In this document: positions 1-52,815 of the stretch, piece after piece | Numbering within the stretch: position 1 is the first letter of the stretch | Layout of the letters: every line of letters starts with the position of its first letter | Assembly: GCA_013204385.1 (NCBI GenBank) | Contig: JABMNY010000029.1 | Span: 1 to 52,815 of the forward strand | DNA from: Candidatus Uhrbacteria bacterium | GTDB taxonomy: Bacteria > Patescibacteriota > Patescibacteriia > UBA9934 > GWF2-40-263 | Direction: 5' to 3' | Length of the DNA: 52,815 nt | Notes under the pieces: model-generated | What the model was told of the DNA's origin: nothing | What the model saw: only the letters and a program-made list of their open reading frames with translations | Database searches by the model: none | Program-made: the position numbers and the translations under genes

Positions 1-76
1 CCCGCGCTCGCATCAGCTACCCGAGTGGGTTGCTGAGCGAAGCGCGGGAGAGACGTCGCTCACCGTAGGAGCGACG
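1..76 (-). repeat. Conserved double-hairpin 3' element downstream of high-GC gene (copy 1)
   Basis: Long stem cccgcg...cgcggg (1-48) plus hairpin cgtcgctc/gagcgacg (54-76). Near-homologous to 26188-26263. Confidence 0.75.
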
Positions 77-86
77 CTTCGTGCGA

Positions 87-1153
87 TCAGCCGGCGGGGC
101 TGGTCGCGGAGTTGTCGGCGCCGTCCGAGGTGGACGGCGGGTTGTGGATGGGGTCGTCCGCCGACTCAGGCGAAGCGGCGGCGACAGTGTCGTCGTTGGG
201 GTCCATGGAGGCGGCGTCGGGAGTGGTCCAGATGTTCATCGCCTCACGGTACTTCAATTCGACCTCATTCATCCTGGCCGCAACGGCTTCCGGATCGGAA
301 TCGCCGAAGGTCGCCTGGAGAGAGCTCATGGTGTTGTCCAGCGCACGGCGCTGGATGTCCATCATGGCACTGGCCTCGACCAAGACCTGCTCGGTGATCT
401 CGGGGATCATCTCGCGCACCTGCTTGGCGAGCTCGTCGTTGAGCAGGTCGGCGAAGGGAGACATGTGGTACGACAGATAGCTGACCAAGAGGGCCTTCTT
501 TCCATCGACGCGATCGCGAGCGACGTCGAAGCGCACACCCTCGTGCTCCGAAGGAACACAAAAGGCTTCTGCGCTGGACATGTCCATCAGAGCATTGACA
601 AGATCACCAATCCGTCCAGAGAGAGAGAACCCGCAACCGCAATTGGAGACACCACGAACCACAAGGGTCCGCGGATCTGCCACCTCGACGGTCTGCAGCA
701 CGGCAGTAGCGAGAGAACCCTCGATCATCTGGGAGACGACCTCACGAGTAATGAACTTGATCACCTCGCGACGCGGGAAGGTGCGCAGGGCGGTGGTGTA
801 GCTCTCGAAGTAGGCCAGGAGGTCGACGAGGTCCGTGAGCCACATCATGAGCGATCGGCGCTCATGGGTGGCGGTACCTTCGGGGACGTCGGTCAGGACC
901 AGACCTTCTTGGTCGTCGATCTTGAACTCGTACTTGCCCAGTCGCGGGGTGAAGCCGGCGCTCCTGAAGTAGTCCTCGGGGGACTGCTTGAGGCGAACGT
1001 CTCCGACGCTGGTATTGCACATGTACTCGACCGTATCGCCCTCACCCTCGCTCACCACGATAGTGAAGAGGATTGCAGCGTCGCGCCAGCTCTCGGCATG
1101 ACGTAGGCGGGGGTCTCGGGGTTGGCGTTGGTGGCGCCGTTGGGGGATGTCAT
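87..1153 (-). CDS. High-GC hypothetical protein with an apparent frameshift near codon 20
   Basis: Long open frame 87..~1095 with C/G-ending codons. The likely start is ATG 1153 with GGAG RBS at 1159-1162 (MTSPNGATNANPETPAYVMP), one base out of frame with the main ORF. The track's TTG start at 1247 is the -35 box. Confidence 0.65.
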
Positions 1154-1218
1154 CAGGACTCCAGTGTGGCGGAATGTGAAAGGAGCGAACCAGGTGCCAC
1201 AAAACCCAGAACTTGAGG

Positions 1219-1247
1219 AAGATACGCTTTATCTGTTTTTTTGTCAA
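1219..1247 (-). promoter_or_regulatory. Sigma70-type promoter of the high-GC gene
   Basis: TTGACA (1247-1242), 17-nt spacer, TATCTT (1224-1219). Confidence 0.65.
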
Positions 1248-1519
1248 TGTAAATAGAAAACCTGTACTAACGATCTCAGACGAGTTGTCGATTCTTCTTA
1301 GTAACCCTCGAGGAAATGTCGTCGTTGTAGGGTAAAAGGAACTGGATCGACTTCGTTATGAGACAATTTCGCAATAGCAGGATAAAAAATCACAAAACAA
1401 AGTAATTACGTTCGATTTGAACACTTGTGTTATGGATAGATGTCCTATATAAGTAGATTGGTTTGAATGTTACTACAACCTGAATCACCAGGACGTAGGC
1501 AAAATCAGTAGGGGAATAT

Positions 1520-2056
1520 ATGCTTCGACCGGCAACAGCTGTTCTCAACAACGCTCGAGACCTAGAAGAAACCGATGGTATTTGGGGAGATGGATGCGGT
1601 TGCACAGGAAACACTTCAACGCTTACTGGAGACATCACCAAACTCACAGGCTGTCTCTCTCCGTTGGATGGAGCTGTGCACCCAGACCTCTCTGGTAATG
1701 TTGATAAGATTCGTGGCGACATCACCAATTTGAGGGGGCTCATTCCACAGCTCAGTGGTGAGTACATATTCACCGGTCATGGCGGCGATGTTCAACTTCT
1801 GGGAATCATCGAAAACGAAGTGGACCTAATACTACATGAAACGGTAGATCTTCCTCTAGCTGAGTGGATTTTGAACTACGTCATAGACTGGTTCCTCTCT
1901 CATCCAGAAAAGGATTCGGAGCATGAGGGCACCTACTCACCAAGTACATTTATCGGCATCCTGAACAAATACGGACTGAAAGAATACTTCCGAGAAATGA
2001 TTCCAAGCCTCAAGCTTTCTGTACCTGAAGAGGTTCTCGAAGCTCTCAACGAGTAA
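1520..2056 (+). CDS. Hypothetical protein with short GDIT/LxG-type repeats
   Basis: 178-aa ORF preceded by a purine-rich RBS (aggggaa). Repeated LTGDITKLTG and IRGDITNLRG segments. Confidence 0.65.
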   Translation: MLRPATAVLNNARDLEETDGIWGDGCGCTGNTSTLTGDITKLTGCLSPLDGAVHPDLSGNVDKIRGDITNLRGLIPQLSGEYIFTGHGGDVQLLGIIENEVDLILHETVDLPLAEWILNYVIDWFLSHPEKDSEHEGTYSPSTFIGILNKYGLKEYFREMIPSLKLSVPEEVLEALNE

Positions 2057-2159
2057 CCTCTACGCGGAGTCACATCTTCCATATGATGGATTGTTGGCTC
2101 TTTTTTCTTACATTGATCTTTCTGAATCTGTCCTGTATTCTTCCTTTCACTGTTCAACT

Positions 2160-2235
2160 GGGCCGTTAGCGCAGTTGGTAGCGCGCTTCCATGGCATGGA
2201 AGAGGTCATCGGTTCGAATCCGATACGGTCCACCA
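2160..2235 (+). tRNA. tRNA-Ala(GGC)
   Basis: Cloverleaf with anticodon arm cttcc-atGGCat-ggaag, G3:U70 pair, GGTTCGAATCC T-arm and encoded CCA. Confidence 0.97.
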
Positions 2236-2268
2236 AAAAGACTCCATCAATTGATGGAGTCTTTTTTT
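2236..2268 (+). terminator. Rho-independent terminator
   Basis: aaaagactccatc-aatt-gatggagtctttttt. Confidence 0.8.
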
Positions 2269-2340
2269 GTTCAGAAAGTTGCATCAGTTAATGCTTTTCG
2301 CTAAGGTTTCATCCTCCTCCCTGAGACCTAGGAAGTATCC

Positions 2341-3465
2341 ATGACTCCGAACGAAGCGTATTGGCAGTTGCTCTACCATGTCGGTGAAGTTCACCTCTGG
2401 GACGTCAAAACGGCCAGAACTCTGGAGCGAATCCTCGCTCAGCACAAGGAAGGGATTCTCCATCTCCTCGAATCCCCCCTCGTTCGTCGACTCACCGGCC
2501 TTGCCCAGATGGGTGTGAAACTCATTGCTGGGCGATTCGTCACACAATACCACCGCTTGGCACACTCGAGCCACGTCGGTGTCATCGGAGGAACTCTCGC
2601 ACTTCGCCTGAAGGCATCCGATCAGGAAACCCTCACAATCCTCATCGCCGGTCTCCTCCATGATCTTGGGCACTCCGCCTTCGCACACGATGGAGAGCGT
2701 GCCCTGAAATGGGAGCGCAACTGGTGTCACGAACGTGCGGGCAAGCAGAAGATCCGCGAAGACCCACAGATTCGACAAGCTCTCGAATTGATGAATATCG
2801 ATCCCGAGATGGTCATTCGCATCATCAGCGAAGAAGGACGCTTGGGAATGATCCAGAACATCGCAGACACGCTCGCATACATCCTCGACGATGGGCGACT
2901 GGCAGGGGTTGAAGCCAATCAGGATCTCGTCCAGAGAATTGCAGAGAGTTTCCTGAGTCTCGATCTCGAGCGCGGATTTCAGGTCCGGGATTCAGGACCC
3001 CTTCAGGAACTCCTCGACCATCGAGCGCGGTTGGGAGCGGAGATCTACCATCTGTTCAACAACCAACTCATTCAGAAGTCGCTTCTGCATCTCCTGTTCG
3101 ATGCCATCCGTTCTAGAAGGCTTAGTCTGGATCTCATTGAGACTGGCGTGGACGCGCAGGTGAGACAGATCCTCGACGACACCTACCGTGACCATGACGA
3201 TGAACGCCTTCGATCCATCCACCGGATCCTGTGTGGTCATGTCGCAACTGAACTCTCTCAACACTGGAGTGCTACCATCCACCCAAACGGGGTACAGGGT
3301 GGGGGGAACGACGGAACTCTCCGGTACAACATCTTCGATCTGGGATTGCATCTCAAAGGCAAGGAAATTCCTGTCACAATCGAAGGGGTACCACGCAGAC
3401 TCCACACAATACCCTCTGCAGAACAACTCTCCAAAAGCACGAGGGTTTTCACCTGGATTGGATGA
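2341..3465 (+). CDS. HD-domain phosphohydrolase (dNTP triphosphohydrolase/SAMHD1-like family)
   Basis: Motifs RRLTGLAQMG, HRLAHS, GLLHDLGHSAFAH, CHE, IADTLAYILDD. Confidence 0.85.
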   Translation: MTPNEAYWQLLYHVGEVHLWDVKTARTLERILAQHKEGILHLLESPLVRRLTGLAQMGVKLIAGRFVTQYHRLAHSSHVGVIGGTLALRLKASDQETLTILIAGLLHDLGHSAFAHDGERALKWERNWCHERAGKQKIREDPQIRQALELMNIDPEMVIRIISEEGRLGMIQNIADTLAYILDDGRLAGVEANQDLVQRIAESFLSLDLERGFQVRDSGPLQELLDHRARLGAEIYHLFNNQLIQKSLLHLLFDAIRSRRLSLDLIETGVDAQVRQILDDTYRDHDDERLRSIHRILCGHVATELSQHWSATIHPNGVQGGGNDGTLRYNIFDLGLHLKGKEIPVTIEGVPRRLHTIPSAEQLSKSTRVFTWIG

Positions 3466-3515
3466 GTCTCAACACGCAACATCGTAGGATCCTCCTACGA
3501 TTTTATTATCCAAAG

Positions 3516-3544
3516 TAAAACACCCGTCGTCGACGGGTGTTTTT
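3516..3544. terminator. Bidirectional terminator between convergent genes
   Basis: taaaacacccgtc-gtc-gacgggtgtttt. Confidence 0.8.
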
Positions 3545-3546
3545 AT

Positions 3547-5916
3547 CTATTCTTCTATGGCCTCTGGAATACGTGTTGAAATCTGTCCCGTGGATAACCG
3601 CTCAAGTCGTGAACGTACAAGCTCATTGTTTGGATTGAGCTGAAGAACAATCTCGATCTCCTGAACAGCTTCTGCAATATCCCCCTCCTGTTCATAGATG
3701 GAGGCCAGGAACCAGTGTGCATTGGAATAACTTGGCATGAGTTTGATGGTATGTAGAAGCGCAGATTTTGCTCGATCTAAATCTCCTGTTTGATTGCGTT
3801 GCAAATAGAGCATGCCAAGCTCAAAGGCAACACCTACATCGAACTGATTATACTGGGCGACACTCTCCATCTTTGTGATCGCATCAATCATCCGACCTTG
3901 GCGTTCATAAGTCACCGCAAGTTGAAAATGCGCAGGCGCATAATTTGGTTTTAATTCAACCGCCTTTTCAAACGCCGTCTCTGCCTGATCAAGCATCTGC
4001 GTAAGTGTCTGCTGGGCCTTCATTGCAATGTCCGTGTTGGAACTTAGAATCAGCGGGCGTGTATGCTCTGCAGCCGCCAAGTATGTCTTTCCAAGCTCCG
4101 TCCAATTGGAGGGGTTCATCGGTTCGAGTTCTATTGCTGTCTGATAGCTCACAAGAGCAAACTCGGAAGCCTCCCCCAGTACTGGAATCAACTCTCTATA
4201 GATATGCCCACGAGACAACCAGTTCAATACATTATGCGATGAAAGAGTCGTTGATTTTGCAACCGCATTTACGGAAGCAGCGGCAAGCGACTGAATGTAC
4301 TGTGTTGATTCATCTGTGAGCGTATCGATTGAATTCACTCCCGACAATTCTTCATCGAGACGAAGTAGTAGCGCTTCTCCAAGATTTCGATAATACGTAT
4401 CAAGATGAGAATTCAGCATACTCGCCCGATCAAGATACCTCACTACCTGTTGCAGATCCCCTTCGTCACGATCAATTTCAATCGCCTGAGCAAAAGCAAT
4501 CTCCGCTGTATAGCGCTGTGTCATGACAAAGATTCCAACAAGAAAGACAATTGATAGCACTGTGAATACACTAGAAATGACGAGTGAAATTCCTGGGACT
4601 TTTTTAAGAGTTGTATTCCACTCCTTGCGCAAGACTTGTGAAGCAAGCAGGCCCGAAAAAATTCCAAAACTCACAACGAGGGTCATATTCCAGGAAACAA
4701 GAAATCCGCTGACGATAAGTGTAAGCCATGGAGTTAGGTGAACAAAACTCTCAAGCCACTCATCCCGAGATGAAGGACGTATTACCTGTGTCAAAGATCG
4801 ACCCAAAAGAAAGAGGATGAACAAGGCGAACATTCCGACACCAAACAACCCGATCGTTGGAACCAAGGTGAGAAAATAACTTGAACCTCGATCAAACCGT
4901 GTGTTCCAAAAATCAGTCTCATTTAAATTCACGTTTCGAAACTGACTGAAATCAAATGTATAGGTTCCAGGACCTGATCCAAACGCAGAAGAAAAAGTCT
5001 CAAGCGTCTGTGTTGCCACACTCCTCGAAGCTTCCCCATTGAGCGTAATCTCAAGTGGAATAGAGAAAGATGTAATTCCAGGAAGAACAAACCAAAATAG
5101 AACAGCAAGAACCAGTAGACACATGGGCCAGATAAGTCGTGCGTGACTTGGAAAATCTTTTGCTCGAAAGACGACAAATGAAAAAAGTATTGCAAGCGAT
5201 GCCATCAAAAGCGCCCAAAGTCCCCCATCGTCAAGAACAAGTAAGAAGAATAACGTTGAACAAGAGAGAAAAAAGATGAGAATCTGCTCAATCACACCAA
5301 GCTGCTTGTCATAAAGCAGTGAATCCCCTTTTTTGTGAGCAAGAACTGTTCCGAGGGAAAAACTGTGAGAAACAATGAGAAATGTCGTGAGTGCTGTAAG
5401 CGTTCCAACAGTATTTAACGTGAGAGAAGGAGCAAGAGCGGTTACGACATGAACCCCAAGAATTTCCAGCACGGCAATAAACGCGACAAGAGAAGAGGAT
5501 ACAAGAAGTGTGAGATGAATTTGCTGATGCTGTTTGCGTTCCCCCATGGTATTTGTGAGCAAATAGATCAGCAACGCAATTGCACCAACTGTGAGCACGC
5601 TCATATATTCTTGACGATGCGCGCCGACCCAAGAAAGATACGGAGCCACAGAGAAAATAGCAGGAAGGACAAACGCAGAAAGAATCAGTAATGGCAAAAC
5701 ATTTACCCAACCAGATCGCACTCGAACATGCTTAGTAAGAAGCATTGATCCCAACCAACACAGAGCTGCCGCACATGTCAGAACAACGAGAAGCGTCTGC
5801 TTGTTAATCTCTAGTGGCTCCAGCGTGACCGGTAAAAAAAAGAGCGGCATCAAAAAAATCAAAATCATCAGCAGTCCCCGAGCCGCAGAAAGTACGTGTT
5901 GTCCTCCATGTTTCAT
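3547..5916 (-). CDS. Polytopic membrane protein (O-antigen ligase-like) with C-terminal TPR repeats
   Basis: Many hydrophobic segments, GSGPGTY loop, TPR-like C-terminus (AIELEPMNP, AVELKPNYAPAHFQLA). Confidence 0.8.
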   Translation of the reverse strand: MKHGGQHVLSAARGLLMILIFLMPLFFLPVTLEPLEINKQTLLVVLTCAAALCWLGSMLLTKHVRVRSGWVNVLPLLILSAFVLPAIFSVAPYLSWVGAHRQEYMSVLTVGAIALLIYLLTNTMGERKQHQQIHLTLLVSSSLVAFIAVLEILGVHVVTALAPSLTLNTVGTLTALTTFLIVSHSFSLGTVLAHKKGDSLLYDKQLGVIEQILIFFLSCSTLFFLLVLDDGGLWALLMASLAILFSFVVFRAKDFPSHARLIWPMCLLVLAVLFWFVLPGITSFSIPLEITLNGEASRSVATQTLETFSSAFGSGPGTYTFDFSQFRNVNLNETDFWNTRFDRGSSYFLTLVPTIGLFGVGMFALFILFLLGRSLTQVIRPSSRDEWLESFVHLTPWLTLIVSGFLVSWNMTLVVSFGIFSGLLASQVLRKEWNTTLKKVPGISLVISSVFTVLSIVFLVGIFVMTQRYTAEIAFAQAIEIDRDEGDLQQVVRYLDRASMLNSHLDTYYRNLGEALLLRLDEELSGVNSIDTLTDESTQYIQSLAAASVNAVAKSTTLSSHNVLNWLSRGHIYRELIPVLGEASEFALVSYQTAIELEPMNPSNWTELGKTYLAAAEHTRPLILSSNTDIAMKAQQTLTQMLDQAETAFEKAVELKPNYAPAHFQLAVTYERQGRMIDAITKMESVAQYNQFDVGVAFELGMLYLQRNQTGDLDRAKSALLHTIKLMPSYSNAHWFLASIYEQEGDIAEAVQEIEIVLQLNPNNELVRSRLERLSTGQISTRIPEAIEE

Positions 5917-5939
5917 ACGAGGGTATTATAGCGCATTCC

Positions 5940-5968
5940 TTGACGAAAGACGTTATCTTTTGTAGATT
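5940..5968 (+). promoter_or_regulatory. Sigma70-type promoter upstream of the alphaCTD-repeat gene
   Basis: TTGACG, 17-nt spacer, TAGATT. Confidence 0.55.
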
Positions 5969-6117
5969 GATCTCTGCTTACATGAGCAGAAACAAAGCCG
6001 ATGTCTGCGATAACCGGACGTCACGATGTGCTTTGTCGTTCTCTGCGCTAACCGGAGAACAAGGAATCGATCCGAACAATCCAAAAAGACGGCGTTCATC
6101 GTCGCAACAAGGTAGTC

Positions 6118-7665
6118 ATGACCAAAACTGACACACACAACAAACCAACCCCAAGTCAGCGAGTGATTGGCCTACTCGCCTCCATCACACAACTCGTCAA
6201 CAACAACACTCTGCCACGACCGGAACTCGAAACGCTCTCCCGAGCCCTTCAGCTTGCCAAGGAACACAAACTCGGACACGTCATCGAACGATCTGAGTCG
6301 ATGCCAAGCACGACTGAACGGCACAGGCTCCTGAGCGAGCAAATCGCGAACCTCACCTGTCTTTCGCCCAAGCAGAAAAAATACTTGCGCGAACGTGGTA
6401 TTCGTTATGTGGGCGAGCTCTACTACGTGCACTTTGATGCGCGAAGTCGATTCGCGACCGAGGCCAAGAATGGAATCCTTGAGGCACTCAAGACCTTCCT
6501 GGGACTCCCTCTAGAATTCGATCCACTCACCGATGGTTGGATACCACCCTACTGGTCGACCCCAGGCTTCCTGGAAGCACTCAGTGCTCCGGTCATCGAA
6601 ATCTTGGGCGACAGGCCCTCTCGCTACTTTGGTTTCAGACCTCGGCGAAGCGAATTCAATGGCTATACCTCCGAAGCGCGCTGGGTCCACAAGCGTGGAA
6701 TCCACTACATGGGAATCTACTTGGAGAATCTGCGTGGAGCCACCTCGAACACGGCTGGAAGTCCAGTGAACGGTTGGAGCGTAGGAAAACTCAAAGATCT
6801 GCAGGGGAAGCTCAATCAATCGCGCCGCCTTTGGGCAGCCGTACTCGTCCCGCCCTACTGGCAGGCTCCTGAGGGTGTGCCGGAAGTTTGGACACGCCTC
6901 CACGAAGACGAGATCCTCCCGGCCATCAAGGCAGAGGAAGATCGAGTACGCCTTGCAGAAGAACGCAAGCGTAGCTTTGCTGCGTGGCAGGTGCGACAGT
7001 CTCGACACGAAGCGCAATTCGCACGCGGTAACCCGGTCATGTTCGACTTCCTTGCTTCCGACCTCGCTCTTGCGAGACCGATCATGGAGCTCTGTGATGT
7101 TCTGTGGCCAGACGAGCCGGTCTTCCTGACAAGAATGAACGAACTCGGTGTCACAACACTGGGCCAAGTTCTGCAGTTGAGTAAGGAGGAGGTCCATCTC
7201 CTTATTCGCAAGACGATCCGTGATGATGTAGCCACCTCGTACTACTACGCCCGTTTCGCAGAGTGGTTGCATGATCAAAGTGGGCTTCTGCATCCTGTCG
7301 CTCTCAAGCCAGAAGATGCAGACAACCACCCGATTCCACAGTGCATCATCGAGCACCGTGTCTATCTCCAAGAACTCAAGTCAGGATTGTCTGCAGGCAC
7401 TGACGCAATCGTCGCCAGCAATCTAAATAACCTGAACAAGAGGATCGATGAGCTCGAGCTCTCAGTACGCACGGCCAACTGTTTGCAGAACGCACACATC
7501 GAATATGTCTGGCAACTCTGTGAATATACGGAAGCTCGACTACTCAAGACCAAGAACTTCGGTCGCAAGAGCCTCAATGAGAGCAAGGAGATTCTTGCAG
7601 AGCTTGGCCTCAAGCTGGGTATGGAATTCTCCGAGCAGGCACGAAGCCTGCTCTCCACCCACTAG
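6118..7665 (+). CDS. Protein with an RNA polymerase alpha C-terminal domain and degenerate alphaCTD-like repeats (not RpoA)
   Basis: C-terminal [25 protein letters not shown]...[17 protein letters not shown] is a clear alphaCTD. No alpha N-terminal domain is present. Confidence 0.8.
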
Positions 7666-7791
7666 GATCTGAGCTCACACGAGACTCAAACCCAAACGCC
7701 CGTGATCACGCATCACGGGATTTTTATTAAAACCGCATTTAAGTCAACCAGGTCGGAAGCGAAGCTTCCGACCTGTAAGGTTTTTGTATAC

Positions 7792-7823
7792 AAAAACCGC
7801 GCATGTGGGGACGCGGGGTTTTT
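7792..7823. terminator. Terminator-like hairpin
   Basis: aaaaaccgcg...cgcggggttttt. Confidence 0.55.
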
Positions 7824-8156
7824 GCTCTTTAATTGTGTTGATCCCGTTGGGATCTCATTTGCATCCAGGCAAAAGCAACTTCGCCTGAGCGCAAATGTCT
7901 TCCTTGTCACTGACGCAAGGTGTTCGATTGTACATCTCATACCGTTTGCGTACGGTCACAGGGCAAGCATGGACCCCGCCGGTGGTCAAAGATCTTCGTT
8001 AATCTACCACTCTGAAAGCCGCAAGGCGCCTCCGGCTTCTTACATTGATAAACCATGAACATCACAGACCACCAGCGGGGTGGACCCCAAGTGCGGACCA
8101 CTGCTGTCCTCCTTAATAGAAGGAAAGAAAGGTCCGATGAAATGGATTGAAAGAGC
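7824..8156. ncRNA. Candidate structured RNA (unassigned), interrupted by MITE copy 1
   Basis: End-to-end complementarity gctctttaat/attgaaagagc with several nested hairpins and no convincing long ORF. Confidence 0.35.
7974..8080. mobile_element. MITE copy 1 (107 bp)
   Basis: 14-bp terminal inverted repeats CCCCGC(C/T)GGTGGTC, flanking 4-bp direct repeat TGGA (7970-7973 and 8081-8084), central palindrome aagccg..ggcgcc..cggctt. Confidence 0.85.
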
Positions 8157-8209
8157 GTTTTGGCGTGTAGGAGTTGTGTAGACGAATGAACGCCAATGAC
8201 TGTGGTCGA

Positions 8210-11200
8210 TTACGACGTTGGTGGTTCCTCGGCTATTGCGCCGACATCACTTTGCGTCTGAGAATCGATAAGGGTTTCATCCGGACTCTCCGGAGTTGCA
8301 GGAACATCAACTATAACAGCAGGTTCTTCAATAAGTATTTCTCCGGCAATAGGTTCTTCTTCAAGGACTGAATCTTCAGATACCTCTTCTTCAATTTGAT
8401 CGATAACAACCTCCTCCATACTCTCGATCACAATTTCTTCTGCTACCTCTTCTGCAGGTTCATACCCCTTTCGATAGGCTGTAACAATCCAATCGAATTC
8501 AACATCCGCAGATCCAGCAAAACGCTGAACGACGAAATGGTTTTGATCACGCTCTGAGACATACAATGAGGCAGGTCCGTTTGGTGTCACAATAACTCGA
8601 ATTGGAGCCACCGCAGAAATAACATCGTTGTATTCAGGAACAACAGATTCAAATCTAACTTCCGCTGATCCATTCACAAGAGTCGCTGTTCCCGTCAGTG
8701 TGATTAACACTTCCGGAGATGTCACTGCGATCGTCTCTACTTTCTTGTTTTGATAAGAATTGATCACTGTTTTGAGAAGTGCTTCTGTTTTTATTGTTCC
8801 ATCTGCTTCAATGGACCAAAGAGAGCTTATTCCTTCAAGTCTACCAATACTCAAAATCTGATGCGTCGCCATGTAGATGTTTCCACTCATGTTAAGCGCT
8901 GAGAAATTGTTTGATCCTGATACCTGAATGACAGAAGCCGTATTTTGAACAATCGGAACAGCATCGGTTGGAAGCCCCGACCAATACCCAACACTCACAT
9001 AAGCCAATATCAAGTTGTCTGTATCCTTACTTGAATAGGTTTCCAACGCATATCCTACAACCTGTCCAGCCTTTTCGGCTTTCATGGCGACTCCTGGAAC
9101 AGAAGAGGTAGTAAGTGGGTCTCCAACGGCAATCGAGCCATTTTCTGTATTGACCTTTGTAGGCACTCGACCTGCGAGTGCAATTGGATAGGCTCCTTCT
9201 ACATTTTCTCCCGCAAGAAATCCTGGACGTGTTGAAACGATACCAGCAAGTTGTTGCTTTCCAGCTTCTCCCACTGCTCGCTGAACAGCTTCTCCACTTC
9301 CTGCAAACGTAACGATATCTCCTGCGGTGAGCTTTTGATTTGAAGGGAACATCTCCGCAAAGTCATAAGATCCTGTCGACCATCCCTTCGCATTTGTGCG
9401 CATAAAATCTCCTGCGGCACCTGCAGAACCATCGTAGTAAATATATTTGTCTGTTTGTGGCGTCCCACGATCTGATGGATAAATGCGTCCACCCACGATC
9501 ATATCACCAGCAATCTTCATTGTTCCTTCATTTGTAATGTAGGCAACTTCTGACTCAGCTGTATTTTGGATACTCAAACGATAGGAATCTTCATTGTCGA
9601 CAACATTCCTCAGCATCAGCTCAACAGCACTTGCTTCAGAGCCGTTCCATGCTGAGCCTCGAAGAGCTAATCCATAAGAATCAAAAGTGGTTTCACTTAC
9701 GGTCGCTGTTCCCACAGATGAAACAATGACATTATCTGTCACGAGCGTAGATGTCCCGTCGGTTCCAAGAACATCTCCCATCGACCAACTATTGTTTACC
9801 TGAACCATCACTGTAGAACTGACTCCATTCCAATCTTCAAGCGCCATTCCAATTACACGACCCACCTTTGAGGCACGCATAGCCTTTCCTGGCGTTGATG
9901 ATGTTGTGAGGTAATCTCCAACGGAAATTGATCCACCTTCACTCACAACTTTTACAGGCACACGTCCAACCAATGCCACCGGCATTGGATTATCAGATTC
10001 ATTGATATTGTATCCGGCACTTGTAAAGTCTCCATAGTTATTTGAAACGATTCCAACAACAGGACCTTGATAAATTTCTGTCGACTTCACTAGTTCGACA
10101 ATTGTGTCTCCATCTATTGTTGTTACTTCACGAGAGCCTGGAACAACAATATCTCCATAGTCAATTCCTGTAGCCATTGGATATTGCTCTGCATAGTCAG
10201 CAATTGGCGCACCTGTACAATCCTGAATATCGCTATACCCGACTCCATCAGAACACAGAGCCTTGTCATATCCTCCTGCTGTCCCGAAGGTGAAGAATGC
10301 CACACCTGAAGAAGTGATCAACCAATCATTTCCACCTGTGAGAGCGAATACGGTCGAGGCATTGGCATTTCCGATGGAAATGTTGTCTGCAGTAGTTCCT
10401 TCTGTCGCAATCCGAATGGTGTCGTTTGCATCTGAAGTAACTCCTCCTAAATCAATTGTCTTTGTGACTGTATTATCAAAAAGATTGACTGCTGTAGTCG
10501 TATTGGTAATCGTTTCGATCGCAAGCGTTCCAGAAGTTCCTGAATCAGCTAATTCCATGAGTGTATTTCCGGCTGAATCAGAGAATTTCAGTGTTCCAGC
10601 ATCTTGCAGAGAGATGTTAGATGAGGTGTCGTCAAAAAATAGCTGACTATCCCACCCTGCAGCAAGTCGCAATCCATAGGACTGAATCGTTACGCCTGGA
10701 TCTGTTATAGGACCTATATCAATTCCATTCACCGTATCAATTCCTGCTGCATTCGTTGCAGTAAAAGCTCCTAACGCAATCCCTGTATAGTTGCGTCCGT
10801 CTGTAGCCCCACCTGTATAACCCAAACTAAGAGAAAGTGCGGATGAGGACGCGTTCGTTGCAAGAAACGTTAAATCAATTCCGTCGGCTCCACTTGTTGT
10901 TGTTGCTTGTCCTGAATTTGTGATCGAAAGAAGATCCATGTTTGCAGGAGCACTTGCGACAATTTCTACTCCCGTATCAGCATCTGCTCCAAATCGCACA
11001 TCTCCTGATCCAGCTGGCTGAATAAAGAGGCGCTGATTATTTAGTGTTGTGATATCAATGTCTGTATCGGCCGTACTATCAAACATCAATGCCGTATTGT
11101 TATCGATACTGATGCTATGATTATTCGCGTTTGAGAGATCTTGAAGAATAAAAATATCATTACCTCCATTATCTTGAAAAGCTAATCGCGCACCGTTCCC

Positions 11201-13234
11201 GATCCAAAAATTTGGAGAAGCCCCTTCTATATAAATTCCTGCGTCCCACCCATCTGCAATATTGATCGCTGTTTCATTAGTTGAAGCAGAACCTGTAAGA
11301 GCTTCAATCCGCAACGCATGAAGCTCTGAGACTTCTGCGTCACCAATCATGGCATCTGTTGTGATTGCAGAAATTCGATTTGTTCCACCTGTTGCATTCC
11401 CTATATCAAGATCAATCTGAAGTCCGGTGTGAATGTTTGTGCCCGTAGTATCAGCAGGAGTTGCGTAGTTAATTTCTAAAATCGGATTGATGACAGAACT
11501 AGCATCATCCGCTAAGAGCGGATCACGCATGATGATTGTTTGTGCAATTCCTCCTATTTCCCAATCGATTTGATCATCAGTACTTGCAATCAAAGAAGTG
11601 TCACCATCTGAATCTAAATCAAGAAGAGCCCCTTTGAGACTGATACCCCCTGAGAGATTTGCGATTCCCGCCACATCCAATACAGCATCTACTTCCAGAT
11701 CACTGGTCACATACAGATCTCCTGCGCCTGTAGCGACAACGGGTGTTCCCGTTCCAATTCGAACCTCATCCGCAGCCGTAGCATTAAGAACAAGATGTGC
11801 TCCAACAGAATCGATATTATCTCCTCCAACAAGCAGATCCCCGTCCATTGTGATGGCACCAATCCCTGTGAGATCTCCTGTCGTCGAGATATCCCAATCT
11901 GATGAATTGATTTGCATGGTATCACCTCCATCCCCTAATAAGACTGAACCTCCTGGGGTGAGTGTAAACACACCCGTTGAAGTGAATGTTGTAGAGGCTC
12001 CATCAAATGCAATATCTGTATCCGCAATCGAAACATTTCCATTCGCATCAAACAGACCGCCCATCGTGATGGCACCAATGCCAGTGAGGTCCCCTGTTGT
12101 TGAGATATCCCAATCTGATGAATCAATCGAGAGAACATCTCCTCCATCACCAATCACTGTTGCTTGCGCGAACGCCAAATCTCCTCCTGCAATCGTCAGA
12201 AGAAGATCTGTCGTTCCCGTCGTTGTAATAAGTCCTGACCCAAATGTTGTATCGGCTCCTGCAAAGAACCCTCCATCTGTATAAATTGCCCCTTCAACTC
12301 CTAAGGTCCCAGCAACAAATAGGTCATCCCCCCCTAAGGAAAAGGAGGTATGAGCAAGTGTTTCTGTCGCTGATGTAGATGCCCCAATAACAAGATCATT
12401 ATCAATAAATGCATCCCCCAAGACTTCAAGCTCATCGGCAATCCGTAGATCACCGACTCCACCTGATCCATAAGTAAACGCGGCATCAATACCGATGATC
12501 GTTGCTGCATCATCTTCAAAAGATCCGTTTGTTCCTGTCTCCCAATGAGCAGCATTTGTAATATCGGCGGAGTAAGCCACTGTCCCAGAAGCATTCTGAA
12601 ACGTAATCGTTCTATTTAGGGTTGGATCTGTAAACGCAAATGTTGTTGTCACGCTATTGTTTGTTCCTCCTTCGAATACGAGCGGTGATGCGCCGACAAG
12701 CTCAGCACCACTAAAATCATAATCTCCGGTTCCGGTATCCCCATTTGAGGCGAGAAATCCCGTTGAATCAATACCATCTAACCGCTGGGCGTTGAGAGCA
12801 TATGGCGAGGCAGTGAATCGTCGTCGAGGAGTGAGTGTCTCTCCAGCGATAATTACCTCAAGGTACACAGATGCGTTATCTGCGAACACAGAGTCTGCAA
12901 TCGCGGCATAAGATGCTCCTGTATCTCCCAAATTCTCTGTAAAAAGACCTGAGGAAAGAGTTACAGAACGAGCGACGATGGACGCGGGAGTATTTGTGTA
13001 ACAATCAGCTGAATCATTTGACCAAAGACAGGTTCCACCAGAAAGAGCTGTATACAGAGCGAACTTTATACTGAGGGATGCATCTGCAACAGGAACTCCA
13101 TTGGCATTTAGGACACGACCCTGATACGTCACGATATTTGGAGGAGCAACTGCTGCATTCAAAAAGCCAAAACTGCTGAGTAACATTGTCAGCATCAGTA
13201 AGGCTCCGAATTTTTTCCTCCACGTACGGAACAT
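8210..13234 (-). CDS. Giant secreted/surface adhesin- or fibre-like protein (~1670 aa)
   Basis: Signal peptide after ATG 13234, N-terminal YQGRV...PRRRFTASPYA domain, G/T/D-rich beta repeats, and two copies of a (A/Y)D(Y/F)AE...P(V/I)ALxGRVPxKV...GDxLTTS module resembling peptidase G2 IMC autoproteolytic domains. Confidence 0.8.
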   Translation of the reverse strand: MFRTWRKKFGALLMLTMLLSSFGFLNAAVAPPNIVTYQGRVLNANGVPVADASLSIKFALYTALSGGTCLWSNDSADCYTNTPASIVARSVTLSSGLFTENLGDTGASYAAIADSVFADNASVYLEVIIAGETLTPRRRFTASPYALNAQRLDGIDSTGFLASNGDTGTGDYDFSGAELVGASPLVFEGGTNNSVTTTFAFTDPTLNRTITFQNASGTVAYSADITNAAHWETGTNGSFEDDAATIIGIDAAFTYGSGGVGDLRIADELEVLGDAFIDNDLVIGASTSATETLAHTSFSLGGDDLFVAGTLGVEGAIYTDGGFFAGADTTFGSGLITTTGTTDLLLTIAGGDLAFAQATVIGDGGDVLSIDSSDWDISTTGDLTGIGAITMGGLFDANGNVSIADTDIAFDGASTTFTSTGVFTLTPGGSVLLGDGGDTMQINSSDWDISTTGDLTGIGAITMDGDLLVGGDNIDSVGAHLVLNATAADEVRIGTGTPVVATGAGDLYVTSDLEVDAVLDVAGIANLSGGISLKGALLDLDSDGDTSLIASTDDQIDWEIGGIAQTIIMRDPLLADDASSVINPILEINYATPADTTGTNIHTGLQIDLDIGNATGGTNRISAITTDAMIGDAEVSELHALRIEALTGSASTNETAINIADGWDAGIYIEGASPNFWIGNGARLAFQDNGGNDIFILQDLSNANNHSISIDNNTALMFDSTADTDIDITTLNNQRLFIQPAGSGDVRFGADADTGVEIVASAPANMDLLSITNSGQATTTSGADGIDLTFLATNASSSALSLSLGYTGGATDGRNYTGIALGAFTATNAAGIDTVNGIDIGPITDPGVTIQSYGLRLAAGWDSQLFFDDTSSNISLQDAGTLKFSDSAGNTLMELADSGTSGTLAIETITNTTTAVNLFDNTVTKTIDLGGVTSDANDTIRIATEGTTADNISIGNANASTVFALTGGNDWLITSSGVAFFTFGTAGGYDKALCSDGVGYSDIQDCTGAPIADYAEQYPMATGIDYGDIVVPGSREVTTIDGDTIVELVKSTEIYQGPVVGIVSNNYGDFTSAGYNINESDNPMPVALVGRVPVKVVSEGGSISVGDYLTTSSTPGKAMRASKVGRVIGMALEDWNGVSSTVMVQVNNSWSMGDVLGTDGTSTLVTDNVIVSSVGTATVSETTFDSYGLALRGSAWNGSEASAVELMLRNVVDNEDSYRLSIQNTAESEVAYITNEGTMKIAGDMIVGGRIYPSDRGTPQTDKYIYYDGSAGAAGDFMRTNAKGWSTGSYDFAEMFPSNQKLTAGDIVTFAGSGEAVQRAVGEAGKQQLAGIVSTRPGFLAGENVEGAYPIALAGRVPTKVNTENGSIAVGDPLTTSSVPGVAMKAEKAGQVVGYALETYSSKDTDNLILAYVSVGYWSGLPTDAVPIVQNTASVIQVSGSNNFSALNMSGNIYMATHQILSIGRLEGISSLWSIEADGTIKTEALLKTVINSYQNKKVETIAVTSPEVLITLTGTATLVNGSAEVRFESVVPEYNDVISAVAPIRVIVTPNGPASLYVSERDQNHFVVQRFAGSADVEFDWIVTAYRKGYEPAEEVAEEIVIESMEEVVIDQIEEEVSEDSVLEEEPIAGEILIEEPAVIVDVPATPESPDETLIDSQTQSDVGAIAEEPPTS
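11850..12128 (-). repeat. Intragenic duplicated module in the giant surface protein
   Basis: Two copies (~11850-11912 and ~12066-12128) encoding SSDWDISTTGDLTGIGAITM. Confidence 0.8.
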
Positions 13235-13244
13235 AGTATTTATC

Positions 13245-16200
13245 TTAGTTTGAAGTCTCCTCTGAAACGAGAGGGACTTCTTCTGCGAATCCTTTTGGCT
13301 CCTTTGCAAGAGAATAATCAATCGGATCAATCTGATTTGTTTTGTACCCTTGTTTTTGGAAGGTGGCGAAATACTGGTTTGGACCCAACATAAACGCGTA
13401 TCTCCCTTTACTGTCCGTTACCTGTGTTTCAAGAAGCTTGTTGTATTTTGGTTCAAAGATGCGTGCTACCACTCGCGAAAGTGGTCGCCCTGTTTCTTTG
13501 CTGTAAACAATCCCCCAACTGATCGGTCGGTGAGGTTTTGCGAGCCGTCGAACAACGAAATACATGAGAGCCTGAATCCCGACCATGAGAATCGAGAACA
13601 AATTTGGTCGAATAATGGCAAACACCACAGCACCGATAAAACCTACAACCGCAATTCCATGTTGAAGAGCTCTAAGGATCTTTCTTTGCTGAATAGCTTT
13701 TGGAGCTTGATACTTTTCTGCTTGTGATGGATCGAGTGGAATGTTTGCGGTGACAACGACCCCGTCGGATGCAACCTCCAATGATTCTCCATGATACACA
13801 TCCAGGTACGCTCCATCTGTTGTCTCATCTTTTAGATAATCAGAAGGAAATGTGAATCCAGGTTTACTGACTTGAATTCGATACGTTCCTGGTGGCACCA
13901 AGAAATAGTATCTTCCTCCTTTATCTGTTACACGACTCTTAACGAGACGACCGTGCGCACCGGTCGCCTCATCTTGAGATTCAATGCGGAACAGGCGCAC
14001 AACCGCCAGATCCACGGGAGTTTTCGATATGGCATTGTAAACGATTCCGTATCCTTTTCTCCGTCGTCGCCATAAAAAGAGAATTGGCGCCGTGAATAAG
14101 TATTGAAGAAATGGAAGGAAGTCGAATGCTACTGAAAGAACAACGACGCTTACCCCAGCACTGATCGCCAAAGCAGGTGTTGAAATTTCTGCCGTCTTTT
14201 CTACTCCTGGAAGATCTCGAATGAGATCTAATGTCTCTTGAACTACCTGAATAGGTAGAGATTGAATGAACGACTCACTGATTGAGGCTTGATCCTCAGT
14301 TTGCACTCCAGCCAATTCTTCTGCAGGTGTTTCTTCTATGACTCCTACTTCCTCTTCTTCTTGCTTGACCAGAGTAAGAAGAATTCGAGGATTCACAATG
14401 AAGTTACTGATGGTTAATTTTGCACTGTTTGCAGAATTGAATCCATCAGACGAAGCAGACACGAGATATGTTCCGTTTTGAACATACCAAGCAAAGGAAC
14501 CATCTGTAGTGACTGATGTTGGATTGAACTGACTCCATGGGGACCCATCCCAGACAATCATTTCGTTTCCAACTTCTTGAAAGAGCGTAACGGATGCAGA
14601 ACTCACGACCGCTTCTTCACCATCGATGACCTGAGAGATATTGCCTTGTGCAACAACGTTCAAGTATGAAGAAACGGTATCCGTAACTCCATTCTCATAG
14701 GTGACAAGCACGGACACCTGAAGAATGGTTTGCACGTTTGGAATTGTGAAATCTGCGATGTAAAGAGCGAGTGCATCATCAAGACGCATGAGATATGTGT
14801 CCGACCCTACTGTCAGAATGATTGTACTGACGCCGTCGGATAGGGAAGATTCGGGAATCGCAATCCGCATCGTACTTGTGGGAAGTACATCGACCACACC
14901 GGAGCGCGCGACCGTGAGCGTAATGGATTCATCTGCTACCAGATAGATTAGATCGGTATCGCTGAGGACTCCTGCTTCCGTACCCAAGGAAGTAGGTTCT
15001 TCAGTTTCACCGCAATCTTCTGGACATGACTCTGAGGATTCAGACTCTGAACAGACAGCATCACCGCAGGAAACCGCCGAATCCGTTGGAGTTGTGTCAG
15101 TTGCTGTGTCTTCTTCCTCGTCTTCTTCTGTTGAGGTATCCGTTGAAGGTTCAGGCTCGGTGGAGTCATCTATAGCTTCACCGTCCGTCCCCTCGTCAGA
15201 GGGCACCTCTTCTTCTGAAGCCTGTGGTGTACCCATCACCAAAGCTCCAGAAGCAAACTGCCCTGCTGTATCGTACGCAAAAACGCCGAAATAATAAGGT
15301 GTTCCATTTGTGAGACCTGTCTGAGTCAACGAAGTTGTAAGACTTGTTGAAACAACCGTGCACGCACTGTCTGTTGGTCCTGTTGGATACCCAGTCAAAC
15401 AGCGAACAACTCGAATACCTGCAAGATCACTGTCTGTTGGATTCGTCCAAGAAAGAATCAACTGTGTGTCCCCTTCGCTTACCGACAATCCAGCAACATT
15501 TCCTGGAGCATCATCTGCATCTGTCTCAAACGTCCCATCACTCGATGATGCTTGATTGGATGAAGCATCTGTGGAAAGGACTTGGTAGTGATAGCTTGTC
15601 CCTGCATTCAATTCTGTAAGTAGTACAGAATGACTCAACTCCAGTGTCGCACTTGAGCCAGAAGAACCATAAGAAGCTGTTTCCCCGTAGTACACAAGAC
15701 TGTCTGCCAATTCATTTGTTGTCCAAGTCACTCGAGCAGATGTTGTCGTAATGTCTGTCACCACAACGGATGAAATTACAGGAGCGGTTGCATCAAGTGT
15801 TGTAAACGTCTGAACACTTGAAGTTGACGTGTTTCCTGAACTGTCCGTTGAGGTTACGGTAAACGAATAGCTTGTTCCTTCTGTAAGTCCTGACAATGAA
15901 ATTGCGTGCGCAGTGTAATATCCGCTCCGCGTTGCTGAACTACTCGAAGATGAGCCCGTCACCCAATACAAGACGGAACTTACAGCAGCTTCATCCGTCG
16001 ACCACGAAACAGTCGCAGTTGAAGTGGTAATTCCGGACACAACAATCCCAGAAATGACTGGAGCAGTTGTATCTGATGTTGCTGGGACCGTTTCTCCACC
16101 TCCTCCTCCGCCTCCACCACTTGAGGGAACGGTTGCTGTTACTCCTATCGAATCATCACCTCCAATAGGCAAAACAATTGATCCAGAGTCCGCAAATGTT

Positions 16201-16697
16201 CCTCCAATTGAGATGAAATAGGCTCCAGCGTTTGGTGGATTCGTTACTTGGTTTGCTCCTGTTCCAGAACTTGTTGCATTCGTTCCGATTTCAACAGTCA
16301 CAACACTTGTTGCAGCCATTGCTCCGCCATCGCCTGCACAAATAGTGATCGTGACAATGTCTGAAGCAATCGAGACAGAAGCTTGTTCTGAGCCAGCACA
16401 CGTTCCTGCTGTTGTCAGATCAACTCCATCATCTGCGACGTCAATATCATCTTCTGTAAGAGAAGATGTATCAAAGGCGGACGCAAATTGAACAGTAATC
16501 GTTTCTCCTTCTAAGACACCTGTTGGCGTTGTAAAGAGCACTTTGTGATTTGAGGCTTGGGACGTTTGAAGTGTCGATGGGTAGTCGTTTGCACTTGAAA
16601 CGGTTGCTGCCAAGGTTGTCGAAACAACCACAACAGCCGCTGTCAAAATGACCGCGGCTAATGTGAGTGTTTGACTGACCCTCCTAAGTATTCGCAC
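13245..16697 (-). CDS. Large surface protein with fibronectin type III-like repeats and carboxypeptidase-regulatory-like domains
   Basis: Signal peptide, DTTAPVIS...ATVSWSTD FN3-like repeats, acidic linker, TM segments, VTDKGGRY and VTDSKGRY Ig-like domains. Confidence 0.8.
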   Translation of the reverse strand: MRILRRVSQTLTLAAVILTAAVVVVSTTLAATVSSANDYPSTLQTSQASNHKVLFTTPTGVLEGETITVQFASAFDTSSLTEDDIDVADDGVDLTTAGTCAGSEQASVSIASDIVTITICAGDGGAMAATSVVTVEIGTNATSSGTGANQVTNPPNAGAYFISIGGTFADSGSIVLPIGGDDSIGVTATVPSSGGGGGGGGETVPATSDTTAPVISGIVVSGITTSTATVSWSTDEAAVSSVLYWVTGSSSSSSATRSGYYTAHAISLSGLTEGTSYSFTVTSTDSSGNTSTSSVQTFTTLDATAPVISSVVVTDITTTSARVTWTTNELADSLVYYGETASYGSSGSSATLELSHSVLLTELNAGTSYHYQVLSTDASSNQASSSDGTFETDADDAPGNVAGLSVSEGDTQLILSWTNPTDSDLAGIRVVRCLTGYPTGPTDSACTVVSTSLTTSLTQTGLTNGTPYYFGVFAYDTAGQFASGALVMGTPQASEEEVPSDEGTDGEAIDDSTEPEPSTDTSTEEDEEEDTATDTTPTDSAVSCGDAVCSESESSESCPEDCGETEEPTSLGTEAGVLSDTDLIYLVADESITLTVARSGVVDVLPTSTMRIAIPESSLSDGVSTIILTVGSDTYLMRLDDALALYIADFTIPNVQTILQVSVLVTYENGVTDTVSSYLNVVAQGNISQVIDGEEAVVSSASVTLFQEVGNEMIVWDGSPWSQFNPTSVTTDGSFAWYVQNGTYLVSASSDGFNSANSAKLTISNFIVNPRILLTLVKQEEEEVGVIEETPAEELAGVQTEDQASISESFIQSLPIQVVQETLDLIRDLPGVEKTAEISTPALAISAGVSVVVLSVAFDFLPFLQYLFTAPILFLWRRRRKGYGIVYNAISKTPVDLAVVRLFRIESQDEATGAHGRLVKSRVTDKGGRYYFLVPPGTYRIQVSKPGFTFPSDYLKDETTDGAYLDVYHGESLEVASDGVVVTANIPLDPSQAEKYQAPKAIQQRKILRALQHGIAVVGFIGAVVFAIIRPNLFSILMVGIQALMYFVVRRLAKPHRPISWGIVYSKETGRPLSRVVARIFEPKYNKLLETQVTDSKGRYAFMLGPNQYFATFQKQGYKTNQIDPIDYSLAKEPKGFAEEVPLVSEETSN

Positions 16698-16705
16698 ACA
16701 TGAAT

Positions 16706-17623
16706 CTATTTAGACTTTTTTTGACGCTTTCTGAACAGGGCCAGGAGAACAAGAAGTCCTCCAACAAGGATCGAGATCAGCTCCCATGGAGTCGACCAGA
16801 TGGAAGCTTCTGCAGTAATTTCTCCGCTTGTTCCGTAAGAAAGATGTAACTCTGCAGTCATTGGCCCGATTGCAAGGTGACTCAACTGGTACCCGGCACG
16901 TTCCATGAATGAAAGACCATTCATTTCATACAAGACTTGGAACAAACGTGTTGAATCCGGGAGCACTCGTCCCTGAGCCTGATTGGCGTCCAAAACGGCG
17001 ATAACATTTCCAAAGGGGCCTTTGAGTTTCACAGACCCTTCTGGAGTCAGATGCACATTCCCTTGATTCTGAACACGAAAGGAAAATAAGCTTTGTGGAA
17101 GTGTTGTTCCTTTATGCTCTACATTGAATTCAAGGAGCGCCAAGGACTCGGTTGTTTCTCCTTCTACAGTAAGGAATACGAGCATTGCTGTTTTAGCCTC
17201 GATCGTTGCTCCGTTTGTAGTTACAACATCTGTCGGAGCCGTTGAGACTGTAATGGCAATGTAATATCCACCAGAAGGGACATCGTCTGGGACAATTACT
17301 TGAAAAGGAACAGAAACTTTGGATTGGGCTGGCACGAGAACTTCCTTTGTAGGAAATTTGATCCAGTAAGCAAGCTCATCTGTAGGGTCTATGGGGGCAA
17401 ATGCTGGTGTACCTGTTTCCTCAGTTGGTGTGAACCCAAGTAAATCGAGAAAATACACTTGTTCACTTGCGCCTGTGTTGATAATCGTGACAGCGGATTC
17501 AATCTCTTGACCCCGAGCAGATGTCAGCTCGATGGTGCTTGGAGAAATTGTCGCCGCTCTTCCTATATAAGGACTCAACAAAAGCGTAAGTGCACAAAAT
17601 CCAATTGTTAAATACGTTCTCAT
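16706..17623 (-). CDS. DUF916-like (WxL-partner) surface protein with C-terminal membrane anchor
   Basis: Signal peptide, VPFQVIVPDDVPSGGYY, VQNQGNVHLTP, C-terminal TM followed by KRQKKSK. Start taken at ATG 17623. Confidence 0.7.
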   Translation of the reverse strand: MRTYLTIGFCALTLLLSPYIGRAATISPSTIELTSARGQEIESAVTIINTGASEQVYFLDLLGFTPTEETGTPAFAPIDPTDELAYWIKFPTKEVLVPAQSKVSVPFQVIVPDDVPSGGYYIAITVSTAPTDVVTTNGATIEAKTAMLVFLTVEGETTESLALLEFNVEHKGTTLPQSLFSFRVQNQGNVHLTPEGSVKLKGPFGNVIAVLDANQAQGRVLPDSTRLFQVLYEMNGLSFMERAGYQLSHLAIGPMTAELHLSYGTSGEITAEASIWSTPWELISILVGGLLVLLALFRKRQKKSK

Positions 17624-17624
17624 A

Positions 17625-18524
17625 CTAGAAATTTGCCGAAGCGATGAGTGAAATGGTCTGACTATAGGACCCAGAAGTCGTTGATGCATTAATTGAGGTC
17701 TTCAATGTGATGAAATTTCGACTTTCGAAACTTGCTGTTGATTCAGAAGCAATATCTTGATACGTCGTAGTGATCCCTGTATCAGCTGTATCAAATGTGG
17801 AAGTGCTAATAGATGTGTCAGAGGATATTCCTCCATACTCTTCTGATCCTGCTGTAACTGCTCCATCAGATACATCGTCTATATCACTAGCTCCTGATCT
17901 TAATGCTCCGTCTTCAAAAATCTGTACAACATAGCCATTGTCATTCACGGCCGTTACCTCAAAACCAATGATTGCAGTACTTACTGTTGATGAACTTAGA
18001 TTTCCAAGTGCTACGGATGTACCACTCAAGAGGTACACTTTGTCTCCTGACCCATCAATCGTTGGAGTCGTTCCACTTGTTTTCCAAGCATCCACCGTGA
18101 CCACACCGCTTCCAATCGAGGATATTCTACCGATTGCTGAAATTTGAGAAACTCCTTCATCTTGAATAACGACGATCAAATCATTCACCGACAGTCCCGT
18201 TGTGCTTGTTGTTACAGTTGTTCCTGAGAGAGTAGTCGCTGTTCGCCCAGATGAAGCATCTTGCCCAACTGCTTCAAATGTAATGAGCTGAGTATCCACT
18301 CGATATCCTTGGTTCAACTGATACGATGCACTTGCTGAGGTACCTGCGGTTGTACTCTCAACCGTGTCATTGAGAAGGTAAGTAGATGAAGAAGCAGTAT
18401 CAGAACCTCCAGTGCTGACAGTGTCCCACCGAATAATGAAATTGCTGGAAGTCATATCTGCCTGAGCAAAACTTGCCCATACAAAAAACCCCACAATCGC
18501 AAAGGAGAAAATTTGTTGCTTCAT
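17625..18524 (-). CDS. Secreted S/T-rich protein (WxL-like partner)
   Basis: Signal peptide ending AQA and C-terminal GSYSQTISLIASANF; first gene of the surface cluster. Confidence 0.7.
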   Translation of the reverse strand: MKQQIFSFAIVGFFVWASFAQADMTSSNFIIRWDTVSTGGSDTASSSTYLLNDTVESTTAGTSASASYQLNQGYRVDTQLITFEAVGQDASSGRTATTLSGTTVTTSTTGLSVNDLIVVIQDEGVSQISAIGRISSIGSGVVTVDAWKTSGTTPTIDGSGDKVYLLSGTSVALGNLSSSTVSTAIIGFEVTAVNDNGYVVQIFEDGALRSGASDIDDVSDGAVTAGSEEYGGISSDTSISTSTFDTADTGITTTYQDIASESTASFESRNFITLKTSINASTTSGSYSQTISLIASANF

Positions 18525-18673
18525 ACCTTTTACCTTTACAACAGTAGTATATCATGAATACTAAATGTAGTCAACCCATTTCTTCGCTAATCTTAGCGAA
18601 GAAATCAACGTTCTTTTTCCGGAAAGTAAACAAATTGAGATCTTTTAGTCAATTCTTCAAGCATTTTCGACAC

Positions 18674-18715
18674 TTATCCCCAAATGTCCATCTTTGTCCA
18701 GTCTAGTGTGGACAA
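18674..18715. promoter_or_regulatory. Two single-mismatch DnaA boxes
   Basis: TTATCCCCA (18674-18682) and TGTGGACAA (18707-18715) compared with consensus TTATCCACA. Confidence 0.45.
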
Positions 18716-18734
18716 ATATATCGATTTTCTTCAA

Positions 18735-18750
18735 TGTTTCACGTGGAACA
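18735..18750. promoter_or_regulatory. parS site
   Basis: TGTTTCACGTGGAACA matches the bacterial parS consensus. Confidence 0.85.
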
Positions 18751-18881
18751 AAATAAACACACCAGTTGACTGGTGTGTTTATTTTAAAACTGATTGATTT
18801 TTTCTACAGACTTCTTATGTGCACAAAAGAGCTTCTTTCAACTGACCAACAAACGAACTTAATCTATTATATTATGTGGAA

Positions 18882-19541
18882 CTACATGCCTAACCCCTCA
18901 AGGACTTCGATTACACCCTCAAGGCTTTCGAGAACATAATCTGCTTCATCGAAACCTTTTCTTTCAGCAAAGGCGGTTGGAACAGCTATCACAGTACAGT
19001 TTGCTCGCTTTCCAGAAACAGTCCCACTACTTGAGTCTTCGAATACAATGCAATCTGACGGCATGCATTGTATTAAATTTGCTCCTAGTAGATAAGGATC
19101 TGGTTCAGGTTTTCCTTTCGGACTCACTTCTGCAGTCACTCTTATATCAAAATAACTTGATATTCCCAAAAGTTCTAGATTTATCGAGGCATTTTCAGAA
19201 TTCGAGCTCGTTACTAAACATTTCTTATAACCTCTGCTGCTTACCCAACTTAGAAGATCCTTCGCACCTGGCATGAAGTCTATTTCTTTATTGAGTATGT
19301 TTCTGAACCGAATGTAAAATTCTTGCTTGAAATGCTCTTTATCAATTAATAAACCACATTGTTCAACAATATAGCGAGACCAGTAGTCACTTTCTGTACC
19401 GAGAATATTTGAGTGAATCTGATTAGTAAATGTGCCACCATACGCTAAGCAAACTTCTTGAAAAACTTTGTGAGCAACCGTTTCAGAATTGATTAACAAG
19501 CCATCCATATCAAAAAGGAAGCCGATCTTTTCTTTGTTCAT
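18882..19541 (-). CDS. HAD-IA family phosphatase (beta-PGM-like)
   Basis: FDMDGLL, VTSS, KGKPEPDPY and FEDS motifs; visibly AT-rich. Confidence 0.9.
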   Translation of the reverse strand: MNKEKIGFLFDMDGLLINSETVAHKVFQEVCLAYGGTFTNQIHSNILGTESDYWSRYIVEQCGLLIDKEHFKQEFYIRFRNILNKEIDFMPGAKDLLSWVSSRGYKKCLVTSSNSENASINLELLGISSYFDIRVTAEVSPKGKPEPDPYLLGANLIQCMPSDCIVFEDSSSGTVSGKRANCTVIAVPTAFAERKGFDEADYVLESLEGVIEVLEGLGM

Positions 19542-19546
19542 ATATA

Positions 19547-19562
19547 TGTTTCACGTGAAACG
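19547..19562. promoter_or_regulatory. parS site
   Basis: TGTTTCACGTGAAACG matches TGTTTCACGTGAAACA at 15 of 16 positions. Confidence 0.85.
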
Positions 19563-19565
19563 TTC

Positions 19566-19640
19566 TGGTGTCCCTGGAGGGAATCGAACCCCCATCGTCA
19601 GCTTAGGACGCTACCGCTCTATCCGTTGAGCTACAGAGAC
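19566..19640 (-). tRNA. tRNA-Arg(CCT)
   Basis: GTCTCTG/CAGGGAC acceptor stem, anticodon loop gtCCTaa, GGTTCGATTCC, encoded CCA. Confidence 0.93.
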
Positions 19641-19735
19641 ATATTATGTGTCGTAAAATGACTGACCCGAAACCATGTTATACTTATCACAAGGCGACAT
19701 CATAGTACGCCACACCCCATTCACCGTCAAAACTT

Positions 19736-20848
19736 ATGACTACTGAAATTATTCTCGCATTCTCTCTTATTTTAGCTGTTATTCTCTTGATACAGCAGTT
19801 CTTAAAAAAGAAACCCTCCCAAGAAGCCTTTGACCCGCAGCTCTTTAACCTTATTAATGATCTTCGAAAAGAGATTCAAGACACGACAAGTTCCGGACGA
19901 AAAGAAATGGAAGGAAAGCTAGATAACATGCACCAACGACTTGTACAAAACATGCAGGAATCTTCTTCAACATTACAGAAGCATTTTACACATACATCAG
20001 GGATCATTCAGGGGGTCACAGAAAAACTCACAAAATTAGATGAAACCAATAAGCAGGTTTTGAATTTTTCTGAACAGCTTCAAAGTCTTGAAAACATTTT
20101 AAAAAATCCAAAGCAACGAGGAATTCTTGGAGAGTATTGGCTCGAGACACTTCTTAATCAAGTTCTTCCTCCTGGTAATTTCCAAATGCAGTATCAATTG
20201 GGGACTGATGAGAAGACTGGACAAGCTCTCATTCCTGACGCTGTCATCTTTATTAAAGAAATGTTGATACCTATTGACGCAAAGTTCTCACTCGAAAATT
20301 ACAATAAGATTAGCCAAGAAACGGACTCTGCTCGTAGAGAACAACTTGAAAAAGTTTTCAAATCAGATGTAAAAATGCGGATCGATGAAACCTCAAAATA
20401 CATCCAGACACAAAAGGGAACGAGTAACTTTGCGTTTATGTTTGTGCCAGCAGAAGGCGTTTATCATAGCCTTATAAGTGAATCTGTCGGAACAGTACGT
20501 GTAAATTCTCGAAATCTGCTGGAATACGCATTTGAAAAAGGTGTCATGATTGTTTCTCCGACATCGTTTTTTGCCTATCTTCAAACCGTGATTCTTGGGC
20601 TTCGAGCGCTTCAAATTGAAGATTCGGTCAAAGATATTCAAAAACAGGCTGAAAATTTGATGCGTCACATGAAAGCCTATGAAGAACATCACAATAGACT
20701 TGGAAAACACCTTGAAACAACTGTTCGTGCCTATTCAGCATCTTCGGGAGAACTCAGAAAGATTGACAAGGATATTTACAAAATCACTGAAGGAGTGGCA
20801 GGAAAAGAAATGGATCCAACCGAATTGTCCTTCCCAACAATTGAGTAA
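19736..20848 (+). CDS. rmuC: DNA recombination protein RmuC
   Basis: N-terminal TM, coiled coil, RGILGEYWLE, IDAKFS, FAFMFVPAEG, IVSPTSF. Confidence 0.92.
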   Translation: MTTEIILAFSLILAVILLIQQFLKKKPSQEAFDPQLFNLINDLRKEIQDTTSSGRKEMEGKLDNMHQRLVQNMQESSSTLQKHFTHTSGIIQGVTEKLTKLDETNKQVLNFSEQLQSLENILKNPKQRGILGEYWLETLLNQVLPPGNFQMQYQLGTDEKTGQALIPDAVIFIKEMLIPIDAKFSLENYNKISQETDSARREQLEKVFKSDVKMRIDETSKYIQTQKGTSNFAFMFVPAEGVYHSLISESVGTVRVNSRNLLEYAFEKGVMIVSPTSFFAYLQTVILGLRALQIEDSVKDIQKQAENLMRHMKAYEEHHNRLGKHLETTVRAYSASSGELRKIDKDIYKITEGVAGKEMDPTELSFPTIE

Positions 20849-20853
20849 AGCCA

Positions 20854-20881
20854 TTGACAGCCGAGGACATTTCGCTATACT
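20854..20881 (+). promoter_or_regulatory. rpsT promoter
   Basis: TTGACA, 16-nt spacer, TATACT. Confidence 0.6.
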
Positions 20882-20938
20882 ATCCCTGTCTTGAGTCCAA
20901 CATTTGTTAATCTTACATCCAAATTAAAGAGCTAAGTT

Positions 20939-21208
20939 ATGCCAAATCTACAGAATGCAAAGAAGGCGCTGCGCCAAAGCATTAAACGAGGACAGCGAAA
21001 TAAAATTGTAAAAGCAGAAATCCACTCACTTCGCGTAAAAGTTCGAAAAGCTCTTACAGCAAAGAACGTCGAGGAAGCCACCGAGACTGCACGTCTTGTT
21101 GGAAAGAAACTTGATAAGGCTGTTCAAAAGAACGTCTACAAGCGAAATACTGTTGCTCGATACAAATCCCGCATCATGAAAAAGATCAACGCCCTCAAAA
21201 AAGCGTAA
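20939..21208 (+). CDS. rpsT: 30S ribosomal protein S20
   Basis: MPNLQNAKKALRQS...LDKAVQKNVYKRNTVARYKSR. Confidence 0.97.
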   Translation: MPNLQNAKKALRQSIKRGQRNKIVKAEIHSLRVKVRKALTAKNVEEATETARLVGKKLDKAVQKNVYKRNTVARYKSRIMKKINALKKA

Positions 21209-21212
21209 TCAA

Positions 21213-21241
21213 AATAACAGACCCGTACGGGTCTGTTATTT
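21213..21241. terminator. Bidirectional terminator
   Basis: aataacagaccc-gtac-gggtctgttatt. Confidence 0.8.
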
Positions 21242-22215
21242 TATTGAGTCAGTTTTATTGTTGCTAGATCAACGGCCATGTCGGCATTGATTTGGCCTGT
21301 CTTTAACTGATAATCACTCTCAAACAAGAAGTCATGCACGGATTTTAATTGAGCGAGTGAAAATGCTCGAGATTGTGCCAATGCTTTTTGCGCGACAAAT
21401 GGATGGATGTTAAGTGTGTCGGCAAGTTCTTGCTTTGTGGCTTGTGGATGCTCTTCAAGAAGTCCTTTTGCTCCGAGTAAGATGCGTACCTGTCTTCCTA
21501 GCATTGTGAGTAGGTAATGATCGTTTGCTCCGCTCCACCGTTCTTCTTGTAAAAGACGAATTGCCTCCGTAGGACGACGTTGAGAAACCGCATCAATCAG
21601 TTGAAAAATCTTTCCTTCAAAACTCGCACGCACAAGCTCCTCAACCATTGCGATTGAAATCGTTTCTGTATTTGCGTATGCGACGAGCTTCCCAATCTCA
21701 TTATCCATCTGCCACAAGTCTGCTCCAACGCGCTCCACAAGTACTCTGAGTGCACTGACATCGATTGTTCCGCGATGCTCCTTCACTCGATCCTTCACCC
21801 AACTCGTGAGCTCGGAACCTTGAAGTTGTGGAAACGGATAGTGATGCACTTCTGCAACGTCTACGAGTGCCTTGAATAGTGGCTTTTTTTCGAGTGCTTT
21901 AGGTTCCGTGGACTCCCAAAAGATGACAATAGTTGAATCTGGTGTTTTTGTAAAACCATCAATCCAAATTTGCATCTCAGGTTTTTTAACCTGCCCAATG
22001 AGATCTTTTAACACGACCATACGTTTGGTCCCAAGAAAGGGGAGTGCGTGCACAGCTCCCAATATATCCCCCACATCCGCCCCCTTTCTCCCAATAGTCG
22101 AAAACTCGGCAATATTGAGTCCTGTTGAATCAAATTTCTGTCGGAATGTCTTAATCATGAGATGAACTTTCTCAGACGCTCGAAATCCATCATCTCCGTA
22201 AATAAATATCAGCAT
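21241..22215 (-). CDS. holA: DNA polymerase III subunit delta
   Basis: IFIYGDD, LPFLGTKRMVVL, EIGKL, IFQLIDA, IHPFVAQK. Confidence 0.92.
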   Translation of the reverse strand: MLIFIYGDDGFRASEKVHLMIKTFRQKFDSTGLNIAEFSTIGRKGADVGDILGAVHALPFLGTKRMVVLKDLIGQVKKPEMQIWIDGFTKTPDSTIVIFWESTEPKALEKKPLFKALVDVAEVHHYPFPQLQGSELTSWVKDRVKEHRGTIDVSALRVLVERVGADLWQMDNEIGKLVAYANTETISIAMVEELVRASFEGKIFQLIDAVSQRRPTEAIRLLQEERWSGANDHYLLTMLGRQVRILLGAKGLLEEHPQATKQELADTLNIHPFVAQKALAQSRAFSLAQLKSVHDFLFESDYQLKTGQINADMAVDLATIKLTQ

Positions 22216-22218
22216 AGT

Positions 22219-24837
22219 TTATTTCAATTCTCCCCAGTTTGTCCCCGTCTCCACATCAACTACGAGAGGCACGTCGAAGTTTGCCACACTCTCCATCATT
22301 TCTCGAACTCCTTGTACCACGGGAACAACCGCTTCTTTATCGACTTCCAACAAAATTTCGTCGTGCACTTGAAGCAACATCTTTGCGGGCCACTTTGATG
22401 TTTGAAGCCAACCGTCTACGCGCAACATCGCCATCTTCATAATGTCCGCTGCGGTTCCTTGCACTGGCATATTAATCGCCATACGTTCTGCAGAGGCCAC
22501 AAGCATTGGAACTCCTGACTGAATTTCAGGTAAATAGCGTCTACGGCCAAAAAGTGTCTCTACATAACCTTCAGAATGCGCTTTCGCTTTTGTTTCATCC
22601 AAATACGTCCGAATCGCAGAATGAATTTCAAAATAACGTTCAATGAACTCTTTCGCTTCTGTCATGGTGAGTCCTGTTGATTTTGAAAGTGCTCGAGGGC
22701 CCATTCCATACAGCACCCCAAAGTTAATCGCTTTTGCTGCACGTCGTTGTTCCTTGGTCACTTGATCCTCAGAAACTCCCCAAACTTCCGCAGCTGTTCG
22801 TGTGTGAATATCTGCTCCGTCTTGAAACGCTTTGATGAATGGTTCGTCGTGCGCAATGACAGCCGCAAGGCGCAGTTCGATCTGACTATAATCCACGGCA
22901 ACCAACACCTTTCCGCGCGGGACAACAAATGCTTTACGAATCTCTCTTCCTAACTCTGTCTTGATTGGAATATTTTGAAGGTTTGGGTCTGACGAAGAAA
23001 GTCTCCCCGTCGCAGCAACAGTCTGATTAAAGCTTGTATGAATACGACCGTCTTTTGCAACCAACTTTGGCAATGCCTCCACGTACGTCGACTGCAATTT
23101 AGAAAGTTCACGGTATTCTGAAATGAGTGGAATAATTTCATGTGACCCCCAAAGCTTTTCCAACTCAGGAGCGGCAGTCGAGTATCCCGTTTTTGTCTTC
23201 TTAATTCCTTTTGTTGGAAGCAATAATGTCTCAAACAAAATTTCTGCAAGCTGAGAAGGGGAGTTTACATTAAACTCGACCCCCGCAAACCCAATAATCT
23301 TTGTTGTGAGGACAGCAATATTCTTAGCGAGACTCTTTGAAAACACAGCGAGACTCTTTGAATCAAGCTCAATTCCTTGAGACTCCATTTTGTAGAGAAT
23401 AGGAAGCAGAGGCATCTCAATTTCATCAAACACCTTCTCAGCACCCGCCGTCTTCAGTTCTCCACGCATTTTTATTGCGAGTTTTGGCAATCCAGAGACT
23501 ATCTGACCAAAACGTTCATAGTCCTTCTCTTTTGAAAATGTCTCTGGAACTTCTGCACCTGATCGACCAAGCCACGTATGCATGGCTCCCGCAAGATCAT
23601 GTGCGCGAGAACCGGAATGAAGTAGGTACGATGCGATCATCACATCAAAAGCGAGGGGGGTGAGAACAGTACCCATTTCGTGCATGAGCCCTTTCAAATC
23701 ATGGCCGATAATCCCTTTCGATTTTTGAAGCACTTGAACAACGCTTAAAAGCACCGCTTGTGAAGGATTTGGAATCACAAATGTATGCGTTCCATCTGTG
23801 AACCCTACTGCTGCGAGCGTTGCCCCAAACAAGTCGGCTGGTTGCTTTGCGATCAAAACGCCAAGCATTTTTCCATGATCGATTCCTGCCCCTATGAGAG
23901 ACATATCCTTAATCACCTGCACCTGAACTTTCTCCTCCTCACTTTTTTTCACTATCTTTACCTTCTCCTCTTTCTCTCCATGCTTTCGCAAGAGTGACCG
24001 AAACTCAAGATCGCGATACAACTTCATTAACTTCGTCTCGTCAGGCGCCCCTAGCTTTGCAGACTCAAAAGAAAAAGGAAACTTCATATCACGCACAATT
24101 TCAACGAGCTGAAGAGAGAGTTTGATAAGTTCCTCTTGTCCACGCAGTTTCTTCGCGTATTTTTCTTCTATAATATTGATGTTCTCAAGAATCCCTGTGA
24201 TCGTCTGATATTTTTGTAATAAGAGGATTGCCGTCTTTTCTCCAATCCCTGCTAGACCTGGAATATTATCTGATGGATCTCCACGCAATGCTTTATAATC
24301 GATCAATTGATCTGGAGTGAGACCATAACGCTCCTCAACAGCGGCCACGTCATATAATTTTGTTTCACTGATCCCTTTCTTGAACGTAAGAACTTGTGTG
24401 TGCTCATCAACAAGCTGAAGACTATCTAAATCTCCCGTCACAATGAGCGCACGCATCCCAATCTCTCCTGCCATTTTGGAGAGCGTGCCAATAATATCGT
24501 CCGCTTCAAACCCAGGAACCTCAATCGAGGGGATTCCAAATGCGTTAAGAATTTCTTGAATAAGTGGTATCTGATCGTAAAGCTCCTGTTCTTTTTTTTC
24601 ACGATGACCTTTGTAGTCCGCATAAATCTCATTGCGAAATGTTCCACCAGGAACATCCCAAGCAACCGCCATATATTCAGGCTTTTGAAGCTCGATCATT
24701 TTTTCAACAATCATTGTAAATCCGTATGCGGCGTTTACAACAAGACCGTCTTTGGTCGTCAAAGGGGGGATCGCGTGCCAAGCCCGATGAAGCAAGGCAT
24801 TACCGTCTAATAATAGGATCGTTTCTTGATTTTTCAT
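22219..24837 (-). CDS. polA: DNA polymerase I
   Basis: 5'-3' exonuclease (LLDGNALLHRA, EADDIIGT) and polymerase motifs (DYSQIELR, KAINFGVLYG, QVHDE). Start at ATG 24837. Confidence 0.97.
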   Translation of the reverse strand: MKNQETILLLDGNALLHRAWHAIPPLTTKDGLVVNAAYGFTMIVEKMIELQKPEYMAVAWDVPGGTFRNEIYADYKGHREKKEQELYDQIPLIQEILNAFGIPSIEVPGFEADDIIGTLSKMAGEIGMRALIVTGDLDSLQLVDEHTQVLTFKKGISETKLYDVAAVEERYGLTPDQLIDYKALRGDPSDNIPGLAGIGEKTAILLLQKYQTITGILENINIIEEKYAKKLRGQEELIKLSLQLVEIVRDMKFPFSFESAKLGAPDETKLMKLYRDLEFRSLLRKHGEKEEKVKIVKKSEEEKVQVQVIKDMSLIGAGIDHGKMLGVLIAKQPADLFGATLAAVGFTDGTHTFVIPNPSQAVLLSVVQVLQKSKGIIGHDLKGLMHEMGTVLTPLAFDVMIASYLLHSGSRAHDLAGAMHTWLGRSGAEVPETFSKEKDYERFGQIVSGLPKLAIKMRGELKTAGAEKVFDEIEMPLLPILYKMESQGIELDSKSLAVFSKSLAKNIAVLTTKIIGFAGVEFNVNSPSQLAEILFETLLLPTKGIKKTKTGYSTAAPELEKLWGSHEIIPLISEYRELSKLQSTYVEALPKLVAKDGRIHTSFNQTVAATGRLSSSDPNLQNIPIKTELGREIRKAFVVPRGKVLVAVDYSQIELRLAAVIAHDEPFIKAFQDGADIHTRTAAEVWGVSEDQVTKEQRRAAKAINFGVLYGMGPRALSKSTGLTMTEAKEFIERYFEIHSAIRTYLDETKAKAHSEGYVETLFGRRRYLPEIQSGVPMLVASAERMAINMPVQGTAADIMKMAMLRVDGWLQTSKWPAKMLLQVHDEILLEVDKEAVVPVVQGVREMMESVANFDVPLVVDVETGTNWGELK

Positions 24838-24891
24838 GCTTGCAGTGTACCAATCGTCTAATCGAAAAGCCAGGCATGAAGACATGGCTTT

Positions 24892-25653
24892 TTAAACGCA
24901 TACTTTGGCATTCTCCCACACAAGATCAAAGAGCGTTTTGTATGTTGTCGCAACATCACCACTCGCAAGAATGATAATCGTGTTTTCTTTTCGTGTTGTT
25001 ATAAATGCGACTTGATCTGCAAAAATGATAACAGTTGCGGGAAGTTCTATGTCTGCAGGTAAAATCCGAGATTCACGTAATTCGTCAGAGTCCTTTCGAA
25101 TAATATTCATCGCATCCTTTCCGCTTCTAATAAGTTGTCGACTTTTGATTCCACGTTTTTTTCTCTCTTCAACAATACGTTTTACTAAGTATGGCTCTTT
25201 CACGTAGTCCAAAAGACCCGTTCCAGATGTAATCAAACGGTATTCTTGCACTCCTGAATCTAATAATTGTTTCCAGAGGCGCTTGAAACCTTCTGTTCCT
25301 TCGTAAAAAGTCACACCTGGAACTGTATGTGTTGTGTCTTGAAGAAGTTCGAGCTCTGACATGCTTTGTTCAAGCTCTCTTTCTCGTTCCTTCATTTTTT
25401 CCAACAGTCGAGTTGGTGTTTCAGGAAAGTAAACGATTGCAGATTTATTTTTTCCTTCCCGAAATACACCACCCTGCTTTAGTTTTTCTAAAATTGGATA
25501 AAGGGTTGTACGTGGCAATTCTGTTCGACGAGCCAGTTCAAGCACAGTCGAAGACCCCAACTCCAATCCAGCCAAGTACACCTTCGCTTCTTTTTCATCG
25601 AGACCGTACGCCTCGAGACCAGCAATGAGCTCTGGAGGGTATTGCATCTGCAT
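24892..25653 (-). CDS. TrmB-family transcriptional regulator
   Basis: GLDEKEAKVYLAGLELG...LPRTTLYPILEKL winged HTH plus C-terminal sensing domain. Confidence 0.88.
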   Translation of the reverse strand: MQMQYPPELIAGLEAYGLDEKEAKVYLAGLELGSSTVLELARRTELPRTTLYPILEKLKQGGVFREGKNKSAIVYFPETPTRLLEKMKERERELEQSMSELELLQDTTHTVPGVTFYEGTEGFKRLWKQLLDSGVQEYRLITSGTGLLDYVKEPYLVKRIVEERKKRGIKSRQLIRSGKDAMNIIRKDSDELRESRILPADIELPATVIIFADQVAFITTRKENTIIILASGDVATTYKTLFDLVWENAKVCV

Positions 25654-25693
25654 ATACTTTACGATCCCACAGTAATTCTACCTAGTCAAAACA

Positions 25694-25712
25694 TTGTCGA
25701 ACTATTCGACAA
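25694..25712. promoter_or_regulatory. Palindromic operator between the trmB-like and DUF3307 genes
   Basis: ttgtcgaa-cta-ttcgacaa, a perfect 8-bp inverted repeat in a divergent intergenic region. Confidence 0.6.
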
Positions 25713-25790
25713 CACCTATATGCTCTTTTCTACATACTTGCTAAGTTGTAGATAGTCCGATATCCAGTCGGTACTTCAAAGGAGAGCATC

Positions 25791-26129
25791 ATGAGTCTCG
25801 CGCTCCCACTCGTCCGATTTCTCGTCTATATGGCGCTCCATATGATCGGGGACTTCCCATTCCAAAGTCCTTGGATGATTCAAGGAAAGGAGACAAGTTG
25901 GGAAGTGTTGGTCTACCACTGCATGACCTACACTGCGATGTTCGTCCTAGGCCTCCTCCACCCAGAGCTGGCTAGTCACATCACCGTACAAGGACTTGCC
26001 CTCATCTTCGTAAGCCACATCCTCATTGATGCTGCCAAAGCACGATGGAAGTGGATCAAGCAGATCTGGGTCGATCAGCTCCTGCACTTCTCCATGATTG
26101 CTCTGGCAATCCTCCTTGGGTGGATGTAG
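25791..26129 (+). CDS. DUF3307-family membrane protein
   Basis: HMIGDFPFQ, HILID and DQLLH motifs; GGAG RBS. Confidence 0.85.
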   Translation: MSLALPLVRFLVYMALHMIGDFPFQSPWMIQGKETSWEVLVYHCMTYTAMFVLGLLHPELASHITVQGLALIFVSHILIDAAKARWKWIKQIWVDQLLHFSMIALAILLGWM

Positions 26130-26187
26130 ATGATCTACCCACGCCCCGTCTCCTGCAGGCGGGATTTTTCTTTTTGGAATAAAAAAA

Positions 26188-26263
26188 CCCGCGTTCGTTC
26201 AGCACCCTTCAGAGGGGGTAAGCTGTGCGAAACGCGGGGGAGCAACGCTCACCGTGTGGAGCG
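26188..26263 (-). repeat. Conserved double-hairpin 3' element downstream of high-GC gene (copy 2)
   Basis: cccgcg...cgcggg stem (26188-26238) followed by T7 on the minus strand, plus a cgctc/gagcg hairpin. Homologous to 1-76. Confidence 0.75.
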
Positions 26264-26279
26264 AGGCTCAGTTGTAGGC

Positions 26280-27171
26280 CTAGGAGGCCTGGGCGAAGGC
26301 CTGGGCGTAGTTGCCGGTGGCCTGGTTGCGGGGGACGGCCTGGACCTTCCAGCTCTCGTCGTTCCCACTGACCAGGACCAGGTGGCCGTTGGTGTTGCCG
26401 GTGGCGGTGATGCCGGGGATCACGACCTCCTCGCTCTGGAAGGTCCCGCCGTCGACGACCTGGAAGTCGGTGTCGAGGATGGTCATCTGACCGTCGGAGA
26501 CGACGGAGAGGGCGTGGCCAAGGCCGGTGTCGGCGCGGACCAGGTAGCTGTGCTTGTCGATTTCGACGGTCTCGAGCTCGTAGCCATCGGTGATGACTTC
26601 GTTGAGCTTCTTGGCGTCGAGGAGCGTATCGACCAGGTCGTTGGCGGGGACGATGGCGACGTGGTTGTCGCGCAGGATGCCGTAGTTCTCGTCGGTCGAG
26701 AGCTGGACGCTGGTGAATCGCAGGTTGGCGAAGCTCCAGTTGCCGTCCATGTCCTCGGTCAGGACCAGGGTGTTCCAGCGGCCGTAGAGCTGCTGACCCT
26801 CGTCGATGATGCCGATCGCCGCGGTGGCGAACTGCTTGGTGCCGGTGCTGTCCATGTAGGCCTTGATGGTCTTGCCGAGGCGGGTCGCCTTGAGGCTGTC
26901 CATCCCGCGGGTCGACTGGAGGCGGACCACGTAGATGCTCTTGGCGCCGAGATCGGCGGGGATGAACTTGAAGGGGATCTGGATGGCGTCCATCAGCTCG
27001 ATCTTGCCGTCCTTGCGGGGGCCGTGCTCGGCGCTGAACTCCACCGTCTCGAAGTCCTTGTCGAAGGCCATGCGCTGGATGGCGTCGGGGGTCATGCCGT
27101 CGTTGGTCTTGCCGTAGTCGTTGCCGGGGGGTCACGAAAGCCAGGAGGCTCAGGATCAGGGTCGGGTTCAT
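26280..27171 (-). CDS. High-GC secreted hypothetical protein, frameshifted at a C6 tract after the signal peptide
   Basis: ATG 27171 gives MNPTLILSLLAFVTP. The main frame (GNDYGKTNDGMTPDAIQ...) is joined if the run at 27126-27131 has 5 bases rather than 6. Confidence 0.7.
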
Positions 27172-27284
27172 TGGAACTTCTCTCTTTTGGGGTGTCCTTA
27201 GGCGTTTTTTTTGATTGCCTTTCGGACGGGATACCGGTTGGTGCGAACCGGTCACGCTGTCACTCAACTGAGCGAACGAGCGAA

Positions 27285-27313
27285 AGAGTATCAGAGGGGG
27301 AAAATTGCGTCAA
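27285..27313 (-). promoter_or_regulatory. Sigma70-type promoter of the high-GC gene
   Basis: TTGACG (27313-27308), 17-nt spacer, TACTCT (27290-27285). Confidence 0.55.
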
Positions 27314-27373
27314 GTGATTATTCCCAATACAACTAAACGAAACGGCTATCGACTAATGATACAATACTCAAGT

Positions 27374-28459
27374 ATGAAAAATATTTTGGCACTTTTGGGG
27401 ATTATTGGACTGCTTATTGCCCTGTTTGCCGGGGCGATCTGGGCGGGATCGAGAATGATAGACTCAAAGGCAAATTCAGAAACCCAAACATCGCAGAACA
27501 CAACCACAGAAGAGGAACTCCCTCATCTTGGAACATTCCCTCCTATAGAAGGGATTGCTTCTTGGATCAATTCAGAAGAACTTTCATCTGAATCGCTCAA
27601 AGGGAAGGTGGTGCTCATCGATTTTTGGACGTACTCCTGTATCAATTGCATCCGCACATTTCCGTACTTGCGTGACTGGTGGGAAAAGTATGAGGACGAT
27701 GGTCTTGTCATCATCGGAGTGCATGCCCCAGAATTTGAGTTTGAAAAAAGTCGAGAGAATGTGCTAATCGCCGCAGAAAAATACGGACTGGCGTATCCGA
27801 TTGCGCTCGATAATGATTTCGTAACTTGGAAGAATTTCCGCAATCAGTACTGGCCTGCAGAATATTTGTTTGATCAATCAGGAGAGTTGCGCTACTTCCA
27901 TTTTGGAGAAGGACACTACAATGAAACGGAACGTGCGATCCAAACACTCTTGAATGTGAAAGCAGAAATGACAGAAGAGGACCTTCCCAATTTTGCTGGC
28001 ATCAAATCTCCAGAAACCTATTTCGGTTGGTGGAGGGCGGAACGATTCGCAAGCCCAGAAGGAATCGTAACTGATCTCACAACAGACTACTCATTTCCTG
28101 ATTCAAACCGTAGCAACGAATGGGCACTTGAAGGAGCATGGACCATTAACGAAAAATATAGTGAAGCAAACTCATCTGGAGCACGATTCCGATTCACGTA
28201 CAACGCAAGCATCGCAAACCTCGTCATGGCAACACGTGATGGAGTGATCCAAGACGTTGTTGTAAGGCTTGATGGGGAAGTGGTGTCACCTGACCTGCTT
28301 GGAACCAATTTAGTAGTTGATGAGCTCACTGAACAGACATTCGTCCAAGTCGAATTCTCTCAACTCTATGAACTCATAGATGGTGATCCTGCAGTTCACA
28401 CGCTTGAGATAGAAACACTCGAACCAGGACTTCAAATCTACGCCATTACATTTGGATAA
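27374..28459 (+). CDS. Membrane-anchored thioredoxin-like protein (DipZ C-terminal type)
   Basis: IDFWTYSCINCIRT, GVHAPEFEFE, NQYWPA, SPETYFG, C-terminal YAITFG. Confidence 0.9.
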   Translation: MKNILALLGIIGLLIALFAGAIWAGSRMIDSKANSETQTSQNTTTEEELPHLGTFPPIEGIASWINSEELSSESLKGKVVLIDFWTYSCINCIRTFPYLRDWWEKYEDDGLVIIGVHAPEFEFEKSRENVLIAAEKYGLAYPIALDNDFVTWKNFRNQYWPAEYLFDQSGELRYFHFGEGHYNETERAIQTLLNVKAEMTEEDLPNFAGIKSPETYFGWWRAERFASPEGIVTDLTTDYSFPDSNRSNEWALEGAWTINEKYSEANSSGARFRFTYNASIANLVMATRDGVIQDVVVRLDGEVVSPDLLGTNLVVDELTEQTFVQVEFSQLYELIDGDPAVHTLEIETLEPGLQIYAITFG

Positions 28460-28571
28460 AAATAATCGAGGGGAACCTCGATTTTTCATTCCAGATCCAT
28501 TGACTTTTTTCCATATAATTGCTTGAATCCTAGAGCTGCGAGTAGTCATTCCCTCTATTGGAGTTGAAGTC

Positions 28572-29852
28572 TTGCCACAACCACGATTGTTTCGTCCTTC
28601 GGACGCACTCATCTTTCATTCCCTCCCTGTTCAATTCGCGATCATCCGTGAAATGCGCACACGCTACGATGAGTTCAAAAATCTCGGCTATGCTTCAGAA
28701 ACAGCGTTCTACTACGCTTTTGTACGCTCCAACACAAACAAGTACGGTGTCACAACAGACCTCGGCGCGAAAGAATTCCACAAAGAAATGACAACACTTC
28801 TTGGAGTCGCTCAAGACATTGTCGAGTACATAATCGAGCAACGGTTTCGTCCATTCCAAGAACGCATTGCCTTTCACAATACCGTTGCCAACTGTCTGAA
28901 TCCAATTCAGATGCTTCTCATGGCAACCGATGATCCTGGACTTCACGCAGATCGTCTCGTACGACGTAAGCACTTCGAGGCGGGGAGACAGCTTGGAATC
29001 GCTCTTCAACTGTTCTCCATCTCGACGGTCGACCCTGAAGCATGGGTTCCAGAAGACCTCGGACAAATTGAACGGCTCTCCTGGGAACGCCTGTTTGAAC
29101 CCGATCGCTCAGAGAATCTGTGGATCCTCGCAAAGCTCTACAGGTCCTCTTCCATGGGTGGTCGGGTAGAGAATATTCAAGTGTTCATTTCAACGAAAGA
29201 AAAAACGCATGCTCTCAAGCACCTGCGCAAACGTGGAACAACAAAAGAAAATCAACTCTACTGTCGTGTCGCGATTGTAGAAGGTGTGCGCTATTACGTC
29301 TACGCCATCAATCGGCGCAAGCGCCTACTCTCTACACTCCTAAAACTCGAGAGAGGTCGTCCCTACTCAGACCGACGGGGATGGAAGTATGTTGTCGTCG
29401 CAGTAGAATCTCCTGAAGGACTTCGAGTCGCTACTCCTGATGACGCCAAGACATTCAGTGAGCATACGCGTCGCGTTCTGTGGCACCATCCACTCATCGA
29501 AGAAACGGACACCTCTCCTCCAAACCCTGACTCTGACGCACGGTATCGGGACGAGAAAATTATTGGCCGCTACGAACGTCCGGACAATGGAAGGATTGTT
29601 GCGAGTCCCGCCGAGCAACTTGTCACATCCATTGGTCCTCACATCGACACACTGGTGGCAACAGACGGCGAACTCAATCACACCATCTATAGTGCACGCA
29701 AAGCACTCAAACACATCGCTGAACTTTGGTTCCCGCATCGTCGCGGACCCTATGACGAGATCTCGGATTTTCGTCTTCCGGGTTACGGCATCGCCTGGAG
29801 AGAAGCGTATTTCCGTGACCAGCTTGAAGCCTGGTGGCAAACGCAACTCTAG
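28572..29852 (+). CDS. Hypothetical protein with a divergent RelA/SpoT-like nucleotidyltransferase domain
   Basis: RRKRLLSTLLKLERGRPYSDRRGWKYVV...AEQLVTS...LNHTIY resembles the order of synthetase motifs. Confidence 0.5.
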   Translation: MPQPRLFRPSDALIFHSLPVQFAIIREMRTRYDEFKNLGYASETAFYYAFVRSNTNKYGVTTDLGAKEFHKEMTTLLGVAQDIVEYIIEQRFRPFQERIAFHNTVANCLNPIQMLLMATDDPGLHADRLVRRKHFEAGRQLGIALQLFSISTVDPEAWVPEDLGQIERLSWERLFEPDRSENLWILAKLYRSSSMGGRVENIQVFISTKEKTHALKHLRKRGTTKENQLYCRVAIVEGVRYYVYAINRRKRLLSTLLKLERGRPYSDRRGWKYVVVAVESPEGLRVATPDDAKTFSEHTRRVLWHHPLIEETDTSPPNPDSDARYRDEKIIGRYERPDNGRIVASPAEQLVTSIGPHIDTLVATDGELNHTIYSARKALKHIAELWFPHRRGPYDEISDFRLPGYGIAWREAYFRDQLEAWWQTQL

Positions 29853-29918
29853 CTCACCCTCTCCACGACATACGGTCGTGGTTTTTTATACTCCAATCTC
29901 TCAACAAGGATGATTTGA

Positions 29919-29960
29919 TTGACAAATGAGAAGTATTACTTTATTCTAAAAGTAATACTT
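29919..29960 (+). promoter_or_regulatory. TA operon promoter with overlapping operator
   Basis: TTGACA, 17-nt spacer, TATTCT; a 12-bp inverted repeat aagtattacttt/aaagtaatactt straddles the -10 box. Confidence 0.75.
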
Positions 29961-29980
29961 ATTCAAAACTGTAGGATTCT

Positions 29981-30223
29981 ATGACAACCACAACCATGAC
30001 GCAAAAAGGGCAAGTTACAATCCCGCACGCCATCCGCAAGGCGTTGAATGTCGATCGAGATTCAAAATTTTTGGTGCGTCTAGATGAAAAAAATGGTCGA
30101 GTCATTTTAGAACCACTGACAGACCTCCTTTCTTTGGCAGGAAGTCTCTCTTCAAACGTAACTCTCACGGATGAACAACTTACAAAAGCTCGTTCTGCCT
30201 CGTGGGGGAGTCGAAAAAAGTAA
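29981..30223 (+). CDS. AbrB/MazE-type antitoxin (VapB)
   Basis: MTQKGQVTIPHAIRKAL. Confidence 0.9.
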   Translation: MTTTTMTQKGQVTIPHAIRKALNVDRDSKFLVRLDEKNGRVILEPLTDLLSLAGSLSSNVTLTDEQLTKARSASWGSRKK

Positions 30224-30225
30224 GT

Positions 30226-30612
30226 ATGGATTCCATGATTGACACAAATGTCCTCATCCGCTTTTTTGTGGGGGACAACAAGAAACAAAAAGAACAGGCG
30301 ATCGTGTGGTTTAAGGAAGCAACAAAAGGTGAGCGCACGATTATCATCACACCAATCGTCGTTGCTGAAACCGTATTCGTCTTAGAATCATTCTATAAAC
30401 ACTCTCGAAAAGACATTATGGCATCCCTACTTCCGTTCTTAGCGATGCCTGTCTTAAAGGTAGAAGAGCGAGATCTATTGCTAAATCTATGGGAGGAATA
30501 TCTGAATGGACTCCATTTTGTCGATGCCTACTTACTTACAAGCGCCAGACGACAATCGCAAGAGCTTCTTACGTTTGATAAACAGTTACTCAAGCGATTA
30601 CAATCTCAGTAA
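30226..30612 (+). CDS. PIN-domain toxin (VapC)
   Basis: IDTNVLIRF, VAETVFVL, FVDAYL, LLTFDK. Confidence 0.9.
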   Translation: MDSMIDTNVLIRFFVGDNKKQKEQAIVWFKEATKGERTIIITPIVVAETVFVLESFYKHSRKDIMASLLPFLAMPVLKVEERDLLLNLWEEYLNGLHFVDAYLLTSARRQSQELLTFDKQLLKRLQSQ

Positions 30613-30654
30613 AAATCAAACAAAAAAACCGCCCATTTCTGGGGGGTTTTTTTG

Positions 30655-30730
30655 TGGGGTGCCTAGAGGGAGTCGAACCCTCGCTATCAGTACCACAAAC
30701 TGATGTGCTAACCGTTACACCATAGGCACC
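30655..30730 (-). tRNA. tRNA-His(GTG)
   Basis: G-1:C73 pair, anticodon arm tcagt-ttGTGgt-actga, encoded CCA. Confidence 0.96.
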
Positions 30731-30824
30731 ATAAACAAACTACGAACCCGAGTATAACCAGTCTTCGACTCTTTTGCAAGACCTGATAAAAGAAAAACCT
30801 GCTGTTTAAAGCAGGTCGTAGCCA

Positions 30825-32171
30825 TTAGGGCATGCGATTGATCGAAAGCACATCAAACCAGTAGACGAGTTCTCGATCCGTGAGGTGATACGGTCCCTGT
30901 CCGTGAGCGGGGAGAACAAGAGACGGGTTTGCCTCCATGCGTTCGTAGATGAGTGGATCTACACGAACTGCACGTTCACCACCAAGATACTCTCGGTAAC
31001 GAACCGTAGGCCAGGAAGCTTCACGCAAAAATAGGACGGGAAGTTGTCGAATCTGCGGATGCACGTGAGTCATGGGAAGGATCTTTTGTGCGAGCACAAT
31101 GCAAGAGACGGGGTCGTCGATGAGCTCTGCGAAGATCCGCAAGACTTCTCGAACAGTCACTGGCCCCATCTGTTCCTTGTACGCATTCATGAACCTTGCG
31201 ATGTGCTCGTGAATCGTCGAGGAATCCAGATGAAGGTCCTGAACTGTCAGACCATGGAGAAGATTCCAGAGCCAGCTCGCCGTCTGACGATGTGTCCCAT
31301 CGACATTCGCACCGTACTCATTCACGACTACCGGAGCGAACCCTCGCTCAATGAGCGTACAAAGCTCCTGCAGAACACGTCCCGTTTGAGCGATTTCCGT
31401 ATTGCGAATCTCAGACAATTCCATGAGGTAAAGTTCGAGGTAGCATCCACGGTAGAAACCTTGTCCCACACACGGATGTTCGCGCGTCCAGTACAGATGC
31501 GCGAGCGTGTCCTCGAGTTCGAAGAGGAGAGGGAGATTCCTTTTGTGCTCTTGCAGACACTGTCGCATTTGATCGCCCTGAGCAACCTCATGACGAGAAC
31601 GTGTATGTGGCGACCATGCGGTCTCAATCAGCTTGATTGGATCTCCTGAAGAGAGAACGTCATCTGAGAACGTCTGTAGACGAGCCTCTGAGACGAGCTT
31701 TCGCTCTGCCGCAGGAATGATCGTCGAAAGCGCTGGCTCAGGATAACGCCATGGCCACAGATGAGCGCGGGGAGTCTCTTCGATTGAGAATATTTCATCA
31801 GTTCCATCTGACAAAACCCCACCCTGCCAGGCGGACGCACGCAGGAACCGGTCAATCGCCAGTGAACCCAGAGAATACACGTGCCCCCTGTTTCCAAGAA
31901 GCGGAACATGCGTTCCGGGAAACCGCGCAAGGAAGTCGTGCCCCAGGTCTCCACGCCCAGCGAGCGAAAGACGTGGTCCATAGAAGAGATCAAACCGATC
32001 GTTTCCAACCTCCTCACGCAAGGCACTGAAACCTGGTACGAGGACAGCATCTCCAAAACTCACACCAGGCTGATGATCAACCACCACAATGTGCTTGAGG
32101 TCTGCGTAGAAACCACCATCAGGTTCGCGAAAAGGAAGATCCGTCTTAAATTCCATTTTTGACTCCTGCAA
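30825..32171 (-). CDS. Hypothetical protein with a ParB/Srx-like motif
   Basis: GFAPVVVNEYGANVDGTHRQTA resembles the P-h-h-V...DGxHR core. Confidence 0.55.
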   Translation of the reverse strand: MQESKMEFKTDLPFREPDGGFYADLKHIVVVDHQPGVSFGDAVLVPGFSALREEVGNDRFDLFYGPRLSLAGRGDLGHDFLARFPGTHVPLLGNRGHVYSLGSLAIDRFLRASAWQGGVLSDGTDEIFSIEETPRAHLWPWRYPEPALSTIIPAAERKLVSEARLQTFSDDVLSSGDPIKLIETAWSPHTRSRHEVAQGDQMRQCLQEHKRNLPLLFELEDTLAHLYWTREHPCVGQGFYRGCYLELYLMELSEIRNTEIAQTGRVLQELCTLIERGFAPVVVNEYGANVDGTHRQTASWLWNLLHGLTVQDLHLDSSTIHEHIARFMNAYKEQMGPVTVREVLRIFAELIDDPVSCIVLAQKILPMTHVHPQIRQLPVLFLREASWPTVRYREYLGGERAVRVDPLIYERMEANPSLVLPAHGQGPYHLTDRELVYWFDVLSINRMP

Positions 32172-32227
32172 CAGAGAGTGACTGTTCCAAACAACTTCGG
32201 AACAGGAGGCTCTGTTGCAGTATTCTT

Positions 32228-32887
32228 CTAAAGAGATTCTCTTTCTTGTTTAGTAAGAAGATGTGGGAGAAGAGCGAGAGCTGATGCTTCTTCGACAAAT
32301 ACATCTGCCTGAGCTCGAACGGCTTCGCGTGCGACGACACCTGCAAATCCAATAAACGTTCGGACTGACGGCTGACAGGCAAGATCTGTCACAGAGTCCC
32401 CGATCATGACAGCCTTTTGTTTATCTTGAATATATCGATCGATCATGATGCGCTTCCCCCCAGTGTGTGCGAGCGCGTTGCTTGCATTCATTCCAAGATA
32501 GTTACCTTCATCATCATGAAAGAGCTCATTTGCAATCACACACTCACTTCTGATACCGAGTTCTTCCGCATAGGGTGCAACGATCATTCCAAAGTTTGAA
32601 GTCAAAATAAACACTTCCTTTCCAAGTCGATGAAGAGTCGCCACAAGTTCTTCAACTCCCTCAACAAACGGAGGATGAATCTTATGCAGACGATCAATCA
32701 TGGCAAGGCTTGGAGAAATCATCGCAAGCTTTTTTTCAAAGACTGCTTCAATCGGAAGCTCTCCATTCATAGATGCTTCGGTGAGTCGTCGGACTTCTGG
32801 TCCAACACCAGCAAGATCAGCGAGAAGATCTAATGTCTCTGCATGAACAAGCGTGCTATCAAAATCAAAGAAGATTTGTTTGTACAT
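32228..32887 (-). CDS. HAD-IB phosphatase, phosphoserine phosphatase-like
   Basis: FDFDSTLVHAETLD, TEASMNG, MIGDSVTDL, FIGFAGVVAR. Confidence 0.88.
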   Translation of the reverse strand: MYKQIFFDFDSTLVHAETLDLLADLAGVGPEVRRLTEASMNGELPIEAVFEKKLAMISPSLAMIDRLHKIHPPFVEGVEELVATLHRLGKEVFILTSNFGMIVAPYAEELGIRSECVIANELFHDDEGNYLGMNASNALAHTGGKRIMIDRYIQDKQKAVMIGDSVTDLACQPSVRTFIGFAGVVAREAVRAQADVFVEEASALALLPHLLTKQERESL

Positions 32888-33087
32888 ATATGGAAAATAA
32901 AACGACGCCCTTATGGGGCGTTTTTCTGATTTACATCATCAAGAAGAAACACCCACCTATGGCGTTGTTGTTGTCATCTTAGATGTAGAATTTTGGAGTG
33001 ACATACCTAAATGACAAGTTAAAGACTTTTTGATGACTTGGCAAATGAACCTGTGGACGAAAAAAGCGTTATTCACAAAAACAAAAC

Positions 33088-33117
33088 AAAAACAGCACTT
33101 AATTGAGTGCTGTTTTT
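33088..33117 (-). terminator. Terminator downstream of the split tRNA
   Basis: aaaaacagcact-taattg-agtgctgttttt. Confidence 0.75.
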
Positions 33118-33137
33118 GTGGTGTCCCTGGAGGGAAT

Positions 33138-33225
33138 ATGGTTGCCAACAGACTCCACCATATTGCTCTCGTTCGCTCGGAATCATCCAAACTCCGTTTG
33201 TCTGTTCTCTCGCTCGCTCCAGCAT
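33138..33225 (-). mobile_element. 88-bp insertion in the T-loop of the split tRNA
   Basis: Interrupts GGTTCG|ATTCCC with AT junction redundancy. Contains GAGCGAGCGAG, GAGCGAACGAGAGCAATAT and a terminal hairpin. Confidence 0.7.
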
Positions 33226-33264
33226 CGAACCCCCATCAAGACCTTAGAAGAGTCCTGCTCTATC

Positions 33265-33441
33265 ATGAGATGAAGTGAGTGTACAAAATACATACCCCTT
33301 ACGATGGTGGCCTGAGCAGGACTTGAACCTGCAACCTTGAGTTTAGAACACTCCTGCTCTATCCAGTTGAGCTATCAGGCCAAGGGTGTAAGGGGTATGT
33401 ATTTTGTACCGAACGAGGCGATATGATCTGAGAATCAGATC
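33265..33441 (+). mobile_element. 177-bp insertion in the D-loop of the split tRNA, carrying a complete tRNA
   Basis: ATC junction redundancy, 22-bp perfect inverted repeats (33281-33302 and 33388-33409), CGAACGAGGCGATAT and terminal hairpin gatctga/tcagatc. Confidence 0.75.
33305..33381 (-). tRNA. Nested intact tRNA-Arg(TCT)
   Basis: GGCCTGA/TCAGGCC acceptor stem, anticodon loop gtTCTaa, GGTTCAAGTCC, encoded CCA; 77 nt. Confidence 0.92.
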
Positions 33442-33553
33442 CGTTGAGCTACAGGGACGAATATAAGAAAGTCTAGCGCAACGCAATCATAGCGAATCTT
33501 TCGAAAAAGAAAAAGCGACCGTGCGTTATGGTCGCATTGAGAGGAGTTTGGCT

Positions 33554-34297
33554 CTAGGAAGCACGCTCTCCAAGCTTGAGACTCAGAAGCGCCCTTGAAG
33601 AACCGCGATCCACGATAGGAGCATAGGCTTTGGACGACATGAACTGAGCCCTCAAAAGACGATGACGACGCTCAGTCTCCGCAGCATCGACCAGGACGAG
33701 TACACATGCCTGCGAAAGAGACTCACGCCTCAGTACCGTCTCGACCACCTTCCAGATGAGCCCCTGCAAAAGTGACTGTTCCCGCGAGATCCCAACCTCT
33801 CCGATCCAGAGATGATTGATGACCAGATAAGGACCTTCTCGACCAACCCGTGAGTAGATCTGACCAAGAAGGGTCATCGGCATGTTCGTGACACCAAGCA
33901 CAGTACTCGAGTCACATACGACACAGGTCGCGAAGCCAGCACACTGAGCGGGAGAGGTGAGACTCTGAGCCAGAGCAATGCCCCCAGCATTCAGGTACCG
34001 ACAAAGTTCCTCTCGAGCTGACTCCTCATCCCACTGAAGAACGACTGTTCCGCCACAGATTCTGAGACCGACTCTCTGGACACACTTCGCATCCCGTGGG
34101 GGACTCAGGTAGACATGTGCGCAGGAGGCACACACAGAATCATTCCGATGAGGCGCAGACCCGACCTCCTGAAGGAAGCCGTGGATCATGCTGTCTGAGA
34201 TCGTCCAGTTGATGGGCTTAGGTGGCGGAGGGGAAGAGAAGATCTGGATAGGCCGACGAGCGTCAGTCAGATAAGAATCAGGTTGAGCCACGTGCAT
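33554..34297 (-). CDS. Hypothetical protein (possible degenerate GNAT-like fold)
   Basis: 247-aa ORF with a GGAG RBS and its own promoter. The fold suggestion is weak. Confidence 0.55.
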   Translation of the reverse strand: MHVAQPDSYLTDARRPIQIFSSPPPPKPINWTISDSMIHGFLQEVGSAPHRNDSVCASCAHVYLSPPRDAKCVQRVGLRICGGTVVLQWDEESAREELCRYLNAGGIALAQSLTSPAQCAGFATCVVCDSSTVLGVTNMPMTLLGQIYSRVGREGPYLVINHLWIGEVGISREQSLLQGLIWKVVETVLRRESLSQACVLVLVDAAETERRHRLLRAQFMSSKAYAPIVDRGSSRALLSLKLGERAS

Positions 34298-34343
34298 CTC
34301 CGTGTATGAGTGTTCTCAGACACAATCGTCATTGAACGAAGAA

Positions 34344-34372
34344 ATGCTAAAGGAAATGTGAACTTTGGTCAA
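34344..34372 (-). promoter_or_regulatory. Sigma70-type promoter whose -35 overlaps the MITE target duplication
   Basis: TTGACC (34372-34367), 17-nt spacer, TAGCAT (34349-34344). Confidence 0.5.
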
Positions 34373-34481
34373 CCCCGCTGGTGGTCTCCCATCAAAAGAA
34401 TATTAACTATCGGACAAAGCCGACGGCGCCTAACGGCTTAGAGATATGTCTCCTGCTTAACATCTTTGACCACCAGCGGGG
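34373..34481. mobile_element. MITE copy 2 (109 bp)
   Basis: Perfect 14-bp terminal inverted repeats CCCCGCTGGTGGTC, flanking direct repeat TCAA (34369-34372 and 34482-34485), central aagccg..ggcgcc...cggctt. Confidence 0.85.
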
Positions 34482-35411
34482 TCAAGCTCTCCGACTCTTT
34501 CCATGAAACTTTTGATGGACGTCTTTCATCTGTTTATTGGTGATATGTGTGTAAATCTGGGTTGTGGTGATTGAGGCATGACCCAGAAGTGACTGAACGG
34601 ACCTGATATCCGCACCCCCCAACAGGAGGTCTGTCGCGAAGGTGTGACGCAACGTATGAGGGGTAATATGTTTTGTAATACCCGCCGATTTTGCATAACG
34701 CTCCACAAGCCGCTGAATGGATCTAGGAGTAAGGCCCCCTGAAGCCTCTCTGCCACTTTTTGCTCGATCATGACCAACAAAAAGAAAGGGGGAAGCGTCA
34801 CGTCGTTTCCCAAGATATTCCTTGAGAGTCTCTTTTGCTGTTGAAGACAAAAACACGACACGGAGTTTCGAGCCTTTTCCTCGAACCGTGAACTCATCAC
34901 GTTTCAAATTAATGCTTTCGATTTTTAGTTTGGAGAGTTCGCTTACCCGCAACCCTGTTGAGAACAACAATTCAAGAATCGCCTTATCACGCAATGCCAC
35001 CAACCCTTCACTTTGCAACATCGGTTGAATGAGGAGACGATCAAGCTCCTCTACCTCCAAAAACTCCACCTGACGTTGCTCTTGACGAGCAAGTTCTATC
35101 TTGTCAGGAGCCAGCGAAATAATATCTTTGCGAGCGAGGTACTTCAAAAAACTCCGAAGAGCGATCAAGTGATAATTCTGTGTCGACTTCTTAAGCGTTT
35201 CTGCCTCACGTCCTTCTGGAGTTCTGTTGAGCCATAAACGATACTTATGCACGAGATCATCTGTAATCTTTTCAGGTGAAGGATGTTTTGCCCATCTAGC
35301 AAATCGACGCAAATAAAAATCATAATTGCGAATGGTGAGTTCGCTTCTTCCTCGCTCAACCTCTAAGTACTCTAAAAAATCTGTAATCAGTTTGTCGATC
35401 TGAGTTCCCAT
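34482..35411 (-). CDS. Tyrosine recombinase XerC/XerD-like
   Basis: RDKAILELLFSTGLRVSEL, GKGSKLR, HTLRHTFAT, LLGHASITTTQIYT. Start at ATG 35411. Confidence 0.95.
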   Translation of the reverse strand: MGTQIDKLITDFLEYLEVERGRSELTIRNYDFYLRRFARWAKHPSPEKITDDLVHKYRLWLNRTPEGREAETLKKSTQNYHLIALRSFLKYLARKDIISLAPDKIELARQEQRQVEFLEVEELDRLLIQPMLQSEGLVALRDKAILELLFSTGLRVSELSKLKIESINLKRDEFTVRGKGSKLRVVFLSSTAKETLKEYLGKRRDASPFLFVGHDRAKSGREASGGLTPRSIQRLVERYAKSAGITKHITPHTLRHTFATDLLLGGADIRSVQSLLGHASITTTQIYTHITNKQMKDVHQKFHGKSRRA

Positions 35412-35468
35412 ACTCCACAAGTATAACATCGCCTGAGAGTCTTCTCTATGATAGGATAAGGACGTTCT

Positions 35469-35846
35469 ATGAAAGACTTGCTTCATACAACCCTAGCGCT
35501 TACAACAATGATCACACTTGTGGCATGTTTGTTTGTGGTAAATCATCAAACGCATTGCGCGATCCCATCAGAAAATAACTTGCTTCTAGGGAATGCTTGT
35601 ACGGCGGAAGCACTCTCAAATCCAACCATCTGGACGCTGAATGAAACAAATGGAACTCTTCCATCCGAAAAATTCCAAATCATTATTGCCTTCGTCGTCT
35701 TATTTTTCACTCGTCATCTCTTCTCTCAAATCAAGCGTCCTGAGAGAGGTCTCTCTTGGTTGCAACGACGTAAAATTACAATCCGTTCTGGTCCCGCCCC
35801 CAATCAACTTTTTCTTCCATACTTGTTTGCAACCCACGGATGGTAA
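35469..35846 (+). CDS. Small hypothetical membrane protein
   Basis: Two hydrophobic segments; lies upstream of the DsbA-family gene. Confidence 0.55.
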   Translation: MKDLLHTTLALTTMITLVACLFVVNHQTHCAIPSENNLLLGNACTAEALSNPTIWTLNETNGTLPSEKFQIIIAFVVLFFTRHLFSQIKRPERGLSWLQRRKITIRSGPAPNQLFLPYLFATHGW

Positions 35847-35892
35847 ATCAGTCTTCGTCTGAGTCATTCACTTATTTATTCGAAATTATCTT

Positions 35893-36657
35893 ATGGAATC
35901 CACACACACAACAAAAAATTTCTTTGATGCCCTTCAATCTAAACAAGCATTCTGGCTTGGTTTCATCACGGCTGTCCTTGCTCTTGGAACCCTCGGTTTT
36001 GTACTCCTTGGATCTTGTCTCTTAGGAGGAGATTGTTCCGTTGCTGGTATTGCCGTAGCAGAAGATAGTGGATCAGGATCCGGTGCGGCTGCGGCAGCTG
36101 CGGTTGCCGCTGTTCCAACACCAACGGCAACAGGCGTCCCTGCTGTTACAGATGCGGACCACATTCGTGGAAACAAAGATGCCGCCATCACCATTATCGA
36201 ATACTCTGACTTCCAGTGCCCATACTGCAGTCGTTTCCATCCAACCATGCTTCAAGTCATGGAAGAGTATACGGACTCAGTTCGATGGGTCTTCCGTCAT
36301 TTCCCACTCTCATTCCACCCAGAAGCGGTTCCATCTGCAAACGCAGCTGAATGCGCTGGTGCACAAGATAAATTCTGGGAATATGCAGATGAACTCTTTG
36401 CAAACCAAACAAGCTTGAGCTCTGAATTCTACGCACAACTTGCAGCTGACCTTGGATTGAATGTGAGTAAGTGGCAGACCTGTTTTGACGAAGGTACATA
36501 CAACGACGTAATTGAGGCTCAGGCTCAAGCCGGTGGGGCCGCTGGTGTCTCTGGAACACCTGGATCATTTGTGATCGATCAAGATGGAAACGCCATCCCA
36601 ATCAAAGGAGCGCTTCCATTCAGCTCAGTCGCCGCAGCCATCGATAGCGTGCTCTAA
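35893..36657 (+). CDS. DsbA/BdbD-family thiol-disulfide oxidoreductase
   Basis: EYSDFQCPYC, RHFPL, GVSGTP, GALP. Confidence 0.92.
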   Translation: MESTHTTKNFFDALQSKQAFWLGFITAVLALGTLGFVLLGSCLLGGDCSVAGIAVAEDSGSGSGAAAAAAVAAVPTPTATGVPAVTDADHIRGNKDAAITIIEYSDFQCPYCSRFHPTMLQVMEEYTDSVRWVFRHFPLSFHPEAVPSANAAECAGAQDKFWEYADELFANQTSLSSEFYAQLAADLGLNVSKWQTCFDEGTYNDVIEAQAQAGGAAGVSGTPGSFVIDQDGNAIPIKGALPFSSVAAAIDSVL

Positions 36658-36669
36658 ACAAGACAAACG

Positions 36670-36700
36670 AAAACAGACTCCCCAGGGAGTCTGTTTTTTG
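36670..36700 (+). terminator. Rho-independent terminator
   Basis: aaaacagactccc-ca-gggagtctgtttttt. Confidence 0.75.
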
Positions 36701-36773
36701 TAACCTTGCTTTTCTTGACCTTCCTCGCACCCTGCTTTATTGTTCCACTTCGTTCTTTCCAGATGGAGTTCAC

Positions 36774-37532
36774 ATGAGAAAGGTAAAACTGTATACCTGG
36801 CTTCTCTTTGTCTACCTTTTCTTAATTGCCGTCCACGAACTTGCACACGCATACACAGCCGTTTACTTCGGAATTGAAGTAAGGGAAATTTCCCTCGGAT
36901 TTGGACCAACAATCCACACCTTTGAAACAACGGTCGTTCCACTTTCCCTGCGTAGCATTCCGCTTGGTGCATTTGTTACTCTTGCAGGGGAACCAAAACC
37001 ACCAAGCCTGACTTCTGCACAACTTTGTCTCATTGCTCTCGCTGGCCCAGGATTGAATTGGTGCATTGGATTTATGTCTGGAATCTTCTCCCAAAACAGA
37101 AGACTGTTCTACATCAGAACCATGCGTCTTGGATTCACGAATTCCCCAGGACACAATCGAGGCTCCATCATTGAACTACTTAAGTGGTCCCTTCTTGGAC
37201 ACTTCTTCCTCCTTTATATCCTCCTAAGAATGATTTTGAGTTCATGCTTCAATATAGACTCAGAGAAAGCTGCCTTGCAGATTGAAGAACAGTCCTCAAC
37301 GGAATTCATCCAACAGAATCTCAACTCCATCATGACGATTGCATTCGCACTCGGAGCATTCAACATGATGCCCTTGATTCCGGTCGACGGAGGGAGGATC
37401 GTAAAAGAACTCCTCACATGCATCACACCAATGCTTGGGACAATCTTTCAGTTCTTGTCCATTTCTTTGTTCTCACTCGTCTTCACCTACACACTGTTTC
37501 CTTCATTGCTTCATCGCAAGAAGGAACCTTAA
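36774..37532 (+). CDS. Site-2 protease (M50) family metalloprotease
   Basis: HELAH, ISLGFGP, IPLGAFV, ALAGP, NMMPLIPVDGG. Confidence 0.9.
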   Translation: MRKVKLYTWLLFVYLFLIAVHELAHAYTAVYFGIEVREISLGFGPTIHTFETTVVPLSLRSIPLGAFVTLAGEPKPPSLTSAQLCLIALAGPGLNWCIGFMSGIFSQNRRLFYIRTMRLGFTNSPGHNRGSIIELLKWSLLGHFFLLYILLRMILSSCFNIDSEKAALQIEEQSSTEFIQQNLNSIMTIAFALGAFNMMPLIPVDGGRIVKELLTCITPMLGTIFQFLSISLFSLVFTYTLFPSLLHRKKEP

Positions 37533-37555
37533 TCGCTACCCTGGTAGCGATTTTT

Positions 37556-38800
37556 TTATCCCTCACTCTTTGCATGATAATCAACCAACCAATTGATTCC
37601 GAGCGACACGATGGCCGCTACAAAGAATGAGGCACTAATAGAAAAATACGTTGTAACTAGAATAAGAAAAAGAAGCATCACAACACGCCCAATCCCGAGA
37701 GCAATTTCACGTAACACGGTGTATTCATCAATATAGTGACCTGAGTCAGCTGCCTGCTCGTACATGAGTGTATCCATTGGGGTACGCAAGAGAATCGAGC
37801 CAAGATTATGAAACGTAGACGCAGCAAATACACCAACAACCGTCTCCACAAGCCCCTTCCAAACCCAACCAAGTGCATACACACCTGTTCCGAACTTCAA
37901 CATTTTTCCTGGCGAAAATCGATCTGTTTCCTTCCCAACAATCAACTCGAGTACAAACCCAATCGACACAATAATTGCGGCAAACGCTCCAATTTCCAAA
38001 TACTGACCTTCAAAAATCGCGTACAGAAAAATCGGCCAGATGACGACTCCAACAATATTTTCTGCTCCGTAAGCCACCATAGATAGACTCATCCCTCGAA
38101 ACCGTTTCGAAAAGAGACGCTGAAAACTTTCCCAAAAACCAAATTCATACACCACCTTGAATGGAGGTAAAAATAACAACGGAATAACTGAAACTCCTGC
38201 TAACACGAGCCCCAGGAAAAAGTTAATGCGAAATCCATGCTCCATGATCACCCACCCAGCAATAAGCGGAGCGATAACTGTAATGAGTTGTTGAAGCGCA
38301 TACAACTTTGCAAGACTCGCTCCACGCTTCTTCTGTGGACTGAACTCTGTGAAATCAATGTTGAATGGAGCCCAGTAGAATGAAGAAACGAGAGTAAGAC
38401 CAAACATTCCGATTCCCATCAGAAGATAGGGGTGCGTGCTTGGATTTGAACTTAAAAGAAAAAAAGTCCAATAAAACAGCATAATCCCCAAAGTTCCAAT
38501 CACCATACTTGGAACAAGACCGATACGAGAGAATATTTTTGCTGCCCAAATTTGAAACGGAAATTTCACCGCAAAGTTGATTGCATACCAAATGAGAACA
38601 AAGGTGAGTGAAAAATCAAAAAATTCGTAAAGAAAAATGGGGAGAAAAACCCCAACAACACTTGATGCTGAAAAAGAAAGTATTCGATTCATTGCAAGAG
38701 AGGGAAGCGGAGCTCCGTGCGCTAATGAATGACGATGATGTCTAAATGGAAAAGACTGATTCGGATGAGCAATTGGCATAGTAAGGCAAGTATACCCCAA
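37556..38800 (-). CDS. MFS transporter
   Basis: About 12 hydrophobic segments; the start may be a few codons downstream. Confidence 0.8.
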   Translation of the reverse strand: MGYTCLTMPIAHPNQSFPFRHHRHSLAHGAPLPSLAMNRILSFSASSVVGVFLPIFLYEFFDFSLTFVLIWYAINFAVKFPFQIWAAKIFSRIGLVPSMVIGTLGIMLFYWTFFLLSSNPSTHPYLLMGIGMFGLTLVSSFYWAPFNIDFTEFSPQKKRGASLAKLYALQQLITVIAPLIAGWVIMEHGFRINFFLGLVLAGVSVIPLLFLPPFKVVYEFGFWESFQRLFSKRFRGMSLSMVAYGAENIVGVVIWPIFLYAIFEGQYLEIGAFAAIIVSIGFVLELIVGKETDRFSPGKMLKFGTGVYALGWVWKGLVETVVGVFAASTFHNLGSILLRTPMDTLMYEQAADSGHYIDEYTVLREIALGIGRVVMLLFLILVTTYFSISASFFVAAIVSLGINWLVDYHAKSEG

Positions 38801-38938
38801 TTTAAAGAACTCCCTCTATTCTTGACAGTTTTCGGGATTTTGAGGTAGTCTTAGCATGTTATTCATTTATAAAGGACGTTTTCTTGGTTCTAGGAGTGAG
38901 TTCCTAAGACTCGGATTACGCCACGAAATACACACACT

Positions 38939-39202
38939 ATGCTCAGCGCTACAAAAAAGCAGAATCTCATCAAGAAGTTTCGAACACATGATTCCGACAC
39001 AGGTTCCCCTCAGGTCCAGATCGCCATTTTAACAGCTGAAATTGAGGATCTTACGAAGCACTTACGTGACCACAAAAAAGACAACTCTTCACGCCGTGGT
39101 CTCATCAACAAAGTGAATGAACGTCGTCGTCTCATGAAGTATTTGGAACGTGAAGATGGAACCGCTCTTGCAAAGATTAAAGAAGAGCTCAAAATTCGTT
39201 AA
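38939..39202 (+). CDS. rpsO: 30S ribosomal protein S15
   Basis: DTGSPQVQIAILT...HKKDNSSRRGL. Confidence 0.98.
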   Translation: MLSATKKQNLIKKFRTHDSDTGSPQVQIAILTAEIEDLTKHLRDHKKDNSSRRGLINKVNERRRLMKYLEREDGTALAKIKEELKIR

Positions 39203-39290
39203 CCCCCCATACCCCCGCGTATCCCGCGGGGTCTTGGCTTTTATAAGCGGGACTCCCATTTTGGAATCTCAAATCGTTTTTTACAAAACT

Positions 39291-39983
39291 ATGTTTAAAC
39301 ACAAAGACCAACGTGTTGGTGTTTTCATCGACACACAGAACATGTACTACTCAGCGAGAAATCTTTTTAAACGCAAAGTAAACTTTAAAAACATTGTCGA
39401 AGATGCTGTTGCTGGACGCAAACTTATCCGTGCAACCGCCTATGTTGTCTCAACAGAAGGAGGAGAAAATGAACCATTTTTTGAGGCACTTGAAAAAGCA
39501 GGCATTGAAACGAGACGGAAAGCTCTGATTGAATATACCTCGGGACACAAAAAAGGGGATTGGGATGTTGGACTCACAATTGATGCGGTCCAAATGCTCG
39601 ACACACTAGATGTGGTCGTTATTGTTTCTGGAGATGGAGATTTTCAACCTTTGGCAAACTATATTCAAGCTCGCGGAAGAATGGTGGAAGTCATGGCGTT
39701 TGGAAAGACAACTTCATCGAAACTCGCTGAGATGGTAAATGATTACATTGATCTATCAGAAAACCAACGACGATACCTCATAGGACCTAAACTTGAGACT
39801 CGCACAGAGCGACCGCAGACAACCACCACTTCTGATGAAAAAAAGAAGTCGCTTCCAAAAAGATCGACAGAAACGGATGTACAAGAGGAAGATCTAGAAG
39901 ACCCAAGCGATAGCTTTTTTATGGAACTTGATGATTCTGTTTCTGATCAAATAGAGTCTCGAACACGCCGACTTGAGTTCTAG
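39291..39983 (+). CDS. NYN domain (LabA/DUF88) protein
   Basis: VFIDTQN, KGDWDVG, VSGDGDF. Start at ATG 39291. Confidence 0.92.
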   Translation: MFKHKDQRVGVFIDTQNMYYSARNLFKRKVNFKNIVEDAVAGRKLIRATAYVVSTEGGENEPFFEALEKAGIETRRKALIEYTSGHKKGDWDVGLTIDAVQMLDTLDVVVIVSGDGDFQPLANYIQARGRMVEVMAFGKTTSSKLAEMVNDYIDLSENQRRYLIGPKLETRTERPQTTTTSDEKKKSLPKRSTETDVQEEDLEDPSDSFFMELDDSVSDQIESRTRRLEF

Positions 39984-40119
39984 TTTTTAGACAATCTACT
40001 CATGAAGTACATCTGTATTTCATGAGTGACATGGTCTAACAACTAATTCATCCTACAGAATCTCTGAGAACTCGAAGGGAACTTCGATATCTCCCGTTTC
40101 TGTAGGATTAGATACAATT

Positions 40120-42411
40120 ATGAACGAAGCAAAACGTTTCGAAACTCAATGGGGAGGCCGCACTCTTTCTATTGAGGTAGGTAAGTACGCTCAACAAGCA
40201 GGTGGATCCTGTGTGGTTCAGTATGGAGACAGCGTGATTCTCGCAACTGCCACAATGAGTTCTGATGTGCGCGAGGGACTTCCATTCTTCCCGCTCATGG
40301 TGGACTACGAGGAAAAACTTTATGCAGCAGGTCGCATCAAAGGAAGTCGTTTCATGAAAAAAGAAGGACGCCCAACAGATGAAGCTGTTCTTATTTCTCG
40401 ATTCGTCGACCGCGCACTTCGACCACTCTTTGATGACCGCATCCGCAACGACATTCAAATCATCGTCACAGCGCTTTCATTTGATGGAGAAAACGACCCA
40501 GACATTCTTGCACTCATTGGGGCATCTTGCGCCCTGCACATCAGCGACATCCCATGGGGAGGCCCTATTGGATGTGTGCGTGTAGGACACGAAGACGGAA
40601 AGATGATCCTCAACCCAACATATAAAGAACGAGAAACTTCCATTCTTGATTTGAGTTTCGCAGGAACAAGCGAAAAAATCATCATGGTCGAAGCAGGTGG
40701 AAAAGAAACTCCAGAAGAAATAGTTTTGAATGCATTTTGGTTCGGACAAGAAAATATCGATGCTCCTATTAAATTGATTGAAGAAATTCGAACAGCTGTA
40801 GGAAAAGAAAAACGAGACCTTCTAAGTCCAAAAACAGACGAGGAAAAAATGGCTCTTGTAAAAAAGGAGGAGATTGAAACACTCGCACGACCATTCATTC
40901 TCGAGCAAGTGAAAGATTTATTCTTCTCAAATCTTCAAGCAACAAAAGGAGATCGAGGAACTCAGAAAAAGGAAGTAAAGGCTCGAACAAAAACATTTTT
41001 GAAAGAAAAGGGGATTGAATCAGAACACATCCACTTTGGAACCGACATCATCACTGAAGTACTTGAAGCAGAAGTTTCTCGTGCAATTATCGAAGAGGAT
41101 AAACGTGTCGATGGTCGTGGGATTACCGAAATCAGAAAGCTTGTAAATGAAGTCGCCGTACTTCCACGCGTTCATGGATCAGGTCATTTCATGCGTGGGG
41201 AAACACAGGTCCTTACGGTTGTAACCCTTGGTGCGCCTGGTGACGAGCAGACACTCGACGGCATGGAAACCGTTGGCACACAACGCTACTTTCATCACTA
41301 CAACTTCCCTCCATTCTCTGTAGGAGAAGTGAAGCCGATGCGCGGACCTTCACGTCGTGATATCGGGCACGGTGGTCTCGCTGAAAAGGCCTTGATGCCT
41401 ATGATGCCAGATAAGGAAACGTTTCCATACACCGTTCGAGCTGTTTCAGAGGTCTTTGGATCAAACGGATCAAGCTCTATGGGATCAACATGTGGATCAA
41501 CACTCGCCCTCATGGACGCAGGAGTACCGATCAAGGCACCTATTGCAGGACTAGCGATCGGAGTCGCAACGGATGATCAAGGTCGATGGAAGGTGATTAC
41601 AGATCTTCAGGACCTTGAAGATGGAAAGGGTGGAATGGACTTCAAAATTGCCGGTTCACGTGAAGGAATTACCGCCATTCAAATGGACACAAAAACAACT
41701 GGACTTTCGCCAGAGATTGTAAAACAGGCGTTCGCACAAGCACGAGATGCTCGTATAGAGCTCCTTGATGAAATCGCAAAAACGATTGCAGAACCTCGAG
41801 CAGAACTCTCTCCATACGCGCCTCGCATTATCACACTCAAGATCAACCCAGAACTGATCGGAAATGTGATCGGTCCTGGTGGAAAGACTATTAACGGTAT
41901 TATTGCAGACACAGGCGTTCAGGCGATTGATATAGATGACGATGGACTTGTCATGATCACTTCAACGGACGCAGCTGGTGCACAGAAAGCCTTTGACACT
42001 GTTCAACAACTCACCAGAGAGCCAAAAGTTGGTGAAACCTTTAAAGGAAAGGTAACCCGCATCATGGATTTCGGTGCCATTGTCGAATTTCTTCCTAAAC
42101 GTGATGGTATGGTGCATGTCAGCATGCTTGCTCCATGGCGCGTGGAGAACGTAACTGATATCGTAAAGATGGGTGATGAAGTATTCGTTAAAATCATGGA
42201 ACTTTCAGAAGGACGAACCAGTCTTTCAATGAAAGATGCTGAAGGAAATGTCTACCCAGAACGACCAGCAGGTGCTGCAGATTCAGGATCAGCTGGTGGT
42301 CCTCGCTCAGGTGGTCCTCGCTCAGGAGGGCGATCTCATAGCTCAGGTGGGGGACGACCAGGTGGAAGCAGACCTCCTTCTGCTCCACGACCTCCACGAA
42401 GTGATGCTTAA
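40120..42411 (+). CDS. pnp: Polyribonucleotide nucleotidyltransferase
   Basis: Two RNase PH domains (RFVDRALRPLF, SNGSSSMG, DMDFK-like GMDFK), KH and S1 domains. Confidence 0.98.
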   Translation: MNEAKRFETQWGGRTLSIEVGKYAQQAGGSCVVQYGDSVILATATMSSDVREGLPFFPLMVDYEEKLYAAGRIKGSRFMKKEGRPTDEAVLISRFVDRALRPLFDDRIRNDIQIIVTALSFDGENDPDILALIGASCALHISDIPWGGPIGCVRVGHEDGKMILNPTYKERETSILDLSFAGTSEKIIMVEAGGKETPEEIVLNAFWFGQENIDAPIKLIEEIRTAVGKEKRDLLSPKTDEEKMALVKKEEIETLARPFILEQVKDLFFSNLQATKGDRGTQKKEVKARTKTFLKEKGIESEHIHFGTDIITEVLEAEVSRAIIEEDKRVDGRGITEIRKLVNEVAVLPRVHGSGHFMRGETQVLTVVTLGAPGDEQTLDGMETVGTQRYFHHYNFPPFSVGEVKPMRGPSRRDIGHGGLAEKALMPMMPDKETFPYTVRAVSEVFGSNGSSSMGSTCGSTLALMDAGVPIKAPIAGLAIGVATDDQGRWKVITDLQDLEDGKGGMDFKIAGSREGITAIQMDTKTTGLSPEIVKQAFAQARDARIELLDEIAKTIAEPRAELSPYAPRIITLKINPELIGNVIGPGGKTINGIIADTGVQAIDIDDDGLVMITSTDAAGAQKAFDTVQQLTREPKVGETFKGKVTRIMDFGAIVEFLPKRDGMVHVSMLAPWRVENVTDIVKMGDEVFVKIMELSEGRTSLSMKDAEGNVYPERPAGAADSGSAGGPRSGGPRSGGRSHSSGGGRPGGSRPPSAPRPPRSDA

Positions 42412-42412
42412 C

Positions 42413-43696
42413 ATGCAACGACTCAATATTCCATTTTCTCGACATACAACAACAACCCGCCGTAATCGGCGGGTTGTTTGGCTTTTGATAGGCCTATTAG
42501 GAGTTTTTCTCGTTCTTCTGAGTCGAATCGGAATACTTTGGTTTAGTCGAGGGGAAATCCTTTCTCTTGCACCATCCAACACGGTCTTAGCTATCCAGGT
42601 ACAAATCACTCAAACAACCGAACCTTTTCTCTCAAATTGGCTTTCAGGAGTTCCGCTTATCTCAAATCGAAGTATTGAATTTAGTGATATTCTCCCAATG
42701 ACAAAAGGAGAACTCGCTCTCTTTGTAACGAGTTCTGGTGGAAGAAGCATTGCTATTAGAGCCAACAAAAGTGCTATCAATACAGAACTTCTCGAAACCT
42801 ATTCTATTTCCATTCAAGAGAGTGGTTCATTTTTACTTCTTTCTGAAACTCTTCTCCCAATTAGTGGAACAGATCCGTTGGTACACAGATCCTTTTTCCC
42901 CTCAGTAGGAAAAAGATGGTTTGGAAGAGTAGTTCTCCCAGAAGAAGGAATTGGAGGGAACATCTTTTCATCAACCGACAAGCTCTCAATTGAGTTCAAT
43001 ACTGAGAAAAAGCAAATAAAGGAACAGCAAGTCATTCCCAATCTCGGTCTTTCAATTGGAGACCTTATGTGGGGGGAGGAGATTCCACTTACACCTCTTA
43101 CACACCTAATCGAACCGTTTGTCCAAGATGGAGTAGACAAACCATTTTTCCTAAATACAAACTCTCTCCTTAAAGTTTTCATTCAAGAGACGGAAACAGG
43201 AAGAAGGACTCTTATTGTACAAAAAGAGGCAAATCCGGATTCGACAACAATCATTCGTGATCTTCAACTCATTGGAGCATTTTCAAAACCAACAATTAGC
43301 GCGACAACACTCTCTGACGGGACTCTTTATCAAGAAATTGAGGTTCATCCAGATCTTGTAAGTGTCGAAGAAATATCTACAAATCTTGGGCTTTCTTATC
43401 GAGTTTCAACAGAAAACGGCTCCGCTGTTTTTGCAAGTGTCTATGAGAAAGATCTGCTTATATCGGATAGTCAGGAGCTTCTTGAGTCTTACGGGAAGGA
43501 CGCGGTTACGGTAGATGAATCCTCTGTCTGTCTTGCGAACTCAGATTATTTAAACCCATCATTTATTCTTTCTGAAACATCAAGCAATTACTATAATCCA
43601 CAACATAGTTTCTTCTATGAACTTTTTGATCAAATATCTGGTATTTCTCTTGAGTTCAATAAGTATTCAACGATAGTTACTCTGTGTAAAAATTAG
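42413..43696 (+). CDS. Hypothetical membrane-anchored protein
   Basis: N-terminal TM after ATG 42413, immediately downstream of pnp. Confidence 0.7.
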   Translation: MQRLNIPFSRHTTTTRRNRRVVWLLIGLLGVFLVLLSRIGILWFSRGEILSLAPSNTVLAIQVQITQTTEPFLSNWLSGVPLISNRSIEFSDILPMTKGELALFVTSSGGRSIAIRANKSAINTELLETYSISIQESGSFLLLSETLLPISGTDPLVHRSFFPSVGKRWFGRVVLPEEGIGGNIFSSTDKLSIEFNTEKKQIKEQQVIPNLGLSIGDLMWGEEIPLTPLTHLIEPFVQDGVDKPFFLNTNSLLKVFIQETETGRRTLIVQKEANPDSTTIIRDLQLIGAFSKPTISATTLSDGTLYQEIEVHPDLVSVEEISTNLGLSYRVSTENGSAVFASVYEKDLLISDSQELLESYGKDAVTVDESSVCLANSDYLNPSFILSETSSNYYNPQHSFFYELFDQISGISLEFNKYSTIVTLCKN

Positions 43697-43697
43697 G

Positions 43698-43737
43698 TGT
43701 GGATAAACTCTTCATAAGTTCATAAAACTGTGGATAA
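43698..43737. promoter_or_regulatory. Two perfect DnaA boxes
   Basis: TGTGGATAA at 43698-43706 and 43729-43737. Confidence 0.7.
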
Positions 43738-43819
43738 ATAGAGGAGTGTGAACTTTTGTATGAACACCTAATTTCTCATCACGCTCATTATCACACTAAT
43801 ATTAGCGAATATTCATGGA

Positions 43820-43848
43820 TTGACTTAAGGTCAATTTTTTGGTATCAT
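43820..43848 (+). promoter_or_regulatory. Sigma70-type promoter
   Basis: TTGACT, 17-nt spacer, TATCAT. Confidence 0.7.
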
Positions 43849-43856
43849 ACTTGTGT

Positions 43857-44210
43857 AAGTAGTTCTTTCACACCACTCTTGGGAGGTTTTCCGAAACCAC
43901 TTCGCGATTCATCGCCAGACACCCCACGTCTGAGTGATTATTTCGGGGAACGTCCTACCGTCTTTACTGTTCAGCAAACAAAAAACAAAAACAAAAGCGA
44001 AGTTTCTAGGTTCGCTCGCAATTATGACGCACCTTCGGGTGCGCCCGTGAGTAAAACCAATGAATGGTAAGAACGGACGAGTACGATTCTCGCTGGATGA
44101 TTGTGTGTGTCTTAAGGGTATTGAGTCTTGTAACCAAACCACTTGGTTCCAGAACCCAATACCTAAACAGATCCTCATCATACAGCCCTTAGAGGGCACC
44201 CCCACTACTT
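43857..44210 (+). ncRNA. Candidate ~350-nt structured RNA (unassigned)
   Basis: Follows the promoter. Ends pair (aagtagt/actactt), there is a C(UUCG)G hairpin at 44028-44043, and multiple further helices. Confidence 0.5.
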
Positions 44211-44325
44211 CAACAAGCGGGCTTGCCCTCTTTCTATTTCTCAAATTAATTGCTATTCTTAGTTTACTTGATACGTATTTCGTTAATTATTCATACGTTC
44301 TACACCTGATCATAAAAACACTTAT

Positions 44326-44700
44326 ATGGGATCTGATTTTGTCGAGAAAATGAAAACACACCTCGAAGCTGAGAAAATTCGACTAGAAACTGAACTTTCT
44401 CGATTTGCGCATCGAAATACTAAACCTGGCGAACCAGAGTTTCAGTCCGAATTTCCAAATATTGGCGATAAGGAGGATGAAAATGCCTCTGAGGTAGCTC
44501 AATTCTCAGACAACCTCTCACTTGAGGATGAGCTTGAAAAAGCACTTCGAGATGTTGAGTCTGCATTGAAAGTGATTGAAAAAGGGGAATACGGTATCTG
44601 TAAATATTGTCATCAAAAAATTGACGAAAGACGACTCGTCGCTCGACCAACATCAAGTTCATGTATTCAGTGTAAAAAGACACTCACCCAAGAAGTGTGA
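44326..44700 (+). CDS. TraR/DksA C4-type zinc finger protein
   Basis: Coiled coil plus YGICKYC...RLVARP...CIQC. Confidence 0.9.
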   Translation: MGSDFVEKMKTHLEAEKIRLETELSRFAHRNTKPGEPEFQSEFPNIGDKEDENASEVAQFSDNLSLEDELEKALRDVESALKVIEKGEYGICKYCHQKIDERRLVARPTSSSCIQCKKTLTQEV

Positions 44701-45182
44701 AAATAAGCACAAAGCACAATTACTGGACACTATTACCTGTGATGGCCCTCATCATTCTTGATGAATGGTTGAAATACATGGGGATTCAGAAACTTCCTGA
44801 GGAAGGAAGTCTTATCGATCCAGGTCCGATCTCCTTCGCGATACACAAAAATTGGGGAATCGCATTCGATTTCCCTTTCAGACTTGAGTTCATCATCATC
44901 TGTTCTCTACTCATCGGTGCAGGACTGGTTCACATTGCTTACAAAAACAGATATAAACATCCTGACATCACATTAGCTGCGTCAATCATCATTATTGGGG
45001 CGCTTGGAAATCTGTATGATCGTGTCGTTTACGGATTCACTGTCGATTATATTATTCTCTTCGCGCGATCAGCTATTAATCTCTCTGATATTGTGATCGT
45101 TTCTGGAGTCGTCTTACTACTCCTTTCATCAAGACGTACACGAAAAAGTAAACGCACCATTCCAAGCCAACCTGTTTTGTAA
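44697..45182 (+). CDS. lspA: Lipoprotein signal peptidase II
   Basis: NWGIAF, GALGNLYDR, VDYI, NLSD. Confidence 0.9.
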   Translation: MKISTKHNYWTLLPVMALIILDEWLKYMGIQKLPEEGSLIDPGPISFAIHKNWGIAFDFPFRLEFIIICSLLIGAGLVHIAYKNRYKHPDITLAASIIIIGALGNLYDRVVYGFTVDYIILFARSAINLSDIVIVSGVVLLLLSSRRTRKSKRTIPSQPVL

Positions 45183-45260
45183 AGTGAGTTGACAAAACAG
45201 AAAAACAAGATCATCATACCAATATAAATAAACCCCCTCTCTTAACTGAGCTGGGGGTTT

Positions 45261-46772
45261 ATGTTTCACATCACAACAAGCGCCACAATTGGCATTACTT
45301 CAACACTCGTAACAGTAGAAACAGACGTATCGTTTGGTCTTCCGATGTTTTGTCTCGTTGGACTCCCAGACACAACCGTAAAAGAGGCACGCGACCGCAT
45401 TCGAGCGGCGATCAAAAATAGCGGATTCACATTCCCTCGGGGGAGAGTGACCGTGAATCTGGCACCAGCAGACGTTCGTAAACAAGGTCCACTCTACGAT
45501 CTCCCAATAGCCCTTTCGATTCTTCTTGCAACGGGTGATATTCCTAGAAGTGCCGTTGAATCTTGCGTGTTCTTGGGCGAACTTGCCCTAGATGGAAGTG
45601 TACGTCCCGTTCAAGGCGTGCTAACGGCGGCCATTATGGCAAAAACGATTGGTCGCAACTCTCTTTTCGTTCCAGAACAAAACACACAGGAAGCGACCGC
45701 CATTGGTGGTCTGTCTGTTTTTGGAGTTCCTACACTATGCGACGTTGTGGATCATCTGACTGGGACAGCACTTTTAACGCCCACGCAAAAAAGTCCTTCA
45801 CCCATTCAGTTTCACACAACGGATTTTTGTGTCGTGAAGGGACAAGAGGGAGCAAAACGCGCTCTGGAAATTGCGGCCGCTGGAGGACACAATATTCTTC
45901 TCAAAGGACCACCAGGATCAGGCAAAACACTCCTTGCACGATCACTGCCATCCATTCTTCCATCGCTCACCACTGAAGAATCAATCGAGGTTACTGCCAT
46001 CGCCTCTGTCTCAGGCCTACTTCACACAAACCAAGGACTCATTTCCACACGCCCCTTTCGGTCTCCACATCACAGTTCTTCTGCGATCTCGCTCGTAGGA
46101 GGAGGCACATGGCCGAAGCCTGGGGAAGTCTCTTTGGCGCATCGAGGCGTCTTGTTTTTGGACGAACTCCCTGAGTTCTCTCGTTTTGCTCTTGAGCATC
46201 TGCGACAACCACTTGAAGACGGTAACGTGACGATTTCTCGTGCGGTTGGTTCCGTTGTATTTCCCGCACGCTTTCTTCTTGCTGGTGCCATGAACCCATG
46301 CCCATGCGGTCACCTCACGAATCCACACCAGCCATGCACCTGCACAATGAATCAAATTAGTCGCTACCAAAAAAAGATTTCAGGACCTCTGCTTGATCGT
46401 TTCGATCTCATCATTGAAGTTCCAGCCGTAGAGCATGAAAAACTTCTCTCAGATTCAAAGCCAGAATCCTCTGAAATCATTCGAGAACGTGTCGAGCAGG
46501 CAAGAACAGCACAGCTTACTCGGCTCACGCAATTCCAACTCTATACAAACAGCGAAATGGAAGTGAAACACTTGGATGAACTCTGCCCACTCACTCCAGA
46601 AATTAAAGACCTTCTTCAGGTTGCTCTACGCACAAACAAACTCTCCGCTCGCGGATTCATGCGCGTACGCAAAGTCGCTCGTACAATTGCAGATCTTGCA
46701 GGAGAAAAAGACGTTGCCATTGAGCACATCGCAGAAGCGCTTCAATATCGAGAGCAGGTGAAAATCGGATAG
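45261..46772 (+). CDS. comM: YifB/ComM Mg-chelatase-like AAA+ ATPase
   Basis: VNLAPADVRKQG, GPPGSGKT, RPFRSPHH, PGEVSLAHRGVLFLDE, MNPCPCG. Confidence 0.93.
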   Translation: MFHITTSATIGITSTLVTVETDVSFGLPMFCLVGLPDTTVKEARDRIRAAIKNSGFTFPRGRVTVNLAPADVRKQGPLYDLPIALSILLATGDIPRSAVESCVFLGELALDGSVRPVQGVLTAAIMAKTIGRNSLFVPEQNTQEATAIGGLSVFGVPTLCDVVDHLTGTALLTPTQKSPSPIQFHTTDFCVVKGQEGAKRALEIAAAGGHNILLKGPPGSGKTLLARSLPSILPSLTTEESIEVTAIASVSGLLHTNQGLISTRPFRSPHHSSSAISLVGGGTWPKPGEVSLAHRGVLFLDELPEFSRFALEHLRQPLEDGNVTISRAVGSVVFPARFLLAGAMNPCPCGHLTNPHQPCTCTMNQISRYQKKISGPLLDRFDLIIEVPAVEHEKLLSDSKPESSEIIRERVEQARTAQLTRLTQFQLYTNSEMEVKHLDELCPLTPEIKDLLQVALRTNKLSARGFMRVRKVARTIADLAGEKDVAIEHIAEALQYREQVKIG

Positions 46773-46816
46773 TTCATCAAAGATGGCAATCCACATACTT
46801 TTTAAAAAAACCTATA

Positions 46817-46832
46817 TGATCCGATCGGATCA
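46817..46832. repeat. 16-bp palindrome upstream of the PaaX-like gene
   Basis: TGATCCGATCGGATCA. Confidence 0.8.
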
Positions 46833-46846
46833 CTTATGATTAATGT

Positions 46847-47374
46847 ATGAGCAAACGAAACCAGATTCTTCACGAAATCTTGGATGTTCTCTCAGAAGGA
46901 GGTCGGCTTATTTCTGAGTGGATGGAAAATCCACACGCACTACGACGAAGGATTCGTGGAACAATTCCTTCTGCTGAATGGGACAAAATCTTTGAAGATC
47001 AGAGAAAAAATAGAACTCTTCAACAGATAAGAAAGAAAGAATGGATCCAAGATCAAAGAAAAGGGAATGAGGTTGTATTTATTTTAAGTAATGAAGCAAT
47101 CGTAGCGTATTTAACAAATTCAGCAATAAGCGAAAGTCAGAATAATCATACCTTTGAAACCTTGGTTGTTTTTGATATCCCCGAGGTTGCAAGGAAAGCT
47201 CGACAACATTTCAGGAGACTGCTAAAAAAGTTTGGATTTTCACAAATTCAACGAAGTGTTTGGTCATCTATGAATAATATGGGACAACAGATGCAAACTC
47301 TCGTAAAAATTCTCGGAATTGAAAAGTGGGTAAACGTTTACCATGCATCTCTCATAGACAAAACACACAACTGA
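46847..47374 (+). CDS. PaaX-like regulator with a Cas2-like ferredoxin domain
   Basis: VVFDIPEVARKARQHFRRLLKKFGFSQIQRSVW. Confidence 0.75.
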   Translation: MSKRNQILHEILDVLSEGGRLISEWMENPHALRRRIRGTIPSAEWDKIFEDQRKNRTLQQIRKKEWIQDQRKGNEVVFILSNEAIVAYLTNSAISESQNNHTFETLVVFDIPEVARKARQHFRRLLKKFGFSQIQRSVWSSMNNMGQQMQTLVKILGIEKWVNVYHASLIDKTHN

Positions 47375-47398
47375 TCCGATCGGATCAGTTGTGTGTTT
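47361..47398. repeat. 38-bp perfect palindrome containing the same 16-bp core
   Basis: aaacacacaac-TGATCCGATCGGATCA-gttgtgtgttt, overlapping the stop codon. Confidence 0.8.
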
Positions 47399-47453
47399 AA
47401 GGAAAAACGAAATATTTTGGACAGATATATTTATTCCGTGTGTTCATGCTTTT

Positions 47454-48128
47454 CTATTTCCCATACCTTCTCTGTCTCCCTTCAAAATCCTCAAGACATT
47501 CTTCTAAGTCCTCCACAGAGAACGCGGGCCAATGCTGATCGACAAACATGAGTTCACTATAGACTCCACTCCAGGTTAGAAATCCAGACAAGCGCTGCTC
47601 ACCGCTCGTGCGCACAATCATGTCAGGCTCGGGAATTCCATTCGTCCAAAGCGCTCCGCTCACCAACTCCTCATCTATCTCCTCAACCGTCTTTCCCTGA
47701 GCGATAAGTTTCTTGATCCCGTCTACAATTTCAGCTCGCCCTCCGTAATTGATACAGAGATTTATCTGCCCGCGAGTCCCAAGAGCTGTTTTTGTTTCTG
47801 CCTCGTCGATCGCACACTGAATCTTGTCGCTCAATCCCTCGCGCCGTCCAACGACTTTTAGCCGAACATCGTGTTCCAGAAAAAAATCTAATTCTTTTGT
47901 GAGCGCAAGAAACAACAACTCCATGAGATAACCCACCTCTTCTTGTGAGCGTTTCCAATTCTCCGTTGAAAATGCAAAGACAGAAAAATGCTCTACTCCA
48001 CGGTCAAGCGCCGCGAGCCCAATGGTTTTTACGTTCTCATATCCCTTACGGTGCCCCTCAAGTGAGGGAAGCTTCCGTTCTTTCGCCCAACGCCGATTTC
48101 CATCCAGAATGATTGCAAGATGTTTCAT
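47454..48128 (-). CDS. uppS: Undecaprenyl diphosphate synthase
   Basis: HLAIILDGNRRWA, FSTENWKR, NYGGR, RTSGEQRLSGF. Confidence 0.96.
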   Translation of the reverse strand: MKHLAIILDGNRRWAKERKLPSLEGHRKGYENVKTIGLAALDRGVEHFSVFAFSTENWKRSQEEVGYLMELLFLALTKELDFFLEHDVRLKVVGRREGLSDKIQCAIDEAETKTALGTRGQINLCINYGGRAEIVDGIKKLIAQGKTVEEIDEELVSGALWTNGIPEPDMIVRTSGEQRLSGFLTWSGVYSELMFVDQHWPAFSVEDLEECLEDFEGRQRRYGK

Positions 48129-48508
48129 AGATACCGAGTGTAAACATATACACCTCCCAATATCAACACCCAAGCCACTCCAAGAAGATCCAATCGACGC
48201 ATCCTTTCTGTAAACTCCTCCCAATCTGTCCATCCACCGTATTTCCAACTAAGTCTTCGTCCAAAGAACAAGCCAACAAAGAGGACAACAAATCCCACAA
48301 CAGGTAGTAGGGAAATAAGAAACCAAAAATACAGCCTGGATCCTAACGCCCATCCTTGGGTAAATAATAGCGCTCCCAGAGCAGGACCGCGTAAGTAACG
48401 CGCTTTTAATTGATCATCAGGAACGAGCTCAAGTGTATACCCACATGAGCCACACTTCTCATTCCAATCTTCAACTTCTTTTTTGCACGAGGTACAGGTT
48501 CGATTCAT
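48125..48508 (-). CDS. Zinc-ribbon membrane protein
   Basis: CxxC...CxxC followed by TM helices. Confidence 0.75.
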   Translation of the reverse strand: MNRTCTSCKKEVEDWNEKCGSCGYTLELVPDDQLKARYLRGPALGALLFTQGWALGSRLYFWFLISLLPVVGFVVLFVGLFFGRRLSWKYGGWTDWEEFTERMRRLDLLGVAWVLILGGVYVYTRYL

Positions 48509-48552
48509 ACGACTCTAGTATAACAGCAAATGCAGGCCTTATCAGCCTGCAT

Positions 48553-49866
48553 TTATCTTACGTAATCTAATGGGTTTTGAAACTTTCCATTTCGCAACAC
48601 CTCAAAGTGAAGATGAGTTCCTGTACTACGTCCCGTTGTTCCGGTTTGTGCAAGGACCTGCCCCGCACTCACAAGATCACCTACTGATACATAGTTTTTG
48701 GAATGATGCGCATATCGCGTCATATAACCATCTCCGTGATCGATCTCAACGGAAAGTCCATATCCATTCCGCCATCCAGAATAAACAACAACCCCCTCTC
48801 GCGCAGCATAACTCGAGGTTGTGTAATCACCATCAATATCCACTCCTGTATGCTTCCACCCATAATATTGAGTGATGACATGCCAATCCGTCGGCCACAC
48901 CCATCCTCCACTCACTGCCGTGCTTGGAGCACTGATTTGTGGAGCTGTGAATAGTGTTGCGATGGATGCCGTACTTCGCGTCGTTGTGACAGGGGATGGT
49001 GGTGCTCCACCTGGCAGAATGAGCTCGTTACCAATGGCCAGTGTATCAGCACTCGACAATCCGTTCTCCTCCATGATTGTTTCCACATCCACCGAGTAGC
49101 TTCGTGCAATACTTGAAAGCGTATCTCCACTTTTTACTTTGTATGCTAGACCATCAATCGGAAGGATTGTCAGGCCCTGACCAATCTTAAGCGTGCTTGT
49201 ATAGGTTAGCCCATTTGACCAAAGAATTGTCGAGAGGCTTAAACCAAAGTTCTCTGCAATTTTTCCAAGCGTATCTCCTTCTTGAACCAGATATGTTTCT
49301 GTTTCAGATCTCGTAGCGACCACAGGTGTTGATGAGGCAGTCTCTCCCGCAAGTGGCGTAACAAACGTCTCATTAAGGTAATCGAGATCAATATGACGCC
49401 TCGCATCAACAAGCGTCCCTGCCACATAAGATGAATTTGCACCAAGTGTCACAATAGGTGTTCCGGCTTCTACCACTTCCAATACCGCAAAATCATCATC
49501 TGCCACCATTTGATACAACAGACTCTGTTGACCAAAGTTTTCTGCACGCACATCTCGTGCAGAAAGATTCACCCACGCGACCCCCACCACAATAAGCGCC
49601 ATGACGACGTGCATGGTGTAACGATTTGAGAGGATAAAAATGAAGCGATGCTTTGCAGGAAGTAAAACTTTTTGAATGTATCGCTTTGAAAAAAAGAAGA
49701 CGCGATAAAATGGAACACCAATGTAACGAACAAAAAATAAACTAATTCCTTTCAAGGGAGCGGTTAGTCTTGAAAGCCAATTTCCCCCAAACCGCTTTAA
49801 CACAATCAATCCGCGCAGAAGCCCTAGAAGAGACCGAACAATGAATTGTTTAATGGAGAGATGCAA
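48553..49866 (-). CDS. LysM-domain M23 peptidase
   Basis: Two LysM repeats (YLVQEGDTL, YKVKSGDTL), HTGVD and HLHFE. The actual start may be downstream. Confidence 0.92.
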   Translation of the reverse strand: MHLSIKQFIVRSLLGLLRGLIVLKRFGGNWLSRLTAPLKGISLFFVRYIGVPFYRVFFFSKRYIQKVLLPAKHRFIFILSNRYTMHVVMALIVVGVAWVNLSARDVRAENFGQQSLLYQMVADDDFAVLEVVEAGTPIVTLGANSSYVAGTLVDARRHIDLDYLNETFVTPLAGETASSTPVVATRSETETYLVQEGDTLGKIAENFGLSLSTILWSNGLTYTSTLKIGQGLTILPIDGLAYKVKSGDTLSSIARSYSVDVETIMEENGLSSADTLAIGNELILPGGAPPSPVTTTRSTASIATLFTAPQISAPSTAVSGGWVWPTDWHVITQYYGWKHTGVDIDGDYTTSSYAAREGVVVYSGWRNGYGLSVEIDHGDGYMTRYAHHSKNYVSVGDLVSAGQVLAQTGTTGRSTGTHLHFEVLRNGKFQNPLDYVR

Positions 49867-49924
49867 AGAAATTGCTTATTTACCCAAGAAAATATACAGA
49901 AAATAGCCCTTTTTGTCAACCAAT

Positions 49925-50296
49925 CTATTCTCCATGTGGAGTCGTTTTTCCCTCTCGTCCGTAATCATCTTCAAAGCGCTCAATATCATCTTCTCCAAAA
50001 TAGTCCCCTCGTTGTACCTCGATGAACACGAGCGGTTCATCACTAATACAAGCAACGCGGTGCTTTGATTCAAACGGAATTCTCAGAACATCTCCTGCGA
50101 TGTGCTCTGACTCAATATCATCTAATGTAAATCGGGCCCTTCCTAAAATAATCACCCAAAATTCTTCACGACGTTTATGTCGTTGATAGGAAAGTCGCTC
50201 GCCAGGATTTACGGTAATACGCTTCACTTGATGTGTCGGCATCTCCTCAAGGATGTCGTATCTCCCCCAAGGTCGGACATTTTCAGGTGTATTCAT
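49925..50296 (-). CDS. Phosphomannose isomerase type II C-terminal cupin domain protein
   Basis: RPWG, LSYQRH, IEVQRGDYFGEDDIERFEDDYGR. Confidence 0.9.
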   Translation of the reverse strand: MNTPENVRPWGRYDILEEMPTHQVKRITVNPGERLSYQRHKRREEFWVIILGRARFTLDDIESEHIAGDVLRIPFESKHRVACISDEPLVFIEVQRGDYFGEDDIERFEDDYGREGKTTPHGE

Positions 50297-50907
50297 AGAA
50301 ATGTTTTATACGTGAGTCGATGATGCAGACATGGCCCGTACTTCACGATTGCCTCTTTATGAATTTTTGTTCCATATCCTTTATGAATCTCGAATCCATA
50401 TTGAGGAAACTCTGTTGCAAGCTCTCTCATTATCCTATCACGTGTCACTTTTGCAATCACGCTTGCGGCCGCAATAGACTTCACAGTTCGATCTCCTTTT
50501 ATGATCCCGCGTTGTGGAGTTGAAATCCCTGGGATTGTCCATGCGTCTACCAGGGCGTAGTCCACATCTTCAATTTCTTCGACCGCGCGTCGCATTGCAA
50601 GCAGGTTTGCTACTCGAATATTTAGTTTTGTAATTTCTTCTACACTTGCTGTCCCGACTGCCCACGCCAGAGCTCGCTCAACAATCAGCGGATAGAGTTC
50701 TTCACGTCTGCGCTCGTTCATTAACTTACTATCCTGGATCTCTCCAATACGTGAATCTAGGGGTAAAATGACCGCTGCAGCCACAACTGGCCCTGCCAGC
50801 GCCCCACATCCAGCCTCATCTACCCCAACTATCCTTCTATAGCCTTGAGTCAATAACTCGCGCTCAATCTTAAAGGTTGGGGGTACTTTGATTGACATAA
50901 AGCTCAA
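50293..50907 (-). CDS. rnhB: Ribonuclease HII
   Basis: GVDEAGCGALAGP, DSK, KGD, IAAASVIAKVTRD, HKGYGT. Confidence 0.95.
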   Translation of the reverse strand: MSFMSIKVPPTFKIERELLTQGYRRIVGVDEAGCGALAGPVVAAAVILPLDSRIGEIQDSKLMNERRREELYPLIVERALAWAVGTASVEEITKLNIRVANLLAMRRAVEEIEDVDYALVDAWTIPGISTPQRGIIKGDRTVKSIAAASVIAKVTRDRIMRELATEFPQYGFEIHKGYGTKIHKEAIVKYGPCLHHRLTYKTFL

Positions 50908-50953
50908 ATTTTCTTAATATATCCCCGTATTTCTTTATTATCGTACGTCACTT

Positions 50954-52815
50954 ATGACCATTATACAGTACGCACTCGCAGCCGGAGTTCTCGCCATCCT
51001 TTGGGGCGCTTTTCTCACCCAGTGGATTCTTAAACGTCCTGCAGGTGAAGGAAAAATGAAAGGAATTGCTCTTGCAATTCAAGAAGGAGCAAATGCCTAC
51101 ATGGCTCGTCAATACAAGATGATTGCCGGAATCGGTGCTGTCATCTTTCTTGTTCTCGGATTCAGTCCACTTGGATGGACGCTTGCGATCGGCTTCTTAG
51201 TCGGCGCTGTTCTTTCAGGTCTTGCTGGATTCATCGGAATGTCAGTTTCCGTTCGTGCAAACGTTCGCACAACAGAAGCTGCAAAAACAGGTCTCGCAGA
51301 GGCTCTTGATGTCGCTGTAAAAGGAGGAACTGTAACCGGACTCCTCGTTGTAGGTCTTGCTCTCATTGGAGTAGCTGGATTTTATGGCGCGACCGGGGAC
51401 ATTCATGCGCTTATCGGTCTTGGCTTCGGAGGATCACTCATCTCTGTGTTCGCACGTCTTGGAGGAGGAATCTTCACAAAAGCTGCTGACGTGGGGGCTG
51501 ACCTTGTTGGAAAAACCGAAGCGGGTATTCCAGAAGACGACCCTCGCAACCCAGCCGTGATTGCAGACAACGTTGGAGATAACGTTGGAGACTGTGCAGG
51601 AATGGCTGCTGACCTTTTTGAGACCTACGCCGTCACACTTGTTGCCACCATGGTTTTGGGAAACATCTTGTCTCCTGGATCAGATGTTCTCGTCATGTAC
51701 CCACTCGCCCTTGGTTCAATCGCCATCATTGCAACCATTGTCGGAACCTTTTTTATCAAACTTGGTAAAAAGCAAAACATCATGGGAGCCTTGTATAAAG
51801 GTCTCGCGATAGCAGGAGTTCTTGCGGCGATTGGATTCTGGTTTGTCACCAATCAATTTGATTTTAGTGGAACTGACCTCAACCCAACAAATCTTCTTTG
51901 GACCAGTGTCTTAGGACTCGCCATCACTGCACTGCTTATCATGATTACCGAGTACTACACCGCAACAGAATATAAGCCTGTTCAAAAACTTGCAGAAGCT
52001 TCTGAGTCAGGACATGGAACAAATATCATTGCAGGGCTTGCGCTCTCTATGAAAGCAACGGCTCTTCCCGTTCTTACGATCGTTGCAGGAATCTTGATTG
52101 CCTACAACCTTGGAGGACTCTATGGAATTGCGATCGCTGCTGTCGCCATGCTCTCTCTTACGGGAATTGTTGTTGCAATGGATGCCTACGGTCCAATTAC
52201 GGACAATGCAGGAGGAATTGCAGAAATGGCTGAGCTTCCAGAATCTGTTCGAGCCATTACAGACCCACTCGACGCTGTTGGAAACACCACAAAAGCTGTA
52301 ACAAAAGCATACGCCATTGGCTCTGCTGGACTTGCAACTCTCGTCCTCTTTGGAGACTACATTCACACAATTGAAGCAACAGGTGCCACCATCGAATTCA
52401 ATCTTGTGGATCCAAACGTGATCGCAGGACTCTTCTTAGGAGGAATGGTTACGTATCTCTTTGGAGCGATGGCGATGGAAGCAGTTGGAAAAGCAGCAGG
52501 GGCCGTTGTTGAAGAAGTACGACGACAGTTCCGAGAGATTCCTGGCATCATGGATGGAACAGGGAAGCCTGAGTACGGACAATGTGTCGATATCGTCACC
52601 GCTCGTGCCATCAAGTACATGATCGCCCCATCACTCTTAGCCGTCCTCGCACCAATCGTCGTTGGCTTTGGTCTTGGACCTGAAGCTCTTGGTGGACTCT
52701 TAATCGGATCCATCATCACAGGACTCTTTGTCGCAATTTCTATGACCACCGGTGGTGGCGCATGGGATAACGCGAAGAAGTAGATCGAGTCTGGAAACTA
52801 CGGTGGAAAGGGAAG
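50954..52815 (+). CDS. hppA: Membrane-bound proton-translocating pyrophosphatase (K+-independent signature); in-frame TAG at 52781 and truncated by the window end
   Basis: [54 protein letters not shown]. Confidence 0.93.

What the first reader, a model, noticed from the sequence alone, without database searches (positions are those of the whole stretch)
33119..33458. Russian-doll tRNA: an intact tRNA-Arg(UCU) nested inside a doubly interrupted tRNA-Arg(UCU)
Seen in sequence: three segments (33442-33458, 33226-33264, 33119-33137, minus strand) join into a 75-nt tRNA-Arg(TCT). Outside the anticodon arm and variable region it differs by only one acceptor-stem base from the tRNA-Arg(CCT) at 19566-19640, which supports the reconstruction. 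The breaks lie in the D-loop (177 nt) and the T-loop (88 nt). The D-loop insert holds a complete, sequence-divergent tRNA with the same anticodon on the same strand. Established knowledge: bacterial tRNA introns are mostly group I introns in the anticodon loop, and integrative elements normally restore a tRNA by duplicating part of it. Neither explains this layout. Inference, two models: (a) a miniature element that disrupts a tRNA and supplies a full isoacceptor replacement, making itself hard to lose; (b) a new class of tRNA intervening sequence that is removed so that one transcript yields two tRNAs. The outer segments show no evident decay and keep their CCA and terminator, consistent with (b) or with recent insertion.
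Basis: partly seen in the sequence, partly recalled or inferred. Interest (0 to 1): 0.93.

Follow-up and report, generated by a model that had tools for sequence, protein, structure and literature searches.

The report
tRNA gene replaced by nested mobile element
A resident arginine tRNA gene of a tiny groundwater-type bacterium has been split by two small hairpin-forming mobile DNA elements, one of which carries a complete foreign arginine tRNA that takes over the job, and the same trick recurs in related genomes.

Summary
On the minus strand, 33458-33442, 33264-33226 and 33137-33119 join into a 75-nt tRNA-Arg(UCU). That sequence is 75/75 identical to an uninterrupted tRNA at the orthologous locus of a same-genus genome. 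The two inserts are not introns of a known kind. Both belong to one family of structured, non-coding miniature elements, found in 44 of 151 genomes of the order and up to 10 copies per genome. These elements sit in tRNA T-loops, in tRNA-Arg D-loops, at tRNA-Gln 5' ends and directly before start codons. The D-loop subtype carries a whole tRNA-Arg between a perfect inverted repeat. I found 14 such nested loci, all tRNA-Arg, and in every one the cargo anticodon equals the target anticodon. One metagenome contig is nested three deep. After the inserts are removed, ARAGORN no longer of 13 outer copies as tRNAs; two further called copies carry stem mismatches. The genome shows no RtcB and no archaeal splicing endonuclease. 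The window's inner tRNA is of a type foreign to the genus and is the genome's only tRNA-Arg(UCU). The transposition enzyme is unknown. No description turned up in five literature searches.

The parts
33442..33458 (-). Outer tRNA-Arg(UCU), 5' piece: acceptor 5' strand, D-stem 5' strand and the start of the D-loop, 17 nt.
   Evidence: Identical to positions 1-17 of the intact G005 tRNA.
33265..33441 (-). D-loop insert, 177 nt: the 'D-type' member of the element family, antisense to the T-type, carrying a tRNA cargo.
   Evidence: The same architecture occurs at 13 other tRNA-Arg loci.
33425..33441 (-). Terminal hairpin of the D-type element (GATCTG..CAGATC). Its first bases repeat the target's GAT.
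   Evidence: A hairpin is present in all D-type copies, with varying stem and loop.
33410..33424 (-). Conserved D-type motif (..TCGCCTCGTTCG). It is the complement of the CCGARCGA.. motif of the T-type.
   Evidence: 14 matches in 10 of 162 genomes, 0 in the reversed-pattern control.
33388..33409 (-). 5' arm of the perfect 22-nt inverted repeat (helix P2) that encloses the cargo.
33305..33381 (-). Inner, complete 77-nt tRNA-Arg(UCU) with CCA. It is the cargo and the genome's only tRNA-Arg(tct).
   Evidence: 93.5% identical to the tRNA of another genus and 70.1% to the outer tRNA.
33281..33302 (-). 3' arm of the 22-nt inverted repeat (P2).
33265..33280 (-). Pyrimidine-rich end of the D-type element (..CACTCAC..), complement of the GAGYGAG motif. 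Its last bases, together with the exon's GAT, can pair with ATCAT next to the terminal hairpin.
   Evidence: The pairing was read by eye.
33226..33264 (-). Outer tRNA, middle piece: rest of the D-arm, the anticodon arm with TCT, the variable region and the T-stem 5' strand up to ..TTCG.
33138..33225 (-). T-loop insert, 88 nt: the 'T-type' element. P1 is 33225-33221 paired with 33167-33162. GA-rich strands flank the P2 hairpin. The CCGAGCGAACGA motif lies at 33180-33169. The terminal hairpin P3 is 33161-33138.
   Evidence: Best hit of covariance model R1 in this genome (79.9 bits). Structure.
33119..33137 (-). Outer tRNA, 3' piece: T-loop 3' half, T-stem and acceptor 3' strands, and ACCA.
33086..33119 (-). 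Intrinsic-terminator-like hairpin followed by a T run, shared by the whole nested unit.

Best explanation
The resident, genus-typical tRNA-Arg(UCU) gene was hit at the DNA level by two members of one family of about 80-105-nt, non-coding, hairpin-structured mobile elements. The first is a 'D-type' copy in the D-loop. Between the arms of its central inverted repeat it carries a complete, horizontally derived tRNA-Arg(UCU). The second is a cargo-less 'T-type' copy in the T-loop, in the opposite orientation. The outer gene is now a young pseudogene. The inner tRNA is the cell's only decoder of its kind, so the cassette cannot be lost without a replacement. Inferred steps: the inner tRNA is transcribed from the outer gene's promoter and ends at its terminator. 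It is probably released by ordinary tRNA end-processing, with the long flanking stem acting as a processing stem. The T-loop copy landed in, or survived in, a gene that was already redundant. Cargo and target anticodons match because a mismatched insertion into a single-copy essential tRNA would be lethal. Insertion is without target duplication, next to A(T)YC-like sites. It uses folded hairpins and an unidentified enzyme supplied in trans.
For: Shown by tool results:
- The orthologous site in G005 is empty and holds a 75/75 identical intact tRNA.
- The outer tRNA belongs to the 75-nt class found in all 6 other genus-g1 genomes compared. The inner belongs to a 77-nt class of other genera: 93.5% to G012, and 70.1% to the outer.
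- There is one tRNA-Arg(tct) in the genome.
- The T-type element is multi-copy and patchy. It has 9 hits in this genome. It occurs in 44 of 151 genomes of the order, and in 2 of 6 other genus-g1 genomes. Across the phylum sample it occurs in 3 of 150 other genomes.
- Its three helices covary. 92% of cells pair, against 66% in shuffles. All 22 pairs show compensatory changes. Slid controls give 35-44%.
- It is found at many kinds of site: partial tRNA and tmRNA copies, tRNA-Gln 5' ends, and directly 5' of the ATG of rpsL, a GHKL ATPase gene and a dCTP deaminase gene.
- The D-type 5' junction pattern gives 10 matches in 9 of 162 genomes and 0 in the control. All are tRNA-Arg with a nested tRNA-Arg of the same anticodon.
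- A metagenome scan gave 7 contigs, all such nests. They include a triple nest (L107) and one whose outer 5' and 3' acceptor strands no longer match (L106).
- Cargo-less D-type copies exist: one in tandem inside the G005 nest, and others at non-tRNA and tRNA-Gln sites.
- Outer copies decay. After the inserts are removed, ARAGORN recognises 8 of 13 outer genes and fails on 5: G005, G015, G108, G139 and G152.
- The G005 nest appears to be the same tRNA-Arg(GCG) locus as this genome's intact-looking nest on contig C27: the inserts are near-identical and the downstream terminators alike. Its flanks were not formally aligned. It is heavily damaged.
- No RtcB and no EndA were found in a 97% complete genome. 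There was no Rfam match to either insert.
- Non-Watson-Crick cells show little strand bias: G.T 45 against A.C 28, out of 986. That fits a DNA palindrome better than an RNA.
Against: - The three outer pieces in the window are perfectly intact and identical to the functional G005 gene, although the flanks differ by 16-22%. This is what continued function would also predict. I explain it by recent insertion but cannot date the event.
- 8 of 13 outer genes still look like tRNAs once the inserts are removed.
- No transposase was linked to the family. Y1_Tnp occurs in 110 of 162 genomes, but 10 of 44 element-positive genomes lack it. No long, protein-coding form was found in this genome.
- No promoter-like site was found upstream of the outer gene by a simple sigma-70 scan. 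Co-transcription of the inner tRNA is therefore inferred, not shown.
- How a tRNA came to lie in the element's central hairpin is unexplained.
- The search for D-type nests required the 5' junction. Nests that lost it are not counted.
Confidence: 0.8

Rival explanations
1. Model (b): both inserts are intervening sequences removed from the RNA, by self-cleavage or by an unknown enzyme, so that one transcript yields two tRNA-Arg(UCU) molecules.
For: - The outer pieces are intact and 75/75 identical to a functional orthologue, and they keep the CCA and the terminator.
- Each insert folds so that its first and last bases are brought together: P1 stacked on P3.
- 8 of 13 outer genes are still recognisable.
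Against: - The two inserts are the same element in opposite orientations, so their RNAs would be complements of each other.
- The same elements lie outside tRNAs, in truncated tRNA copies and in tandem arrays.
- Outer genes are mutated, truncated or re-invaded in 5 of 13 nests, and in L106 the acceptor strands do not match.
- No RtcB, no EndA and no Rfam ribozyme or intron hit were found.
- An intact copy always accompanies an interrupted one in the loci seen.
Confidence: 0.05
2. The element family is a selected, functional RNA or DNA module of the host, for example a processing or expression signal next to tRNAs and start codons. On this reading it is not a selfish mobile element, and the nested arrangement is a regulated two-gene unit.
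For: - Sequence motifs and helices are conserved across families of the order.
- A copy sits after the tmRNA gene in both G000 and G012, which belong to different genera.
- Copies abut the ATG of essential genes exactly.
Against: - Presence is patchy even within the genus: 2 of 6 other genomes. Copy number ranges from 0 to 10.
- Orthologous sites are both filled and empty.
- Copies occur in both orientations, in tandem arrays and as self-nests.
- Host copies decay around it.
Confidence: 0.08
3. The nest arose in place, without a mobile cassette, either by local duplication and rearrangement of the resident tRNA or by integrase-mediated recombination by the neighbouring Xer-type recombinase.
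For: - A tyrosine recombinase gene lies 1 kb upstream (Phage_integrase 4e-42).
- In several nests the inner and outer tRNAs are nearly identical except in the acceptor stem (G006, G060, G000 C27).
- Partial tandem tRNA copies are common in these genomes.
Against: - In the window the inner tRNA is of a different class from the outer (70.1% identity) and resembles tRNAs of other genera.
- The pieces are complementary, not duplicated, so there is no attL/attR repeat.
- The recombinase is a conserved chromosomal neighbour. Its orthologue in G003 sits next to an uninterrupted tRNA.
- The insert ends carry the family's conserved motifs.
Confidence: 0.05
4. Assembly artefact: a chimeric join of reads from two tRNA-Arg genes and repeats.
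For: The genome is a 48-contig metagenome-type assembly. tRNAs and repeats often sit at its contig ends.
Against: - Logan contigs of four runs reproduce the locus. Two span the whole 701 nt with one difference, and one 369-nt contig bridges both inserts. All are from one study.
- The same architecture occurs in 13 other loci from other assemblies.
Confidence: 0.01

Closest known systems
Non-autonomous palindromic repeats of bacteria (MITEs, REP/REPIN, Rickettsia palindromic elements, IS200/IS605-derived PATEs). Named from my own knowledge, not from a call.
   Same: Short and non-coding, with stems that covary. Multi-copy and patchy among relatives, with filled and empty sites. Able to sit inside RNA genes and next to coding genes.
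   Different: No terminal inverted repeats and no consistent target duplication. A three-helix fold with conserved GA-rich strands, and a left end that pairs with the sequence next to the terminal hairpin. Strong preference for conserved tRNA loops. One subtype carries a complete tRNA gene. No cognate transposase was found, and there is no association with Y1_Tnp.
tRNA-targeting integrative elements (prophages, genomic islands) that rebuild the tRNA from a copy of its 3' part in attP. From my own knowledge; abstracts of PMC3146451 and 10.1101/2020.11.02.365908 were seen only in a search listing.
   Same: They use a conserved tRNA or tmRNA gene as the landing site and avoid killing the host by bringing replacement tRNA sequence.
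   Different: Here the element is about 100 nt plus cargo and encodes no integrase. It inserts in the D-loop. It brings a whole tRNA gene nested inside the broken one, not a duplicated 3' part. It leaves no direct att repeats.
Archaeal and red-algal disrupted tRNA genes: multiple introns at non-canonical positions, and split or permuted tRNAs, spliced at bulge-helix-bulge motifs. From my own knowledge; PMC3978253, PMC3728597 and PMC4033280 were seen as listings only.
   Same: Interruptions lie in the D- and T-loops, with more than one per gene. The flanking long helix resembles the helices that join split tRNA halves.
   Different: This is a bacterial genome with no EndA and no RtcB found. The outer genes decay in relatives. 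The inserts also occur outside tRNAs and in both orientations.
Bacterial group I introns in tRNA anticodon loops. From my own knowledge.
   Same: An intervening sequence in a bacterial tRNA gene.
   Different: The loops are the wrong ones. The size is far below a group I core: 88 nt, and 100 nt without the cargo. There is no Rfam hit.

Membership tests
Group I intron in a bacterial tRNA | Located in the anticodon loop. | tested here: not met
   The breaks lie in the D-loop (after 33442) and the T-loop (after 33226).
Group I intron in a bacterial tRNA | Group I ribozyme core detectable by a covariance model. | tested here: not met
   An Rfam E-value search of 33000-33600 up to E=10 found only the inner tRNA and weak, unrelated hits.
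Archaeal-type (BHB) tRNA intron or split tRNA | Splicing endonuclease EndA encoded. | tested here: not met
   PF01974 gave no match in the 97% complete genome. The control found it in 4 archaea.
Archaeal-type (BHB) tRNA intron or split tRNA | RtcB-type ligase encoded. | tested here: not met
   PF01139 gave no match. The control found it in 10 of 14 genomes.
Archaeal-type (BHB) tRNA intron or split tRNA | Bulge-helix-bulge motif at both exon-intron junctions. | tested here: inconclusive
   Only inspected by eye and in the fold. No BHB-specific program was run.
Archaeal-type (BHB) tRNA intron or split tRNA | Exons kept intact by selection in relatives. | tested here: not met
   5 of 13 outer genes are not recognisable after the inserts are removed. 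L106 has mismatched acceptor strands.
tRNA-targeting integrative element (att-site type) | Integrase encoded within the inserted DNA. | tested here: not met
   The inserts are 177 and 88 nt. The only ORFs of 60 aa or more overlapping them (32957-33190 minus strand, 33030-33278 plus strand) also run across outer tRNA pieces or the terminator, and the one scanned has no Pfam family.
tRNA-targeting integrative element (att-site type) | Direct repeat of the tRNA 3' part at both ends (attL/attR). | tested here: not met
   The outer pieces are complementary parts of one gene, not duplicates.
MITE-like or palindromic non-autonomous mobile element | Short, non-coding, multi-copy, patchy among close relatives. 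| tested here: met
   9 hits in this genome. 44 of 151 genomes of the order. 2 of 6 other genomes of the genus.
MITE-like or palindromic non-autonomous mobile element | Filled and empty orthologous sites. | tested here: met
   The G005 locus is empty for both inserts.
MITE-like or palindromic non-autonomous mobile element | Terminal inverted repeats and a fixed target-site duplication (classical MITE). | tested here: not met
   The ends differ: ATGC.. against a terminal hairpin. Junction repeats are 0-3 nt and inconsistent. In G152 the T-loop junction allows at most 1 nt.
IS200/IS605-derived element (PATE) | Co-occurrence with a Y1 HUH transposase. | tested here: not met
   10 of 44 element-positive genomes have no PF01797 hit, against 52 of 162 overall. 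No element-like ends lie next to 6 IS200-type genes.
IS200/IS605-derived element (PATE) | Hairpin-bearing asymmetric ends, no inverted repeats, no duplication, insertion next to a short specific sequence. | tested here: inconclusive
   The hairpins and the absence of a duplication fit. In element orientation the 3' flank is usually AT(T/C/G)(C/G), but the 5' flank varies (TTCG, GACG, CTCT). These were read by eye.

The most novel reading that the evidence does not exclude
Both inserts are removed from the primary transcript by a mechanism not yet known in bacteria. The mechanism would use the way each element folds its two ends together. One promoter would then give two different tRNA-Arg(UCU) molecules, and the element family would be a new class of RNA-level intervening sequence that can also sit in leaders directly before start codons.
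Probability: 0.04. Interest if true: 0.95.

Novelty: new variant of a known kind. Interest (0 to 1): 0.78.

Why it matters
- It shows a way for a very small selfish element to invade an essential, single-copy gene. The element breaks the gene and carries a working copy of it, which makes the host depend on the invader.
- It would be a driver of horizontal tRNA replacement in genome-reduced CPR bacteria. The window's AGA decoder is of foreign type. In two related genomes the same tRNA variant is the cargo in one and the broken host gene in the other.
- For annotation, nested and interrupted tRNA genes of this kind are missed or miscalled by standard tools. The element family, absent from Rfam, marks many tRNA, tmRNA and gene starts in this lineage.
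- The family's three-helix fold and unknown enzyme make it a candidate for a new transposition mechanism.

Tried and rejected
- Rfam at gathering and at E-value thresholds: only the four tRNAs of the window matched, and nothing matched the inserts.
- ARAGORN with introns allowed found two implausible long-intron calls elsewhere in the genome and nothing at this locus.
- blastn-short of the inserts against the genome gave no second full-length copy. It did give the short motif hits that led to the family.
- My first broad fuzzy motif scan flooded the output and was useless. Exact motifs replaced it.
- Y1/RAYT idea: the genome has one Y1_Tnp gene. That gene is flanked by different, GC-rich palindromes. 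Across the order there is no association with the element, and no element-like ends lie beside IS200-type genes. Rejected as the mobilising enzyme, though not excluded.
- Search for a long autonomous form (left end ... right end within 6 kb) in this genome: none found.
- Strand test by G.T against A.C counts: weak asymmetry and not decisive.
- Sequencing runs: no RNA holder was listed. Nothing can therefore be said on expression or splicing. Contigs of X1-X4 showed no joint and no empty allele.
- Viral contigs: 0 matches for both element patterns.
- The exact T-type pattern in the named genome collection gave only 8 loci, 6 of them titled Candidatus Uhrbacteria MAGs. I use this only as a probable lineage name.
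- Five literature searches listed nothing that describes nested tRNA genes, D- or T-loop insertions in bacterial tRNAs, or this element. I saw only listings and the starts of abstracts and read no paper. Supplements are closed.
- Structure prediction, protein searches and complex prediction were not used, because no protein is part of the feature.
Full report
**1. The observation**

Read on the minus strand, the window shows a 17-nt piece (33458-33442), a 177-nt insert, a 39-nt piece (33264-33226), an 88-nt insert and a 19-nt piece ending in CCA (33137-33119). A terminator-like hairpin and a T run follow (33119-33086). ARAGORN and Rfam find a complete 77-nt tRNA-Arg(tct) at 33305-33381 inside the first insert. 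Joined by coordinates, the three pieces are called a 75-nt tRNA-Arg(tct) by ARAGORN. Independent Logan contigs of four runs reproduce the locus. Two span 32950-33650 with a single difference at 33464, and a 369-nt contig bridges both inserts. All four runs are from one study, which may be the source of the assembly.

**2. The empty site**

A search of 41 related genomes, followed by fetching of loci, gave the decisive control. The same-genus genome G005 holds an uninterrupted tRNA that is 75 of 75 identical to the join. It sits in the same neighbourhood. Downstream DNA is 84% identical over 495 nt and upstream DNA 78% over 82 nt. The upstream 247-aa ORF has a homologue there, 47% identical over 117 aa. 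Four more congeners have uninterrupted genes of the same 75-nt class, at 97.3, 94.7, 92.0 and 90.7%. The outer gene is therefore the ancestral resident, and both inserts are gains.

**3. The inner tRNA is foreign**

The inner gene is only 70.1% (54 of 77) identical to the outer. It belongs to a 77-nt class found as the ordinary tRNA-Arg(UCU) in other genera: 93.5% to G012, 89.6% to G015 and 87.0% to G017. Their loci look like normal genes. It is the only tRNA-Arg(tct) that ARAGORN finds in the 1.05-Mb, 97% complete genome.

**4. One element family**

Short motif hits led to further copies in this genome, next to tRNA-Leu(CAA), tRNA-Cys, tRNA-Gly, tmRNA, tRNA-Leu(TAG) and tRNA-Gln, and to a tandem pair away from any tRNA. 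The T-loop insert defines the 'T-type', which has these parts:
- A 5' end ATGCN that pairs with NGCA(A)T (helix P1).
- GA-rich strands (GAGYGAGYGAG and CCGARCGAACGA) around a perfectly paired but hypervariable hairpin (P2).
- A terminal hairpin (P3) that ends exactly at the junction.

An 11-sequence alignment gave 22 predicted pairs, 16 of them with compensatory changes. On 45 distinct hits of the derived covariance model, 92% of cells pair, against 66% in shuffles (0 of 500 reach it) and 35-44% when partners are slid. All 22 pairs show double changes. That alignment is fitted to the model, which favours it. Non-Watson-Crick cells show little strand bias: G.T 45 and A.C 28.

The family is not in Rfam. 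It occurs in 44 of 151 genomes of the order. By family the counts are f1 27/65, f4 12/64, f7 3/4, f5 1/5 and none in f2, f3 or f6. Only 2 of 6 other genomes of the genus have it, and copy number reaches 10 per genome. In a sample of the phylum, 3 of 150 other genomes have it. Named records with an exact match are mostly Candidatus Uhrbacteria MAGs, 6 of 8.

**5. Where the T-type sits**

I read 29 loci by eye:
- 13 lie in a partial tRNA or tmRNA 3'-end copy that follows an intact gene and its terminator.
- 2 lie in a full-length but 3'-damaged tRNA-Lys beside an intact copy.
- 1 is a double nest like the window (G152).
- 5 lie at the 5' end of tRNA-Gln, antisense.
- 1 lies in a partial tRNA-Glu copy, antisense.
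- 7 lie away from tRNAs. Three of these were checked: they abut the ATG of rpsL, of a GHKL-ATPase gene and of a dCTP deaminase gene.

In every tRNA-linked case an intact copy is present nearby.

**6. The D-type and the nests**

Read as its reverse complement, the D-loop insert has the same layout as the T-type: a pyrimidine-rich end, P2, the motif ..TCGCCTCGYTCGG, and a terminal hairpin GATCTG..CAGATC. The difference is a whole tRNA in the loop of P2.

A pattern for the 5' junction matched 10 places in 9 of 162 genomes and 0 in the reversed control, all in family f1. All 10 are tRNA-Arg genes with a complete tRNA-Arg of the same anticodon nested in the D-loop. A metagenome scan gave 7 contigs, again all such nests. 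Three are new: L106, L109 and the triple nest L107, in which the element sits in the D-loop of its own cargo.

With the window that makes 14 loci. The anticodons are GCG, UCG, CCG and UCU, and cargo and target match in 14 of 14. Among the 11 genome loci, the 5' arm is 59-68 nt and the cargo is always 77 nt. The flanking inverted repeat has a perfect run of 13-25 nt in 10 of 11.

Cargo-less D-type copies exist: one in tandem inside the G005 nest, two inside another repeat in G094, and one at a tRNA-Gln 5' end. One further pattern match lay in a coding region and is probably chance.

By eye, the bases next to the terminal hairpin pair with the element's far end across the junction, and they covary (ATCAC/GTGAT, ATCGT/ACGAT, ATCAT/ATGAT, TATTGC/GCAATA). 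This is the same P1 logic as in the T-type.

**7. Are the outer genes alive?**

After removal of the inserts, ARAGORN still recognises 8 of 13 outer genes. Those 8 are the window, G000 C27, G006, G060, both in G048, L106 and L109. It fails on 5:
- G005 has a mutated 5' piece, a second element, a 20-nt palindrome in the anticodon loop and a D-stem change. By its near-identical inserts and similar downstream terminator it appears to be the same tRNA-Arg(GCG) locus as this genome's C27 nest; the flanks were not formally aligned.
- G139 has a 30-nt palindrome in the anticodon loop and has lost its 3' end.
- G108 has its T-arm destroyed by another insert.
- G015 has lost everything 3' of the cargo.
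- G152 has a further mismatch in the anticodon stem.

Among the 8 that are recognised, G048-UCG has a D-stem mismatch and L106 has acceptor strands that no longer match. G152's outer gene is 97.4% identical to G139's inner gene, so the same variant is host in one genome and cargo in the other. Three nests (the window, G152 and G108) carry a second insert in the outer T-loop.

The genome shows no RtcB and no EndA. Together these results say that outer genes are relics that decay at different rates, not genes kept alive by splicing.

**8. Mechanism: what is shown and what is inferred**

Shown:
- DNA-level gain at an empty site.
- Family membership of both inserts.
- Foreign cargo.
- Recurrence, self-nesting, and decay of hosts.

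Inferred:
- The inner tRNA uses the outer promoter and terminator. No separate promoter was evident, and the simple scan found none at all upstream.
- The inner tRNA is released by normal end-processing, with the 22-bp stem acting as a processing helix (fold).
- The match between cargo and target is enforced by lethality of uncompensated hits in genomes with single-copy tRNAs.
- T-type copies persist only in redundant tRNA copies.
- Insertion uses folded hairpins and an enzyme supplied in trans.

Unknown: the enzyme. Y1_Tnp is not associated and no long form was found. How the tRNA entered the P2 loop is also unknown.

**9. Weighing against my reading**

The window's outer pieces are flawless although the flanks have diverged by 16-22%. 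This fits recent insertion, but it would equally fit continued function. No RNA data were available. My census of nests required an intact 5' junction. Genome handles are related, so the counts are not independent events.

**10. Comparison and novelty**

The closest known kinds are palindromic non-autonomous repeats and tRNA-targeting integrative elements. Neither combines a non-coding element of about 100 nt, insertion into the D-loop, and a complete nested replacement gene. Five literature searches listed nothing of the kind (listings only). I rate it a new variant of a known kind, and of high interest.

Noticed in passing
G000 contigs C22:7140-7340 (after tmRNA), C22:59700-59880 (after tRNA-Leu CAA), C30:23040-23220 (after tRNA-Cys) and C7:21560-21740 (after tRNA-Gly). 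Also loci L044, L047 and L054.: Between an intact tRNA or tmRNA with its terminator and the T-type element lies a 30-40-nt stretch. It is often the reverse complement of the tRNA's own 3' end, forming one long palindrome through the terminator. In other cases it is the reverse complement of the T-arm 5' half. A short linker resembling ATGAGAA follows. The origin of this inverted copy is unexplained.
   Followed up: partly
Loci L051 (1501-1580), L063 (1501-1578, minus strand), L053 (1501-1574) and L060.: T-type elements end exactly at the ATG of rpsL, a GHKL-ATPase (gyrB-like) gene and a dCTP deaminase gene (Pfam). The element is thus tolerated as the last 75-80 nt of the leader of essential genes.
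   Followed up: partly
G000 C15:2268-2358 and C35 near 4104. Also loci L026, L058, L059, L064, L066, L067 and L100.: Elements of both subtypes sit antisense at the 5' end of tRNA-Gln. An 8-9-nt repeat of the tRNA's first bases lies at both junctions, so the exact insertion point is ambiguous.
   Followed up: partly
G000 C27:3392-3800.: The tRNA-Arg(GCG) locus holds three copies: an intact nested gene, the split outer gene, and a further 5'-truncated copy. In the third copy the D-loop is interrupted by a cluster of GC-rich palindromes.
   Followed up: partly
G000 C48:5210-5875 (locus L037 1300-1965), and the contig ends of C2 and C19.: A single 221-aa Y1/RAYT-like gene is flanked by GC-rich REP-like palindromes. 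Similar palindromes form arrays after tRNAs at contig ends. They are also the small insertions seen in the anticodon loops of decayed outer tRNAs in G005 and G139.
   Followed up: partly
G000 C37:44644-44802.: A tandem pair of D-like units lies head to tail, each ending in GATC..GATC, and is not next to any tRNA.
   Followed up: no
G000 C22:59713-59811 compared with locus L042 (G005) 1501-1601.: Element copies after tRNA-Leu(CAA) in these two congeners (same gene position, near-identical conserved strands) differ in the interior of helix P2, yet each remains a near-perfect palindrome. This suggests a palindrome-preserving mode of change.
   Followed up: no
Locus L107 (metagenome contig), about 940-1351.: A three-level nest: the cargo-bearing element is inserted in the D-loop of the cargo tRNA of another copy of itself. 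The displaced copies carry the same D-stem change.
   Followed up: partly
G000 C41:100-271, and the genome-wide tRNA list.: A weak tRNA-Tyr-like 3' part (18 bits) is preceded by a CTCGTTCGG motif. ARAGORN found no tRNA-Phe, -Tyr or -Trp in the 48-contig assembly, so some tRNAs may be unassembled or interrupted.
   Followed up: no
Window 33464.: Contigs of three runs read G where the window has T, six bases upstream of the outer tRNA's first base. It is the only difference seen in 701 nt.
   Followed up: no

Follow-up and report, generated by a model that had tools for sequence, protein, structure and literature searches.

An outer tRNA-Arg(TCT) gene on the minus strand of the window (the whole 52,815-nt stretch of DNA that was analysed) spans 33458..33119 and is split by two inserts, one in its D-loop and one in its T-loop, which belong, in opposite orientations, to a single family. 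Its members are small insertion elements, about 72-134 nt long, that have no ORF, and the family is confined to Ca. Uhrbacteria and a part of the related Patescibacteria. Our whole account, in which elements of this one family insert into DNA 5' of AT[CT]C and a tRNA carried as cargo replaces the resident gene, has in our estimate a probability of about 0.7.

Two members of one covarying family in a single tRNA gene

The outer gene is present as three pieces on the minus strand: an 18-nt 5' piece at 33441..33458 (acceptor 5' strand, D-stem 5' strand and start of the D-loop), whose boundary is ambiguous by 2-3 nt, a 38-nt middle piece at 33226..33263 (rest of the D-arm, anticodon arm, variable loop, T-stem 5' strand and TTCG), which has 98-100% identity in the relatives G004, G005 and G006, and a 19-nt 3' piece at 33119..33137 (3' part of the T-loop, T-stem 3' strand, acceptor 3' strand and CCA). 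Each of the three matches part of the G005 gene without a difference, and end to end they cover its 75 nt. Immediately 3' of the outer CCA the sequence forms a hairpin resembling an intrinsic terminator (33086..33119, minus strand), and a transcript that also contained the inner tRNA described below would stop there.

A first alignment (A1) mixed subfamilies and yielded no consensus structure, and alignment A2 was used instead, giving the covariance model R1, built from 14 members which all lie outside the window. A scan of the window with R1 (52.8 kb, both strands, filters off) matched both inserts over their full length, the T-loop insert at 33138-33225 on the minus strand with 56.4 bits (E 8.6e-12) and the D-loop insert at 33263-33438 on the plus strand with 19.3 bits (E 0.014), the latter carrying 99 extra nt in its P2 loop; the next-best match in the window scored 12.5 bits (E 0.67). 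A single family in opposite orientations, as a preliminary description of this DNA had proposed, is thus recovered by a model made from outside members.

The A2 fold paired 88.4% of cells compared to 73.3% in shuffled alignments (none of 500 shuffles reached 88.4%), and 15 of 23 pairs showed compensatory changes. Slid controls gave 34-46%. Folding favoured the sense over the antisense strand in 14 of 15 members under RNA parameters and in 12 of 15 under DNA parameters. The covarying P1, G.A helix, P2 and P3 fold was found in the members. In this fold helix P1 joins the first bases of the element to those right before AUAU, and is followed by a helix of (GAGN)n against (CGAR)n, in which tandem G.A/A.G pairs alternate with Watson-Crick pairs, then by the freely variable hairpin P2 and then by the terminal hairpin P3, whose last pairs lie in the flank, so that P1 and P3 bring the two junctions together. 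A suggestion that the terminal hairpin is a copy of the target was dropped, as this was seen in few copies only. R1 matches were 72-134 nt long and no member contains an ORF, in agreement with the proposal that the element is non-autonomous, and the proposed variable central slot is borne out by P2, which varies freely and has a tRNA inside it in at least 16 cases.

The T-loop insert (33138..33225, minus strand), 88 nt long, is of the standard family type, runs in the direction of the tRNA and is missing from the empty sites. Sequence, the A2 alignment and fold analysis place its 3' module, CCGAGCGAACGAGAGCAATAT, which includes the P1 3' strand, at 33160..33180, and its terminal hairpin P3 lies at 33138..33161, with closing A-T pairs that run on into the flank (the P3 pairs are 100% paired and 2 of 4 covary). 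The D-loop insert (33264..33441, plus strand; 177 nt, 33264-33440/41) is a cargo-bearing member, reverse to the tRNA and not present where G005, G004 and G006 have the empty site; it scored 200.6 bits with model R2, of which the window copy is itself a training member. Its 5' module, ATG and a purine-rich GAGN run (33265..33280), aligns to model positions 1-19 and is conserved in three cargo elements. Next come the left arm (33281..33302) and right arm (33388..33409) of a perfect 22-bp inverted repeat (self-match 22/22, paired in folds), which forms stem P2 of the cargo slot and encloses an intact inner tRNA-Arg(TCT) with an encoded CCA (33305..33381, minus strand; found by ARAGORN, with 62.9 bits to the Rfam tRNA model). 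The 3' module, CGAACGAGGCGATAT (33410..33424, from sequence and the R1 alignment), and the terminal hairpin P3 (33425..33441, a 7-bp stem with a GAA loop) follow, the hairpin ending at the junction.

The preliminary description had placed both inserts correctly, and the common layout that it reported (ATG, purine-rich run, stem-loop, CGAACGAG..GC.ATAT and lastly a hairpin that spans the junction) is real and above chance by R1, but what it took for a stem-loop in the centre of the D-loop insert is the perfect inverted repeat and its tRNA, which it did not mention. The pairing that it predicted between the inserts across the anticodon segment of the pre-tRNA does appear in the RNA minimum-free-energy fold, but is a by-product of orientation, arising because the inserts are inverted.

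Insertion into DNA and the target motif

Both inserts are DNA insertions with a redundancy of 2-3 nt at the junctions, because 6 of 8 same-genus genomes have the 75-nt gene without interruption and the outer pieces equal the G005 gene exactly. The junction redundancies first described, AT and ATC, were verified against the true empty site, which G005, G004 and G006 possess. Three same-genus genomes have no copy of the element at all. Introns, which self-cleavage or a host enzyme would take out of the RNA to leave a functional outer tRNA-Arg, would fit the conserved covarying fold that joins the two junctions of the element and the folding of the 340-nt precursor (z = -7.8, with the outer acceptor stem formed), as well as the 100% identity of the outer pieces to the intact gene of a relative, which suits a recent event yet is compatible with continued use. 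We nevertheless consider introns highly improbable, since the D-loop insert is antisense to the tRNA and hence has its conserved fold on the other strand, no tRNA splicing endonuclease was detected (PF01974, no match in the 97%-complete genome), no Rfam intron or ribozyme matched at gathering or E-value thresholds, and every interrupted host gene inspected is accompanied, next to it or within it, by an intact one (for all 8 tRNA- or tmRNA-associated element copies inspected in the host genome, the same gene stands intact no more than about 200 nt away). Outer copies in relatives also gain inserts and decay to stumps, and non-tRNA and tandem copies exist. A bacterial group I tRNA intron, which would lie in sense orientation in the anticodon loop, is not indicated, the sites being D- and T-loops with one copy antisense and no Rfam match, and neither is an archaeal-type (bulge-helix-bulge) tRNA intron, as judged by the search for its splicing endonuclease EndA. 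The earlier claim of an element acting at the DNA level therefore stands.

R1 found further members in the host genome and its relatives, with matches in 32 of 73 family genomes from 14 of 29 genera (0-10 copies per genome, tandem arrays among them) and, outside the family but within the class, in 12 of 150 genomes, one of them with 19 copies; such a distribution resembles that of a mobile element. A strict 3' motif had 21 matches in 185,579 species genomes, 10 of them in Uhrbacteria MAGs, and in metagenome contigs there were 24 matches, 16 of them with the 5' module 41-89 nt upstream. Extra matches to a 12-nt motif in family genomes were set aside, being mostly in coding DNA or in another repeat family. 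No autonomous or ORF-bearing copy was seen in the 73 family genomes, the 150 class genomes, viral contigs (0 matches) or metagenome contigs. A search of sequencing runs found the filled form as contigs in four DNA runs of one study (one of which may be the source of the window) and in 0 RNA runs, and the assembled contigs of that one study showed no excision, circles, inversion or same-strain empty site. The host is an ultra-small groundwater bacterium with a 1-Mb genome that is 97%-complete; the tRNAs missing from it (Phe, Val-GAC and Thr-CGT) fall at contig ends adjoining another repeat. Partial tRNA copies with a duplicated terminator and a conserved GGATGAGAA hairpin occur with the family.

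Members are not confined to tRNA loops: non-tRNA sites are also occupied (one copy lies directly at the rpsL start codon), other sites include gene starts and palindrome centres, and reverse-oriented copies are found in the D-loop, at the tRNA-Gln 5' end and at Leu-TAG. These copies bear on the idea that the elements are mainly structured RNAs, tRNA-linked sRNAs that travel on tRNA transcripts, are processed by way of tRNA-like ends and are spread by local duplication and gene conversion and not by transposition, in the manner of the E. coli tRNA-linked repeats (TLRs; Egan & Landy 1978 and Rudd 1999, as cited in PMC8144298). TLRs, as PMC8144298 presents them, are short non-coding units of tRNA and rRNA operons that carry at their 3' end a repeat of the final 18-19 nt of the gene upstream, from T-loop position 58 on, and some are expressed as sRNAs. 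The same layout is seen in host sister copies at Leu-CAA, tmRNA (1 nt off, ACA for CCA), Cys and Gly, where forward copies end in the last 19 nt of the neighbouring gene (T-loop to CCA). At Leu-CAA, tmRNA and Cys an acceptor-like strand also stands before the copy, which makes for a mini-tRNA layout, whereas at Gly-GCC an inverted T-arm copy takes the place of that strand. G.A-rich helices are typical protein-binding RNA motifs. An RNA role of this kind is unlikely to be the main one, however, as the reverse copies would lie antisense in a tRNA transcript, the family is patchily distributed and reaches bursts of 10 and 19 copies in single genomes, some copies occupy unrelated places (gene starts and palindrome centres among them), and the insertion is foreign when compared to same-genus genomes. 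Compared by layout, the window copies also differ from TLRs in sitting inside a full tRNA gene without 3'-end duplication, and the family differs in having a covarying fold, both orientations, non-tRNA sites and a subfamily with a whole tRNA.

Our preferred reading, DNA insertion at a short motif, is supported by the right flanks, which begin with AT in 30 of 44 copies (control 6.6%) and with AT[CT]C in 22 of 44 (control 0.85%), although these 44 sites are not independent because many are related tRNA loops, and 14 of the 44 have no initial AT at the boundary set by the model, such as the G082 T-loop copy (ACTCC). Among the 34 host tRNAs, six have the T-loop TTCGAT[CT]C, three of which adjoin a forward element and a fourth a truncated one, compared to 0 of the 28 that lack it. 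The D-loop GGAT is found in 4 of 34, all four of them tRNA-Arg. In this reading the element enters DNA immediately 5' of AT[CT]C, leaving a redundancy of 2-3 nt. The sense strand has the motif in some T-loops (TTCG^ATTCC), whereas in the GGAT D-loop it is the antisense strand that has it, and the two copies in one gene face opposite ways because of this.

The cargo tRNA and the proposed replacement of the resident gene

The inner tRNA-Arg(TCT) has 93.5% identity to the gene of G012, which belongs to another genus, compared to 76.6% identity to the outer gene and 67.5-75.3% to six same-genus genes; judged by these identities it is of foreign origin, and it is probably the working gene (33305..33381). 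The nest recurs in the host genome at tRNA-Arg(GCG), and R2 gave full-length matches of more than 100 bits at 13 further places in 12 other family genomes (ordinary tRNAs score at most 85 bits, as partial matches). At all 12 R2 loci inspected a tRNA-Arg (TCT, GCG or TCG) was found inside an outer gene of the same anticodon or its stump. The window, C27 and G082 copies align with one another as a cargo subfamily, in which the P2 loop contains a whole tRNA and the element sits in the D-loop of an outer gene with the same anticodon. The outer copies of G005, G086, G064, G065 and G078 have extra inserts, and those of G084, G088, G063 and G034 are worn to stumps.

These observations suggest how a resident gene may be lost and replaced. 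The D-loop copy is of a subfamily that carries a whole tRNA-Arg of the same anticodon in its P2 loop, such that the resident gene could be destroyed and functionally replaced in a single step. The inner tRNA would presumably be expressed by co-transcription with the old gene and be freed by normal tRNA end-processing, and the dead outer gene could then tolerate more insertions, of which the T-loop copy may be an example, before decaying.

Candidate enzymes and known mobile systems

Movement may involve a single-stranded DNA intermediate and an enzyme acting in trans. The preliminary description had gone further, naming an ssDNA/HUH or tyrosine-recombinase substrate, and here it found no backing: the enzyme class is not established, as Y1 is not tied to the element and the proximity of Xer is a matter of synteny. 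The single Y1/HUH gene of the host genome, on contig C48, encodes a 221-aa Y1_Tnp protein like the REP-associated tyrosine transposases (RAYT-like). Its presence, the strand-specific hairpin fold of the element and the lack of terminal inverted repeats would all be expected if the element were a REP/PATE-like single-strand substrate moved in trans by this Y1 (HUH) transposase. We find this very unlikely, because the gene is flanked by different, GC-rich REP hairpins (10 loose pattern matches in the genome, 9 of the 21-nt REP form), Y1 occurs in 24 of 32 element-positive compared to 28 of 41 element-negative genomes, and G030, which is 100% complete, has 10 element copies and no Y1 match. REP/BIME-RAYT and IS200/IS605-derived elements are likewise small, ORF-less, hairpin-based and strand-specific, have no long terminal inverted repeats and are presumed to be mobilised in trans, but the present family has its own P1, G.A helix, P2 and P3 architecture, no GTAG/CGTC tag, a preference for tRNA loops and the ability to carry cargo; with neither Y1 co-occurrence nor its own copies flanking the RAYT-like gene, it does not belong with them.

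The sole tyrosine recombinase is a housekeeping-type Xer (34482-35486), scoring as XerC/D/A, with integron-integrase models including TIGR02249 below cut-off. It lies 1 kb from the window tRNA, and this proximity is conserved synteny, because the linkage of xer to tRNA-Arg(TCT) is present in G012, G055, G003 and G034 without or before the insert. No inverted repeat of at least 10 nt that might point to a Xer/dif system was found within 33440-36000 beside xer, TnpB, serine recombinase and IS110 had no match in the host genome, and the one reverse transcriptase there falls below all NCBIfam cut-offs.

One other explanation, which we regard as rather improbable, is that the P1 / G.A-helix / P3 core is itself the recombination machine or the sole specificity factor, a self-folding single strand that offers its two junctions to a ubiquitous host enzyme (for example the lone Xer acting on folded DNA, integron-style) or cleaves and joins itself, and that no transposase is ever found for this reason. 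The cargo form would then be a selfish tRNA gene replacement drive that kills tRNA-Arg at a D-loop motif which the gene has to retain for arginyl-tRNA identity (A20), and becomes indispensable as the only working copy. Integron attC sites do resemble the element in their single-strand fold, variable centre and conserved base, and in having the recombination point in the base of a hairpin that spans the junction, but no integron integrase, attI or cassette array is present here and it is the sequence that is conserved, not only the structure, so that the element is not an attC site.

T-loops of tRNA and tmRNA are reportedly classic integrase targets (Williams 2002), and with a Xer-type recombinase 1 kb away and, elsewhere in the host genome, a 1-kb island that has a repeated tRNA-Glu 3' end at its borders, the inserts might be att-site scars, remnants of phages or larger integrase-borne islands that occupied the tRNA gene until they were deleted. 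There is scarcely any chance of this, given that identity at the junctions extends over only 2-3 nt, the same covarying core of about 90 nt occurs at many genes and at non-tRNA sites, the xer linkage is the conserved synteny already described, and the D-loop insert holds a whole tRNA and not a 3' fragment. No larger element bounded by these sequences was seen in searches of family genomes, class genomes or metagenomes. Like tRNA and tmRNA integrative elements, the family targets conserved tRNA loops, supplies a replacement and leaves a working tRNA; those islands, however, are kilobases long, have their own integrase, match the target over a block of at least about 7 nt and replace no more than the 3' part, whereas the present element is 88-177 nt long, has no gene and thus no internal integrase, leaves a 2-3 nt redundancy in place of an att identity block and, from within a hairpin, supplies a substitute for the tRNA as a whole.

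In Caldiarchaeum subterraneum a mobile element in a tRNA-Thr gene left fragments and a restructured gene, according to the account given in PMC3293823, which describes a 1.8-kb element encoding a recombinase in a host that splices tRNA introns; the present element has no gene, and its host is a bacterium with no splicing enzyme found. Assignment as a MITE, which calls for a fixed target-site duplication and terminal inverted repeats of at least about 10 nt, does not hold either, since the ends share only ATG...CAT and a 2-3 nt redundancy is indistinguishable from a crossover dinucleotide. Our literature search found no published description of these elements (supplementary tRNA tables may contain relevant data).

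If our account is true, a gene-less mobile element persists in a 1-Mb genome by striking the most conserved tRNA loops while always leaving a working tRNA, which one subfamily achieves by bringing a complete substitute gene, and this would offer a mechanism for horizontal tRNA gene replacement in Patescibacteria. It would explain nested and fragmented tRNA genes that mislead annotation and break assemblies, and may inform the E. coli tRNA-linked repeats, unexplained for 45 years, which have the same T-loop breakpoint. The AT[CT]C rule is testable and ties orientation to sequence. The D-loop target GGAT contains A20, which we take to be the main arginine identity element, and the host may for that reason be unable to mutate the target away; if so, the element would hold its host in an unusual evolutionary trap.

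Two insertions in a tRNA-Arg(TCT) gene

The genome to which the window belongs as contig C20 (G000; 1.05 Mb in 48 contigs, 97% complete) contains a tmRNA gene, and the host is therefore a bacterium. The outer tRNA-Arg(TCT) gene occupies 33458-33119 of the minus strand, encodes its CCA and has a terminator-like hairpin behind it. It is interrupted by 177 nt in its D-loop (33264-33440/41) and by 88 nt in its T-loop (33138-33225). The middle of the D-loop insert is taken up by a second complete tRNA-Arg(TCT) (33305-33381, minus strand; ARAGORN, and Rfam at 62.9 bits) inside a perfect 22-bp inverted repeat. A preliminary description had given this insert the same layout as the T-loop insert, which held, but had mentioned neither the enclosed tRNA nor the inverted repeat.

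An uninterrupted 75-nt outer-type tRNA-Arg(TCT) was found in six of eight same-genus genomes (G003-G008), the remaining two being without a match to the middle piece, and the outer pieces of the window (18, 38 and 19 nt, 75 nt in sum) are exact substrings of the G005 gene. Against this empty site the junction redundancies, AT for the T-loop and ATC for the D-loop, took the same values as had been read from the window alone. Both inserts are DNA insertions and not introns: the preliminary argument against a ribozyme intron and for a DNA-level element is upheld by the empty sites in relatives, by copies at non-tRNA sites (at a palindrome centre and right on the start ATG of four genes, rpsL among them) and by intact copies of the same gene, which lie beside or inside all eight tRNA- or tmRNA-associated copies inspected in G000. 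No splicing endonuclease was found in the 97% complete genome. Contigs assembled from four DNA runs of one study show the filled form only and no joints, and a look through the listed runs turned up none of RNA.

Between xer and the tRNA-Arg locus lies a 247-aa ORF (33554-34297, minus strand) without a Pfam or NCBIfam match, and because tRNA-Arg(TCT) directly follows xer in G012, G055 and G003, this ORF may itself be an insertion.

A structured element family and its target

Behind tRNA-Leu(CAA), tmRNA, tRNA-Gly(GCC) and tRNA-Cys of G000, further family members occupy the T-loop position in partial copies of the gene; others lie reversed at the 5' end of tRNA-Gln(TTG) and after tRNA-Leu(TAG), form a tandem pair in non-tRNA DNA (contig C37) and make up a second nested case in tRNA-Arg(GCG) on C27. 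Ahead of the forward T-loop copies a conserved GGATGAGAA hairpin stands within the partial tRNA copies, with which terminators are also duplicated.

Fourteen members, all from outside the window, were aligned (A2) with a structure taken from single-sequence folds; the four helices paired 88.4% of cells compared to 73.3% in column shuffles (none of 500 reached 88.4%) and 34-46% in slid controls, with compensatory changes in 15 of 23 pairs. The covariance model built from this alignment (R1), which holds no window sequence, was run over the entire window with filters off and matched the T-loop insert on the minus strand (56.4 bits, E 8.6e-12) and the D-loop insert on the plus strand (19.3 bits, E 0.014; a full-length match that accommodates 99 extra nt in the loop of helix P2), the next match having an E of 0.67. 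The earlier view that the two are one family in opposite orientations is thus borne out, both by the model, which recovers further members in G000 and other genomes, and by a fold support that exceeds the shuffled controls. No Rfam family matches the element.

All full elements measure 72-134 nt. Helix P1 forms between bases 2-6 and the stretch immediately ahead of AUAU, and the left junction lies at its base; at its fourth pair 8 members have G-C, 3 have U-A and 2 have A-U. Conserved purine runs, (GAGN)n and (CGAR)n, stand opposite each other, forming tandem G.A/A.G pairs that alternate with two Watson-Crick pairs, and columns 15/95 of A2 hold C-G in 5 members, U-A in 3 and U-G in 4. P2 is unconstrained in sequence and length, while P3 begins after AAU and its closing A-U pairs extend into the flank, so that the right junction falls within the P3 base. 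The purine-rich strand outfolds its complement in 14 of 15 members with RNA parameters and in 12 of 15 with DNA parameters.

Read in the sense of the element, 30 of 44 right flanks open with AT and 22 with AT[CT]C, compared to 6.6% and 0.85% at random positions of these loci; in these counts the sites are not independent, tRNA loops being conserved. In T-loops (TTCG^AT[CT]C) this motif is on the sense strand and in the D-loop GGAT it is on the antisense strand, which explains the opposite orientations within one tRNA; it is also antisense at the tRNA-Gln 5' end TCCCGGAT, where the element is reversed in 8 genomes. D-loop GGAT occurs in 4 of the 34 tRNAs of G000, all four tRNA-Arg, and TTCGAT[CT]C in six, of which Gly-GCC, Leu-CAA and Cys have a forward element in an adjoining partial copy and Glu-CTC has a truncated one; the motif is also present in tmRNA and the outer tRNA-Arg(TCT). 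None of the 28 tRNAs of G000 without TTCGAT[CT]C had a forward T-loop element. The AT[CT]C rule predicts the genes struck in G000; it has exceptions, such as a T-loop copy in G082, a genome of another genus.

Distribution, known systems and candidate enzymes

An exact search with a degenerate 21-nt motif of the 3' module, across 185,579 species each represented by a single genome, gave 21 matches, 10 in Uhrbacteria MAGs and 11 across unrelated taxa, the latter being about a chance number (some 17 by our own estimate); named MAG records with the element are Candidatus Uhrbacteria. R1 matched 32 of 73 genomes and 14 of 29 genera of the taxonomic family, with 0 to 10 copies each and tandem arrays, and three same-genus genomes had no copies; in a sample of the class it matched 12 of 150 other genomes, one with 19 copies. 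In the 73 genomes of the taxonomic family the 12-nt core was counted 91 times, compared to 13 for a reversed control. Metagenomes gave 24 matches, small T-loop copies again among them; viral contigs held no copy, and no ORF-bearing copy was found in the family genomes, class sample, viral contigs or metagenome hits.

The 19 copies (L151-L169) in the 1.1-Mb genome G216, of the same class and another family, are a subfamily in which P1 varies among otherwise near-identical copies, always by compensating changes, and several are in tandem or at palindrome centres. G025 has three copies (L106-L108) of another repeat, with ends ATGTCATC...GATGACAT, which carries the family motifs CCGAGCGAACGA and AGTGAGCCGAG in swapped order and may, from its sequence, be a permuted relative.

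Our literature search found no description of these elements. [quoted passage not shown] As with tRNA-integrating islands the target is restored, but size, gene content and identity block differ. REP/RAYT elements and attC sites likewise depend on hairpins folded from a single strand, but the features that define them were looked for in the element and were absent.

G000 has one gene of each enzyme class named in the preliminary description, Y1/HUH and tyrosine recombinase. Y1 genes do not follow the element: of the 32 element-positive genomes 24 have one, as do 28 of the 41 without the element. The sole tyrosine recombinase of G000 (34482-35486) scores as XerC/D/A, and xer upstream of tRNA-Arg(TCT) is common to G012, G055, G003 and G034. 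The sole Y1/HUH gene is RAYT-like (C48, L011 1300-1965, beside serS). On either side of it stands a GC-rich REP of its own, a 21-nt hairpin in inverted copies at 1180-1230 and 1965-1990; a loose REP pattern gave 10 matches in G000, 9 of the 21-nt form, and the REP also occurs on C6, C17, C30, C37 and C40. On C27 there is also a third tRNA-Arg(GCG) copy, a partial one, whose D-loop contains a related pair of GC-rich hairpins. No TnpB, serine recombinase or IS110 was found in G000, and among the candidates examined there, none was identified as moving the element.

Other repeats also adjoin tRNA genes. A different small family, with a 17-19-bp inverted repeat around a conserved core, beginning GATGAGAT and ending AGATCG, lies just upstream of intact tRNA-Arg(TCT) in G007 (L043; here also downstream), G008 (L044) and G017 (L016). 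In G000, a repeat CCGAGCTGAGCTCGG followed by further hairpins begins directly after the CCA of tRNA-Thr(CGT) and tRNA-Phe (C2, 2750-2880; C19, 22850-22960; contig ends), and because it coincides with assembly breaks several tRNAs seem to be missing. On C25 an island of about 1 kb follows tRNA-Glu(CTC) (L009 1-1345; GC-rich ORF at about 425-930) and ends in a tRNA-Glu 3'-end repeat and terminator, then the truncated left end of a forward T-loop element.

Nested tRNA-Arg genes and the outer remnant

The inner tRNA shares 76.6% identity with the outer type and 67.5-75.3% with the six same-genus genes, compared to 93.5% with the ordinary tRNA-Arg(TCT) of G012, from another genus, so this cargo is foreign to the host genus. 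The cargo-bearing copies of the window, C27 and G082 can be aligned over their whole length. G082 also repeats the arrangement seen in the window: its outer tRNA-Arg(TCT), which differs from that of G000, contains both a reversed D-loop element carrying a tRNA and a T-loop element in forward orientation. A model of these three copies (R2) gave 13 more full-length matches (102-171 bits) in 12 further genomes, ordinary tRNAs matching partially at up to 85 bits. All 12 loci inspected by eye (G030:C41 was left out) have an intact tRNA-Arg (TCT, GCG or TCG) in a 19-26-bp stem at GGAT^AGAGC, in the D-loop of an outer tRNA-Arg with a matching anticodon or of the stump of such a gene.

In G030 and G006 the acceptor stem of the inner gene differs from that of the outer one; in G036 and on C27 the two stems are almost the same. 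Outer genes carry further T-arm elements (G065, G078, G064), a second tandem D element (G005) or extra anticodon-loop hairpins (G005, G086, G064), or are reduced to stumps (G084, G088, G063, G034); the hairpins (L128, L130 and L135 respectively) are perfect, GC-rich, 20-34 nt long and placed exactly in the anticodon loop of the dead gene. Being so varied, insert-laden or truncated, the outer gene behaves as a dead remnant that accumulates inserts, which accounts for the T-loop insert of the window. In the inner tRNAs of G000 the T-loop reads TTCAAGTCC and is without the target. A tRNA would fit the P2 loop, its own acceptor stem joining its ends, and the inner tRNA would be expressed from the transcript of the old gene and freed by RNase P and 3' processing.
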